A stretch of DNA of 64,000 bases from NCBI GenBank assembly GCA_001662655.1, contig KV460216.1; one strand, given 5' to 3'. Both the position numbers and the translations under genes were made by a program. The notes below the pieces were generated by a model. That model was not told the origin of the DNA and did not search any database. It was given only the letters and a program-made list of their open reading frames with translations. This document shows, in pieces, positions 1-64,000 of the stretch. The DNA comes from Pseudogymnoascus verrucosus. Lineage: Eukaryota. How positions within the stretch are numbered: position 1 is the first letter of the stretch; the number at the start of each line of letters is the position of its first letter.

Positions 1-59
1 GACATCAACTGCGTATCAGGAGTCAAGCTACGGAAACGAGAAATATCAAGCGTCAGAGC

Positions 60-967
60 CTATCCGCGGCGACGAGTAGTTGGGCTCTTGCCCTTACCCT
101 TCGTTGGAGTGGCGGTAGATTGGCCAACAGCTGGCTTCTCCTTCTGCTTCTCCGCAGCCTTCTTGGATGGTGCATTCCAGTAGTATACCATCTGAGCGGC
201 CAGCACAGCATTGAGGGCAAATCCAGCAATGTATCCGTATAGGATCAGGTTGTCATCCACCTCTTGTAGGGTTGTAAAGATGCGTGACAGCGAGCCAGCC
301 AAAAAGTTGAAGACCTGCGCATTAAAGTCAGTATAGTGCATCTATGACTTGGGAACATCCTGTGACTTACAGCAAACGCGCTCAACTGTCCAGTTCCTCC
401 CTGCTGATAGATTGTTGCGATCTGCGGCAGCTTGCTTGCGACTCCCAGGACTCCAGCGCCAGCTTGGAAGTAGCTCAGTGTCTTCATGTTCACCAGATCA
501 GCGTTGAACATCGTCGTCAGGCCCATTGCGAGCGCCGCGACAAAGATCGCCGCCTGCGTGGCGCGACCGCTGTACTTCAGCACCAGCACCGAGATCACAA
601 TATTCTGCACCACGATGAGTGCCGTCTCGCCAAACGTGCTGAACGGGAAGCCCGAGCGAACATTGTACGCCAAGCCGATCAGGTATGCCGACGTCTCCAG
701 GAGGTAGCTGAGGAAGGAGATACCCGACGCGGATTTCGAGTTGACGAGCTTGAGGATCTGGGGAACCTTGACGACGGAGCTGGCGCCAATGATGCCGATT
801 CCGAGGCCTTTGGAGATGGCGAGCTTGATGCATTCGGTCGCGGTTGGGTCGATTTCAAGGAGAAGCGTGTCGTAGCATTGTCTGCCGAGGATAGAGACTC
901 CGAGTTCACGGATCGGCGCGGGGAGGTTGTGTGTGATGGGCTGCAGAGCAGCGCGTACGGAATCCAT
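60..967 (-). CDS. MPDU1: PQ-loop membrane protein, mannose-P-dolichol utilization defect 1 (MPDU1/Lec35) homolog; 2 exons
   Basis: Two PQ motifs (VKVPQI, SKLPQI) and hydrophobic helices. Intron 370..315 (GTAAGT...CAG) joins ORFs 245..967 and 60..341. Confidence 0.88.
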
Positions 968-1537
968 AGCGATGGTGTGTGGAATCTGAGGGTGGTGGCA
1001 GGGCTTGGGTTTGTGATATAGCTCAGAGAAGTAAGTGCTGGAAATTGTTCGCTATGACGCCGAGCTGGAGTATTAGTTGCTGCGATAACGATCTGACGAT
1101 CTGAGACCGCGCTAGCAGGAAGCCACACCTCAGCTTCTTTGTTGACAACGTACTGCTGTTGAAGAAAGGCAAACATTTCGTCACATGTGTAAAGTATTAT
1201 AGCATAATTTGTTGCAACTAGTGATATTGCTAACTAGGAGTGACCTCTTGAAGCATATTTATGTAGATCATCCCTTTTGTTTTGAACCTTTTATGACAAA
1301 GAATGGAGCTGTGGACCAGATCGGATTATAACGAAGGTCCTCGCATGTAATATAGGCCCCTTCGTCGTAATTCCACCAGTAGATGTCAAAAGTTATTTGT
1401 TTTTGAAGCTTCATGGTCTGATCGTTGGACCTTCATGTTCTGTTTGACTCAACGCGATTGTAGACGATCGACATTCAAACCCCTCCCATTGAACGCCGAA
1501 GAATAAAGCAAAAAAGCCTTCCAAATATCAACAGAGC

Positions 1538-1591
1538 AACAGGCAACAGGCAGCAGGCAGCAGGCAGCAGGCAGCAGGCAGCAGGCAACAG
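1538..1591. repeat. 7-bp tandem repeat (CAGGCAR)n, ~7 copies, downstream of the chromodomain gene
   Basis: caggcaa caggcag caggcag... read directly. Confidence 0.9.
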
Positions 1592-1632
1592 TAATGCCAG
1601 CAGACATACGGAGGTTAGAATGTCTGTTTAGC

Positions 1633-2220
1633 CTATGATGTTTTCTCAGCCGCCTTCAGAGATGGACGGCCGAGGCGATTGTTTGCCTTAGGTCCACCAG
1701 GGTTGCCAGGATGAGCATCGAAATATTCATCAATAGCTTCCGTCGAATTCTCCAAGTTAGAGCGCGGTTCCCATGTAGCCTCCTCTATCGAAAATCCCTC
1801 CCACAGGACGTAAAATTTGAGCTCCCCGTCCTTGACACGTGAATCAAGGACTCTCTCAACTTCATATTCTTCGTCCTCTCCGGAGTCATCCTTCCCATTT
1901 TTCTTTCCCTGGGGAAGTAACACTGCATTAGGCCCAAAAATTTGAAATATAAACACGCGTCATGGGTTTAATTGCAACTTACTGGCTTCACCTTGGTGAG
2001 GTGGTCTTCACGTTTACGAAGTTCTTCAAGCAGTTTCTTGTATCCATTTCTGTCCTCGGGCGTCTAGCGAGGTATATTAGCATGCATAATATTATATGAA
2101 TATTGCGATTTCACTAACTGCTCTTTTCCCAGGCTGACGAATATCTTTCAAGGCTCGTCTGTAGCCATACGTTGTAGTCGACCTCTGCGCTCCACGCCTG
2201 GACCTCACTGGGCCAACCAT
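1633..2220 (-). CDS. Small chromodomain protein (~150 aa); exons 2220-2119, 2063-1983, 1908-1633
   Basis: EYEVERVLDSR...FYVLWEGF...ATWEP chromodomain signature after an acidic patch. GTTAGT/TAG and GTAAGT/CAG introns splice in phase 0 to a continuous frame. Confidence 0.7.
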
Positions 2221-2739
2221 TGTGAGGATGGTGTATAGGCTTTTCAAGACACCAGCAGCTTCCTTTTCAATAGTAAGTGCAGTCAATTACTCAACTACCT
2301 TAATCTGAAGTTGTTGTATTTTGATGGTTGTTGTTGTTAAAGGTACGAGAGTTGCAGATGTATGGTGGTTATAACATATGAAGGCGGCTAAGCTCGCTTA
2401 ATTTGATCATTGCAACTCATATAACTTCCAGAACAGTTGATATTCTACTCGAATATTCGGATTTGTAGCTTCTAATCAGACAGTTCACTTTTTTTATATC
2501 TGTAGCTCTCTAAAAAGAGTGATTTTCACAGGTCACATGGTGAAAATCGCGCGGTCATTTGTCTACACACCCATTCATATTCTTTGCCACAAGCGGCTAT
2601 GATCAATTTAACACCATGCTTGTGAGAGTCAAGCAGAGGCTTACGTACTGAATATATCCATCTATCGATATTCTAGGAGAATATACTAGACCCTGTTGAT
2701 TTCATACAGACCGTACTGAGAACCCCAATAAGTGCACTT

Positions 2740-3938
2740 TTACGGACCTTCTGGCATCGTAGGCAACCCTGCGGCAATTCTGTTCGTGTTCACTTGCAAT
2801 AGTAAGTTGCGAAGTGCTGAACCGTCGTTAACATTTTGAGACAAGATAGCTTGTGGCCAAGTAGGAGGGTGTTGCGGCTGTGTAGCTAATCTTTGGGTTG
2901 CTCCTGTGGATGAGTATCCGCATGGACCAATGTCAACATCGAATAGGTGTGATAGTCTGCTCATTTGCCTAAATATGCTTTCCCATAACCCAGAGTTGAT
3001 TGTAATTTTATGGAACCGAATGCTTCTAATTGATTCCTTGGATTGTGTAATGAGAGAAGTGAGGGCATCGGCTGAAGTTTCCACCCCTTCCAAATCAACA
3101 TGTTTGAGGCGGAGCAAACGGGTAAATTCGAAGTTTGTGAGAACTATCAAAGATTCGCTGCTTATTGCAAGGGAAGTAATATCGACAGCGAGTTCAACAA
3201 GCTGGAAAATATAGAACGCATGAGTCCGGTCAGAGTGAGTATACGGACTCAGTTTCCCACCAATGTGCAACCCTAGGTGACGAAGGCCCCGTAGGGTATG
3301 TTCGATGGGTATTTGTAATGTACCAGGTTTGTTATCCAATAACTTCCCAAAGTCAGGAGCAAGCGGGAGTGTGAACTCCAGTTCAGTCAAGTTTGAAAGC
3401 AGCCCATAGCGCAATGCAGCAATGACGGTTTTAGTGGCTGTTGTCTCATTTTCCCAGGGCAAAGAAAAAGACGCGTCGTGGAACCCAAGGGCCTTAATAT
3501 TTGGAAGTCTAGCTAAGCAACCTGGTAATATTCCGGCAAGGTCTTCCTGATATAATGAGACCGATTCGGCGCTTAAATTGTCAAAGAACCGAAACCCGAC
3601 GTCGAGCCGTTGTACATATACGGCATAGGGACTTTTAGAAATCTCGATAAGTCTCACTAGAGGCGATTCTTTTTGAAAGGGAACACATATGGCCACGATG
3701 TGTCGAAAGAGCAGCGGCGAGGCAATGGCACAAAAACCTCTATTGACTAGGCGCAGTGATGTGAGGTATTGTACCGCGTTGCGTCGAGGATTGAACCCCT
3801 TGTATGGAGAAATGCAATTTGCTTCATTCTCAACGCATAACACAATCTGTAATGAGTATGTTAGCACCAGGCTGGTATCAAGTTAGAACAGCATAGCACA
3901 GCTCTTACGGCGTCACAGATCTCCTGGGGAAGTCTCAT
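2740..3938 (-). CDS. F-box-like / leucine-rich (RNI-like) fungal protein; 2 exons
   Basis: Exon 1 MRLPQEICDA, intron 3908..3847, then IVLCV...SLRLVNRGF. The LPxEI...LRLVNR pattern is typical of fungal F-box-like proteins, and LxxLxL repeats follow. Confidence 0.65.
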
Positions 3939-4389
3939 GCCGACGATTTTGATAATTTGTATATTTCCAGTGCCTGAATTACAAATCAGGCCACTGCCTC
4001 TGCTTCTGATGCAGTTTGCGAATTTTAATCAGATAGACGCACACATATCAGCGTGTGATAAGGTTGGAGTTATGTGGTTGTGAGCTTGAGACGTGGGTGA
4101 GGCTATATAGGATTACATAACATATACGATCACATGACCTATGTTTAATCACGTGGTTATTATATTCACCAAGATGATTTTCACAAGCAAATACACTAAA
4201 TACAAGCATCTTTCCCCGCATTTCAGACTCCAAGGGGCCCGCCGGGAACCCCCGGAATGCACGTGTGGGGAAAGACTGGGGAAGCAATATATTGACCTCA
4301 ACAGAACTGTTTCTCTTCGTCTCTGGAAATTCATTTAATTGAACATTCATATCCCTTGTTCACGGCGTATAAACGCGTCCAATCCCATC

Positions 4390-6680
4390 ATGAGCACCCC
4401 CCTTGGTCCCCTCTCGACTCCCCTCCCTCCACTCCCTGATGATGTTTTCACCTCGGCACAATGGTCCATCCTCCTTGCCCTGATGGACACTGTTGTGCCC
4501 CGGATTGTAAGGGCTTCTGCAGCTTCGCCTTCGCGCGCGATTGACGAGCTCGTCATCTCGGAGGAGGAATATGGAGCAATTGCGCGCGCGGCAGGAAACA
4601 AGGAGGGAGAAACCCTGGACGCGTACCTGGCAGAGCGGCCGAGCGAGAGTGAGGACTTCAAGGGGTTGTTGAGGAGACAGCTCGTGTCATACGCGAGGGA
4701 GGACCAGAGGAGACCACTGATGATAATATTGTCGGTTCTGAGGTAGGCCATCCTGCTTCGCGTGAGATTGGGAGCTCGAACTTACTGTTATTTCTCAGCA
4801 CCCGCCCAGGAGCGCTCCTGCTCACGGGCTATGCCACGCCTCTGGACCAGCTTGACATTAAGTCCCGAACAGCAATCCTCCAGGGCTGGGGCACGAGCTA
4901 TCTCGGCGCCATGCGTACTCTCTACAATACCTTGACGTCCATTGGAAAGATGATTCACATCAAATCCTCGCGCCTTTTCCCCACTGTTACGGGATTCAGT
5001 GCCATCCCGCTGAAATACTCGCCAGGCCCCTCGTATGAGTACACGTTCTTGCAGTTCCCTGAGTCCCAGACACCTGCCATCCTCGATTTTGACGTGGTGA
5101 TCGTCGGCTCTGGACTCGGCGGTGGCATCTCAGCTAAGAACCTCGCCGAGGCCGGCTTCTCCGTCCTCGTCATTGACAAGGCATACCACTACACGTCCGC
5201 ACAACTCCCAATGACCGAGGCACAGGGGATGATCCACCTCTTCGAGAATGGCGGCGTAATCCCGAGTGAAGACTCCTCGATTAACGTCCTAACTGGCTCC
5301 AACTTCGGCGGCGGCGGCACTGTCAACTGGTCCGCCGCGCTGCAGCCCCAAGGCTTCGTGCGCAAAGAATGGGCCGAGGACCGCAACCTCCCCCTGTTCA
5401 CATCCGCCACATTCCAGGAATCCCTCGACCGCGTTTGCGAGCGCATGGGCGTCTCCGACAAGCACATCCGCCACAATCACGGCAACAGGATCCTCCTCGA
5501 GGGCGCGCGCCGCATGGGGCATACCGCCAAAGCCGTTCCGCAGAACACGGCCGGCAACGAGCATTACTGTGGCCACTGCATTATGGGTTGCTCTAGCTGC
5601 GAGAAGCAAGGGCCAAATGTGTGCTGGTTGCCTGACGCGGCACGCGCGGGCGCCCAGTTTGTCGAGGGCTTGGCAGTCGAGAAGGTCTTGATGGATGGGA
5701 AGAAGGCGGTTGGTGTTAAGGGACTGTGGACGTCGCGTGCGGGCGGCAAGCGTGAGGTTATCGTCAAGGCAAAGCGAGTCATTGTCGCAGCCGGCTCGAT
5801 CTACTCACCACACATACTGATGAACAGCGGAATTAAGGTGCGTTCCCAAGCCCAAAGCCCCTGTTGCCCCTTTTTTCGTATCGGCGCTGACAAATCTGAT
5901 TTCTAGAACAATCAAATTGGCCGCCACCTTTACTTGCACCCTGTCAACGTTGTCTCTGCCTTCTTCAAGGAAGAAGTCCGCCCCTGGGAGGGTGGCATCC
6001 TCACGACTGTCTGCTCTTCCTTCGAGAACCTAGACGGTCACGGCCATGGCGTCAAACTCGAGGCAACCTGCATGATGCCCTCCCTCTGCCTCTCCATGAT
6101 CAACTGGAACTCCGGCACCTCCTGGAAGACCACCGCAGCCAAGTACCCGCACATGAACTCGTACATCTCACTCACGCGCGACCGCGACCCCGGCCGCGTG
6201 CTCCACGGCCCCAAGATCGAGTACACCCCCAGCGCATTCGACCGTCGCCACGTGCTCACGGGTCTGATCGAGATGTCGCGCATGCTCCTCGTAACGGGCG
6301 CGCGCGAGATCCACGTCAACGTGCCTGGCATCCGGCCATTCATCGTCGATGAGACCGGCGGCGACGCGACGTGCGAGGTCGTGGATCCGCGCTTCGTGGA
6401 TTGGATTGCGCATGTGGAGGCGGTGGGCAATTCTCCGCCGAACGCAACGTTTGCGTGTGCGCATCAGATGGGGTCGAATAGGATGAGTGCGAAGAAGGCG
6501 GATGGAGTTGTTGATCCGGAGGGTAGGGTGTGGGGCACCAAGGGACTGTATATAACGGATGCCAGTGTGTTCCCGTCGGCGAGTGGGGTGAACCCCATGG
6601 TGACGAATTTGGCGATCAGTGATATCACGAGTCGTGGAATTGCGGCGGGTCTGAAGAAGGAGACGGGGACGAAGTTATAA
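4390..6680 (+). CDS. Long-chain fatty alcohol oxidase/dehydrogenase (GMC oxidoreductase); introns 4743-4798, 5838-5906
   Basis: DVVIVGSGLGGG FAD motif, GGGGTVNWSA, CGHC, HQMGSNRM and FPSASGVNPMVT motifs of FAO-type GMC enzymes. Confidence 0.9.
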
Positions 6681-7699
6681 GGGGCAGTCGCGAGCCGCTA
6701 AAGTCAGGAGAGGGGGATGCGGCGAAGCGTTGTGATACCAATACTGTGTAGCTCTGACTAGCTCCGAGTTAGTTAATACTGTAGTACATGCTAAAGTTCA
6801 GTTTTCGTTTTCCAAGATCATCTCAGTTTTCTCCGAAGGTCCGTTGCACAGCATTTCTAAGTTTGCTGTCGATTTTCGCCAGCTGTCTGTTGCCTCCCGG
6901 TTGTCCTACGCTGTCAGATTTCATCCAATAATTACAGCGTATACGTTCTGCCTTACCGCAATGCCATATACCGGTCTATCGCTCTCTAAACGAGCACTGC
7001 CATGGATGAGAGCTGCGCCAACTTGAGGTCTTCCTGATGAGGCCTTGGGCCTGCTCCACAGCGGCCGAAAGTGGCCCGCTGAAAGGGTCATGGATTTCCA
7101 TGGCGCCTACATGGAGCCCAGATGTAGAGTCGCAGGGCGCATATGCTAGGCTATCTTGACTACCGTTTTATTTCCTTCGGTGCACGGAATTGAGGATAAA
7201 TATTACAGAGAAGATGAGATATTTCTGAGGTAAGCTGAGATAAATGCGCTAGTTGTTATTTCAAGGGATATCAAAGTGTTAATACTCCGCTGGTAACTCC
7301 CGGATAGGTGGGGTCAGATCCATCGAAGAAGCTATATGGATATTAGATTAGTGATCAGGGCCAATACTCATCAAAGAAAGCCCCACCAGATTCCAACAAG
7401 AGTGTGAAAAATGACATATACCATTTCTTGGCCGCAACCAAAAATTCCCAATACAGCCGGCCCTATGGTGTCAGTACATGGCCGTCATAATATCCAACAC
7501 GTGGTCCGTCGTTGCGTTTCATCCAGAGTCCCCCCCGGCTTAGAGCCAACATCGCGCGACCCGCGCGCCTATTCCATCAAAGGCGCCTCGTGCATCGCCA
7601 TACTAGCCAAATCTAAGTTGCGCCATTCTTATCATGCGTGGAATAAGATGAAACCGCCGTTTCTGGCGCGGTATTCGGCTCTTCAGGCGAACGTATCGC

Positions 7700-8135
7700 T
7701 ATTCTGAACCAACATCGAGGAGACGGCCTGACAAACGGCCAACCTTGATGGTTGTTCGACATGGGAATTCCAACATTACCGATGCCGTCATTCTGGGAGG
7801 GGCGGAAAATTGAAGCGCTGATCGCTGCGTGGCCGATCTAAGAGATGCGTACCAACACGGCCACACCCTCAGTTTGCAAGCTCAATATCGATGGGCCCAT
7901 CCCTTCACTGACGTTTTGGGAATTCCAATAACGTTGACGCCCTTCTTACGGACACTTCAGACAGAATGATGAAGCGCCAACTTTTTATTGTCTTATGTTG
8001 GAAGGCCACCACCAACAGTGCCTCCTCTCGTCTGGCGCTACTGAAGCCCGGGACGCTGTTCTACCGTCACTAAACTCAGAAGGAGAATACCAACATCACT
8101 GCTGCCCTCCATCATGGAGCAGTTGAGATGTGAAG
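7700..8135 (+). pseudogene. Possible degenerate ankyrin-repeat gene relic
   Basis: Broken frames give related peptides LMVVRHGNSNITDAVILGGAE, GNSNNVDALL and NTNITAALHHGA. The DNA word TGGGAATTCCAA recurs near 7762 and 7917. Stops and frameshifts occur throughout. Confidence 0.4.
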
Positions 8136-8534
8136 CGCCGGCCCTTCGTGCGGATAGCCATATCCTCTACTGGAGCTGGCCAATGACAATACCTAGCCGT
8201 ATTTTGGGCGCTTGATTATACCACCTGAAAGGACCTTCATTCTGGCCAGGCTTTCCGAAATCCGAGTTCTGGATGCCCATGGCTGAGCGTTGGTGTTTCG
8301 CAGAGCGCGGCGTCTATTTGATGCTATATTTGATGATTTTAGAGTTGGGATAGAATGATGTTGGGACTGTGAATCAGTATATATGTCCTGTTAGTGTCCA
8401 CCATAACTCCAGCCGAACAAGCACGATACAACGGCATCAGATACAGTTCAACTTCAACACTTGCATCTTTATTCCCAGTTTTCCATCATCATATCATTTT
8501 AATTGGAGCCTTTTGGGAATTACATTTTGCAAAG

Positions 8535-9573
8535 ATGTGGAAGTGGATAGGTACGCTTTCACTTCAATAACCTCAGGCGTCACACAGCTGACAACCCCCG
8601 TTTAGAAAAGATTGGGCCCATGTGTATTGCACACTTTCTATTGATACCTATCATCACCACATCAAGTAAGGATCCATTTGTCTCATCAGCTGCATGTTCT
8701 CTCATACTCACTGTCGTCACGCAGTTTTGTCCATGGTGGGCTGCATCTCAATCTCCCCGGTGATACCCCAACTTTTTATCGCCGAGCTCCCCGACAGTAA
8801 CGTCCAGTTTGGCTACATTGGTAAGCAGCAATCTCCATTTTTGTGTATACACGACTAACAATTAGACAGGGATCTGCAAGACAGGAGGCAACGCCACAAT
8901 CTGTACATTAGCCCTTGCAACCCCCCCTGCGGACCTGGCCACGAGACTATCCCTCTCAATCGACGTCGTCCACCATGTCCTCACCCTTCAGCAATCCGTA
9001 TCCCTCGCTCTTCCCGCCCTGAACAGCATCCTCATCGCCGTCGGTTATGTCGCCTTCTGGTTTGGATGGGGGATGACTGACGAGAAGTCTGTAAAATCGC
9101 GCCGCCGCTGGATTGCCACCACTCGGATCGTGCTGTGGAGCGCTGTTGGTACTGCCTTTGCCGCGGCATACTTGCTTACCTTCAGCATCAGGGCTATGGA
9201 GGTGGTTGCGCCGCCAGCCCAGCCGACGACTTCGACGACTTCGACGACTCTGACGACTTCGGCTGGGCTGGCTGTCACGAAGGGTTCGCCGTTGCAGGTT
9301 CTGCAGTGGGCGGTGTTTGTCTTCACGGCACTGTTTGTCAGCACTATCCATTATATACTGCACAAGATTGTGAAAGAAGCCCGCGACGGGATTCTACCGA
9401 AGGTCGAAGTTCGTACTGGTGATACAGCAGCAGCTGGAAGCGATCCGAAAGCGAGCACAGAAAATGATGCACCAGCGACAGCAACATCAGGACCACCATC
9501 AGCACCGCCGCTACCGCCGCTAGCAATGCCACCACAGAACCTCCAATATAGCGCAATCCATTCCGTGTACTAG
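8535..9573 (+). CDS. Fig1/Sur7-like (claudin-superfamily) multi-pass membrane protein; 4 exons
   Basis: Splicing three canonical introns (~8551-8605, ~8666-8724, ~8821-8869) gives MWKWIEKIG...ILSMVGCISISP...QFGYIGICKTGGNATIC in frame with ORF 9073..9573. The G-hydrophobic-hydrophobic-G-x-C-x8-C loop motif and hydrophobic helices are present. Confidence 0.65.
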
Positions 9574-10813
9574 TGTGGGAGTTAAAGAAGGCAATTTGGA
9601 GAAACCTTGTTCCCATCAACAGAATAGTCGGTTGTCTTAAGGTATACAGGCATTTACGGGAGTATACGTGCATTTAACCTATTGGAGGTGTTATTACAGA
9701 AGGACTTGCAGGCGAGTTCGATTGGAGTTTCAGCGAATACTGGCAGAAAGCGCGGCATTGTTGGCGTTTGACGTTTGCATTTTGCCACAGAAATTATGGG
9801 ATGGGGTAAATTGTACAGAACAGCACGGGACATTTAGAATATCAGAGCAATTTGAATTGAATACTTCATGGACTACGTTTAAGGGGAACTCTCAGACAGA
9901 GAATGATACCAGATCATCTTGGTACTTAAATGAATGTAACATTGAATATAGCTACCGATTCGACGAACTTCCTTGAACTGACAATCGAAAGACAAGTCCA
10001 GGTCGCACTAATGCACCGGATTATCTGGTTCGAAAAGGGGCCGCTTCTCGGTGGTGTTTTCCACCCAGACCTTGGGTTCTTGACGCGGAGTCCTTTTATC
10101 ACTGTCGTGTACTTCTCACCGTCACGTAACCTTGCTGCTGTGATTGATTATTTTAACGGTGGTGGTCTGAGCTGCCGTGTCGTGTAACATTTGTCTCATT
10201 GGCACCATATTAAAACGGGAGGCCCAAATCTATCACAGGACGTAATCCATTTTTATTGTTAGATCATGTAGAAATCCTCTATGGTATGAACTAATATATT
10301 CCATGGTCCTCTTCTGTTTGTGTAAAAATAGTAGAGTAAAATAATAGTAATATAATATCTACTTAAGCAGAACAAAAAAACCCAAAGACATGTACAACTG
10401 GTATTTGCCAGTAGCCAGGTGGCAGAATCTACAAAGTCGCGGTACGTTGTTCTGAGAACCATTTAAACCATTTCACCCAAGTTACAATTATAAGACCACT
10501 TATAAGTCGAACTGGAACTTCTCTGCCTCTTCGTCGTTATCGGCGTTGGTGGTTGGTAGTGAAGGTCCCTCTCACCCCCATCTTATCTCCAACTTACCCC
10601 GCTAACCCCGCACTGGCGCTAAGCGTTTGTAGTGGAGACGAAAGACATTCCCCAATCGCCCTTTCTGCCTCTCTCTCAACACACTTTCACAACCCATATA
10701 CCCTTACTCTCATTGATCCGATGCACGACTCTTAAGGAAATTATTAGCTGTTCTGGTTCTCACATAAGGAGAGGATTCTACTACCGGTAGTGGTTAGCAC
10801 AACAGACGTCGGC

Positions 10814-13490
10814 ATGGCTGGGGAGCCGAGATCCAGTGATGGAGGGCCGCGACGGCGCACCAAAAAGGCCTGTGTAACGTGCCAGGAGAAGAAGCTCAAG
10901 GTATGTATGTACGCGCGGATAGATGGTTGGAGTCCCCGAGACTGCGCTTCTGACGATTCGTATTTCTCGTGGTAGAAATACATACATACATGACACTAAG
11001 ACGGTTATATGATATAGTGTAGTGGCCTCCAACCTTGTACCGCGTGCTCCTCACGCTCAACCCAGTGCACGTACGCAGACATTCCTCGAGACCGCGCCCG
11101 GATCCACACAAGGCAGCAACGTTATGGGCGCAATCTTCAATCCACCCAGGCCCACGGGCACCTCTATCCTCGCGCCTCCCCAAAACTGCCGTTGCCGCAA
11201 AACCAAGGCTCAAACATACCCCCAAGGACGCCTCAATTTCAAAATGAGCGCTACATACGTACAGAGAGCCAGGTTACGTCCTCGAAGATGTTGCGCCCCA
11301 TGAACGAAGCACCCGCGGCAACGGGGGACGTCATGGAGAGTACGTCGGTGGCAAACTCTGAAGGACAGAGACTCGGAGAGCAGCTGCGGATGTTGCAGGA
11401 TGGGAAAGGCAGATTACGTGAGTAGCGAAGTTTCGTTCAGTGAGAAATAAGGAATATTTCTAATGATTGTGTAGTATATTTGGGTGATTCAGCAAGTCTA
11501 TCGTATCTCGATACAATACGAAAACTCGTTGAGAGTACGATTGGGCCGTGCAACTTCACAAACGATGTGCATAAAGGCAAACTTGTTGAGGGGTCGATTT
11601 CGACAGGGTTGACGCCAACCTATGTCCTACCTGATAAGGAGGCGGCCGATTTTCTACTTGAATCTTTTTTCTCTAATGTGAGCTTCAATTTCCCTCCTGA
11701 AACGTGTACAGACACGCCACTGATGCCCCCTACAGACTGTGGGAACAATTTTAATATTCGATCGAGAGGCATTTACTCAAGAGGTTCAATCGATATACGA
11801 CAATCCGCTGCAAACGAAGCAATCACGTTTATCGATTCTAAACCTCGTTTTCGCAGTAGGCCTGCAACTGATGACGAGTTCTGATGTATCTAGTCCTCAT
11901 GGGCGCCAAATACTTGAGCGGCTCGATGGCGGTAGTGTTAGTAGAGCTGAGATGTTTTACGTAAATGCAACGCATCTGAACGATCCAGTATCCGGGTTTG
12001 AAGACGGAGACATCACGTCTATTCAAGCACTACTATTAGTCACGGTGTTCATGTTGACTGTAGCTAAACGTAACGCTGCATGGGCTTACTTGGGTTCGTT
12101 CCCCTTGGTCTGCATTTTTACTGGGTCTAACTAGTCATAGGTATGGCGATAAGATCAGCATATGCGCTTGGTTTGCATAGGAAACGGTCTGATTTCTCTT
12201 TCACTGCACCTGAGCAGCGTGTTAGGTTCGTACCTTCCCAGCCTCATTAGTAGACCTCGGCTTATTTTTTCCAAAGACGGAATGTCTGGCGAAGTTTGTA
12301 CGTGATGGATTGTTTCCTGTCAGCAATGCTTGGCCGCCCAAACGGCATCCATTGCCGTGATGCAACGGACTCTTTGGCTGCTGGCAGTGATTTCGGCGAT
12401 CTCTGGACCTCCTCTGACGACACCCTTGAATTGGCCTCTATCAGCGCCTCTGTGCGCGCTTCCTGCCTTGTCGGCGACATTCTCTCGAATATCTACGCAG
12501 ATCGCAAGATCTCCACAGAGCTTGCACACGCGATCTCAAATAAATTCCAAGCCTGCAAGGACTCCCTACCTACGTTCCTGCACTGGCAGAATATCGACCT
12601 TCCAGATGAGGACCCCAAAGCGACCCTGGCGCAGTTGCATGTAAATTTGAATTATTTCCACGGCATTATACTGTTGACAAGGCCCTTCTTGCTACAGAGA
12701 GTTTCAGATGAGATTCGAGCCCTGAGGGAAACGGATGGGGGCCTCCTGTCACGGCAGACACATGAATTGCCTGAGACCGATTCCGCAAAGTCCGCGCCAT
12801 TTCAAGCAGCGTGTGTCAGGTCAGCATTGTATACCATTAACGCCGTGCAAGCGGCCCTTCTCAAGCGTGCACTCCCTCGCCGGGATCCGTTTGTAATGTA
12901 GGTGTCCCCAGCATAGCGTCTCCAAATTAACTAACCAAAAACGCAGCTATTGGCTTTTCACCGCAGCACTCATAATTTGTACCAACGGCTTCTGTGCCGT
13001 TTATCACGACATCGACAACAAACATGCCATGTACACGGCGCTCAATCTACACCGTCATTTCGGTGCGGTCGATCCACTTGCGCGCCGGTTTCTGGACATT
13101 CTCATCGCATTTAGTGAGGCTATCGAGCAAGATACTATTCCTTGTGCGGTGCCAACGGGTAGTAAATCAAAGCAGGAAGCCATCTTTTCTGCCTTGTTCG
13201 GTGCCATGCACTATGGTGCTAAGCCTGGTTACGTCGACGACAGTGCCCAGCCGCAGACTGGAGGTAGTAGAGGGGCGAATGATCTCAGCCGTAACCAACC
13301 AGGAGGAATTGGTTTTCACTCAGAAATGGGACAAGGAAACGGGCAGCAGATACCGCTGGAACCGGACTCGCCGCACGTTAGCCCACCAGATTACTCGCTC
13401 GACTTTGATGCATTTCTTATGAATGTTACCCAAGATCCATATCAACAGGACCTATGGACGCCACTGTATGGGATCACAGATACGAGCTAG
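10814..13490 (+). CDS. Zn(II)2Cys6 transcription factor with fungal-specific TF (middle homology) domain; multi-exon
   Basis: ACVTCQEKKLK|CSGLQPCTACSSRSTQC binuclear cluster split by an intron, plus AWAYLG/AYALGLH and RNVWRSLYVMDCFLSAMLGRP motifs. Confidence 0.9.
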
Positions 13491-14106
13491 CCGATGCGAG
13501 CTAGCCCTCCTTCGCCTCTTGAGGGGGCTACATGGGGCGGATGCGTAGTATGAATAGTTCGTGAACAGAATGTATTTATACTGTAATATCAATAATGATT
13601 AAAACGAAGGAATAATGTGCTGTACTTTGCAAGGGGTGGGCGGTCGGTTCTTACTTATTATCAACAGGCGACACCGACCCCCAAGGACTAGATTACCGGC
13701 GTTTCAGTATGTGTTTGCTGTGATAAATTAATGTATTAACATTCTCCTAATGTTACTTGATCCTTGCAACCATATGGCAACATCCAGTCATCCAGTCAAC
13801 GGGTAGATTTTGGCGACTAGTGGAGCGCATCCGAGATCCGCGGAACCACCGCGGCACATCGAGCTATCCGGTCAACGAGTAGACATTGGCAGAGCGCCAT
13901 CCGAGATCGCGCCGTTCGTGGGGAAGCTCCCCCCGCAATTTGTGGAAATTAGAATCCATGTTTATTCCTCTTGTGTATATCTGACCTGTGGGTATACACT
14001 GTTCCCCCTCGCACCTCAACATTAAGGATCATCCCACTACCACTCAACTCCCATCACCCAGACGCCGGAGATTACGTGTGTTCGCCTTCATAAGACCACC
14101 GCCAAA

Positions 14107-14598
14107 ATGGGAGCCAATATTCAGGAGTGGTTCAAAGCCTTCTATGCCACATCTGATGATGGTACTGCACATGAGAAGTACACGACTTTTTTTGCTGAGG
14201 ATGCAACATTGATTATGGGCGACAATCGGGTTGTTGGACAGGCGGGTATGTGCTTATCAATTCCCCTAAGAATGATATACCAATGATGTCTGCCCTTCAA
14301 CTTGAGAAATGCAACGCAGGGACACTTGGTTATGGGGAACTCGGCTGATTGCGACACAGATATTTTGCAGCTTCGAACAGGCATGTGGTCGAAGATCTCT
14401 AGCAGGAAACATACCTATACCTACTATAGTTCCACGGAACGCCCAGATACGTACATGCTGGAGGGTGACGTTGTATATGGACTCAAAGCAGGGGGCGAGG
14501 CCACAATGAAATGGGTCGCAAAGGCAGAATTTGAGGGGCAAGGGTCGGACAGACGTCTTGCATTCTATCAGGTCTTCTTAAATGCAGGCAGTAAATAA
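14107..14598 (+). CDS. Small SnoaL/NTF2-like fold protein; intron 14246-14359
   Basis: FKAFYATSD...YTTFFAEDATLIMG...G|DILQLR...YQVFL pattern typical of SnoaL-like domains; ~125 aa after splicing. Confidence 0.7.
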
Positions 14599-14638
14599 AC
14601 GGACAACGTAATCGTGAGCGTGTCTATCTTAGCTTTAT

Positions 14639-15522
14639 TTATTTTAAACTCTGCAACTCCTTCAAAAAGCCTCCGATAATCTCTTGCACCTCTGAAAATG
14701 CCTCCAAAACGTGCCAGTGCCCTACCCCCTCAAGAGTTCGGAGTTCCTTCTTAGTGCTAGCATAATTCTCCATTATGTGAATAATTCCGTCCATGGGCGC
14801 ACTCTTATCCTCTGCCCCTGCAATAACCAGCAGAGGCACTTTGATGCTCTCGTATGCTGGGACGGCGCTTTCTGCAATTGCTTGGCAGAGTGATATGTAA
14901 CCTGCTGGCGAAATCCCGAGAAGTAGAGAGCGAATAAAAGCGTGTACGAGAGGCGTAGATTTGCTGCCCGTGGCTGTGGTTGGGATACTGGCGGCAAGGG
15001 GCTCCATACCATCTGTAGCAAGAAATTCCTGTCAACACCTCATGCAGAATCGGTTGGTGTATTCATTTTACCTTTCTCAACGATGCTAATGCGTTTCCCA
15101 AATACCTCTGCAGCGCCAGGATTCGGGTTCACAGGCCCTATCAAGACGATAGCTTTGAATCGCTGCTGCTTGCTCGCGGAGTCTTCCGCAGCGAGAAGAG
15201 ACGCAACAATACCGCCCATGCTGTGACCTACCACGACGACATTTTCTGTGATTCCTTGGGAATCGAGAAGGGCGATAGCGTCAGCGGCGATGGAAGCGGT
15301 GGTGTTTCCATGGCCAGTATAGGGTGATAATCCGGAGCCATGTGTGTCGACTGTTAGGCACTGGTAGCCCTGGCTGGTTAGGGACGGCACGAGGGGTTGG
15401 AAGAAGGATGAAGAGGAGCCTAGTCCGTGGACGAAGAGGACCGTCAGTGGGGAAGCCGTGGATGATTGGGAAGGGCTGAGCGTGAAGAACAGCGTCTTGG
15501 AGTTGACGTTTGCGTAAGGCAT
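14639..15522 (-). CDS. Alpha/beta hydrolase, lactonase-like (3-oxoadipate enol-lactonase / carboxymuconolactone hydrolase family candidate); intron 15071-15013
   Basis: HGLG oxyanion motif, GHSMGG nucleophile elbow, GAED acid, GHW catalytic His. Confidence 0.85.
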
Positions 15523-16236
15523 GGTTCGTATTGCGATTATTGCACTGTTTTTAGGTTTGATTGAGTTTTAGATCGGGGTTTATTACGGAGCCAAAAAATG
15601 AGAGATTTTGGGAATATTCGAGTTTTAGTTTCTTGATACCGGCTCAGGTCGGTAGCTACATACGCATACCTTCTACGCCATATTGCGATTGTGGCACCTT
15701 CCGCGGCAATGCCTCTACTGGTAGAGGCATTGGCTCCTCTCTTGTACATTGGAAGATGTAATGGCGGCGGTCCCTGGGGTAGAATTGCTGTGCCTGGCAG
15801 TGGGGTCGGGAGTGGGGTCCGGTCCACACCCCACTCCCGGATCGGCGCCTCCTAATTGATGGACACTATCCCATCCGATTTCTCTCACATCCGGTTCCTT
15901 CCCATCCGGTCTCCTCGGATTATGTGTGTCGGCGCTTCAAGCGCGAGTTAACGCCCCGCTTCGATTCTATTACAAACGTGCCGCTCTCGTGAAATACCTT
16001 GAATACCGAGATGGGATGTGGATACTGTTCCATCCTTTGGTACAGGGGCAAGATCGAACATGTTGTATATCGCACAACGTTTGTCTCTTTCTTATCGACT
16101 TTTACTCTACTTTCGTTATAGGCACCATAATTCCCTTCCATTGTCAATTATCAAGTTTAGAGTACCATTTATCAGAAGTGTTACAGAGTCTCCTCCTTCG
16201 CTGTGTCGATACAGTCCATCCATCTATGAAAGCAGT

Positions 16237-18075
16237 ATGACATCGTTAAATTTCGAGGGTTATTCTCCTCGCGTCGAGGCAGGGTCTATATTTGACCGTC
16301 TGTGCGACCTTGGGGAAGAGTTGAATTTACCAAAACGTTACAAGGCACTGGCAAAGAACGTCAAGTTTACTTCTGAGAAGGATACGATTTACTTCCCGAT
16401 ACCTTTCAAGGAGACCGAGACAACATCTGCGTTAAAAGCTGTCGAGGCCCTTGTGGCAACATCCCTGGCAAATTTGAAGTATGGTGAAAGCTCACGCAAG
16501 ATTGAGATCAATCTAGAGCAGACAACATGTTTCCTCTTTCAGACATATCTCTCTACAATCGACGGATTAGGAAAATACGATGTAGGCATCAAGGCAAAGC
16601 TGAAAGGTAATCCTCAATAGTCGCGTGATCTACGCTTAGTGGACGTTAACGGAGATCATCTAGATACCGACCTTTTCCAGGCACAATCAGATCCATACCG
16701 CCGTATGTCGGCAAATCTCTATGCTACCAAGACACCTGAGACTTACTTCCACATTCATGGTTCGCTCGAGGCAAATACAACCCTCCAGATGATCGGTCTC
16801 CCTCCCTTCCGCCCAGACCTCAAGACCATTGAAGACATCTCTGAATGCATTGAGTCCCACGTTCAGCAATTTACTATTGAGGAGCTCGAGACCAAAAACA
16901 AAGAACTCCGTCAGGCTGGTGTTACAGCGCACAAGCACGAGGATTTCATTGCCACACCGCATGGAAAGCTGAACAATGATCTTCCTCCATGGTCTGTGGT
17001 ACCGCTCGAGACCACTACACCGCCGATACCCCTCTTCCAAGATGCACCTGGGGCGAAGCCCAGAGTTCTCTCCGGTATCAAAGTTCTCGAACTTTGCCGC
17101 ATTATCGCCGGACCCGTCATCACCCGTATTCTCGCTGAATACGGCGCTGACGTGCTGAAGGTCACTTCACCGAACCTCCCCGACGTGCCTTTCTTCCAAG
17201 TGGACGTCAATTTTGGGAAGCAATGTGCAAATATCGATCTTAAGTCAGTCGAAGGTCGCAAAATTTTCGACAAACTACTGCTAGAAGCCGATGTTGTCGT
17301 GGACGGGTACCGACCAGGGGCTTTAGAGAAACTGGGGTATGGCGCGAAGGCACTCACAGACTTGGCTTTGAAGAGGGGGAAGGGATTTGTGTACGTGAAT
17401 GAGAATTGCTTCGGGTATGAGGGAGAATGGGCCTATCGCCCAGGATGGCAGCAAATTGCTGATTGCGTAAGTTTCCCTCTCCTATTTCTTTCCGCTGGTC
17501 TATATGAAACTCTTGTATTTCTCCACCTAGACCGCCCGCTGACGACGTCAAAACAGGCTACCGGAATTGCGTGGGCGCAAGGAAAGTTTATGGGCCTTCA
17601 GGAACCTGTTATTCCTCCTTTCCCTATCTCTGATTACGGTACGGGCGTCATGGGCGCCATCGCCGCGCTGACCGGCCTTTACCACCGTGCAGTTTCTGGA
17701 GGATCATGGCACGGTAGAGTCTCCCTGATGCATTACGATTTACTCTTATTCCGAGTGGGACAGTACAGCGAGGAAATTCAAGCGCAGCTGCGAGCCCGGC
17801 AGACGGAGGACTTCTTCGAGCTAAGGCACAATCACTCTGTGGACCAGATTAGTGGAACGGTGGTCAAACAAATGAGGAAACAGTACCCGTGGCTGTTTGA
17901 TCAAGAGAGGTATCGGGAGAGGTGGGTTAGTAAGGGGTGGGATGCAGAAGTGAGCGCGATCAAACCAGTGGCGTCGATTGAGGGACTGGAGTTGAGTTTC
18001 AAGAGAGCAAGTAGGCCCAATGGTAGTGATGAACCGGGATGGGAGTTCTTGGAAGAAGATACGCGGTTGCTGTGA
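16237..18075 (+). CDS. CoA-transferase family III (CaiB/BaiF), long fungal type; introns ~16607-16663 and 17467-17556
   Basis: LSGIKVLELCRIIAGP, NFGK...DLK, ADVVVDGYRPGALEKLG and PISDYGTG (catalytic Asp position). Confidence 0.9.
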
Positions 18076-18260
18076 AGCTGTTGAGGGGGAAATACGTTTT
18101 AGAATTTGGAGGACATACATACACCGAGGGATGACATTACGACACAAACAGTGATCACTTTGAACGTCTCATGATCATTTACTCTACCATCCATATACAT
18201 ACAGTGATAATTTCGTAACATATATTAAGAGTCTGTTATCATCATTTTCTTCGCATTCTA

Positions 18261-18340
18261 TTCTCTTCATAGTCTGTTCTCTTCATAGTCTGTTCTCTTC
18301 ATAGTCTGTTCTCTTCATAGTCTGTTCTCTTCATAGTCTG
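18261..18340. repeat. Perfect 16-bp minisatellite (TTCTCTTCATAGTCTG)x5
   Basis: Read directly. Confidence 0.97.
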
Positions 18341-18880
18341 CTGCCGTCCAGCCTTGCAGGCAAGGTTCACGTATTTTTCTCCATTTTTCCATCCAGAGCC
18401 ACAGTTCCGGATGGAGAAACTAGCCCATGAGGGGGCGGATAGTGTCCGGCATGCGTAGTTGGTGGTTATACTCAAGCCCGTCATACCCCGCACCCCCGAT
18501 GATCTGTAGCTTTTTGAAATGTCGGATATAAGGACCAATAATACGAGAAGCCGGACTCGGCTTCTCATGTTATTGGTGGGTGTTCGACGCTTTAGTTTTA
18601 GTCTATCCGAACACCCAACCTCATGTGGGGTACAGTAACCGGCTGCTGCACCACCCCACCACTACCTGCTATGGTGAAGGTCAGCAACATCAGCAACGAC
18701 AAGAACAACAAGAAAACCCAATATCCCTACGTCGCTTTGAACTTGTAAACTCCTGATATAGAAACTTTCGCGGGCAACTTTAAACAACTCACTTTTCGCT
18801 CCAGGAGCTACTCTCCGCGTTCATACACAGGCAATATCTAGGAAACATTATAAGGAGTTCTTCGACAGTTTTCGGCCATC

Positions 18881-19882
18881 ATGAGTACTAAACCGGCATC
18901 TGATACCCCGCGCTTCGATCCCAATTTCACCCAACATGTCATCGACTCCATGGGCCCTAACACCTCACCGCGCATGCGGCAGGTTATGGCAAGCCTGACG
19001 AAACATATACATGATTTTGCCCGCGAAGTCGAGCTGACGACGGACGAGTGGATGGAAGGTGTTCAGTTACTCAATTGGGCCGGTCAGATGAGTGACGATA
19101 AGCGAAATGAAGGACAACTTCTGTGCGACGTTATCGGGCTGGAATCGTAGGTTTATTTCTCCAAGACCGAACATATTCCATAGTTGCGTAGAGGCTGACC
19201 AGGCAATCATAGGCTTGTGGACGAAATTACTTTCAAGAAAGCCTCAGAAGCTACTACTTTGGCGACCCGGACTGCTATTCTAGGCCCATTCTTCCGCACT
19301 GATCATCCCATTCGTGAAAAGGGTGCCACCATCTCCTTTAACACGCCCGATGATGCCGAGATTGTGTACATGCATGGACGTGTGCTTGACGCAGTAACAA
19401 AAACGCCTTTACCCAATGCCAGCATCGATGTGTGGGAGGCTTCGACAAACGGTTAGTCTAGGTCCCTGGTCTAATAAAGCATGCGGAATTAACGCGGCCA
19501 TCAAGGTTTATACGAGCAGCAAGATGATAATCAGGTCGACAGTAACTTGCGTGGAAAGTTCATAGCAGACGCGAACGGCGAGTACGCCTTTTACTGCATA
19601 AAACCCACTCCATATCCGGTCCCAGATGATGGACCAGCAGGAAAGTTGCTGAAATTACTCGACCGCCACCCATATAGGCCGGCACATATCCATTTGAATG
19701 TTATACTTGCTGGGTTCAATCCTATGGTAACACAAATATTTGATAAGGATAGCAAATATCTCGACAATGACTCGGTTTTTGCGGTGCAGGACTCACTCCT
19801 TGTTGAGTTCGTGCCTCGCAGCGGCGACGAGAAGGCAAAATTGGAGCTGAAATATGACGTCTACCTGGCACCTTCGGAGTAG
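18881..19882 (+). CDS. Intradiol ring-cleavage dioxygenase (protocatechuate/catechol/hydroxyquinol family); introns 19147-19212 and ~19452-19506
   Basis: RFDPNFT...HIHDFARE N-terminal domain, AILGPF, and Fe ligands in GLYEQQ, PTPYP and RPAHIH. Confidence 0.93.
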
Positions 19883-20332
19883 ATGGTTATTTAGGACTGC
19901 AAGTGTTAGTTAGCCGCAACGATTTATATGTACTATTTTCTTTAACAACTAAGCAAAATTCAACAATAACCTATGTGTTCACTGAGTAAATACAACGACC
20001 GTTACAATCGCCAACTTCAGGGAAAGTAGGGGAAATCAGCACGGCCCGCCTCGTTATTATTGTTAGAGGCAAACATATGAGAATGTTAGCCTGTGGTTTG
20101 CATGTGATGGAATGGTGCCAACTTAACGCTCAAAGATGTAGATATTAATAATATTTATAAGACTCTAGACGGATGGAGGTAGGATGTTTCATTTACACGA
20201 CTGTTTACTCGACAAGGTAACCTGGGAAAGCGGCACTGGCGCAATCTAAGTCTATACAGCAGTCGTGGGTGGTTGATTGATAAGTTATGGAAGCTATTCT
20301 CAGGCTCTCAACAACAGTTTGTCATGCATGGT

Positions 20333-20521
20333 CTCACTCGCGCTTATCCTCAGTCGCAGTTGCCCTCGTTCGCAGTTGCTCTCGTTCGCACTTGCCTTCA
20401 TGGTCACTTATGCCCAGTCGCACCTGCCCTCACTTGCACCTGCCCTCAGTGGCACCTGCCCTCACTCGCACCTGCCCTCACTCGCAGCTTCACACCTGTC
20501 CTCACTCGCACTTTCTTTCAC
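20333..20521. repeat. Degenerate 16-bp minisatellite, consensus ~CACCTGCCCTCACTCG, ~11-12 copies
   Basis: Units such as cagttgccctcgttcg, cacctgccctcacttg, cacctgccctcactcg read in register. Confidence 0.85.
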
Positions 20522-21204
20522 TAAACCCCACACAAACTACAAAGTCACAGGCAATAAATATTTTGGTTTTCTACGTATCACCAAGCTTTCCATTAAGATT
20601 AGGACTAACTTATTCCGATCAATAGGGTTCCAACCGAGAAATCGCCGCCGCCATCCCCAATGCATGGATGGTACAGAGAGTAATGTGCCGTCTTATTTCA
20701 TTTGCATATGAGCGGAATTATTTAGTCAACCAGACCACTGTGGGTTGGATCAGAAACTAATGATCACGGCCAGTTGCGGCTGATTCCTCAGATGAGAGAG
20801 TGCCGGATGGCGGAATTGGCGGGTGCCGGGTCGGATTAGAGGGCGAATCGGATGTTAACAGGTAAGTGGGCCGGCCCGAGAACTACTACCATACAGTATC
20901 TCGTGCAGTAAAAACCCATCTGGGGTAGTGCTAGTTGATGCTACAACCCCGCTCAAACGTTTCCATGTCAAGAGCTGTATATTTTGTGGGGTGTGGAGTG
21001 CTTTCGCATCGGCAAATAGATGTGCGTAAGTGATGGGGGTAAGTATCCCCGCAAAGCTTCTGCCGCTCTGCCGCTCTGATAAATATATAATATTGTCAGT
21101 CTCGTTGTCTCGAGAACTCTTCATTGTATCTACGTTTGTGGCACTCTTCACCCTCCATTTGTGAGAATCATCATCTCGAGACTTTGTTTACACACAAAGA
21201 CACC

Positions 21205-22560
21205 ATGGCCCAACGAAAGGACTTCCACGTTGCTGTTTGCGGCGGGGGTATCGGAGGCCTTTGCTTGACTATTGGCCTTCTTCGCCAGAACGTCTCTGTC
21301 AAATTATACGAAGCGGCTTCAGCATTCGCAGAAGTCGGTGCCGGCGTCTCTTTCGGGCCAAACACCATTCGAGCAATGGAGCTCATTGACCCGCTAATCG
21401 CCAAAGGGTTTGAAAATTGTGCAACCACCAATGGCTGGCCAGAGAAGAAGGATACGTGGTTTGATTTCAGGACTGGACAGGAGAAGGGCACACGAGGAGG
21501 TGTGGTGGCAGCTGTTAATACGCATGTTGCCGATGTAAAGACGAGGGGGAAAGGAGAGATAGGGCAGAACAGTACTCACAGAGCGCATTTTCTGCACGAG
21601 CTCGTGAAGCTTATCCCGGATGAAGTGCCCGAGTTTGGGAAGAGGCTCAAAAACATCGAGGAGAAGGGAGACAAGATGGTATTGACTTTTGAGGATGGGA
21701 CAACTGCAGAAGCAGATGCTGTTATTGGATGTGATGGTATCAAATCACGGACGCGGGAGATATTACTGGGCATAGATCACGAGGCTGCACATGCAGTTTT
21801 CTCTGGAAAATACGCATACAGAGGTCTAATACCGATGGATATCGCAGTGGATGCCTTAGGAGATGAACTGGCAAAGAACTCGCAGATGTATATGGGCGAA
21901 CATGGACATGTATTGACCTTCCCTATCGAGAAGGGAAAGACTATGAATGTGGTTGCTTTCAGAACTAAGCCCGACGGGAAGTGGGATGACGAAAAATGGG
22001 TTCTAGCATCCAAGAAGGAAGACATGGTAACTGATTTCGCGGGCTGGGGAGACAAAGTTACAAGCATTATATCTGTAAGTTGAAGCCCAATTCTCACCAA
22101 AAATATGATACTTTTAGCTAATAGATATGTACAGCTTATGGAGAAGTTCGACGTTTGGGCCTTGTTTGAACACCCACCGGCACCAACATACTACAAAGAC
22201 AGGCTATGTCTTCTTGGAGATGCAGCCCATGCTTCGACGCCTCATCAAGGAGCTGGCGCAGGTCAGGCTATTGAAGATGCCTTTATTTTATCACACTTAT
22301 TTGGTCAAGTCCGCTCTGCGGCTGATATTACCCAAGCTTTCAAGGCCTACGATGCTGTACGAAGGCCGCGAAGCCAACGTGTAGTAACGACAAGTAAAGA
22401 GGCCGGTTGTTTATACGAGATGGAGGATGGAGAGGTTGGAAGTGATCTGGATAAGGCAAGGGAAAATTTGCTGGCCCGATGCAAGTGGATATGGGAAAAC
22501 GATTTGAACTCACAGTTTAGAGAAGCTCAAGATGCTATGATGAACGGAAGCAAGATTTAG
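21205..22560 (+). CDS. FAD-dependent monooxygenase, salicylate 1-hydroxylase (NahG)-like; intron 22075-22134
   Basis: GGGIGG, IGCDGIKS and LLGDAAHASTPHQGAGAGQAIED group A flavoprotein motifs. Confidence 0.9.
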
Positions 22561-22677
22561 ATCAATAATGAGAACAGGGGAATCATTTATAAGCAAAATT
22601 TATTGTAATTCCATAGCTATTGTAGATGTTCTGGCTGGAGATAAAACAGAAAGAAATGAGAAGTGGAATGAAGTGTA

Positions 22678-22762
22678 GATCAGAATGTTGATACGTTTTC
22701 TCAGCAATTGCAACTTGTGCATCTGAGTGAGCTGGGTTAACGTAATGGTGGTTCATCATCTC
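22678..22762 (-). ncRNA. snR71: Box C/D snoRNA, snR71/SNORD29-like (guides LSU rRNA Am in GUGAGCUGGG), copy 1
   Basis: Minus strand: box C ATGATGA, guide AACCCAGCTCAC followed by T and D' CAGA, C'-like TTGCTGA, terminal box D CTGA. The guide complements conserved LSU domain V sequence GUGAGCUGGGUU, and the D'+5 rule points to the A. Confidence 0.85.
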
Positions 22763-22969
22763 AAACAGGAAAATGACGGAATGAAAAAGAAGGATGGGAA
22801 GCTGGGTTGGGCTTTTCGGAGGCGGGATGCATGCCGGGTTTCACTCTCACGAGGAATAAAACAGGCAAGTCAGTAAGTTGTAGTCGATAATTGGTTGTAA
22901 TTTCGTAGCTATAGTAAAGGTTCTGGCTGGAGATAAAACTAAAAGAAATGAGGAGTAGGAGTGAATGAA

Positions 22970-23054
22970 GATCAGAATGTTGATACGTTTTCTCAGCAAT
23001 TGCAACTTGTGCATCTGAGTGAGCTGGGTTAACGTAATGGTGGTTCATCATCTC
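22970..23054 (-). ncRNA. snR71: Box C/D snoRNA, snR71-like, copy 2
   Basis: Core identical to copy 1. Confidence 0.85.
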
Positions 23055-23272
23055 AACAGGAATTTGACAAAATGAAAAAGAAGGGTTGGGAAGTTGGATT
23101 GTGAAGTTGGGTTGGGCGTCCGGAACGATATCGATGGTGCATGCCAAGTTTCACTCTCACGAGGAATAAAACAAGCATGTCAGTTGTAGTCGAAAATTGG
23201 TTGTAATTTCGTAGCTAGTGTAAAGTTATAGCCCCAGGTAAATAAACAGAAAGAAATGGGGAGAGGAGGAAG

Positions 23273-23361
23273 TTGATCAGAATGTTGATACGTGTTCTCA
23301 GCAAGTGCAACTTGTGCATCTGAGTGAGCTGGGTTAACGTAATGGTGGTTCATCATTTCAA
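23273..23361 (-). ncRNA. snR71: Box C/D snoRNA, snR71-like, copy 3
   Basis: Same boxes and guides with two internal substitutions outside the guides; TTGA/TCAA terminal stem. Confidence 0.85.
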
Positions 23362-23819
23362 CGGGGATATGACAGAATGAAAAGATGGCTGGGAAGCGGA
23401 TTGGGCTTTATTTGGTGGGATGGTGCTGGTGGATGTCCGGTTCACTGTGGTGCTGATGTCGCAAGACAGTCCCTTCATGAGTTCGATTTGGTCGTAGTAA
23501 TTCGATCAATATGGCGTATTTCGAAGAAGAGTCGGCTGCCACCATTGGCTTCGGGGAAGAAATCGAAATTCCCAGTCGGCTTTTCCGCAGTCCACGATCC
23601 GTAAATATTGTCGGTGTGTCCTGTTCGAAACAAGTTAATAGCACCACCAAACATTTCATAGCTGCATGCTCATGTCACAAACGCGCTTCAGTCGAATTGA
23701 AGGTGTTTCATTGTTGAGTATTCGTAGCTAATCGCAGTCTAACAAAGACCCATGATGACACTCTCCTTGTTCCGATCATCCCAATCCCATGCAGCCTGAA
23801 CCCCGAGGAAAAGAGTCGC

Positions 23820-24635
23820 TTAGAATTTAGAGAAAGCCTTGACGGCCTTGCCGGTTCTTGGGAGAACGCGGAGAACATTGAATCGGACCTATTGCCATAT
23901 CAGCCGGCCGTTCCAGAGTGCTACTTGCTCTTTAAGACAAGTAGAGGGCGCGGGTGTAAATCGCGTTTCGTTTCCAAAGATCATAGATCTGTTTATCCGA
24001 TGGGTATTTTTTTTACTTACAGTCTTGCTCAATGGGCGGCATTGGCCGACGGTGACCTGGTCACCCTCCTCAACACGGAAAGCTGGCGAAACGTGCGCAG
24101 CGAGGTTCTTGTGGCGCTTCTCGTAACGGGCGTACTTGGGGACGAAGTGGAGGTACTCGCGGCGGATGATGAGGGTTCTGTGCATCTTGGTGGAGACGAC
24201 AGTTCCGGTGAGGATACGGCCACGGATGGAGACTTGGCCGACGAATGGGCACTTCTTGTCTGTGAGGCGCGCAATATTAGCAGCTGTTTAAGTTTGTGTT
24301 TTCCTCCGATATCTGTTGCCATGCGACACCAGGAGCTCGAGTATCAACATTCTCTTCCACTTTCAGGTGAAGAAGTGCGCAACTTCCCACCCCATCCTCG
24401 AGCTCCTAGCAATTTCGCATTCCCTTCGTATTTTCCAAGAATCCGGTGTCGACATACCAATGTAGGTTCCCTCAATGGCGGTCTTTGGGGTCCTGAACCC
24501 AAGACCAACATCCTTATACCATCTGCGTCCTCCCTTGCCAGCTCTCGCCGACTTGGCCTTGACCTTGGAGTTAAGGAAGATATGCGGCTGCTTCTGGAAA
24601 GCGCGCTCGGACTGGACGGTCAATTCGGTGGCCAT
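23820..24635 (-). CDS. RPS11: 40S ribosomal protein S11 (uS17); introns 24457-24260 and 24020-23889
   Basis: [20 protein letters not shown]...[47 protein letters not shown]. Confidence 0.97.
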
Positions 24636-24822
24636 TTTTGCGTTTGGTGGATTGTCGCGATTGTCGAAAAGTCGTGCAAAGTATCGTCGTTGACTTCACT
24701 TACCTCAAAACGCGGATTTGCAGGCGCAAGCGAAGATAGGGCTGGGATGCCCTGAACTTTTTCTCAAACATACGCTAAGAGTGAAGTAGGTTAGCGCGTT
24801 GGTAGTTGGGATTTTGCTCCGC

Positions 24823-24832
24823 ATCACGTGAT
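24823..24832. promoter_or_regulatory. Palindromic ATCACGTGAT E-box (bHLH, Cbf1-type) in the RPS11/SPC105 divergent promoter
   Basis: Read directly; lies near the middle of a ~380-bp divergent intergenic region. Confidence 0.5.
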
Positions 24833-25015
24833 CTAGTCGCGATGGGGGTCTTGATTGTGGATAAGCGAGTCGCGTCCGTGTTTGTTGACATCTCGAACTG
24901 TCCCGCAAATCAGACGTCACCATTGTAAATAATGTCCCTATAGCTCCCAACACCAAACTTGAGCTCACGATTGGGATATCGCATTACAGAATCGGCTTCT
25001 GAGCCATATACCGAC

Positions 25016-28000
25016 ATGTCTTCTCGAGGCGACATGACTCTGCCGGCTGCGCGGCCGAAGTCGCGCAAATCGCTGGCTCATGTGCCTTCCTCTAGCTCAA
25101 CAATGGACAAGGAGAATATGACGGCAGATATTGGAGCGATGGTGGACAGCAACAAGAGAGCTCCAGGTGCTGGAAAAGCGGCAAAGAAGTCCCGCAGCAA
25201 AAGCATAGGCCCTGGGGGTCTTGATGCGCTCATGAGCAGTTCTGGCAACAGACGCAAGGTGAGAAAACCATGAACCACGTTTTGGCACTACCATACTAAC
25301 ATCTTGAAGTCAATTGCTGCTCCTCCACCAAGGTCGATTCTGAAGCCCACTATTGCTCCTCTGCAAGAGATACCGGCTCGCAAGCCAAGCCCCAGGAAAC
25401 CAGGCCAGCAGGCGACGGCGCAATCGAGCTCCTTGAGAGACGCCACGAACGATGATACTGCGGATCCGTTTACGCTTCTGGAAAGCACGACTACATCAGA
25501 TAACAAGGTTATGCTTCGTACAGAGGAAGAACAACAAGCCGCCGCCAGAAAACGCGACAGTGATGAAGCCCAAGATAAAGAGAAAGCTCGACGAGATGCT
25601 CGTCGCAAGTCGTTAGCAGCACGCCGTGTGTCCTTCGCTCCAGAGGCAACTCTCCATACCTGGGATGTGGTGGACTACATGCAGGACTCGACCACTTCCT
25701 CCAACTCAACCAACTCAACGCGTCGGAACTCTTCCGCCTCCAATGGCACAATCGGCTCGCCAAACACTCAATCTGGACCATTCGGTTCTGATCCATCGGA
25801 ACCTCCTTCGACGCCTCCTGAGCAAGTTGAGGACAAAGTATCGGAATCGGAAACTCCTGATGACCAGCGCGCACTACACCAGAAGAAACGCAGACGAAGC
25901 TCGGGCATACCGCCTCTTAACTTTAACAACCCTGACGACGAATTCTTTTCTTCCAGTCCGTCCGAGGGGAGCTCAGTGGTTGAAGGCGCAAATGAAAACT
26001 TCAACGAGGACGGCTCTTCGGACTCAAACAGCGACTCTGACGATGATGGTACGGCAATGTCGATCGACATGGGAGAAGGTACAGACATGTCCATGGCATC
26101 TGTAAAGTCATTCGCAAGCGATGGGTCTAGCGTACGCCTAGAAAGGGCTTTACAGCTAGCGGCACAACAAGCCGGTACACAGGGAATTGACTTTGATGAA
26201 AATGGCCCTCTGGGCATTGAAGAGGATGAGGACGTTGTCGCCTCCTTTGCGCCTTGGTCACAGAGGTCTGTGGCAGCAAATCTCGAGTCACAGACAGACC
26301 AAGAAAACATCAACCCGTTTTCACCAGCGTTCGCTGTTGCTGGGACACGTCAACAGGACGCGAATGATGAAGACGATGGCATGACGATGGAAATGACGCG
26401 CTCAGTTGGTGGTATCCTTCAAGCTCCTGAATCACAACTTTCCGATGATGACGATCAGTCAATGGACATCACCATGGATATGACTAGGGCAGTAGGTCGT
26501 ATTATGCCTACTGAGCAGCCTGATGAAGATGGCACCATGGAGATGACCATGGAAATGACGAAGGCCGTTGGTCACATCTTCTCAGCACCAGTGCACGATT
26601 CATCGCCTCAGGAATCCGATGAGGAGATGACTATGGACATGACTGTTGCCATTGGTGGTATCATTGGTAAAGATGCTCAGCCCAAGAATAGGCGCCAATC
26701 AGTCCGGAGACGGAGCACTCGTCGCAGGTCTTCTGTTGAAGACTCATCTCTTGGCGATGAGACCATGGATTTCACAGTGGCTATGGGCGGTATTCAACCA
26801 GCTCAACCCGCAACACCTAAGACTGCACCTCTTTACCCAGACATGAAGGCTGCGTACAACGAGATTGTTGCACACCCACCAAGCAGCATTTCGAGGCCAG
26901 AAGCCAAACGGATACTGGTCGAAGAGGTTGATCATGCAGAGGTTCTCAGTTCTCCTTTCCAACCAGATGTGCCATCGTCTATTCAACGCCCAGTTCCAAC
27001 CGCCACTACTGCTTCCGAAACGGGAAGCCCTAGTATTCATGCCTTCAGAGGCAAAGGTCTACGCAGGAGTTCCGGCCTCAGGACGTCCATGACCCCCAAG
27101 ACATCTTCGGCGATCACAGATGCTGTGAAGTCAGCGGCAACACCAAGCCCTCTTCAAAAGCCAACCACGCCTTCCAAGCAAGCCACGCCACAGTCGGTGC
27201 GGCCAACCACTCCTGGGAAAACTCCTCCGTCAAAGAGCATTGCAATGCGCACTGGTTCGCCACAGCGACTATTCGAAAGAGAGACCAAAGCCGCCAATGC
27301 ATCTCCCAGGTTTACACCAAGTAAAAAGCCAACCACACCAAACAAACTCTTTCAAAGGAATGTCGATAACAACATTGCCACCCCAAGCATCATACTCAAG
27401 CCCCAGAGTAGGCGCTCTTCAGGTGTTGGGATAGACCGGCCAGGGCTTGGATCTCCTCGCGTCGCTGCGATTCTTGATCGTCGCGGCTCAATTGGGGACC
27501 AAGCGTCCTCATTCCAGCCAAGTAGAATGGGCGATGCTGCTCGTGTTATTCGCTTTAACGATGCCGAAATCATTGAACATGAGGTAGATAGGGAGCGTGA
27601 GGAAGAGAGGGACCGCGAAGATGGGCGCAAAGTCATGGAGAGGGAGGCCGACATGTTGGATGACGAAAAGGATGCAACTGTCAACCTCAAGGAAATGATT
27701 CAAAGCCTCACCCCAAAGAAGCGACCCCTAAAAGGCCGTAAGAGCTTGCATGTTGGAGCAGCCAAAGGTATCCTTGGGAAGCGCCCTGCGGAACTTGACG
27801 ACGACGATGAAAACGGCGATGATGATGAGGGCGGTACCAAGAGACTAAAGAACTTCGAAGGTAGCCCCGTCAAAAACGTGAAGCTAAGAGCACCTCCATC
27901 AAAAGAAGAGACAACTGGCCGTTTAACACGCGCAGTCCGCCGAAGCTTGGAATTCACAAGTGGAAATGCCTCCACGCCGACTATGGCTTCATCGCCTGCC

Positions 28001-29671
28001 AAGGTTGCTACGGCCACCACCCCTAAGGGTCAGGCCAAGTTCAAGGACGCTGAGGCAACTGTTGGAGCCGGTACTGCCATTCCGTTTGAAGCTAGTATCA
28101 CGTCAAATCACCCAATTACCATGGATGAAGACGACGTGGAGGATCGCATACAGCTTCAAGATTTCCTAAACCTGACCAGTATCAGGTTCATGGAATTGAC
28201 AACCACGAAGAGGCGGCATACAATTGCCCCTAATGCTACTGCACAGGACGGATCAGAAGGCCAACTTGGAAAGGACGATGGATCATTGGAAAATTGCGTC
28301 GTCAGTGCTGCCTGCACTCTTCCCATGCTTGAGTTGTTCCAACATGTAAGTTACTCCCAGGCCCAATTTTATGCTCCAACTAACACACTACAGTCCTGCC
28401 GTGAGCTGAAGAAGTATATTTCTGAAGGCCGCAAGATGGTTCGTGAAATAGAGACGGAGACTTTTGACGAAAATCCTCCTCTATTCCAGGAATACATCTC
28501 TGCCACTCCAGATGTGAAGAAGCTTATGGATAACCAATTCCGAAACATCAAGACTCATTCGAGGCTGGTTAGTAAGGGCATGTGGTATGAGTGGCGAATG
28601 AAGCTATTGGATGGCCTTCGAGATGGCCTCATCACAATCGCAGAGGGCATGAGTTCTGATGCGGAAACTTTGGCCAAGCAGCAAGAACTACTCGACAACG
28701 TCGTTCCAGAACTTGTACAAAAGTATGAGACATTGCTCCAACAAGAGGCGGATTTACAAACTTCAGCGGAAGAAATCGCCAATTGTAACCAAGAAGATCT
28801 CGCCGAAGCGCGGGAGTGTCTCGTGGCCCTCGACGCCGATATTGAGTCAAAGAAAGCGTTCGTCCAAGAGCTACGCAGCCAAATGGAAGACAACGAGACT
28901 CGCTTCAAGGCCGCAACCGAGAGGAAACAGGCCTGCCTCGATGAAATTCGTGAGGCTGACAAGATCCGCGAAGAATGCCGCGGATGGACGGGCTCGGAGA
29001 TCGCAGCGCTGAAGGCAAAGGCAGACGCACTTGAGGAGAAATACGGGTGGACTATCACTGGAATCTCAGGGACTACCCTCTCGTTGTCCCTTCGCAGTGA
29101 CCTGGAGCTCGTATTCGATGCATCGTCATTCAGAACCAAGGATGGTCAAGTGAAGAATGCTCAGGCCAATTCGCGCATTGATCTCTGGTACATCGCTGCG
29201 AACCGTGAGCGTAATCCCCTGCCGTTGACACCAGAGAAGGCCTTCTTTGTGGAGAGCATCCGTGATGGGATCCGCGGTATGCCGCAGTCACAGACGACGA
29301 TCAAGGAGCTCCTCGATACTGTCAGCTTCGGCTGGGCTACATCCCTCAATGTCGTCGAAGGCATCGAGGCATTGAACCGCGTGTATCCCACTGATGTCGC
29401 AAAGACGAGCGATGAGAGTATCGTCATCAAATCGAGGATGCTGCTCGCGTCGCTGGCTAGCAAAGTGGAGGTGAGCTACCATGTCACGACGAAGAATGGG
29501 GAAGAGGGACTTGAGGTACAGTTCAATACCACGGCGCGGGTTGTGTATGGCGAGAGATTCAACGAGGATAGCATGGGGAGGTTTTTGGGCAAGGGGATTG
29601 CTGAGGGACGGACCTGGGTGGAGGTTGTGAAGGAGTTGGAGGGGAGGCTGTTTGCGAGAGGGAAGAAGTGA
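25016..29671 (+). CDS. SPC105: Kinetochore protein Spc105/Spc7 (KNL1); introns ~25259-25309 and 28346-28393
   Basis: SILK and RVSF PP1-binding motifs, MELT-like repeats (MEMT, MDMT, MDFT), IQLQDFLNLTSIRF Spc7 domain, coiled coil. Confidence 0.93.
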
Positions 29672-30676
29672 AGGGGGTGATTTGTAGATGTCAGTCTTGT
29701 GTTTTGGCTTTGTTTAAATATCCAACTGTGGATTTTGTGTAAGGCGTTTGGGGATGGGGTATGGGTGAAGCACCTATGAGAGAACGCTTTTGTAGCGGGC
29801 TATGATGAGATATTATTTTACGAATACCCTAGCAACTATGAACTACTTCATTTTATATTGTCATTTTATAATGAAATCGATGCTATAAAATTTATCCCAT
29901 GATTATTTCCAAGAAAAGCATGAGTGGGATATTAATTCCGTTATTTTTTTTTACCGACCTTTCGATATATTTTTTTGTTGACGAGATGAAAAATATATAT
30001 ATTTATATATTTACATGTAGACTTCTTTTCCCCCAAATCCATCGTCAAGAAACCTTTACGCGATTGGTCACAATATCCCTATTAAAAACCGCCATTTCCA
30101 AGAATCAATTGTGCACCTACCTGGGCTCAGATAGAGGAAACAGAATCGTAGCCTGATGTGGGGCAACTTAACGTATGTATTGCTCCTTGCTCCCTAAACT
30201 CCTGTCCCTCTCTCATTACGTTAACACGGTATGTATTGCTCTTTGCTCAACGGTATGCACCCCTATTGTCTAGACTTGTGGCGAAACCGCCTCCTGTTGT
30301 CACTTGTTGATGCTGTTACCGTTACTGATGTCAATGTTGCTGTCATTTAATTCTCACCGTCAACTCCCTGCCTCCACCGTGACCTTCTCGCCGTCTCCAT
30401 TCATAAGACAGAATCTCACATAGATCCGCCCCCAATACCTCTGAGCAAACAGCGCCACCTCTGGAGGCAGAATTTGACACCAACCACAGCCGCTTGCCTC
30501 GATTCTTACTCCGATGTTGACACCTGAATCGGAAATAATGCTACTGCTTCGGGGGAAGTCTATATATACTGGGGGAAATAGTCGACAGGAATAGATCCCC
30601 AGCGGGACCAGGAAATGACAGGGAACAGAAACAGCACCTTCTCTATTTTGACTTCTATTAATTACATCCCAACCCC

Positions 30677-32348
30677 TCACAACGCATCATCCCCCTCAAG
30701 CACCCCCAGCGCCCCACCAACAAGATGCAAACTCCCCGTAACCAGCGCCTGCACCTCCCCCCCCTCCCCCGCCAACCCCCTCACATACCCCAACGCCCCC
30801 TCAATAGTCTCACTCAGCACCACCGTCGCCTCCGGATCCATCTTCTCCCACTTCTCCTTAAACGCCTTCTGCATCGTCATCCCCTTAATGGCAGCAGGAT
30901 CATACATCACATTGACGAAATCCCTCTTATACCCCTCCGCATACGTGATATTCGTACAAAACACCACATGATCGAACTTCACGAGCCCCTGCTCTGCGAT
31001 CCCGTTATACAGCCCCTCGAGCAGCTCGACGGCCTCTTCGCGGCCTTGTTGGTTGAATATCAGTACGCGTTTGCTGGCGGTGTGTCTGGCGCTCTCGCCG
31101 CCGAACCATTGCGCGGAGACTTTGAGGCTGTCGGCTGTGTGGGCGCCGTCTATGAACCAGCGGATGTTACCCTCGACTTTTGTCTCGCAGCGGCCGCGGA
31201 GGACGACTTGTTCTAGGCCGTCTATGAATTCTTTTGGGAGGGTGTCGGGGGGGAGTTTGAAATCGGGCTGGAGACGCTTCATTACTGTTTCTGTGAGGGA
31301 GATGGCGAGACTTGCGTTTTGCTTCTGGAATTTGGCGTCGGGTGTTATGCGGACGTCTTTGAGGCGTGGGTCGACTTGTAGAACTTCAATCTCCACGTCC
31401 TTTTCCTGAGCCCTCTTCGCTACTACGCTCGCGGCCGCAGGGAGCTGTTCAACTGAAAATGCCGGGCTGCCATGTTTGAGGATACCCGCTTTGTGCCACG
31501 CGATCTCTTCGATGGTGTGGCCCAGTATATCCACGTGATCGATTCCCAAAGTCGAGATACCAGTAGCAGCAGGCTGAGCAATGACATTCGTAGCATCATA
31601 TTCACCACCAAGACCAACCTCATAGACCGCCGCATCGACGCCCTCACACACAAAAGCATGGAAGCTCATCAGCGTCAGAAAGCGGAAATACGGCGGCTTA
31701 TCCAAGGCGCCCAGGCCTTCTTTGGCATTATACAGATCGAGGCGGTCCCAGACGTCGAAGAAGTACTTTGTGAACTTCTCGGTAGTGATGGGGAGGGAGT
31801 TGATGCGGATGCGCTCGCGCACGGAGACGAGATGGGGGGAGGTGAAGAGGCCGATTTTGGAGGGGAGATTGTGGCTCCGCTGGTAGGAGGCGAGGATGGA
31901 GTCGACGTAGGCGCTGGTGGTGCCTTTGCCTTTTGTGCCGGCGACGTGGACGATGTTTAGGCAGTCGAGGTCGTGTGGCTGGGGGGGTGTTAGAATGGGG
32001 ATTGGAAGGGGTGGGAGGAGAGGGGATGCGGACTTTATAGCCAAGGCGGTTGAGGGCGTGGAGGGTGTTTTCATAGTGAGGTGGACCTGGTATCACACCA
32101 GCGGCTCGTCTTTCATTCAGGGTCTTGAATGAGGTCTGGAGACTGTTGAGGCAGTCGAGGGCGTCCTGTGATAGTTAGCAATGATCTCATACAGGTTGCA
32201 GGATTCTAACATCATAAGTCCGGTTTGCCATGGGCGTGTAATGCCTGGAAAAGGCGGGGAATGGAGGGGAGAATGCGGGTTTTAAAGAGGCAATCCGTTT
32301 ATATGGCACGAGGGGATTTGGCCGATGCCAAAATGAAGGGATTCTCAT
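30677..32348 (-). CDS. MET7: Folylpolyglutamate synthase (Met7/met-6 type); upstream ATG 32348 adds a mitochondrial-type presequence, second ATG at 32231; 2 introns
   Basis: HVAGTKGKGT P-loop, FTSPHL, EVGLGGEYDATN, DGAHT, VTGSLHLVG; spliced N-terminus MANRTYD|DALDCLNSLQ. Confidence 0.9.
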
Positions 32349-32590
32349 ACCCGCTCGTCATAGTTTGTAGAAACGTGACTTGGAGCTGTTGAGGTTGTTA
32401 GACCGGAGCGTATCGGGGATGTGGATTAAGCATTAATCCGAAAAAGCTAGACCGTCATCCCGCCTAAAATGTCAAATTTACGCCTGCTAGGTAAGAGCAC
32501 TAGGATCGCTAAAAAAAAAAAAGGTATAAAAACAAAAAACAAAAACAAAAAAATTGACTGGTCTACTTGAGAGTAGATGGTTCTGAAATA

Positions 32591-32683
32591 TTCCGAACCG
32601 GGGAGTCGAACCCCGCGCAACCGCGGATTCATAATTCTTTCGAATGGTGAGAGGCGGATATGTTACCGATACACCAGTTCGGA
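32591..32683 (-). tRNA. tRNA-Glu(CTC) with 22-nt intron
   Basis: TCCGAAC/GTTCGGA acceptor stem, D arm, CT-CTC-A anticodon loop, GGGG-TTCGACT-CCCC T arm. Confidence 0.92.
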
Positions 32684-33104
32684 GTGGGGTTGTTGTGCCG
32701 AACACAGTTATTAGGGTATAGATAGTATAATTAGTGTGGTTTTATTTAATTTTTGAATTTTTTGGGTAATTGAAATGGCTTGGGAGTTTTTAAATATATT
32801 TACTTCATTTATTGTTACTGTTGTTACTGTAAACAATCTGAGCAACAACAGAAATTGCAGGCTTTTTTTTAAGCTTCTTGGTATCATGCACGGTTTTTAC
32901 CTCTGGCTTTTGAAGCGCCGCACGTGGGATGTTTTTGGCGGCGCGAGGCTGACAAGGCTGGCGCCAACAACAGTTCCTGACCTCATCGTATCTGCTTCCT
33001 CCCTAGAACATAAACAGCGTGGGACGACGATGATGATGATTGTGTATTGTCAAAAGCTTCTCCACAGAAGCTGCGGATTGATTCCCTAGCCTATTTCTTT
33101 AATA

Positions 33105-34673
33105 ATGATCCGCCCTACCCTCCTTCCTCCAAGGCTCATCAGATCATTACAGCAATTTCATTACTCTACCAAATCGCCCACCAAAATGGCACCCAAACCA
33201 GTGCGAACATATAAGCAAGCCCTCTCTCTTCTCAATGAGCTACAATCAAACCAGGCGGTGGTGTCCATGGTGTCATCCTCATCCGCCAATGCCAACAGCC
33301 TTGCCATTCCAGAAATGCTCGATTGGCTCCGGAAACTGACATACACCCCCGCGAGTTTCAATGACCTACGAGTCATCCACGTCGCGGGCACAAAAGGAAA
33401 AGGCAGTGTTTGCGCCATGCTTGACTCGATGCTGAAGCAGTATCTCTTAACCCAGAATGCTTCTGGTGTCACAGAAGGCCGAAAGCCGTTGGGGAGGGTA
33501 GGCGTTTTCACCAGCCCTCACCTCATTACCCCACGTGAGCGCATTCGGTTGGATGGGCTACCAATCTCGAAAGAGCTATTTACACAGCGGTTCTTCGAGG
33601 TGTGGGATAAGTATACCGCCTTCGCGCTGGAGGATAACCACCCGAATCCAGAGGGAGCGGAGTCTAAGCCTGGCTACTTTCGCTTCCTTACGATACTGGC
33701 TCTACATACCTTCTTGAAGGAGAATGTACAGACTGCGATCATCGAATGTGGTATTGGAGGCGAGTATGACAGCACCAACATCCTGCCTAAAGAGGCAAAG
33801 ACGGCCACAGTTATCACAAGGCTAGGCATCGACCACGTCGGTATGCTCGGCGACACCCTGGGTGAGATCGCATGGAATAAAGCCGGGATCATGAGACCCG
33901 GCGTGCCTTGCTTCACCGTCCGGCAGCCCGAGGACGCAATGAAAGTTCTGCAAGAACGAGCCGCAGAAACAGGCACAGAACTCACAGTCGTGAAGCGGAT
34001 ACCCGAGTTCGACAACAACGAACTCAAACTAAGTCTCGAAGGTGACTTCCAAAAAGACAATGCCAGCCTCGCCATCGCAGCTCTCACCTCCCATCTCAAA
34101 ACCCTCGGCATCGCCGCAATACCAGAAACCACCACCCCCCCCGAGATCCAAAGAGGCCTATCCTCCATCTCCTGGCCCGGCAGATGCCAAGTCATACACG
34201 AGAACAACATCGACTGGCTCATCGACGGCGCGCACACCGACGACAGCCTCGCCGAGGTTGCGCGCTGGTTCGCTGGGAAATGGGACGCGGAGGCCCATCA
34301 ACCGGCTGTGCTGATTTTTAACTCGCAGCTTCGGGATGCGCCGAGGTTGGCGGGGAAGTTGAGGGAGAGTTTGGGGGAGGCTACGGGGGGGGGGAGGGAT
34401 GTCTTTTGTAAGGCTGGGTTTTCGACGAATATACCGTTTAAGAAGGATGTGCCCAACCCGAGCATAGATACGCTGCAGAGGGAGACGGCGGAGGCGTGGG
34501 TGCGTGGGGGTGGGAGTGGTGTGCCTGCTGTTTATGATAGTATTGAAGCTGCGATATCTGGAGCCAGGGAGGTTGCGAAGGCGCGGCACCCGGAGAAGGT
34601 GCATGTACTTGTGACAGGAAGCTTGCATCTAGTTGGCGGCTTCTTGAAGGCAATGGGGGCCGAATCAGAATAG
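33105..34673 (+). CDS. Second folylpolyglutamate/dihydrofolate synthase family paralog, intronless; presequence-like N-terminus and second ATG at 33186
   Basis: HVAGTKGKGS, FTSPHL, ECGIGGEYDSTN, WPGRCQ, DGAHT, VTGSLHLVG. Confidence 0.9.
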   Translation: MIRPTLLPPRLIRSLQQFHYSTKSPTKMAPKPVRTYKQALSLLNELQSNQAVVSMVSSSSANANSLAIPEMLDWLRKLTYTPASFNDLRVIHVAGTKGKGSVCAMLDSMLKQYLLTQNASGVTEGRKPLGRVGVFTSPHLITPRERIRLDGLPISKELFTQRFFEVWDKYTAFALEDNHPNPEGAESKPGYFRFLTILALHTFLKENVQTAIIECGIGGEYDSTNILPKEAKTATVITRLGIDHVGMLGDTLGEIAWNKAGIMRPGVPCFTVRQPEDAMKVLQERAAETGTELTVVKRIPEFDNNELKLSLEGDFQKDNASLAIAALTSHLKTLGIAAIPETTTPPEIQRGLSSISWPGRCQVIHENNIDWLIDGAHTDDSLAEVARWFAGKWDAEAHQPAVLIFNSQLRDAPRLAGKLRESLGEATGGGRDVFCKAGFSTNIPFKKDVPNPSIDTLQRETAEAWVRGGGSGVPAVYDSIEAAISGAREVAKARHPEKVHVLVTGSLHLVGGFLKAMGAESE

Positions 34674-34904
34674 ATTAGCTGTTTGAATATATTGGCGTCG
34701 ACCGTCCCTTTAGCCTGCCCCCTATTCTTTCAATCTCCACCGATTTCACACATCCTAAATCAGAATTTTGACAGTACAACTACAGGTCAGGCACTTTATT
34801 TTTCTATATTTGTACACCTTTTATTTATCATTGTACCGTACAAGCCTTCTAAGCAAGCTCCCTCGCTGCTACCGATGACACAAACAAATGAAATCACCTT
34901 CTAT

Positions 34905-37121
34905 CTATTCCATCCTCAAGCTCTGAAGTCTAGCCTCCGTCGCAATGACCTGGGAAAATATTAGTTTCTGACTCCAAAACGTCCATCGACAGGGAAAAAG
35001 GGGAAAACTCACATCAAGCGCCTGCTGCACCTCCAATACCTTGCGCGCCTCACCCAACCAATCGCGACTCAGCGTCTTCGCCCACCCCGTCAACCCATTC
35101 ATCTCCCTAGCAGCCTCATCCAGATTCCCCTCCTCCAGGAACGTCTCCGTCCTCGTAAGAATGCTCTCCACATCATCCCCAACCGCCAACCCGCGCTTCT
35201 TAAACAGCAGCTTGCTCAGCACGTAACTCGACGCATGACTCGCGACGCCCGCCTCATCCGGCAGCAGCGACGCCTTGCGCACCTCTCCCGCGACGCGACG
35301 GAAGCGGTCGATCAACTGGGCCGAGGTGGGGATGCCGCGCTGGTATGCGAGCGGGTTGATGGAAGCGATTGCGGCGTCGACGACGGGGTCAGCGGCGGCG
35401 ATCTCCTTGAGTGCGGCGAGCTCGCGCACGAACGGCTTGGGGGAGCGGGAGTTCTCGAGGTTGGCGCGCACGGCCTCGACGGCGACGTGGAGGTGCTGCG
35501 TCTTGAGGTTGGAGTCGACGACGTCGGTCCAGCCTGTGGTGAGTTTCTCGAGGTCATCGACCGTCTTGGAGAGGTCGGTGAGCTTGCCGAGGCGGCTGTT
35601 GCGCTCCTCCTCGACGCGGGTGTTGACCTCGGCGACGAACTTGCGCTTCATTTCGACGGCTTGCTCGAGGAGCTCGTTGCGTAGGCGCTGCTCGTTGACG
35701 TCCTTGGCGTGGGCGATCTCGGAGCGGAGGCGCTGCTCGTAGTGCTGCTGGAGTTTGGTGCGCTCCTCCTCGTACTCCTCCTTCCAGCGGCCTTCTTGCT
35801 CGTGCATCTCGCCCTCGAGACGGCGGATGAGCTCCTTGGCGGCGCGGTCAAAGTCCTCGTGGGAGGCCTTGACCTTCTCGTCGGCTTCCTTCATGGCGAT
35901 GGCCTTGAGGGCCTGAACCTTGTCTCCAACCTTCTCAAGCTCGGTCCTGGCGTTCTTGATGACGGGGGAGAACTTGTTACCGGCCTTGTCGGCATTGACA
36001 ACAAGAATGATGTCGTTCAGGATCTTGACAAGGTCCTGAACCACGGGGTCGTTGGCGTTCTTGATGTTAATGGGGTCAATCCTCTCAACGTACGGCGTGT
36101 AAACGGAGGGCTCGTTGACCTCTGGGACCTTCTTGGCCACAGCTGGCGCAGGCGCAGGCGCATCGACGACTGTTGGCTTCACGGCTGGCTCGGCCGCAGA
36201 TTTAGCCTGAGCAGCTGCGATGGGTGCAGCAGCAGCGGGCGCAGTTGTATCAGCGTACTCTGGCTTCTTAACACCCTTCACGCTCTCCACCTTCTCCTTC
36301 TGCTTAGTGTCACTTGCGTCAGTCTTTGCTGTCGGCGCAGCCTTCGACACTTCAGGCTGCTGTGGCTTCTCCTCGGCTAGCTTCCACGTAACTCCGTTCG
36401 AGCTCGGGATCGTGACGCGGTTTCCTAACTCTCTGCTTCTTGGCTTGCTGTTGAGAACGGGGAAGCGCTTGCGGAACTCGCGTTCCTCGAAGAAGAGGAC
36501 GGCCTCCTCTCCGAAGGGAACGTACTCCGTGAAGAAGTCATGGAAGTTGTCGTTGACGCGAGAGTAGTAGACGCCACCGGCGAATCCTCCAACAGATAGT
36601 GCCAGAAGTGTGAGGAACAGCTTGCGGATTAACTTTCGCGACTTCTTTGGTGGTGGTGGTGGAGGTGTCGATGCGGCTGGAGCTGGCGTAGGCTTAATCG
36701 GTGGTGCTGAACCCAGCGACGTCGGTGGAGATGACTGGACCTTGCTCGGAGATGGAGGCGTCAGAGGAACGGTCTGGGTCACCTTTGAATCTGCGCTCGG
36801 CGTCTGGGGAGTGGGCGAATTTAACGAGCTTGTGATCTTTCCTGGTGCTGGAGGAACTTCAGCGTGCGTTGTGCTTCCGGAACCTGGGAGGACCACTGGC
36901 TCGGGGTCGTTTATGCTCGGTTTCTTGTTATCCGCAAAGCTCCTCTGTGATACTCGTTAGTTTGGCTGCCATCACGAGTCTCCGAGGAGGTGCTGTTGGG
37001 GATATCATACTGCAGATGGGCGGCTATATACCGCCTGCGCGCCGAGCAATTGACGCCCAGCTCTGGCTGCGATGGAGCCATTGCTGAGCGCTGTTGATGC
37101 TCTAAGGGAGGCTCGCAGCAT
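34905..37121 (-). CDS. MIC60: MICOS complex subunit Mic60 (mitofilin); introns ~37031-36945 and 35012-34950
   Basis: MLRASLR presequence, single TM helix, DNFHDFFTEYVPFGE, coiled coil, C-terminal LTGWAKTLSRDWL mitofilin domain. Confidence 0.93.
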
Positions 37122-37715
37122 GACGTCCTGCGTTGGCGGAAGGAATGTGGTCGTGGTGTTGATGCTGGCTCGCGTGGGCTGGGAGAAAAGCTATTTGACG
37201 TTCCTTGAATTGAAGCTCGGGAAGCCGCCGGAACGCCAAGCCTTTTCGATTCCGGTTCCAAGCGGCCGCATCATCAGCTCCGCATTATCTCATATGGAAC
37301 TCACATAGCGATAACGGAGTATTAAAAGAATATTAAATAGCAAAAGTCAAATAGTAAACCAAATTCTAAGAGAGAGTTTACAGAATCATCTTAATAACTA
37401 AGGTCGTGTGAAGCTGCTCTATCGTCTTTATACATCCCACACACTGTTAAAAAAACAGCACCACGACCCAATCTCTCGCTCCCCCCGCCACAGCGTCCAA
37501 ACCATCGACTCTGCCCAACAAACAAAAAGGAGAGTTCAAGGTATTAAAAGGCTAGTCCTATAGAAGCATACCAAATGCGCATCGCCGCAAGTTCTGTTCT
37601 CCGGAGCCTTGAGGAATCGAGAAAGCCAGCAACCGTAAACACAACGAATCTCCCACCCCCACATGCAACCCCTTTGCCCAACATCCATTAAACCGTTATA
37701 ACATACAGTAATCAC

Positions 37716-38609
37716 TTAGCAAGAGCACCCCGCGCCTCCTTGAGTGTTGGCTGCCTCTGGGCGAAGATCTACACCTGGCCTTGGTCCCGAGCGTGGGTTC
37801 CGCGGTCCGGCCTGGTCGAGGGGAAGCTTCTTTGCGATGGCGGTGAATAGCTCCCTGACATTCTCTGAGGTCTTTGCGGATGTCTCGAAGAAGAGAAGAC
37901 CGGCCTCCTTAGCATATGCCTCAGCATCCGCGGTCTGGATTACGCGCTTGTCTGGTTGTTCGGTGACAAGATCGAGCTTGTTGCCGGCCAGGGCGATGAT
38001 GATGTTCTCGTTCGCTTGTCTCTGTAACTCCTTCACCCACGCCTTTGCCTTGTCGAGGGACGACTATTGGAACATGTATTAGCCTCTGTGTCCATGTTTG
38101 TCAGTGCCGGAAGACTTACAGCTTGTGTAATATCATAAACAACGACGGCGCAGTTAGCATTCCTGTAGTACATGGGCGCTAACGACTTGTATCTCTCCTG
38201 TCCGGCAGTATCCCAAATCTCAAACTTGACGGTGGTAGCCTCATCTAGCGAAATCGTCTGGGTGAGGAAGGCAGCTCCGATCGTTGACTCGCGGTAATCA
38301 TCGAATTGGTCCTGTGATAGTGTCAGCTGTGATGCAAAGGAGTTGGGGGATTTCGACCAGGGAGATTCATACCTTGACAAAACGGAGGACTAAAGAACTC
38401 TACGGGAGAAGTGTCAGTAAATATCAGCGACGAGAAACCCCTAGAACCCTCGACATGCATACCTTTCCGACGGCAGATTCGCCTGTATCTCATATTAGTA
38501 CTCGTATCCGGGGGTCCAGGGAGATGGCAGACGTACCGAGAAGCACAAGTTTGAACTGCGCAAAGCGAGCATTGTTCGCTCTGGCGCCAGGAGGGCCTCT
38601 TGCAGCCAT
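37716..38609 (-). CDS. YPT52: Rab5-family GTPase (Ypt52/RabA-like); 5 exons including 20- and 27-nt micro-exons
   Basis: [46 protein letters not shown]-terminal CSC prenylation motif. Confidence 0.9.
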
Positions 38610-39056
38610 GTTGTGTGTGTGAGGGGAGTAGTTATGGGCGGCTAGGTGATTTGATGGGCGGCCTAATGACAGCAGCCTCAAAGAAAGAAGGCTGGATCAA
38701 TAACGGTGAGAGACCTGGCGGGGAGAAAGTTGGAATGTCGTAGAGTTCGAGGTATAATATACGTTTCAGCTATTCAGTGGCGTAGTGGTGCAGAAGTTGA
38801 GAAGTTGAGAAGTTGTATGGTGGTTGATCTTTTGAGGGCGATGAGGGTTGAGGGTGACGACGGATGATGGGCTTCTTGGTTTCTTGGGGATTCATGGACC
38901 GACGGACCTGCGTATTCCAGAGTATAGTAAGATAAGTACATGGCTAACCAGCCAGTTGTGGCACAGTTACGAAGTACTACGGCGAAACCTTGAACCTGCT
39001 CTCGCTCTTTCTCTCGGCCCGCCACATTTCAACCACTTCAAATGTGGCGGATTTAT

Positions 39057-39102
39057 ATCACGTGCGAATATACCAATCATATCACGTGGATTAGCACGTG
39101 CT
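39057..39102. promoter_or_regulatory. Three CACGTG E-boxes in the Rab5/SAC1 divergent promoter
   Basis: CACGTG at 39059, 39083 and 39095. Confidence 0.55.
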
Positions 39103-39388
39103 TTTAAGATTAGGTGAGGCTGGGGGAGGCTGAGGCTGAGGCTGAGAACTTTCCCAGGCCACCACGTTTCCTTGGTCGGTCCCTGGAATCTGATCATGCT
39201 CAAGATCAAGATCACCTATATCTCTTGTCACGGTTAAATCTCTGTTCTGTTACTGTACGGCTACCAGGAGGATTGGATTCTTATTCTCGCGAGTATTAAT
39301 ATATTTTACGAGAATTGGAATGCAGGCCGATTACTGTCCTATGTTATAGTCGAAGCTCACAACCAACACAAAACCTCCAGCTATCATC

Positions 39389-41611
39389 ATGGCGCCTAGC
39401 TTGCCCTTCAGGGATATAAATGTCCACGCCTCGGCGTCGCATTATGCCTTCACATCGCCCTCTTCGCCCTCGGCAGCGACTTTAGTAGTGGATCGCCCTA
39501 CTGGTGATATCAGGTTGAATGATGGGAAGGTCTTGGGCGGAAAGCGTGTCTCGAGCATTGCTGGTATCCTGGGCATGATCAGATTGCGATTGGGTTAGTT
39601 TGCGCCTCTTCTTGACGCTGGACGTGGCTAATTATGTTTGCCCATTAGATAAATACATCATTGTTATTACAAAGGCACAGCCCATGGGCCGACTGAAGGG
39701 GCACATGGTGTACAAAGTTATTGCGACCGAATTTCTGCCGTTGCGCGAACGACCCCTCCACGACAATGACGAAGATATCTACCTCACACTCCTCAAGGGC
39801 TTCATCAAGTCAGGACCGATGTACTTCTCATACTCATCCGACTTGACCAACAGCTTCCAGCGCCAGGCCCAGATCGACCAGAGCCAGCCATTGTGGAAGC
39901 GGGCAGATGACCGGTTTTTCTGGAACAGATTCATTCAGTCGGATCTGATCGACTTCCGCTCGTCAGGAAGCAGGCAACAGATTGGCCAACAGCCGGGAGC
40001 CGACCCGTTCATCCTGCCTGTCATATTTGGCATGCTTGAGATATCACCTACGACCGTCAAGGGGATGCCATTAACAATCGCCCTGATCACCCGTAGATCA
40101 AGACACCGCGCTGGCACAAGATACTTTTCCAGAGGAATTGACGAGTCGGGACATGTGTCGAATTTCAACGAGACGGAGCAGATCGTTATAATCAATGAAA
40201 GCGGGGCGGGGTTGGGTGGCTTTGCCGGTGGTGGTGGCATGCAAAATGGCAAAGTAGGGGGCTCCGACGGCCGAGAGGTCCAAGTGATGTCCTACGTTCA
40301 AACCCGCGGCAGTATCCCCGTATACTGGGCGGAGGTCAACACGCTGAGCTACACACCAAAGCTCCAAGTAAGAGGCGTCGAATCTGCCGTGGGCGCAGCA
40401 AAGGCCCATTTCGACGAGCAAATCCGACTCTATGGGGACAACTACTTGGTCAACTTGGTCAACCAGAAAGGTCGCGAGAAGCGCATGAAGGAAGCCTACG
40501 AGCAAATCGTAAAGCTCCTCCTCTCATCTCCCAAGGAATCCCAGCAAGCCGACGAGAAGTCAGACGAGAAGCTCCACTTCGTGGAATCGCGATCAAGAAG
40601 CCAAGAATTCGACCGCCTCCACTACGTCTACTTCGACTTCCACAACGAGACCAAGGGCCTCCAATGGCACCGCGCCCAGCTTCTCCTCGACCAGCTCGAA
40701 GGCGCCCTCCAGCAACAAGCCTACTTCCGCGCCACCGACATGCCCGCCGACACCACGGGCCGCCTCGACGTCCGCAGCCTCCAAACCAGCATCATCCGCA
40801 CAAACTGCATGGACTGCCTCGACCGCACCAACGTCGTGCAATCCATGCTCGCGCGCCACACGCTGAACCGCATGCTGCGCGACCTTGGCGTGCTCCCCCG
40901 CGACGAGACCTTCAACTCAGATTCCGCATTCGAGTCGCTCTTCCGCAACATCTGGGCCGACAACGCCGACGTGGTGTCCAAATCATACTCTGGTACTGGC
41001 GCACTGAAGACGGATTTCACGCGCACGGGGAACCGCACCAAGGCCGGCGCGCTGCAGGATCTGTCGAACTCGATCACGCGGTACGCGAAGAACAATTTCC
41101 TCGATGGGCCGAAGCAGGACTCGTTTGATCTGTTCCTGGGCGCGCATCTGCCCGCCACGGGGAATATTGGGAATACATCCGTGTTTGTGGATAGGCGGCC
41201 TGTGATCATCCAGGCTGTGCCGTATGTCCTCGCTTTTGCGGTGTTCTTCGTGCTGCTGGGGATTTTCACCATACGGTTACCTGAGAGCGCGGTGTTGCCG
41301 CTGAGGCTGTTTACGATTTTCTGGTTCATTGTTGGTGGGCTGAGCGCGAGCTTTATTTTCAAGAATGGCATGCTTTATGTAAGTTCTCGTTATCCCCTAT
41401 GTACACTGTGTCCCCTGACTGGATTCTAACTTCAACACAGGTCAACTGGCCTAAACTCATACCCCGCCCATGGGCCACAGAGGGCTACAACGAGACCGTC
41501 AACAAGCTCCGCAAAGACAAAGTCCTCGGCGGCCTCGTAGCGCGACACGAGAGGGGCATGAGCACAGCCCGCTTCCTGAGCGCCGAGGAAGGGAAGAAGA
41601 GGATCGAATGA
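39389..41611 (+). CDS. SAC1: Phosphatidylinositide phosphatase Sac1; 3 exons
   Basis: RAGTRYFSRG, QTRGSIP, catalytic RTNCMDCLDRTN (CX5R), two C-terminal TM helices. Confidence 0.95.
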
Positions 41612-41952
41612 GCGGCGAGTCGTTTATTGCTGTTGTAAAGCGGACATCGACATAGCCTAGAAAATGTAGGTATAAAGGGAGGAAGGAAGAGACGCTGAGC
41701 AAGATAGCAGCTAAGCAGCTAGAATGGTACATTCCTGTACTATTAGCACACCTTATATGTGGATGGATGGATGGGGGAGCGGATGTTGGCCAGAGCCCAC
41801 GGAACACGCAGGCCCCTTACTGGGGATGCACAATAATATTTTTCTTCCCAATATCTCATAATCTCACATTACCATTACTATTAAAATACACACATAACAA
41901 TCGTTAACCCCCCCCCATCTCCCAAGAAACCACCAGTCCGTCCATCACTCCC

Positions 41953-44900
41953 TCACAACCAAAACAACCACCTCCCCACCCCCACCACCCCCCTAAACAA
42001 CCCCCTCAAAAGCCTCAACAACACAACAACCAACCAAGCCCACCACATAACCCCAACAAGCACCCACTCAACCAACACCCACCCCCCCCGTCTCGCCCAC
42101 CTAAACCTCCTCCTCCTCCTCCGCATCATCGTATCCATCGCCCCCGCCAGCGCCTTCGCCCTCAACATCTGCGACCCCATCACCTCCTTCGCCAACTCAT
42201 CCGCCTCATCCGCCGCTTTCTTACCCTGCTCGCTCAACCCGCCCGGCCCATCGAGTTTCTCATGTAATAATTCTACTTGTTTCTCTAGCTCTGCCATTTT
42301 CCCGTCCCGGAACGACTCAGCGGCTGCTTCCCACGCGCGGGCGGAGCGTCGCATGTCCTCCTCCAGTACGCGGGCAGCGAGGAGGTGTTCTTGTGCGCGT
42401 GGGGCCCGCTCGAGCGCTAGGTCTGGGACTAGTTGCGCGACGGTGGCGAAGCGGTATGCGGCTGCGTTATTGAGATCGCGCAGCTCGTTATGGCGACGCG
42501 TGAGTTCCTTCGCCTTGATTCCCGAGGACAGCAGAAGGGCGCGCACCCGCGCGACATCCTGGCGCGTGATGTGCGTTGGTTCCGCACTGGGGTCGCGCGG
42601 GCGCGAACCGAGGCTGGGGCGGCGCGCAGCGAGGGCCGCGAGGTCGGTGGCGGGGAGGAAGGTGGTGCGCATGGGGCTTATGCCGGGGATATTGAGGATG
42701 GAGTTTAAGCGTGCGTCTGCGCTGTGGACGCGGAGGAGGCTTCCCTGTGGAGAGCGATCGCGCGAGGTGGTTTTGGGGGAGGAGTCGCCGGAGGCGCGTT
42801 GGATGTCTATGCGGGGTGGTTTGAGACGGTCGAGGCGGTCTTGACGGTGTTTGGCGTGAGCTTTTTGTTGTTGCGTTTGGGCGTCGTAGTCGGGTGACAT
42901 TTGGGTTGGGTGTCGGGAGTCTGTGGGACGGCCGCGGCGTTCGGTGGGGGAGATGAAGGTGGACATTTCGCCGAGGAGGGCTTTGACTTTGCGGGAGGCG
43001 GCGCCGCGGGTGCTGCCTTGGTCGGTCATTATTGAGTTTCTTCGGCTTGATTCTGATTCCTCTTTGCTTGATTCGAAGGCATTTTCGTCGATGTCTGTGT
43101 CTTCAGGGGCGGTATCGCCTTGTTTATCTGATGCGCTGGTATCGTCCTTTGTCCATAAGAGGTTGCTCACCCTTGCAATAGGGTTGCGACTCTTTGGCTT
43201 CCCAGCCATATTAGGTGGGCTTCCATCTTTCGGTCTCTGTCTCGCCAGCGAGGCAGCAGATGGTGACTTGATGGTATTATCAACTGACCCCTTCACGGGT
43301 CTCTTCCTTGGACTAAGGGAACGTATATGATCAAGTGGGCTACCCGGACTCTCTTGCAAGCTAAGTTTTCGATCTGAATCGAGGTCGGACTCCCCCTTCC
43401 GACGACGCCCCAGTGGTTCCGCGCTCCGCTCTCGAAGCCTGCTTATCTTTGAACGAACTCGGTCAAGGGGCATTCTATGGCTGTGAGTTGGCGATAATGG
43501 GCTGTGAGGGGGGGAAAGGTCCATGGATATGCTGGGAATAAGAGCGTTCAATAACTTTGCTGCTTTTGACTCGGGCGAGTTTGGAGCTGTCGTGTCCAAG
43601 TCGCTACTTGGCCACTCGCTGGGGCGTTGACCAGGAACCTCCAGACTGCTTCTCCCTAACGGAGCTGCTTTATCTCCATAATTTAGGGACCAGTTCCGAC
43701 GATGTAACTCGGGTCTTGGCTTCCTTGCGATCAATTTCCGGGGTGATAGTGTGTCCGACTCCTCGGCCTTCGCAGGGGCGGTTATAGGTGACGGTGTCGC
43801 CTCGACAGATGAAGCCGGTTTCTTTTCTTCTTCTATCTTTTCAGGGACTTCTTTCGATACTTCTTTGGATACTTCTTTCGATTCCTCGTCTGTTTCCTTT
43901 GCTATCATTTGTGACATCTGCTTCGCCAAGATGCCACGATTAAGGGCGAAACTATCTGCCGTGTCGCTCCGACCTCTCCGCATTTGAGCATTATAAAGGG
44001 AGTCATCGCTATCAGACGACTCGGAATCTACCCTGCTACGGGACCTTATTGGACCGGTGCTATCCAGTTTCCGGGCCATCTTGTGCAGTTTGTGTCGGAT
44101 TTTGGGTGTATGATTGATATCCGATCCATTATGGCCAGGGCGTCGGATAGAGTTAAACGCAGGCAATCTTGTTTCCACGTGTAGTTTTCCGGGTATTTTT
44201 GCTTTGGCGTCGGGCGACTGTGCTGATTCTGATTCTTCAACCTCTTGCTCACTCGTGTGTCGCTGCTGTTCTAATTGCCGCAGTTGCTCTTCGCTCGTCC
44301 TGGTCGGCAGCCTGACCAGGTTTGTAGAGGGTGGAAATATCTTTCTCTCCCGATTATCCTCAATCAACTTTTTGTTGTCACTCTGTTCCAGCCATACGAT
44401 GTCTGCCAGCATATTCGGCGCACTGATCATCCAGTCAATCCTCGGCCGCTTCACTTTGACAGGAGGAACTGCCGGTTTACTTGGATCAGCCCCGGCAGCG
44501 ACATGAGCCTGACTTTCCGCCTCATCGGGGACCAGAGGCGGCAGTTCCAAGCAGTCGCTGATTTCATAACCATCGCCAGGGCAATGTTTTGCCACACGGT
44601 CAACCCATGCGGTAACATCGTCAACGTCGCCAAAGCCCTGCGCTTCTCCATCGATCGGCTGCCTTTCTCTCGCCCTGACCTTCCTGTTGCGAATATATTG
44701 TAGCGGGTTGTAGGGCCTGCCAATCTGTTTGTTCGTTGCCGTGCTAGCTCGTGATAGTGTATTTAGTCTAACTGGAATTCCTGCTGACGTGCCGGGTGGG
44801 CTGATGGTTGGGACAGGTGTCAAACCATGTGACTTCAATGGAGGTAGGTATTGTAGCAGGCGCCTATACTGGGCCATAAGCTCAAAGGCGTTCTTTGCCT

Positions 44901-45762
44901 TTTCGGCTCGAGCCAAAGTAGCTGCCGAAAACTGATACTTTTGCTCGACATCTTGAGTAAATGCAGTTTGTAGGGGGCTGGTTATAGGTTGTGCTAGCTT
45001 GGGTGGTCCAAATTTCTCTCCTTTGTCGGGTTTGGGTGAGATGTTCCGTGACGATCGTCTCTGAGCTTGAAGGTGCTGCCGCAGGCTTCCTCCTCCAAAG
45101 GTATCTTCAAAGCCATGGATCGTCGGGGGGGATGGAACTGTTACAACCCTCCTGGCTGCTTGACGTCTGCTCTCGCTCAGGTTGAGGGCGAGATTCACAA
45201 TCTGTGCAGAGTCCACGTCCAGCCCAGTTTGGATCGTCTTGCCGACGTTGACCTGGCCCGCATTCTCTTCCGTATTCGTGCCATCCGTATGAGCCTTATC
45301 TTGGGCGTCTGCCTGTCTTACATGTGTTGCCAACGGGCTCCCTCCATTTGTCTGATCCGTCTTGGGTCTGACAGGAACCTTCCCCTTTGGATCGCGCCGT
45401 TGTTGTCGCTTTCTGGGGGGAGTAAGCTGGTTCCCTATCGATGCTCGAGTTTCGTGTACCGGCGGCTCGAAAAATGTATTATCGGAGAGGAGAAAACCGC
45501 CAGACGTTCTGCTCCTGTGGCTTCGATGGCTCCCTCTGCCATGGCTGTTCCTTCCGAGGTCGGTGAGTGAGGGGTCGACAGGCTTATAGGTGTCGTCGGT
45601 CGACCGGTCTTGTTGTTCGCTATTTCGTGAGCTAGATTCACCAGCCTCATCACTGGCTACACTATATCTGTTCCTCATCGCTGTAGTGCCAGGCGGGGTA
45701 GCATGGTTTCTTCGAGGATCTGACGGGGTGGTCATAGCCACTCGGCCCAAGGCGTCGGTCAT
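41953..45762 (-). CDS. Mtc4-like (maintenance of telomere capping 4) large low-complexity protein with C-terminal TM segment
   Basis: YNPLQYIRNRK motif recalled from the Mtc4 family; start codon uncertain (45762 or 45735). Confidence 0.65.
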   Translation of the reverse strand: MTDALGRVAMTTPSDPRRNHATPPGTTAMRNRYSVASDEAGESSSRNSEQQDRSTDDTYKPVDPSLTDLGRNSHGRGSHRSHRSRTSGGFLLSDNTFFEPPVHETRASIGNQLTPPRKRQQRRDPKGKVPVRPKTDQTNGGSPLATHVRQADAQDKAHTDGTNTEENAGQVNVGKTIQTGLDVDSAQIVNLALNLSESRRQAARRVVTVPSPPTIHGFEDTFGGGSLRQHLQAQRRSSRNISPKPDKGEKFGPPKLAQPITSPLQTAFTQDVEQKYQFSAATLARAEKAKNAFELMAQYRRLLQYLPPLKSHGLTPVPTISPPGTSAGIPVRLNTLSRASTATNKQIGRPYNPLQYIRNRKVRARERQPIDGEAQGFGDVDDVTAWVDRVAKHCPGDGYEISDCLELPPLVPDEAESQAHVAAGADPSKPAVPPVKVKRPRIDWMISAPNMLADIVWLEQSDNKKLIEDNRERKIFPPSTNLVRLPTRTSEEQLRQLEQQRHTSEQEVEESESAQSPDAKAKIPGKLHVETRLPAFNSIRRPGHNGSDINHTPKIRHKLHKMARKLDSTGPIRSRSRVDSESSDSDDSLYNAQMRRGRSDTADSFALNRGILAKQMSQMIAKETDEESKEVSKEVSKEVPEKIEEEKKPASSVEATPSPITAPAKAEESDTLSPRKLIARKPRPELHRRNWSLNYGDKAAPLGRSSLEVPGQRPSEWPSSDLDTTAPNSPESKAAKLLNALIPSISMDLSPPHSPLSPTHSHRMPLDRVRSKISRLRERSAEPLGRRRKGESDLDSDRKLSLQESPGSPLDHIRSLSPRKRPVKGSVDNTIKSPSAASLARQRPKDGSPPNMAGKPKSRNPIARVSNLLWTKDDTSASDKQGDTAPEDTDIDENAFESSKEESESSRRNSIMTDQGSTRGAASRKVKALLGEMSTFISPTERRGRPTDSRHPTQMSPDYDAQTQQQKAHAKHRQDRLDRLKPPRIDIQRASGDSSPKTTSRDRSPQGSLLRVHSADARLNSILNIPGISPMRTTFLPATDLAALAARRPSLGSRPRDPSAEPTHITRQDVARVRALLLSSGIKAKELTRRHNELRDLNNAAAYRFATVAQLVPDLALERAPRAQEHLLAARVLEEDMRRSARAWEAAAESFRDGKMAELEKQVELLHEKLDGPGGLSEQGKKAADEADELAKEVMGSQMLRAKALAGAMDTMMRRRRRRFRWARRGGWVLVEWVLVGVMWWAWLVVVLLRLLRGLFRGVVGVGRWLFWL

Positions 45763-46776
45763 TTTGTGACCAGCACATTTGGGATAACTTGACGATCTCA
45801 AATTCGATCAGAGCATTTCGTAAGCTCAAAGGGCGTAGCTATTATTCATGTTCTGCGAGACTCTTGAGCAATAAGGATCCATACAGTCATTCGGGCACAG
45901 TGAAGCTCGTGAAAGCGGCAGCATGGTCTACTAAATTACGGCTCGGCAAGCTACACTGCAGCATGACAAGCATGGACCATGCTGAGGGTAGGGGGCTAGC
46001 ATCCATGCAGTAAGGTTAGTTTGACGGGTGCACGGGTCATGATTCCCGATAAGGGTTGCCGGCCGATAAACGCCCCGTACCCGTACCGGCCCGTCTGACT
46101 GGCTATTGTTAATATTTAGATGTGGGATTCGAGCATATATATCGGAGTAGATATCAACTTTATGGAAGGTCAGACACTTTGTTTCGGCTCAACCCATGAG
46201 ATAATGATAGGTTCGGAGAGCAGACCAAAGTTAGAGGGGCGGCTGGTATAAGTAGGGCGACAGCGATATACAGAGCGCAACTCTCAAGCCCCACAACCCT
46301 GTAAGAGCCCACCGAGCAGATTGCCCATCAAGCGGTTCGAAGATTGCGTTGAGGGGCCAGTAGCTTTGTTGGTACGGGTGGTGGCAGCATGGTCAAACTG
46401 GCTACAGCAGGTTGAGTTGGCGGTGGCATAATTAGCTGACAACGAGAATTGCACGACGGTGAGAAGATTTTAAGGTAACAGGCGGAAATATTGACAAGAG
46501 TGATCACGATTGAAACACAACACCCTTGATCCCATTATCGAACAGGGCAATGTTCTTGCCCTAGAGGCTTGCCAAATACGACCGGATTTGCTTGTTTGGT
46601 GCCGGATGTCCCAGGACGTATTTTGTTATTCTGTCAACGTTGCAGAATACGGGTTCCTAAGAACTATTTGCATCAAGTATTTGATATTAACTAAGACCCA
46701 TCCATCTTAATTTTCATATATATATACACTTTCCATTTGGAAGCTTTGCCACGGGAGTTCCTACAGCCGCGGTCTT

Positions 46777-48153
46777 CTATATCTGCGTAACCTCCTTCCC
46801 AATCATCTCCGGCCTCTCAACCTCCCACTCATCCCTCAGAACCGCAAACAAGATATCCGCCACCAGAATACTCATCCCAAGACTCCACACCAGCGTAATG
46901 GCATAGAAGAAGTTGGCATTCCCACTACCAGCATAAATCCACAGGTAGTAGAACGCTGGTCCCAGAGCAGTGGCGTATAATATCGTTGACGTCGCCAAGT
47001 AGCTGTACCTCATCAGGGGAAACACGTGGCGGTACAGTGGCACCAAGGCCAGGAAGAGCGACGTGTCTGAGATGGATGGGTATGGCTTGAAGATGGCAAA
47101 TAGCCCAAGCAGCGTGGTGATGATGAAGAGTGGCTGTCCGCGAAGGCGAATGGTGAGACCTACAACGTACGATGACAGGTGCAGCCAGAAAACACCGAGG
47201 AAGAAGGACCTGAATGAGTCGAACATTTCGATAAAGAAGTACCACCACAGTCCGACATTTGGCGTTAAGTCAGGCAATAGAAGCTGCACACCGTATGTCG
47301 AGGGGATAAACTCCCAGGATCCGGAGATCTGGTACGACATGAATAGCAGGGCGTAAATGGACCCTCCCACAGCTGGTACAGTGCTGAAGACGAAACTGGT
47401 CAAGGACTCTGTGACCTTTGTCGCTCGCCGCCTGTCGTAGCAAAGTAGCACTAGAGGCGGAAGAAGTAGGAGCGGATACATGGATAGGTATGATGCAAAG
47501 GCAATGGCGAACATGCTTGTGAACGACGCCCCATTTACAGCCTTCGCGATGGCGTGGAGGATGGCGCAAGTCGTGAAGACGCTTGTGGGGCGACCAATGC
47601 AGGTCGCAAGAGTAAAGGGGTTAAATAAGAAGCTATAACGCTATTGTCAGCATGAAAAGTCAAGTCTGGTTGGCGAGAGGTCTTACAAGGCCGCAATTTT
47701 GGTGCTGCTCCACCTCCTGTCCTTTCGAGGGGATGTGTAGTGCTTTGTGGAAACGGATTCTCCGGACTCAGCAATCTTCATAAGAGCCACAGCGCTCAGT
47801 AGATCCACCAATATGTATATTATATTCGTAAATATCGGCCATGACGCGTAGTTTGGGAGGAGTGAGAAGAATGGCAGGAGAAGGGGCGCCTGATGGTACA
47901 CCCCGCCATCGTATGGGGAGACATTGTGGTTATAGAGGAAGAGGCCTTCTTGGACTAATAGACAGTTAGAACCTGATATCACAACCTCAAAATAACACTT
48001 ACGTCTCTTAAAGCTGGTCACCGGCGTCGATATCTCGACTCGGCCCGTCAGGGTGTCTGGGAGAGTCGGAAATGCTGTAAAAAGGACCAGGCGCAAGACA
48101 GCCGCCGCCCCAAAGAGCGAGGCTGTCTGCTTGTCAATCTTCATCGCATTCAT
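46777..48153 (-). CDS. GAB1: GPI transamidase subunit PIG-U/Gab1; 3 exons
   Basis: RVEISTPVTSFKR, SPYDGG, FNPF, DLTPNVGLWWYFF, FKPYPS, GSGNANFF. Confidence 0.95.
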
Positions 48154-48467
48154 CTATATGCAAATGGAGTTCTTTGACAAAGTAAAACCATTGCCGTGCT
48201 GCGCATAAATTCGTAAAATAACTGACTTGAACACCTCAGTCCACGCTCGGAGGCTTCAGTCGTATGTAACTGTCCTGAACCCGCGATTGATAGGATGTGG
48301 TCTGTGCGCGGGCGGTGAGCCGATGAGCCAATTAGATAAGACCTTGATACAGAAAGTTGGGATTCGATTTCTTCCTCGCGAACTTTTGAAAAAAGACGAC
48401 CTTCTTATCTCAAGTCCACAGAGCCAAGAGATCAAGGTTCTACGCTCTACAAACAATTACAGTAATA

Positions 48468-50566
48468 ATGGCTAGAATAAAGAAGAAGGGTAAGACTTAC
48501 ATTTGCCATTGATTCGAAATTATTTTCTCTAACACAACCAAACAGGAACTTCTGGCCAGGCCAAGAACTTCATCACCAGAACGCAGGCTGTCCGAAAGCT
48601 TCAGATCAGTCTCCCGGATTTTCGCAAACTCTGCATCTGGAAGGGAATCTACCCCCGCGAGCCGCGCAACAAGAAGAAGGCCTCGAGCACCTCGCACGCA
48701 GCGACCACCTTTTACTACACCAAGGACATCCAGTACCTGCTCCACGAGCCGCTCCTCCAGAAGTTCCGCGACCAGAAGGCTCTCGAGAAGAAGATTGCAA
48801 GGGCCCTCGGCAGAGGCGACGCACACAATGCTTCCAGACTTGAGCGCAATGCGTCCAGGCCTGAGAAGACTGGCCGGGCCAAGTACACCCTGGACCATGT
48901 CATCAGAGAGCGCTACCCCACATTCATCGACGCCTTGAGAGATTTGGACGACTGCTTGTCCATGCTCTTCCTCTTTGCCAACCTCCCATCCACGGACTCC
49001 GTCCCAGCCAAGATGATTGCGAGATGCGAGAAGTTGGTTCTCGAGTTCGAGCACTACCTGATTGTGTCGCACAGCCTGCGCAAGTCGTTCCTGTCTATCA
49101 AGGGCATCTACTACCAGGCCACCATTCAAGGACAGGATATCCTCTGGTTGGTGCCATACAAGTTCAACCAGCGTGTCACTGGAGATGTCGATTTCAGGAT
49201 AATGGGAACCTTTGTGGAGTTCTACCAAACCCTTCTCGGATTCGTCAACTACAGGCTCTACACCTCATTAGGCCTCGCCTACCCCCCCAAGTTCGACAAG
49301 GAGAGCGACGACCAAGGTGCTGAGCTCGGTGCTTTCACCCTGGAAGGAAACTCAGTTGGACCGATTGAGCAGCCCAAGTTCGGCCTGACCAGCGAGGAGC
49401 AAAGAAATGCGAAGCCCGACGCCAAGCTCCAAGTCGAGATCGACAAACTGATGGCCCAGCTGAACGTCCCAGAGGAGAAGGCCAAGGAATTGGCCTCCAA
49501 GGCCGACGCCGACATGGAAGACGCCGATGGAGCAACCGACGCGCTTGACAAGTTCGTCCCCGTCGCACCAGGCGGAGACATCCTCCCGCAGCCTTCCTAC
49601 TCCTCCACCGACCCCTCCACCCTCTTCTCCAACTACACCTTCTTCCTCTCCCGCGAGACGCCCCGCCAACCCCTCGAGTTCATCCTGCGCGCATTCGGAT
49701 GCAAGCGCATCGGGTGGGACGCCGTCCTCGGCGCCGGCGCATTCACGCACAACGAGCTCGACCCGTCCATCACGCACCAGGTCGTCGACAGGCCGCCGCG
49801 CCAGGTCGAGGACGAGGATAACCAGTCCGCGCAGACGCTCGTCAAGGGCTCGAGGGTCCCGGGCCGCATCTACGTCCAGCCGCAGTGGGTGTGGGATAGC
49901 ATTAACGAGGAGGAGCTCAAGCGCGCGGATCTGTACGCACCGGGTGCACAGCTGCCGCCGCATTTGAGTCCGTTCGTCAAGAAGGTCCGTGGAGCGTATG
50001 ATCCAAGTGCACCGCTTGATGAGCAGGAGCGTGAGAATGAGGAGTTGGAGGCTGATACCGATGATGAGGAGGATGAAGAGGATGAGGAGGAGGAGGCCGA
50101 GGAGCTTACTGCTGCTGAGGTGGCGAATATTGATATCGATGCTTCGGCTGCGGGTATGGAGGTTGCTGGCTCTGATGAGGAGGATGACGAGGAGGAGGTT
50201 GCCAAGGACGCTACGTTCGGCGGCTTCTCTGACGCCGAGGAGGACCAGGAGTCTGAGGATGAGGCTACGACTGCAGCTGTACAGAGGCAGAAGGAGCTCG
50301 AGGCCGAGATGACCGGCGTGCCGCTGAAGGAGACCAAGGTCGACCCGCGGACAAAGGCCAAGGCCGACGCGCGGAAGAAGCTGTCCAAGGCGAGGGAAGA
50401 GGAGGACGAGGAGCTGGAGCGCGGCAAGATGATGCTGAGTCGACGCAAGCGCAAGATCCTGGAGAAGATGGTGTATAGTAACAAGGAGAAGGAGAAGGAG
50501 GCGGAGGGACTGCGCGCGAAGAGACGGAAGATCGAGAAGTCCGGGAAGGGAGGTGTTAGAGAGTAG
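48468..50566 (+). CDS. NOP7: Pescadillo homolog Nop7 (60S biogenesis); one short 5' intron
   Basis: [31 protein letters not shown] region with [16 protein letters not shown], acidic tail. Confidence 0.96.
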
Positions 50567-51399
50567 AGGGGGGTAGCTTTTTACGGGGTGTCACTTTTCG
50601 GGCGGCGTTGTGGAAAAATGGGACATGTTTGCGTAGCATTTGTTCGGAGATTTTACGGCTTCATGGCCTCTGTAGCTTAAAGTTGCAGTAAAATGTCCTT
50701 ATTCGCAGTATGAGCCTGTCGTCGTGCTTTTGTGATTGCAAGGCTCGGTTGGAGCTATTGATGTGATATTGCACCCCACGCTCCTATGGAATGAGGAGCA
50801 TAAACAGGAAGGCAGGACGGGAGGAGTAGCACCTTCCTTCTATAATTGAACTTGCAGTAGCCATGAGGAAGGCACGATGCGATACCCCGTACTTTCCCTG
50901 GGCCGTGCCTTCCTTGGATGTAATTGTTCCGTGCGGCCATAGAAGGAAGCTACGAACCTCTTCAATTACGTCAGTGACGCATAGCAACATCTCATTAAAA
51001 AACTGATTTGTTTGCCTTTGCTACGATAGAGTCTATAGGCCCGTAAATTATACCAGATTCTGTCATTGTTTTATGTGTTTACAGTAGCTGTGAGTAAAAA
51101 ATATGGTCACAATTAGTCCTAACCTCAAAAATAATGCGTATGAATTATTGTCACTGTAAATTATCACAGCAACCAACAATCCAAAATAAAATTAACTACT
51201 CACGGCAGCAATTTATCACATCAGCCAAATTAATTAAAATAGACAGAGTCTACCAACTGTATTTCACTATCAATTCCCGTCTACATATATATGCCAATGC
51301 GTGGCTCCCGACAGTAAAAACCCGTAGAGCCTAATAAAAATATTGATATTAAATTGACATAAAAGTATCAATAAGCTTCCACTTGACATCAAAAACAAC

Positions 51400-51485
51400 G
51401 GCCGGGTGGTGTAGTTGGTTATCACGTTTCGTTAACATTTCAATATGTCCCGAAAAGGTCCTGGGATCGAACCCCAGCCTGGTCA
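51400..51485 (+). tRNA. tRNA-Val(AAC) with ~12-nt intron
   Basis: GGCCGGG/CCTGGTC acceptor, TGGTGTAGTTGGT A-box, TTTCG-TT-AAC-A...CGAAA anticodon arm, T-rich terminator downstream. Confidence 0.9.
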
Positions 51486-51629
51486 ATTCTTTTGATATTT
51501 TTTTGCATTTTTTAATTCGTCGACGTGGGCTCCAACCGGCGTTCTACTTAGTGCGGCCGCGCCCCACCAAAGCTTCTTATGTACCTGCCTGTTGATCGTC
51601 TCCAGCATCAGCCTCATGGGATAGGAAAT

Positions 51630-53514
51630 ATGGATTCCGATACCGAGTACACAGAGTATAGGACCGATGTCTCTGAAACCGATATCGCGTCTCCCGCTCG
51701 CCCCGGCCGCTTCAAGGGCCCGAAATCAACATGGCGTACCTTCAACGAGGACGAGATTGCCCTTGCGGAGTCCCTGGTCAAGCTCGAGGCGCAGGATCTA
51801 TCAGCACATTTATACAACGCGCACGTGATGAAGAAGTCTTTATATGACCCCGATCTCGTGATAGACGCGAAGCCGTGGGCCAGCAAGGTGCGTGTGTTCC
51901 TGCAGCGATTTTTTTTTCCGGGTTACTGACGGAGAGTAGGAGCGCTGGCGCCCGGCGGAAGTTGGTGATGATGGGAAGAATTTTGTGCCGCCGGAGAGGT
52001 GGACGGCGTGGCCGCTTGAGCCGGAGATTGTGCCCAGGAGCGAGAGGCCAAAGGCAGACGAGGAGTTTACGTTGAAGAGGGTGGAGGAAGAGAAGCCGAG
52101 CCGGGAGATGGAGGAGGTCCTTACAGGCGTGATGCTTAAATTTGCCAAAAACACGTTTGAGAGGAGGAAGTGGGAGAGTGACGAGGCATTACAAATCAGT
52201 AGCGACGCAGAAAGCGACAGCAATTCCCAAGAAGCCCAAGAAGAAAACCCAAAAGAAGACGACCACTACCCCACCGACTCAGAAGCACCCGCCCAACCAT
52301 CCCTCTCACACCCCCCACCCTCCAAACCCATCATCTCCGCCGACGACGACCGCTCCGCGCGCCTCCTCCGCCCTACAATCCGCCACACCATCGCCCGCCT
52401 CGACAACCTCCTCACCGCGCTCCAAATCTCCCGCCGCGCCTGTCTCCGCCCTGACCGTTCCCCCTCCCCCACCGCCGACCCGCTCTTCCCAACCGTCGAA
52501 CCCGAAGACGTGCCCAGCACCCCCGACTCCCCGAAACGCCGCCAGGGCCGCCCGAGACGCGTGATCTCTGACCAGCCGCACCCCCTCGCTGCTGCGAGCC
52601 CGCCGAAGAAATCTAATCGCGGCAGGAAGAAGAAAGTTCATGCCCCGCTACCCGGGGAGACGCAGACGGAGATGCTGGTGCGTATTGCGAGGGAGCAGCA
52701 TAAGTCCATCCCCTTTGCGGTTGACTCGCCGCGGAGCTCGACATCGCGCTCGACGCAATCTAGGTCGCGGAGTCGGAGTATGAGTCGCAGCCGGAGCAGG
52801 AGTTCGAGTCGGGGGAGTCGAGCGAGGCTGGGGACGAGGGATTGGAGCGAGGTTATTGGGGCGGCGGCGTTGGTGGGGTGGCCGGAGGATGTGGTGGAGA
52901 GGGCGGGGAGGAGGTGCGCGACGCTGTTTGGGGAGGGGATGGGGGTTAGGGTGTTGACGGAGGGAGTGATGGGTGGGGAGGTGAAGGAGGAGATGTATGT
53001 GCCAGAGGAGGTTCTTGATTTTGGGGAGATGAGCGAAGAGGAGGAGGAAGAAGAGACGGTGGAGGAAGCACCAGCGCCGAGGAGATCTAGGTCTGCTCGC
53101 CCTGAAAGCAGGCCGAGGAGTCGCTCGCGTAGCCGCGAGTCAAGATCGAGAATGGATGAGAGGAGCGCGGTTGAGAAGTTTGGGATCTACGCGGCTTATT
53201 GCCCTCTCCAGGAGTGCGAAAGGTATCAGAGGGGATTCAATAGCGAGAGGGCTGTGAGGGATCATTTGAGGATAAATCATAGGATGGGGAAAGAGGAGAT
53301 ACAGAAGATGGACGAGGAGGAAGATATGATCGGGGCGGTGCACAGAGACGGGTTCGGGGTGATGGTGAAGAGGAGACCAGGTTGGAGGGGTGTTGATGAA
53401 GGGTTGAGGAAGAAGAGGGGAAGGGGTGGGAGTGGTGCTGTGGATGAAAGCGTGGCTGGGGATGAGAGCGAGGAAGAGGGAATGAGCGATTCTCTCAAAA
53501 CTGAATATTTTTGA
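51630..53514 (+). CDS. RRN9: RNA polymerase I initiation factor Rrn9-domain protein with AT-hook-like motifs and C-terminal C2H2-like finger; intron 51888-51938
   Basis: RPGRFKGPKSTWR...DLSAHLYNAH...WTAWP Rrn9 pattern; RQGRPR; CPLQEC...HLRINH. Confidence 0.75.
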
Positions 53515-54046
53515 AGTAGAAATAGGCAGACATGCAATTCAGTTGGGGCAACTCACATAAATCTTCGTCACAAGTTTTGGTGATGGTTTGGTCTTCCCCT
53601 TTTGGCCAGTTTGGTCGCGGTTGTAAGCAGCGTCGGACCCCCCAGCGCTAGTCCACAAAGGCTCCCTCTGCCTGAAAATAGCTCCAATAGTGCGAAACGC
53701 CAAACAACAATGAACCCGCCAGCCAAGGATTGTGAAATGACAATGTCAGGAACAACAATAAATATAGATAAATGTCAATGCATATAAATCTACATAAAAG
53801 TATATATATCGTAGGCAGGCCATTGCTGCCTCACAATCAAGTGGGCCGTCTAGGCTGCTGGTCCCATCAACAATGCATCGCCGCGGGATTGCCTTGCCTA
53901 CCCCACTGCGTATGTTTAGAAGTATAAAGAGACGCCAATGTGGCGTCGCAGCTCTTATTTATTCCGGTCACTCTTCATCATTCTTCTCTGTATCCTCACG
54001 CCAGAGCACACTACACGCATCTCGTCCTCAGTCGATTTCTACAGCA

Positions 54047-56493
54047 ATGTCGCACGAATACCCAGGCATCAATATTGACCTGCGCTATTATAACAATGAT
54101 GGACCTATATACCCTCTTGGTGCCCATGGTAACTGCTTTGGCGCCGACTCGGAGCTTTTGCCTGTCCGCGAAGTATTCATGATGGTATTGATGGACCGCT
54201 TGTCTGACAAAGTTGACTGGCACAAGAAGGTCTTCAACGAGGAGATTGTGAGCAAATGGCGGAAGGAGGCGCTGGAGCAACATGAGGACAAGCTATTCAC
54301 ACAAGTAGTTGAGGCCAGAGTTGGTGACATCAAGGTTTCCATGCCACGTGCACACATCATTTCAGCAGCTGCCTTTGACTACGTATGTGAACCTATTAGT
54401 TTGGGGATTTCAAGTCATTAACATCTGAATTAGTGCATCAAGGAGTTGAGGGAGAAAGCTGCCCACTTCGAGCGTACGGGCCTGATCCCCACCCTCGATT
54501 CTGATGGCAATACGATTGTCAAGTCTGACACGATTGTGACCCCGGAACTGCAGAAAGAGCTCCGCGCTGCATTTGACCAGCTAAGGGCCGATCAGGCGTC
54601 TGATGTCGACTGGCATCCACGCAGCGATGAAAAGGTTCAGGACTTGGTTCACCCTTCCATGTACCCCTTTATCTATGGTATGATATCCAATGGCCTCCAG
54701 GTGTAGCATCAAGCTAATGCCGACATCAAGGAAAATCGAACTTTTTCCAGGAAGAAGTTGTCGGGGTATCCGACGCGATCGAATTGTGGGCTGGCAAGGG
54801 CGAACCTGCTCGGGCGGCACGCAAAAGAGATTTACCTGATCCTAACGTGTCATATGATCAAGGAGGCAGTGGTATCCCTTTTGAATACTGGTCTGATACG
54901 TATCAATGGCTGCCAGCGAACCTGGCTTTCCAAGAAGACGGGACTGTGAAGTTTACGAGCTACATCAACAACCTCCATCCAAAGAAATATCCTAGCATCT
55001 ACCGCACCATAGAGAAGCTTATTGACACGGCTATTCCGGCATGGGACCAGTTCCTGTCCGTACACGATTATAAACAAAAAACCCTCCCCCCAGTCGGGCG
55101 GCAAAAATCGCGCTTCTCCGTGCCTGATAGCGGCGAGTAAGTGTGTCCCTAAACTGAGGCTCTTCGTCCCGAATGCTAATTTCCTTTTCTTTTCTCTGTA
55201 TAGTGATGAAGATGAAGCATTATGGGAGCCATATAGTGCCGAAGTGCTAGCAGAGGAGAATTATGAGCTTACCGAATCCGATTGGGAGCAGATTAGAGAG
55301 GAGAGACGGTACAATAGCAGAGACGAAGAGCGCCAGTGGGGCGAAGAGAGGCCGGAGGACGCGGAAAGAGACGAGGAAGGTGAGATTTGCCCCCAGAAAG
55401 TGAGGTTGACATGAAGAAGCTAACAATTCAGCCGACGATGTTCGAGATTTTAAATGGAAACAGATTCGTGATCCAGTGCTCACCGAACCCGATAGTGAGG
55501 AAAAAGTCAACTATCTGTGCCAAGAGAGCATTCGCCAAAAATTCAAGGAGAGCGGGCTCCAAGTTATTGTCAAGATGGCTACCATTGAGCTCACGCCTGA
55601 GAAGCCCGACTTCCCCATGGGCGGCTGGCATGTAAGTTCTCTCGCAAGACAAGCCCCTGAAGCTTACTAAATGTGATGGTGTAGGTTGAAGGTCAAATCA
55701 ACGAGCGTATCTGCGCCACAGCTCTGTTCTACCTTGACAGTGAGAACGTGACGCCCAGTCACCTGTCCTTCCGCATGCAAACCACGTACGACCAAGACGA
55801 ACTGCAGGGTATTGCCGGCCAGAATCAATTCAACTGGCTCGAGCGTGTGTATGGAACTCAGCTCAGCCAGTCAAGTGATGGAGCGAGTTCCTGTCTCCAG
55901 CACTACGGAAGTGCCGAGACCCGACAGGGGCGTCTGCTTGCTTTCCCTAACGTGTTGTACGTACCTAACCCCCCATCCCTCAAGCGGACCAATTCTACAG
56001 GAGCATCTGTCGAGCATTGTCAAGCTAACAAACACTGTCACGCAGCCACCACAGGGTCTCCCCCTTCAAACTCCAAGACCCAACCAAGCCAGGCCACAGA
56101 CGCTTCATCGCGCTCTGGCTCGTCGACCCCCACCAACGCATCATTTCAACCGGCAACGTCCCACCACAGCAGCAAGACTGGTGGGCCGAGGCCGTTTTTG
56201 GCAACGGCGCAGACGCAAACACCGGCAACATGCCGCCGGAGCTCTTGGAGCTGATCGCGGAACGCGGCCCAGCTAAGAAGTCCCAGAAACAAGAAGGTGG
56301 CCAAACGGCGGACCGGAAGCTGCCGACTGAGATTATGGAGATGGTGAGAGAGAATGGGCTTGCGACGCAGGGGCTGATGACGGTGGAGGAGGCGAGGCAC
56401 CATCGCGAGGAGCTGATGAATGTTAGGAGTCGGTTCCATGAGAAGGCGGAGCAGGAGTGGGAGGGTGTCGAGTATTTCTTCTGTGAGCACTAG
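54047..56493 (+). CDS. DUF4246 family protein (2OG-Fe(II)-oxygenase-like core); multi-exon
   Basis: DWHP...DLVHPSMYP, YQWLP...SYINNLHP, LQVIVK...IELTPEKP...WHVEG, ATALFYLDSEN, LAFPN, ALWLVDP, FCEH C-terminus. Confidence 0.85.
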
Positions 56494-57390
56494 GTGTGCT
56501 GAATGACGGGCTTTGTGAGATATTGGAGGCTTGCTGGAAAGGTTTTCGGTATTGTTTCTTCCAACACAGACTGTACTGAGGAATATGCAGAGAAATAGTT
56601 ACATTGGAGGCTATTCTTGCTAATGCATGTTCTATCTATATTTTTGTTACAAGTTGACTAAATCAATGTGCTGATACAGTCCGAGAGCGGTGACTTTTGG
56701 GGAGTGGACGTGAGGGGGATGCCGGACCACAATCCAGACAAGACATCTATATATAATATCTACACTATCTCTTTCTCTTGTGCCACTTGTGTACCATGCC
56801 ACGCCTACAGACTATCCCAGAGCTTGCGCCTTCTTCTCCTATTTGTAAAATTAACTTACTTACGTTCGTATTACCTTCTGACCTGACTGCGAAATGATTT
56901 ATTCGAGAAGGAGACGAACTTCAACGGCAGCATACAGGTGACAAGATCGAAACGACAGCAACCTGTTTATATGATAACAGCAGGTTCAGTCGACAGTGAC
57001 ATGGTCAACCAACGGATCCACTGCCGCCTCACCAGCGATGACGGGATTACTACCTCCTGTATCCTGGCTTTGATCGATGGCTCGGAATTCTCCTACGTTC
57101 CGAAATAGAGCTGGCCTAAAGGTGCCGAGGGAAGCAAAGGTTTGCAGAATCCGCTATATATATGAACTCAATTCGCATAGTGTCGGAAGAGAACCGTGAA
57201 ATAAGTAAATAAATCGACAACAGCACCCAAGCACACATCTTGGACGACTGAGGAACTGTATAGATTATATATATATACCTGGAACAAATCATGTATATTC
57301 TGCACAACAGTAACTATTCCAAACAGCCGCTGAACGCCGCCCATGCTCTCCCACCCAGCCACTTAAATACAAACTCTCCTATCCTATCTA

Positions 57391-60300
57391 CTACCTCTTC
57401 TCCACAAGCAAAACATGCATAGCCACATAAGCCAGCACAACAAACACAGCCGCAAACGCGCCCAACTTCGACACATCCGACCACAGCGCCATATTATCGA
57501 ATCCAAAACTACTCAATATCGTCGCACCGGGAACCTCGATACTGAGACCGAACTTCATATCGCGCAGCGTCAACATCGCCACCTCGTTGACAATCAAACT
57601 CTCAAAACCGTAGTGGAAAATACTCAGCGACTGCAGCCACAGCGCCGCCTTAGGAATCGCATCGTGGTTGAGCAGCAGGCCTGCGAAGAGCAAGCTGAAC
57701 AGCATGACGAGACTGCCGATCAAGTTCGCGACGCCGTGGTCCTTGCACACGATGCCGATAAAGAGACAGATGGCGGCGGCGGCAAGGTTGAAGAGAACGA
57801 GAATGAGGAGGAAGGGGAGGAAGTGCGCCATGTCGGGACATAGCCCGGTCATGGGGTAGACGATGCTGCCCATGATGATCGGTGGGATGATGCGCAGGGG
57901 GATGATATCGAAGACGACTTTGGCGAGGAAGTAGGTGATGGGGGCATAGTATCCGTTGGCGCGCTCGCGGACGAAGAGAAGACGCTCCGAAGCGAACACC
58001 GTGAGCGATGTGAGAGTGCTGAAGCCGAAGAGGGCCAGCAGGAAGAAGAACAGTCCGAGGCGATTCTGGAAGCCGGGGATGTCATCTGTCAGGCCGTAGA
58101 AGAGGAACCCGGAGAGGACAGCGAGAAGGATCGCAATAGCATAGTGCGTGAGCATAAGCATTGGGTTCCGGTAGAGATTGCGCCATGTGCGTTGGGAGAG
58201 GATTGTGAATTGCCTCCAGTATCCGATGCGGGCGTACCCTTTGCCCATGGTGTTGCCGTTGGGAGATGCCGTACCGTTACCCCCAGAAAATCCGTTCGAC
58301 TGACCATTCGCTGCCTGTGCATTCGAGACGGTAGTTTGAATGTCCTCGCGAATCTCACCAGCTATGCTAGAGTGTGCGTAAGAGGAAACCAATAGGTCCA
58401 AAGCAGTATTTTGGCCTGAAGATAGAGGGGGTAGGTCGTGGTCTTCCAGTACAGTCGACGGCACATTTGTCAATGGGACCGTTTCCGTGGTCTTTCTCCG
58501 TGTGAACAAACCGCGTTCTTGCTTCTTCTTTATCGAATCCCTACGGTGACGGTTGGGCCGAAGCAGCGACTCGCCTGCGCTATCGCCATCGTCGAGGCTT
58601 TCGCGGACACTAGCGATTGACTTGACGGCCCTTGTGCTGCTTGGTCCTGTACTCCTATCATCGCTGTTGAGTTCTCTATCATCTTCTTCGGAGGGTGTGC
58701 CCGGACTCTCAACGTGCATTGTGAGATCAACCAAATAGTCGGCAATGTTGAAACCTGGTGGACACGAATATCCGATGCTGTCAAAGTAGTTCTGGCAGAG
58801 TGCAAATTCTCCAGAGTAGACCGTCTTTCCCTTTGCCAATAGAACCAGTTGGTCGAACAGGGCAACGATATTAGATCTAGGCTGATGAATAGTGAAAATT
58901 ACCGTACGGTTGTATGTCTTGGCCAGCGTAACAAGGCATTCGATAACGTTAAACGCATTGAAGGCGTCAAGACCACTGGTAGGCTCATCCAAAAAGAGAA
59001 TGCTTGGGCTTGTAACCAACTCACAGGCGATCCCGACTCGGCGCTTCTCTCCGCCCGAGATACCGCGACCATTTCCCTCTTCAGAACCAATCAGAGAGTC
59101 CTTGATATGTGAAATGCCAAGCTGCTTCTCTACTTCGTATACCCGAAGCTCTTTCGCCGCGTGGCCCATGTCGCGGGGTAGTCGGAGCAAGGCGCTTGTC
59201 ATAATTGTCTCGTGGACTGTCAAAGTCGGCAACATCGTATCCTCTTGGTCGACAAAGCCGATAACGTTCTTGTAGTCTGAATTGCTAACCTTCTCTCCGT
59301 TCACATAGAAATTACCCTCAACCGAGCCACGCTTGTTTTTCCGGGCGAGAATATCGAGGAACGTCGTCTTGCCTGCTCCTGAAGCACCCATGATGGCCAT
59401 GATCTGACCTGGGTGGGCCACACCTTGAATGCGATCCAGAATTACCTTCCCATTGAGCGTATACGAAACATTCTCAAAATAAAGTGAAGCTGGCTTATGA
59501 TCCGCCATGAGTTTGAGATTCTCATCGTCGGAATCGTCCAGGCTAACTGGCTTATATGCGAACTTTCGGCGTCCCAAATACCAGACCGACAGGATAACTC
59601 CTACGACGAATAACGATGACATAGCAATAACCCCTGCGATCAATGGAGTGTTGATTTTCTTGATAGGTCGCTCATATCCTGGGACTTCTGTTTCATATAG
59701 ACACTCTCCGGATTGACACTCGAGGGTGATACTTTTGTCGCCGAACAGCTGCTGGATCAAGTCGTTCATAGCGGGCTCTTGGAAGGCGCATTTATTCGTT
59801 CCTCCACTTTGTTGGAGACACTCGAATGTTGCGGGCCCCTTAATTTCCTCCGTCAGAAAGTCGGATATATCAACGGATCCATTTTCTCCGCACAACATCC
59901 TGTCGGGAATGCATTTGCATTGAATATTGTCGCATTTATAATTCGTGCTGTTGCGCTCGTAGGTGTTATCGGAGCCTGAAATACAGCCGCCGAGAGAGCA
60001 GTAGAATGATTCCCTCTGTTGAACCCAGACTTCGGCATATGTTAGCAATGATCTCCTGAAATTAGTAGGGATGGCATACATTGGAAATCGCACTTCTTGT
60101 CGCTTGCGTCGCACGTAAAAGTGACCTGCGGTACCTTCTCATTGAGAAGATCCCGAATCTTTTTGTTTGTAACTTCGCACATCTGATAATTCTCCTTGAC
60201 GACCTCTCCATTTTGATAGCATACTCCGCCAGTATTCTCGGGCATCAGTGCATTGCATGCTTGGTTCGTAGTGCATACATTGCAGTTTATGCCGCCCCAG

Positions 60301-60749
60301 CCTTCCTTGCAGTCGCACTTATCACCTTGTCGCATTGGTCGCTCTTTTCCATCTGCCAACGATCCGCATACTGTAATAAAAAGTCAACATTGTTCACTGC
60401 TTGCGCGAGTGAGGGACCATACCTGGTTGCATGCAGTCCTCCCCGCCGAACCCAGCAGGACAGCTGCACTTCCCATCGTACTGCTGGCATTCGGCAAATT
60501 GGCCACAGGTGAAAGCTGGCAAGAGACAATTGAAGCTATATCCATTAGTTACCATCACTGCAACTATCGTTCGCCGAATGCTTCTCGGAGCGGGGATAGC
60601 ACTTACCACGGAGGACAATCACCACGGCCGTCCATCAGCGCATTACGCGCACGCATCATGTCGATGTAGGTGAAGTTGTCAGAGGCCAGGGCTCCCACAG
60701 ATAACGAAAGCACGGCGGCCAGCGCCTGGCCAATATGTAATCCACGCAT
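57391..60749 (-). CDS. ADP1: Half-size ABCG transporter Adp1 with N-terminal EGF-like Cys-rich domain
   Basis: Signal peptide, [12 protein letters not shown] and [15 protein letters not shown] motifs, GASGAGKT Walker A, ISGGE signature, LDEPTSG, six C-terminal TM helices. Confidence 0.93.
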
Positions 60750-61235
60750 CGTGGGCGGTTGTCGAGATGGCTCCCCTCAACAGCTTCGTAGCCAGGTGCC
60801 TCCCAAGGCCAACCACCACGGGTAATCTAGCCTGATTTGCGCCCGAAGCTCAACTTAGATAGTAAGCACCGCAAAATATGAATATAGTCTGTAGAGAAGA
60901 TCATATATATATAGCCAAGCAGACACTGTCCGAAGAAACGATTGAGGAGGACAGTTGTGGCGGATAAAGAGTGTCGTTCTGGTGACACTTCGGCTCCCAG
61001 GTCGTCGATGATGATGGGATGGGGCCGAGTTGCGACCTTGGTCACCCGCGCTAAAGTGAGACCCCTGTATTTCCCCACGTTCGAAGGTCTTAGACGGGAG
61101 GGGAAGATCACGTGCATACTACTGCACGTCAGTGAGGGGATGATGCAGATATATGCATGGAATACTGGCGAATAGAATCTATTTTTGAGGTTAAAGTTGA
61201 TATTAATATTGAGAAATAATTTCCAAGAAGCAACT

Positions 61236-62535
61236 ATGGTCAAGTTAGAAGAGTTTGGCGTCGAACAGGTTTGACCCCGTATATCCAGACATTCCCCAAA
61301 TCCGTTCACCTGGACTAACCATATCTCAGTGGATGGACAAGTATGAGACCACGCCTGATGTCCTCAATATCGCTGAGACATGCGCCGCTTCTGTCTCCAT
61401 AGATGAGCTTGTTGCACTGTGTGAAGACAAAAAAGCCCCTGGGCCTCTGGATACTTCGGTCACCCTTACCTATGGAGCAATCCGCGGATCGGACAAGCTG
61501 CGCCAACGGCTGGCTGACTTGTATTCCGCGAGAGCTGCGTCGCCCATGTCGCTGGAGAGCATTCTGATTACTCCTGGGGCTATATCCGCCAACTTTCTTG
61601 TCCTATACAAGCTCATCGGACCTGGAGATCATGTTATCTGCATGTACCCCACCTACCAGCAGCTGTATTCTGTTCCCGAGAGCCTTGGCGCCGAAGTCTC
61701 GCTATGGAAGCTCAGACGGGAGAAGAACTACGTCCCTGATGTGGCCGAACTGGAGCAATTGGTGAAGCCAAACACCAAACTCATCATAATCAACAACCCG
61801 AACAACCCAACCGGCGCGGTCATCCGCAAGTCTGCGCTTCAAGCGATTATCTCTTTTGCCCGTGAGAGAGATATCACCATCCTTTCGGACGAGGTGTATC
61901 GACCTCTCTTCCATGGTATCTCACCTGTGGATGATGAGTACCCACCATCTCTGATATCAATGGGATATGACAAGGCCATTGTCACTGGCTCCATGTCAAA
62001 GGCGTATGCATTGGCTGGAATCCGCACCGGCTGGATAGCCTGCCGCAACCCTGAAATCATCGAGGCATTGGCCAGTGCCAGAGATTACACAACGATATCT
62101 GTGTCTCAGCTCGATGATCAAGTGGCAAGTTATGCATTATCTGCGAACGTCATACACGCATTGCTCTCGAGGAACATAAACTTGGCCAAAACAAACGTGG
62201 CTCTGGTTGAAAAGTTCGTGAATGATCACAGCTCAGTGTGCTCCTGGGTAAAGCCGTTAGCAGGGACAACTGCCTTCATCCAATTCAAGAAGAACGGCGA
62301 ACCAGTGGACGACGTGGCATTCTGTTTGGACGTACTGGAGAAGACCAAGGCCATGATACTGCCTGGCTCCAAGGGATTTGGACACGAGAGGGGGTTCGAC
62401 TATAAGGGATATGTCAGAATTGGCTACGTCTGCCATACTGCCGTCTTGAAAGAGGCTTTGGAGAGGATGTCGAAGTATGTAGCTGAGGAGCTGGTAGGAG
62501 GTGCATTCCCGAGTGGGCAGTTACCCCTTAGATGA
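61236..62535 (+). CDS. PLP-dependent class I/II aminotransferase-like protein; intron 61269-61329
   Basis: MVKLEEFGVEQ|WMDKYE, NNPNNPTG, DEVY, SMSKAYALAGIRTGW (PLP lysine). Confidence 0.9.
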
Positions 62536-63340
62536 GAATATTCAAAAAAATGAAGCTCATGATCACCCCGAGGCCGATGGTCCCCACGTCGTAAGCTTGA
62601 AAGTGTTTATTGTGCCCTGCTTCATAGTGAATCTCTTATCGTGCTGTCTGTTATCGATAACAATTAATCCTATCTTGATGGGTTGGGCTGCCCAAATATG
62701 TGAAGTTGATCTCGCGTAGCAACTTTTAGCCTTTGTTATTCCTCCCCCTTCCTCTTTTCCTCCTTTTCACAACACAAATCATCATTCTATACTATGAATA
62801 CCACTATACTTTTATTTGTATTATGGATTATTCAAAACCGACGGTGATATGACCATCGTTTGGTCAATCCCAAAGTAGGTTCTCCATCCTCAGTGTTTCC
62901 ATAACACAAGCATTCTTCCAGAATTTGGACCCGAAACAGAGCTGACTTTCTTCACTTTGCTCCAGAATACCGGTCGATATCTTTGGCGAGAACCACTCGC
63001 CACGGCGAAAAGCCAGGATTGGCTGGCCCGTAAGTCATCTCACTCTTCATTTCCACCCTTTTCCCTGCCGTGCCTCGAATAGCCAGACCTCAGGGACCAC
63101 ATGTGAACCTATGACCGGACTGGGCCTTGCTTTGTGGGCCTGCTGTCATCTTCGATCCTCGATCTCCCATGATCTCTGTTTGAAAGCAAGCCACTGACAC
63201 TCATACAGGCTGGCGGGCGGCCTTCTGCCGTCCCGCGAGGTCAACATTACCGGCGAGGTTAGCGTGCGCCTCTCTGTCGCCCGCTGATTAAGAATGAAGA
63301 ATCAGCGGGTGACGCGGATGCAAACGAGATGGGCTGATGG

Positions 63341-63444
63341 GCGGAGGAAGTTTTCGTAGCACTCGAGATCAAGGCTAGGAAACTGATAATACGTTTTATC
63401 AGTTTCGTAGCCTTGATCTCGAGTGCTACGAAAACTTCCTCCGC
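63341..63444. repeat. Near-perfect inverted repeat: 49-bp arms (1 mismatch) with 6-nt spacer
   Basis: Arm 63341-63389 is the reverse complement of 63396-63444 except one position. Confidence 0.95.
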
Positions 63445-64000
63445 GGTTACCACCAGCGATCCCACTCTCCGCGAGGTCATGAACCTCTAGGGCATGGACC
63501 CACGCGACATCGACCCGACGGAGGGTGGGATCGCAGCTCCCTTGTAAGTGCTCTCCCTTGCTCCTTCCAGTTGTATGTGCTGACTGATGTTTGATCTAGG
63601 CCAGCATCGCTACACTGTACTGCCGCAAGATACTGGCTTAGGCTTTGTTTCTTCGCCATCTTCGACGTAAGTTAGTTTTTATTTCATGATATTGGATTCT
63701 TGTTACCGCAATGTTTGCTGGCACCCCATGAATTTCCTTCTACGGATCTGTCTTGTGTGGACTGTTGGAGTTGGCTGTTGGTGTTGCCATGCAGCCTGCT
63801 GCTGTCGATACGTTCTTGCCGTCTGCCCCTTTTCTTGTCACCGGCGGCGTCCTCAGGACGCCAATGACAGTCTTTGTTCTTGCTGCACACCCCCTTATAT
63901 CCGCCAGAATTCTTAGGCAGTGCCGATGATAGCCTCTGGTTTTTGTGTATAAAGCAACCTCTTTCAACCCTGACCACTATTCTTCTTTCTTCTTTTGTTC

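What the first reader, a model, noticed from the sequence alone, without database searches (positions are those of the whole stretch)
22678..24353. snoRNA box-D guide is perfectly complementary to intron 1 of the neighbouring RPS11 pre-mRNA
Seen: all three snoRNAs carry GTATCAACATT immediately before box D (CTGA). The + strand at 24341-24353 reads GTATCAACATTCT, so the minus-strand RPS11 pre-mRNA contains AGAAUGUUGAUAC. This pairs with the 11-nt guide plus 2 nt of box D, and the D+5 rule predicts 2'-O-methylation of the U at 24347. The site lies almost entirely in the loop beside an 11-bp intron stem. My rough estimate for a fixed 11-mer in ~800 nt of pre-mRNA is about 2 in 10,000, though the match was found post hoc. 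I do not recognise an rRNA target for this guide. Inference: a linked module in which an amplified dual-guide snoRNA touches both LSU rRNA and a 40S protein pre-mRNA, possibly coupling RPS11 splicing to ribosome biogenesis. I know of no description of this in fungi.
Basis: partly seen in the sequence, partly recalled or inferred. Interest (0 to 1): 0.82.

Follow-up and report, generated by a model that had tools for sequence, protein, structure and literature searches.

The report
snoRNA match to RPS11 intron
Three tandem copies of a known rRNA-methylation guide RNA (snR71/U29 family) sit beside the ribosomal protein gene RPS11, and their 13-base match to an RPS11 intron is real but is missing in a relative that keeps the same guide RNA, so it looks incidental rather than regulatory.

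Summary
Three minus-strand box C/D snoRNAs carry GUAUCAACAUU directly before box D. RPS11 intron 1 RNA carries the perfect 13-nt complement at 24353-24341, and the D+5 position is U24347. Locally this is rare: 1-2 of 2000 shuffles give a 13-nt antisense match.

The snoRNA belongs to the snR71/U29 family. It shares its D' guide with N. crassa CD27 and matches Rfam SNORD29 only below threshold. In this family the D-side region is not a known methylation guide. A published alignment annotates it as an accessory element that pairs with LSU rRNA 2914-2920.

A syntenic metagenome relative, L041, keeps the snoRNA (87 of 90 identical, 11-mer identical). Neutral DNA between the two is saturated at 33-51% identity. 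Its RPS11 intron 1 lacks the complement at the aligned place, and its best antisense match is 9 nt, which is not significant. So the intron does not explain why the element is conserved.

The match runs into box D and weakly into the 3' flank, which is not the pattern expected of a guide. Chance or a small inverted copying event is most likely. A young regulatory link is not excluded, at about 0.1. I could not test rRNA targets because no genome was held.

The parts
23272..23361 (-). Box C/D snoRNA copy A, the one nearest RPS11. It has box C AUGAUGA, a D' guide, C' UGCUGAGA, the D-side 11-mer and box D CUGA, with a 5-bp terminal stem GUUGA/UCAAC.
   Evidence: (SNORD29 26.1 bits, E 0.028, below the gathering score of 48)
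22967..23056 (-). Box C/D snoRNA copy B.
   Evidence: (20.9 bits); tandem period 305
22675..22764 (-). Box C/D snoRNA copy C.
   Evidence: (20.3 bits); spacing 292 (family D1)
23324..23335 (-). D' guide AACCCAGCUCAC of copy A. The same guide is at 23019-23030 in copy B and 22727-22738 in copy C. It is followed by U + CAGA, which serves as D'. It targets the LSU site that yeast numbering calls A2946.
   Evidence: Its 3' ten bases are the exact complement of the target printed for snR71 in PMC3116282 Suppl. Fig. S1. The 17-nt guide + D' string is shared with N. crassa CD27.
23281..23291 (-). D-side 11-mer GUAUCAACAUU of copy A. The same 11-mer is at 22976-22986 in copy B and 22684-22694 in copy C.
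   Evidence: identical in 7 of 7 copies seen (window 3, L014 3, L041 1)
24341..24353 (-). 13-nt site AGAAUGUUGAUAC in RPS11 intron 1 RNA. It is complementary to the 11-mer plus the first two bases of box D. The D+5 position is U24347.
   Evidence: I1-I3
24260..24457 (-). RPS11 intron 1 (198 nt, GUAUGU...CACAG; putative branch site CUAAU at 24280-24276).
24331..24407 (-). Intron stem-loop. The arms are 24397-24407 (5' in the RNA) and 24331-24341 (3'), an 11-bp perfect stem. The loop holds the 13-mer.
   Evidence: I5. The arm blocks are conserved in L041, but the stem is not in L041's predicted fold.
23820..24635 (-). RPS11 (uS17) coding region. Exons are 24635-24458, 24259-24021 and 23888-23820. 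Intron 2 is 24020-23889.
22560..23480 (-). Putative multi-intron host region of the array. Each snoRNA lies between a GUGAGA-type 5' splice site and a ...UCCAG 3' splice site. Whether this is an extension of the RPS11 transcript or a separate non-coding host is not known.
   Evidence: Sequence read by eye and repeats. No RNA evidence was obtained.

Best explanation
**Anatomy.** The locus is an ordinary RPS11 (uS17) gene. About 460 nt downstream on the same strand comes a three-copy tandem array of an snR71/U29-family box C/D snoRNA. Each copy is embedded in a short intron of a host transcript.

**What the snoRNA does.** Its D' guide (AACCCAGCUCAC, then U + CAGA) directs 2'-O-methylation of the LSU rRNA site equivalent to yeast A2946. 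This is inferred from family membership and complementarity.

**What the 11-mer is.** The 11-mer before box D is this lineage's version of the family's conserved 3' element. In described members that element is not a methylation guide. It is at most an accessory rRNA-pairing element, aimed at LSU 2914-2920 in yeasts. It is held constant by selection on the snoRNA itself.

**What the intron match is.** The perfect 13-nt complementarity to RPS11 intron 1 is a young feature restricted to this lineage. It has no demonstrated or required function, and the most likely cause is coincidence. Part of the site (AAUG...AUAC) pre-exists in the relative's intron next to a conserved intron block.
For: **Family identity.**
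- Boxes C, D', C' and D are in canonical order.
- The only Rfam matches for the three copies are to SNORD29.
- The D' guide, D' box and C' box are shared with N. crassa CD27, which the authors equate with snR71/U29 and assign only D' targets.
- The guide is complementary to the snR71 target printed in PMC3116282 Suppl. Fig. S1.

**Nature of the D-side element.**
- The same figure and text list snR71 among snoRNAs with 'extra base-pairing'. They state that, with one exception, such regions are not predicted to guide methylation.
- The yeast rows read ...UAUCCAACAUUC..., against UAUCAACAUUC here.
- The printed Sordariomycete, Botrytis (Bfuc) and Dothideomycete rows read AUCUACU next to box D. 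Three metagenome homologues read AUCUAC at the same place.

**Independence from the intron.**
- L041 is syntenic, with RPS11 plus one snoRNA copy about 430 nt downstream.
- Between the window and L041 the snoRNA is 87 of 90 identical and the 11-mer 11 of 11.
- Over the same comparison intron 1 is 51% identical, the spacer 44%, and the 100 nt after the snoRNA 33%.
- At the aligned place the L041 intron reads CCAAUGC-AUACUCGAG.
- L041's longest antisense match to its own snoRNA is 9 nt and lies over box D. That length was reached in 61 of 2000 intron shuffles and 311 of 2000 pre-mRNA shuffles.

**Geometry.**
- The match includes 2 nt of box D.
- It shows no extension on the guide's 5' side, with 3-4 of 12 matches there.
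- It lies away from the splice signals.
Against: - A 13-nt perfect antisense match between neighbours is rare: 1-2 of 2000 shuffles, and about 0.002 expected in the whole window.
- It sits in a predicted single-stranded loop and so would be accessible.
- Four close relatives laid on the region show differences at 24355, 24360, 24361 and a 3-nt gap at 24369, but none is listed inside 24341-24353. That table was truncated, with 246 differences not shown, so this is only weak evidence of conservation.
- Only one diverged relative with the intron was available. The direction of change (gain here or loss in L041) cannot be told without an outgroup.
- The window's element lacks one C of the AUCCAAC accessory motif. 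Its pairing to LSU 2914-2920 would therefore be poor, and what keeps it constant is not established.
Confidence: 0.62

Rival explanations
1. **Mutational by-product.** A short inverted copying event, either a template switch or an inverted micro-duplication, wrote about 13-22 nt of the snoRNA's 3' end, box D and 3' flank into the nearby intron. The donor lay 1.0-1.6 kb away. The match is then not chance, but it is also not selected.
For: - The identity runs across box D into the 3' flank. It is 19 of 22 with the proximal copy (I2, 42).
- Beyond the 13-mer, 7 of 12 positions match. That was reached by 345 and 296 of 20000 random windows for two copies.
- Relative to L041, the differences that create the match are clustered in about 9 nt. 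Such clustering is the usual signature of a template switch. The association with template switching rests on my recollection of the literature, which I did not read here.
Against: - The flank extension is only marginal after allowing for three copies, two sides and two lengths tested.
- No extension is seen on the other side.
- A donor-to-acceptor distance above 1 kb is long for such events (recalled).
- The change cannot be polarised without an outgroup.
Confidence: 0.16
2. **Functional snoRNA-intron pairing.** The snoRNP in trans, or the unprocessed snoRNA in cis if RPS11 is the host transcript, pairs with the intron 1 loop. It either methylates U24347 or remodels the stem-loop, and so tunes RPS11 splicing in this lineage.
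For: - The match is locally improbable.
- It is 11 nt long and directly abuts a canonical box D.
- The site lies in a predicted loop.
- No difference is listed inside the site in four close relatives (truncated table).
- There is precedent. Human SNORD2 pairs with its host intron and changes splicing (PMC10324135, abstract read). Yeast CLASH found 32 snoRNA hybrid sites in introns (PMC6171561, passages).
Against: - It is not conserved in L041 although the element is identical there.
- The site is not at a splice site or branch point.
- Complementarity includes box D bases, which are bound in the K-turn and not available for guide pairing. This rests on established box C/D snoRNP architecture.
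- Whether RPS11 is the host transcript is unknown.
- The other four snR71-like loci fetched show no site of 1 mismatch or fewer for their own D-side 11-mer within +/-3 kb.
Confidence: 0.12
3. **An untested canonical target.** The D-side 11-mer is a genuine methylation guide for an rRNA, snRNA or tRNA site specific to this lineage, and the intron match is incidental. This is compatible with the best explanation as far as the intron is concerned.
For: - It is 11 of 11 conserved between the window, L014 and L041 while neutral DNA is saturated.
- It abuts a canonical box D.
Against: - No snR71 family member described in the papers I read has a D-guide target.
- The whole snoRNA, spacer included, is 97% conserved, so the conservation is not specific to this element.
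- I could not search this organism's rRNA, because no genome was held.
Confidence: 0.15

Closest known systems
snR71 (S. cerevisiae) / U29 = SNORD29 (human, plants) / Nc CD27 (Neurospora crassa); Rfam clan CL00051
   Same: - It has the same box order.
- Its D' guide is complementary to the LSU site A2946 (Am2904 in N. crassa).
- It shares the CAGA-type D' box and the UGCUGAGA-type C' box.
- It is located in an intron.
   Different: - It is present as three tandem copies.
- Its Rfam score is below gathering (20-26 against 48 bits).
- Its D-side element reads AUCAACAUU, where yeasts have UCCAAC... and the printed Sordariomycete, Botrytis and Dothideomycete rows have AUCUACU.
- By eye, the closest printed row is Botrytis (Bfuc), which has the same GCACAAGUUGCA spacer.
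'Extra base-pairing' accessory elements of box C/D snoRNAs (van Nues et al. 2011, PMC3116282)
   Same: [quoted passage not shown]
   Different: - Here the element lies directly against box D.
- It lacks one C of the AUCCAAC motif that matches LSU 2914-2920, so the accessory pairing is doubtful in this lineage.
- It was not tested on this organism's rRNA.
snoRNA-host intron duplexes that regulate splicing (SNORD2-EIF4A2; Bergeron et al. 2023, PMC10324135)
   Same: A box C/D snoRNA is complementary to an intron of a neighbouring, possibly host, gene.
   Different: - The human duplex hides a branch point next to an alternative exon and is conserved.
- Here the site is 64 nt from the putative branch point.
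- No alternative exon is known here.
- The complementarity is absent in the one diverged relative.
snoRNA-mRNA hybrids in yeast CLASH (Dudnakova et al. 2018, PMC6171561)
   Same: Fungal snoRNPs physically contact mRNAs and pre-mRNAs. The study reports 448 sites, 32 of them in introns.
   Different: - snR71 is not mentioned in that paper's main text (0 occurrences).
- Function is unproven there too.
UHG-like multi-intron snoRNA host genes of N. crassa (Liu et al. 2009, PMC2780460)
   Same: There is one snoRNA per short intron, and the exons are short and non-coding.
   Different: - Here the introns carry copies of a single snoRNA made by tandem duplication.
- The array directly follows a ribosomal protein gene.

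Membership tests
snR71 / U29 (SNORD29) box C/D snoRNA | Box C (RUGAUGA) near the 5' end and box D (CUGA) near the 3' end, with internal D' and C' boxes | tested here: met
   AUGAUGA ... UCAGA ... UGCUGAGA ... CUGA is present in all three copies. A clear terminal stem is seen only in copy A.
snR71 / U29 (SNORD29) box C/D snoRNA | D' guide complementary to LSU rRNA, placing the A2946 equivalent at the fifth pair from D' | tested here: met
   CCCAGCUCAC is the exact complement of the target printed 3'-GGGUCGAGUG-5' (L2946) in PMC3116282 Suppl. Fig. S1. With U + CAGA as D', the fifth position pairs with that A. This organism's own rRNA was not available.
snR71 / U29 (SNORD29) box C/D snoRNA | Score at or above the Rfam gathering threshold | tested here: not met
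   There is no snoRNA hit at gathering. SNORD29 scores 26.1, 20.9 and 20.3 bits against 48.
snR71 / U29 (SNORD29) box C/D snoRNA | Sequence homology to described fungal members | tested here: met
   The 17-nt guide + D' string and the C' box are shared with N. crassa CD27. It aligns with four metagenome homologue lineages. Its resemblance to the printed Botrytis row was judged by eye.
snR71 accessory ('extra base-pairing') element | D-side element complementary to LSU 2914-2920 (printed 3'-UAGGUUG-5') | tested here: not met
   The window has AUCAAC where AUCCAAC would be complementary. That gives at best 4+2 pairs with a bulge.
snoRNA that regulates a (host) pre-mRNA by base pairing | 10 nt or more of complementarity to the pre-mRNA | tested here: met
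   13 nt are perfect, of which 11 are upstream of box D.
snoRNA that regulates a (host) pre-mRNA by base pairing | Complementarity conserved or covarying in relatives | tested here: not met
   L041 has the identical element, but the intron site is not complementary. Data from close relatives are inconclusive.
snoRNA that regulates a (host) pre-mRNA by base pairing | Duplex covers a splice site, branch point or alternative exon | tested here: not met
   The site is 104 nt from the 5' splice site and 64 nt upstream of the putative branch A at 24277 (by eye).
snoRNA that regulates a (host) pre-mRNA by base pairing | Physical interaction or methylation of the target in vivo | not testable with these tools
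   This needs CLASH, RiboMeth-seq or RTL-P.

The most novel reading that the evidence does not exclude
In this fungal lineage the triplicated snR71 snoRNA has recently acquired a second job. Its 3' element pairs with the loop of a stem-loop in RPS11 intron 1. The pairing could occur in trans as a snoRNP, methylating U24347, or in cis within a common RPS11-snoRNA precursor. Either way, production of a 40S protein would be tuned to snoRNP abundance. This would be a fungal counterpart of the SNORD2-EIF4A2 host-intron duplex.
Probability: 0.1. Interest if true: 0.65.

Novelty: new member of a known kind. Interest (0 to 1): 0.22.

Why it matters
If the pairing were functional, it would be a first case in filamentous fungi of a box C/D snoRNA acting on a ribosomal-protein pre-mRNA. 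It would link LSU rRNA modification machinery to 40S protein supply. As it stands, the value is mostly cautionary. A locally very improbable guide-like match (p about 0.001) can still be incidental. One diverged syntenic relative was enough to show that the snoRNA element is conserved for reasons that do not involve the intron. The locus also adds a triplicated snR71 member with a variant D-side element to the fungal snoRNA catalogue.

Tried and rejected
**Genome access.**
- No whole genome is held for the window.
- No genome or record is held behind L041.
- The proposed search of this species' rRNA, snRNA and tRNA for the target could therefore not be run.
- From memory I recognise no full match in yeast rRNAs. 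That is recollection, not a test.

**Rfam.**
- At gathering thresholds only a tRNA was found.
- In the E-value search of 22400-24800, the hits sR1 and sR43 on the plus strand inside exon 2, and the CRISPR-DR36, PhotoRC-I and TtnuCD4 hits, are weak (E 0.2-6.7). I treated them as chance.

**Literature.**
- A search for the 11-mer and its complement, as DNA and RNA, found 37 papers with at least one string. Of these 30 were listed, and none concerned snoRNAs by title.
- Supplements of 'The fungal snoRNAome' were not readable. Its main text has no occurrence of '2946', 'U29' or 'host gene'.
- The 2021 paper on 17 conserved fungal RNA structures has no occurrence of RPS11.

**Earlier scan notes.** Nothing was found by place, by sequence or by words.

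**Metagenome scan.**
- It returned 53 loci.
- By eye and by a box C pattern, only L011, L014, L041, L045 and L007/L037 (the same sequence twice) are snoRNA-like.
- I set the other 47 aside as chance 17-mer matches.

**Close relatives.**
- I laid the contigs of X6, X7, X8 and X12. These are 4 of the 22 runs listed.
- The difference table is truncated, with 246 substitutions and 37 indels not shown.
- Absence of a listed change in 24341-24353 is therefore not proof of identity.

**Other ideas tested.**
- A relic sense-strand or plus-strand snoRNA in intron 1: no box C or box D pair is present.
- The array's inter-snoRNA 'exons' as duplicates of the RPS11 3' UTR: only a 10-nt shared word was found, reached by 24-44 of 500 shuffles, which is not significant.
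- Consensus fold of four snoRNA homologues: only a 5-bp D'/C' pairing appeared, with no compensatory change.
- Intron 2 fold: there was no thermodynamic signal.
Full report
**1. What is in the sequence.**

On the minus strand the region reads, in order, as follows.
- RPS11: ATG at 24635; exons 24635-24458, 24259-24021 and 23888-23820; introns 24457-24260 and 24020-23889. The product is 161 aa, and exon 2 scores 84 bits against Pfam Ribosomal_S17.
- About 460 nt of 3' sequence.
- Three tandem units with spacings of 292 and 305 nt. Each unit holds a 90-nt box C/D RNA, at 23361-23272, 23056-22967 and 22764-22675.

Each copy reads: box C AUGAUGA, a guide ending AACCCAGCUCAC, then U + CAGA (D'), a short GCA...UGC hairpin, C' UGCUGAGA, the string AA(A/C)ACGUAUCAACAUU, and box D CUGA.

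By eye, each copy lies between a GUGAGA-type 5' splice site and a ...UCCAG 3' splice site. That is one snoRNA per short intron of a host transcript. I have no RNA evidence for the host.

**2.

- The exact 11-mer occurs four times in the window: in the three snoRNAs (minus strand) and at 24341-24351 (plus strand).
- The plus strand at 24341-24353 equals the snoRNA's last 11 guide-side bases plus the CU of box D. The RPS11 intron 1 RNA therefore carries a perfect 13-nt complement.
- The fifth base from box D pairs with U24347.
- The 11-bp stem exists, with arms 24397-24407 and 24331-24341 (I5). It is in the predicted minimum-energy fold with the 13-mer in the loop. That fold is not exceptional: z = -1.2, and 26 of 200 shuffles fold as well.
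- A 13-nt antisense match between the 90-nt snoRNA and the 921-nt RPS11 region arose in 2 of 2000 dinucleotide shuffles. For the intron alone it arose in 1 of 2000.

**3. What the snoRNA is.**

- Rfam gives only sub-threshold matches, to SNORD29 (U29), at 26.1, 20.9 and 20.3 bits against a gathering score of 48. Nothing passes at gathering.
- The N. crassa catalogue (PMC2780460; Table 1 passages and Additional file 1 read) lists CD27 as the snR71/U29 homologue. It guides 26S Am2904 and Cm2906 from the D' guide, it is intronic, and it has no D-guide target.
- CD27's printed sequence shares the 17-nt guide + D' string and the C' box with the window's RNA. It has a different D-side region.
- Supplementary Figure S1 of van Nues et al. 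2011 (PMC3116282; passages of the supplement read) prints an snR71 alignment across Ascomycota.
  - The L2946 target is printed 3'-GGGUCGAGUG-5', the exact complement of CCCAGCUCAC here.
  - Two 'extra base-pairing' targets on the D side are also printed: L2940-35 and L2919/20-14, the latter as 3'-UAGGUUG-5'.
[quoted passage not shown] It states that, with one exception (snR69), these regions are not predicted to guide methylation.
- The D-side region reads differently in different groups.
  - Yeast rows read ...UAUCCAACAUUCA...
  - Several Eurotiomycete rows read UUCCAACG.
  - The printed Sordariomycete, Botrytis (Bfuc) and Dothideomycete rows read AUCUACU directly before box D.
  - The window reads UAUCAACAUU directly before box D. 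That is the yeast string minus one C, so its complementarity to the printed LSU 2914-2920 motif is broken.
- By eye the window's RNA is closest to the Botrytis row, which has the same GCACAAGUUGCA spacer.

The 'box-D guide' is therefore the family's conserved 3' element, and no member has a reported methylation target for it.

**4. Relatives.**

*Metagenome scan.* No genome is held for the window. A metagenome scan with the 17-nt guide + D' string returned 53 loci. Six look like snoRNAs: L011, L014 with three copies, L041, L045, and L007/L037, which are the same sequence. The other 47 I set aside as chance 17-mer hits.

*L014 and the other loci.* L014 is a 1.5-kb contig that holds only the end of RPS11 and a three-copy array. 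It is almost identical to the window. A tblastn search with RPS11 hit only L041 and L014 among the 53 loci.

*L041 is the informative relative.*
- It has RPS11 with the same exon-intron structure and a single snoRNA copy about 430 nt downstream on the same strand.
- Identity between the window and L041:

| Region | Identity |
|---|---|
| Exon 1 | 90% |
| Exon 2 | 97% |
| Exon 3 | 90% |
| snoRNA | 87 of 90 (11-mer 11 of 11) |
| Intron 2 | 85% |
| First 150 nt of the 3' UTR | 84% |
| Intron 1 | 51% |
| Spacer | 44% |
| 100 nt after the snoRNA | 33% |

- Unconstrained DNA is thus saturated, and the snoRNA is under strong purifying selection.
- In the intron 1 alignment the blocks AGCUCGAGGA and AUACUCGAGC are kept. 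The window's AGAAUGUUGAUAC corresponds to CCAAUGC-AUAC in L041.
- L041's longest antisense match between its own snoRNA and its RPS11 is 9 nt (UGAUCAGAA). It lies over box D and the 3' end, at another place in the intron. That length was reached by 61 of 2000 intron shuffles and 311 of 2000 pre-mRNA shuffles.
- The element is therefore conserved where the intron complement is absent. The intron cannot be what constrains it.
- None of L041, L045, L037 and L011 has a site complementary to its own D-side 11-mer, with 1 mismatch or fewer, within +/-3 kb. The one exception is in L041, where the 11-mer is 10 of 11 antisense to the snoRNA's own box C region.

*Close relatives.*
- Contigs of four coded runs were laid on 22500-24760 at 80% likeness or more. 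These were 4 of the 22 runs listed.
- They show differences at 24276, 24308, 24313, 24355 (all four runs), 24360, 24361 and a 3-nt gap at 24369.
- None is listed within 24341-24353.
- The table omits 246 differences. This says only that no well-supported change was shown there.

**5. Shape of the match.**

- It starts 11 nt upstream of box D and runs through the first two bases of box D.
- It continues imperfectly into the 3' flank of the proximal copy, 19 of 22 overall (I2).
- Beyond the core, 7 of 12 positions match. That was reached by 345 and 296 of 20000 random windows for two copies.
- On the 5' side only 3-4 of 12 match.
- Guide-target selection would favour extension on the 5' side and has no use for box D or flank bases. 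In established box C/D snoRNP architecture, box D is bound in the K-turn.
- The pattern fits a short inverted copy of the snoRNA's 3' end slightly better. The statistics are marginal once the number of comparisons is allowed for.
- The site is 104 nt from the 5' splice site and 64 nt upstream of the putative branch A (24277).

**6. Reading.**

| Explanation | Probability |
|---|---|
| Ordinary snR71-family array beside RPS11; D-side element constrained by the snoRNA's own function; intron match incidental and restricted to this lineage | 0.62 |
| Template switch or inverted micro-duplication that wrote the snoRNA's 3' end into the intron | 0.16 |
| Real but young snoRNA-intron interaction | 0.12 |

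- A further possibility is not exclusive of these: the 11-mer may guide methylation of an rRNA or snRNA site that I could not search (0.15).
- Precedents for the functional reading exist. Human SNORD2 pairs with its host intron and alters splicing (PMC10324135, abstract read). Yeast CLASH recovered 32 snoRNA hybrid sites in introns, with no function shown (PMC6171561, passages read).

**7. Limits.**

- Only one diverged relative carries the intron.
- There is no outgroup to polarise the change.
- No rRNA of this organism was available.
- No RNA data were obtained.
- The printed snR71 alignment was compared by eye only.

Noticed in passing
window 23889-24020 (minus strand), RPS11 intron 2; L041 about 3581-3711: Intron 2 is 85% identical between the window and L041, against 51% for intron 1 and 33-44% for other non-coding DNA. 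A near-invariant core of about 85 nt includes a shared hairpin, CUACUUG...CAAGUAG. The predicted folds are not unusually stable (z -0.3 and +0.45), and Rfam finds nothing there. It may be a conserved intronic element of unknown role.
   Followed up: partly
window 23670-23819 (minus strand), first 150 nt after the RPS11 stop codon: The start of the 3' UTR is 84% identical to L041, far above the neighbouring spacer at 44%. It is a conserved 3' UTR or host-exon sequence.
   Followed up: no
L041 about 3029-3039 (minus strand) and 2962-2972: In L041 the D-side 11-mer is 10 of 11 antisense to the snoRNA's own box C region. In the window the corresponding match is weaker, about 8 of 11 by eye. It may be an AU-rich coincidence or an intramolecular pairing.
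   Followed up: no
window 23275-23356, in the contigs of runs X6, X8 and X12: In close relatives the snoRNA core is joined to other flanks, shown as loose ends at 23275 and at about 23356-23363. One contig of X7 loops back by 305 nt. Copy number or unit flanks of the array therefore vary among relatives, or further copies exist elsewhere. L041 has a single copy.
   Followed up: partly
window 24380-24396 versus 23080-23096: There is a second imperfect inverted match, 17 nt at 88%, between the intron 1 loop and the sequence about 25 nt upstream of snoRNA copy B (I4). Matches of this size are expected by chance in 2.3 kb, so I give it no weight.
   Followed up: partly
window 51400-51485 (plus strand): A tRNA gene (Rfam 47.5 bits) has a 15-nt insertion after the anticodon, which looks like an intron.
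   Followed up: no
L045 about 2972-3059; L037 and L007; L011 about 2972-3069: Three further metagenome snR71 homologues carry the AUCUAC-type D-side element. None has RPS11 within 3 kb. The RPS11 linkage is therefore not general in the family.
   Followed up: partly
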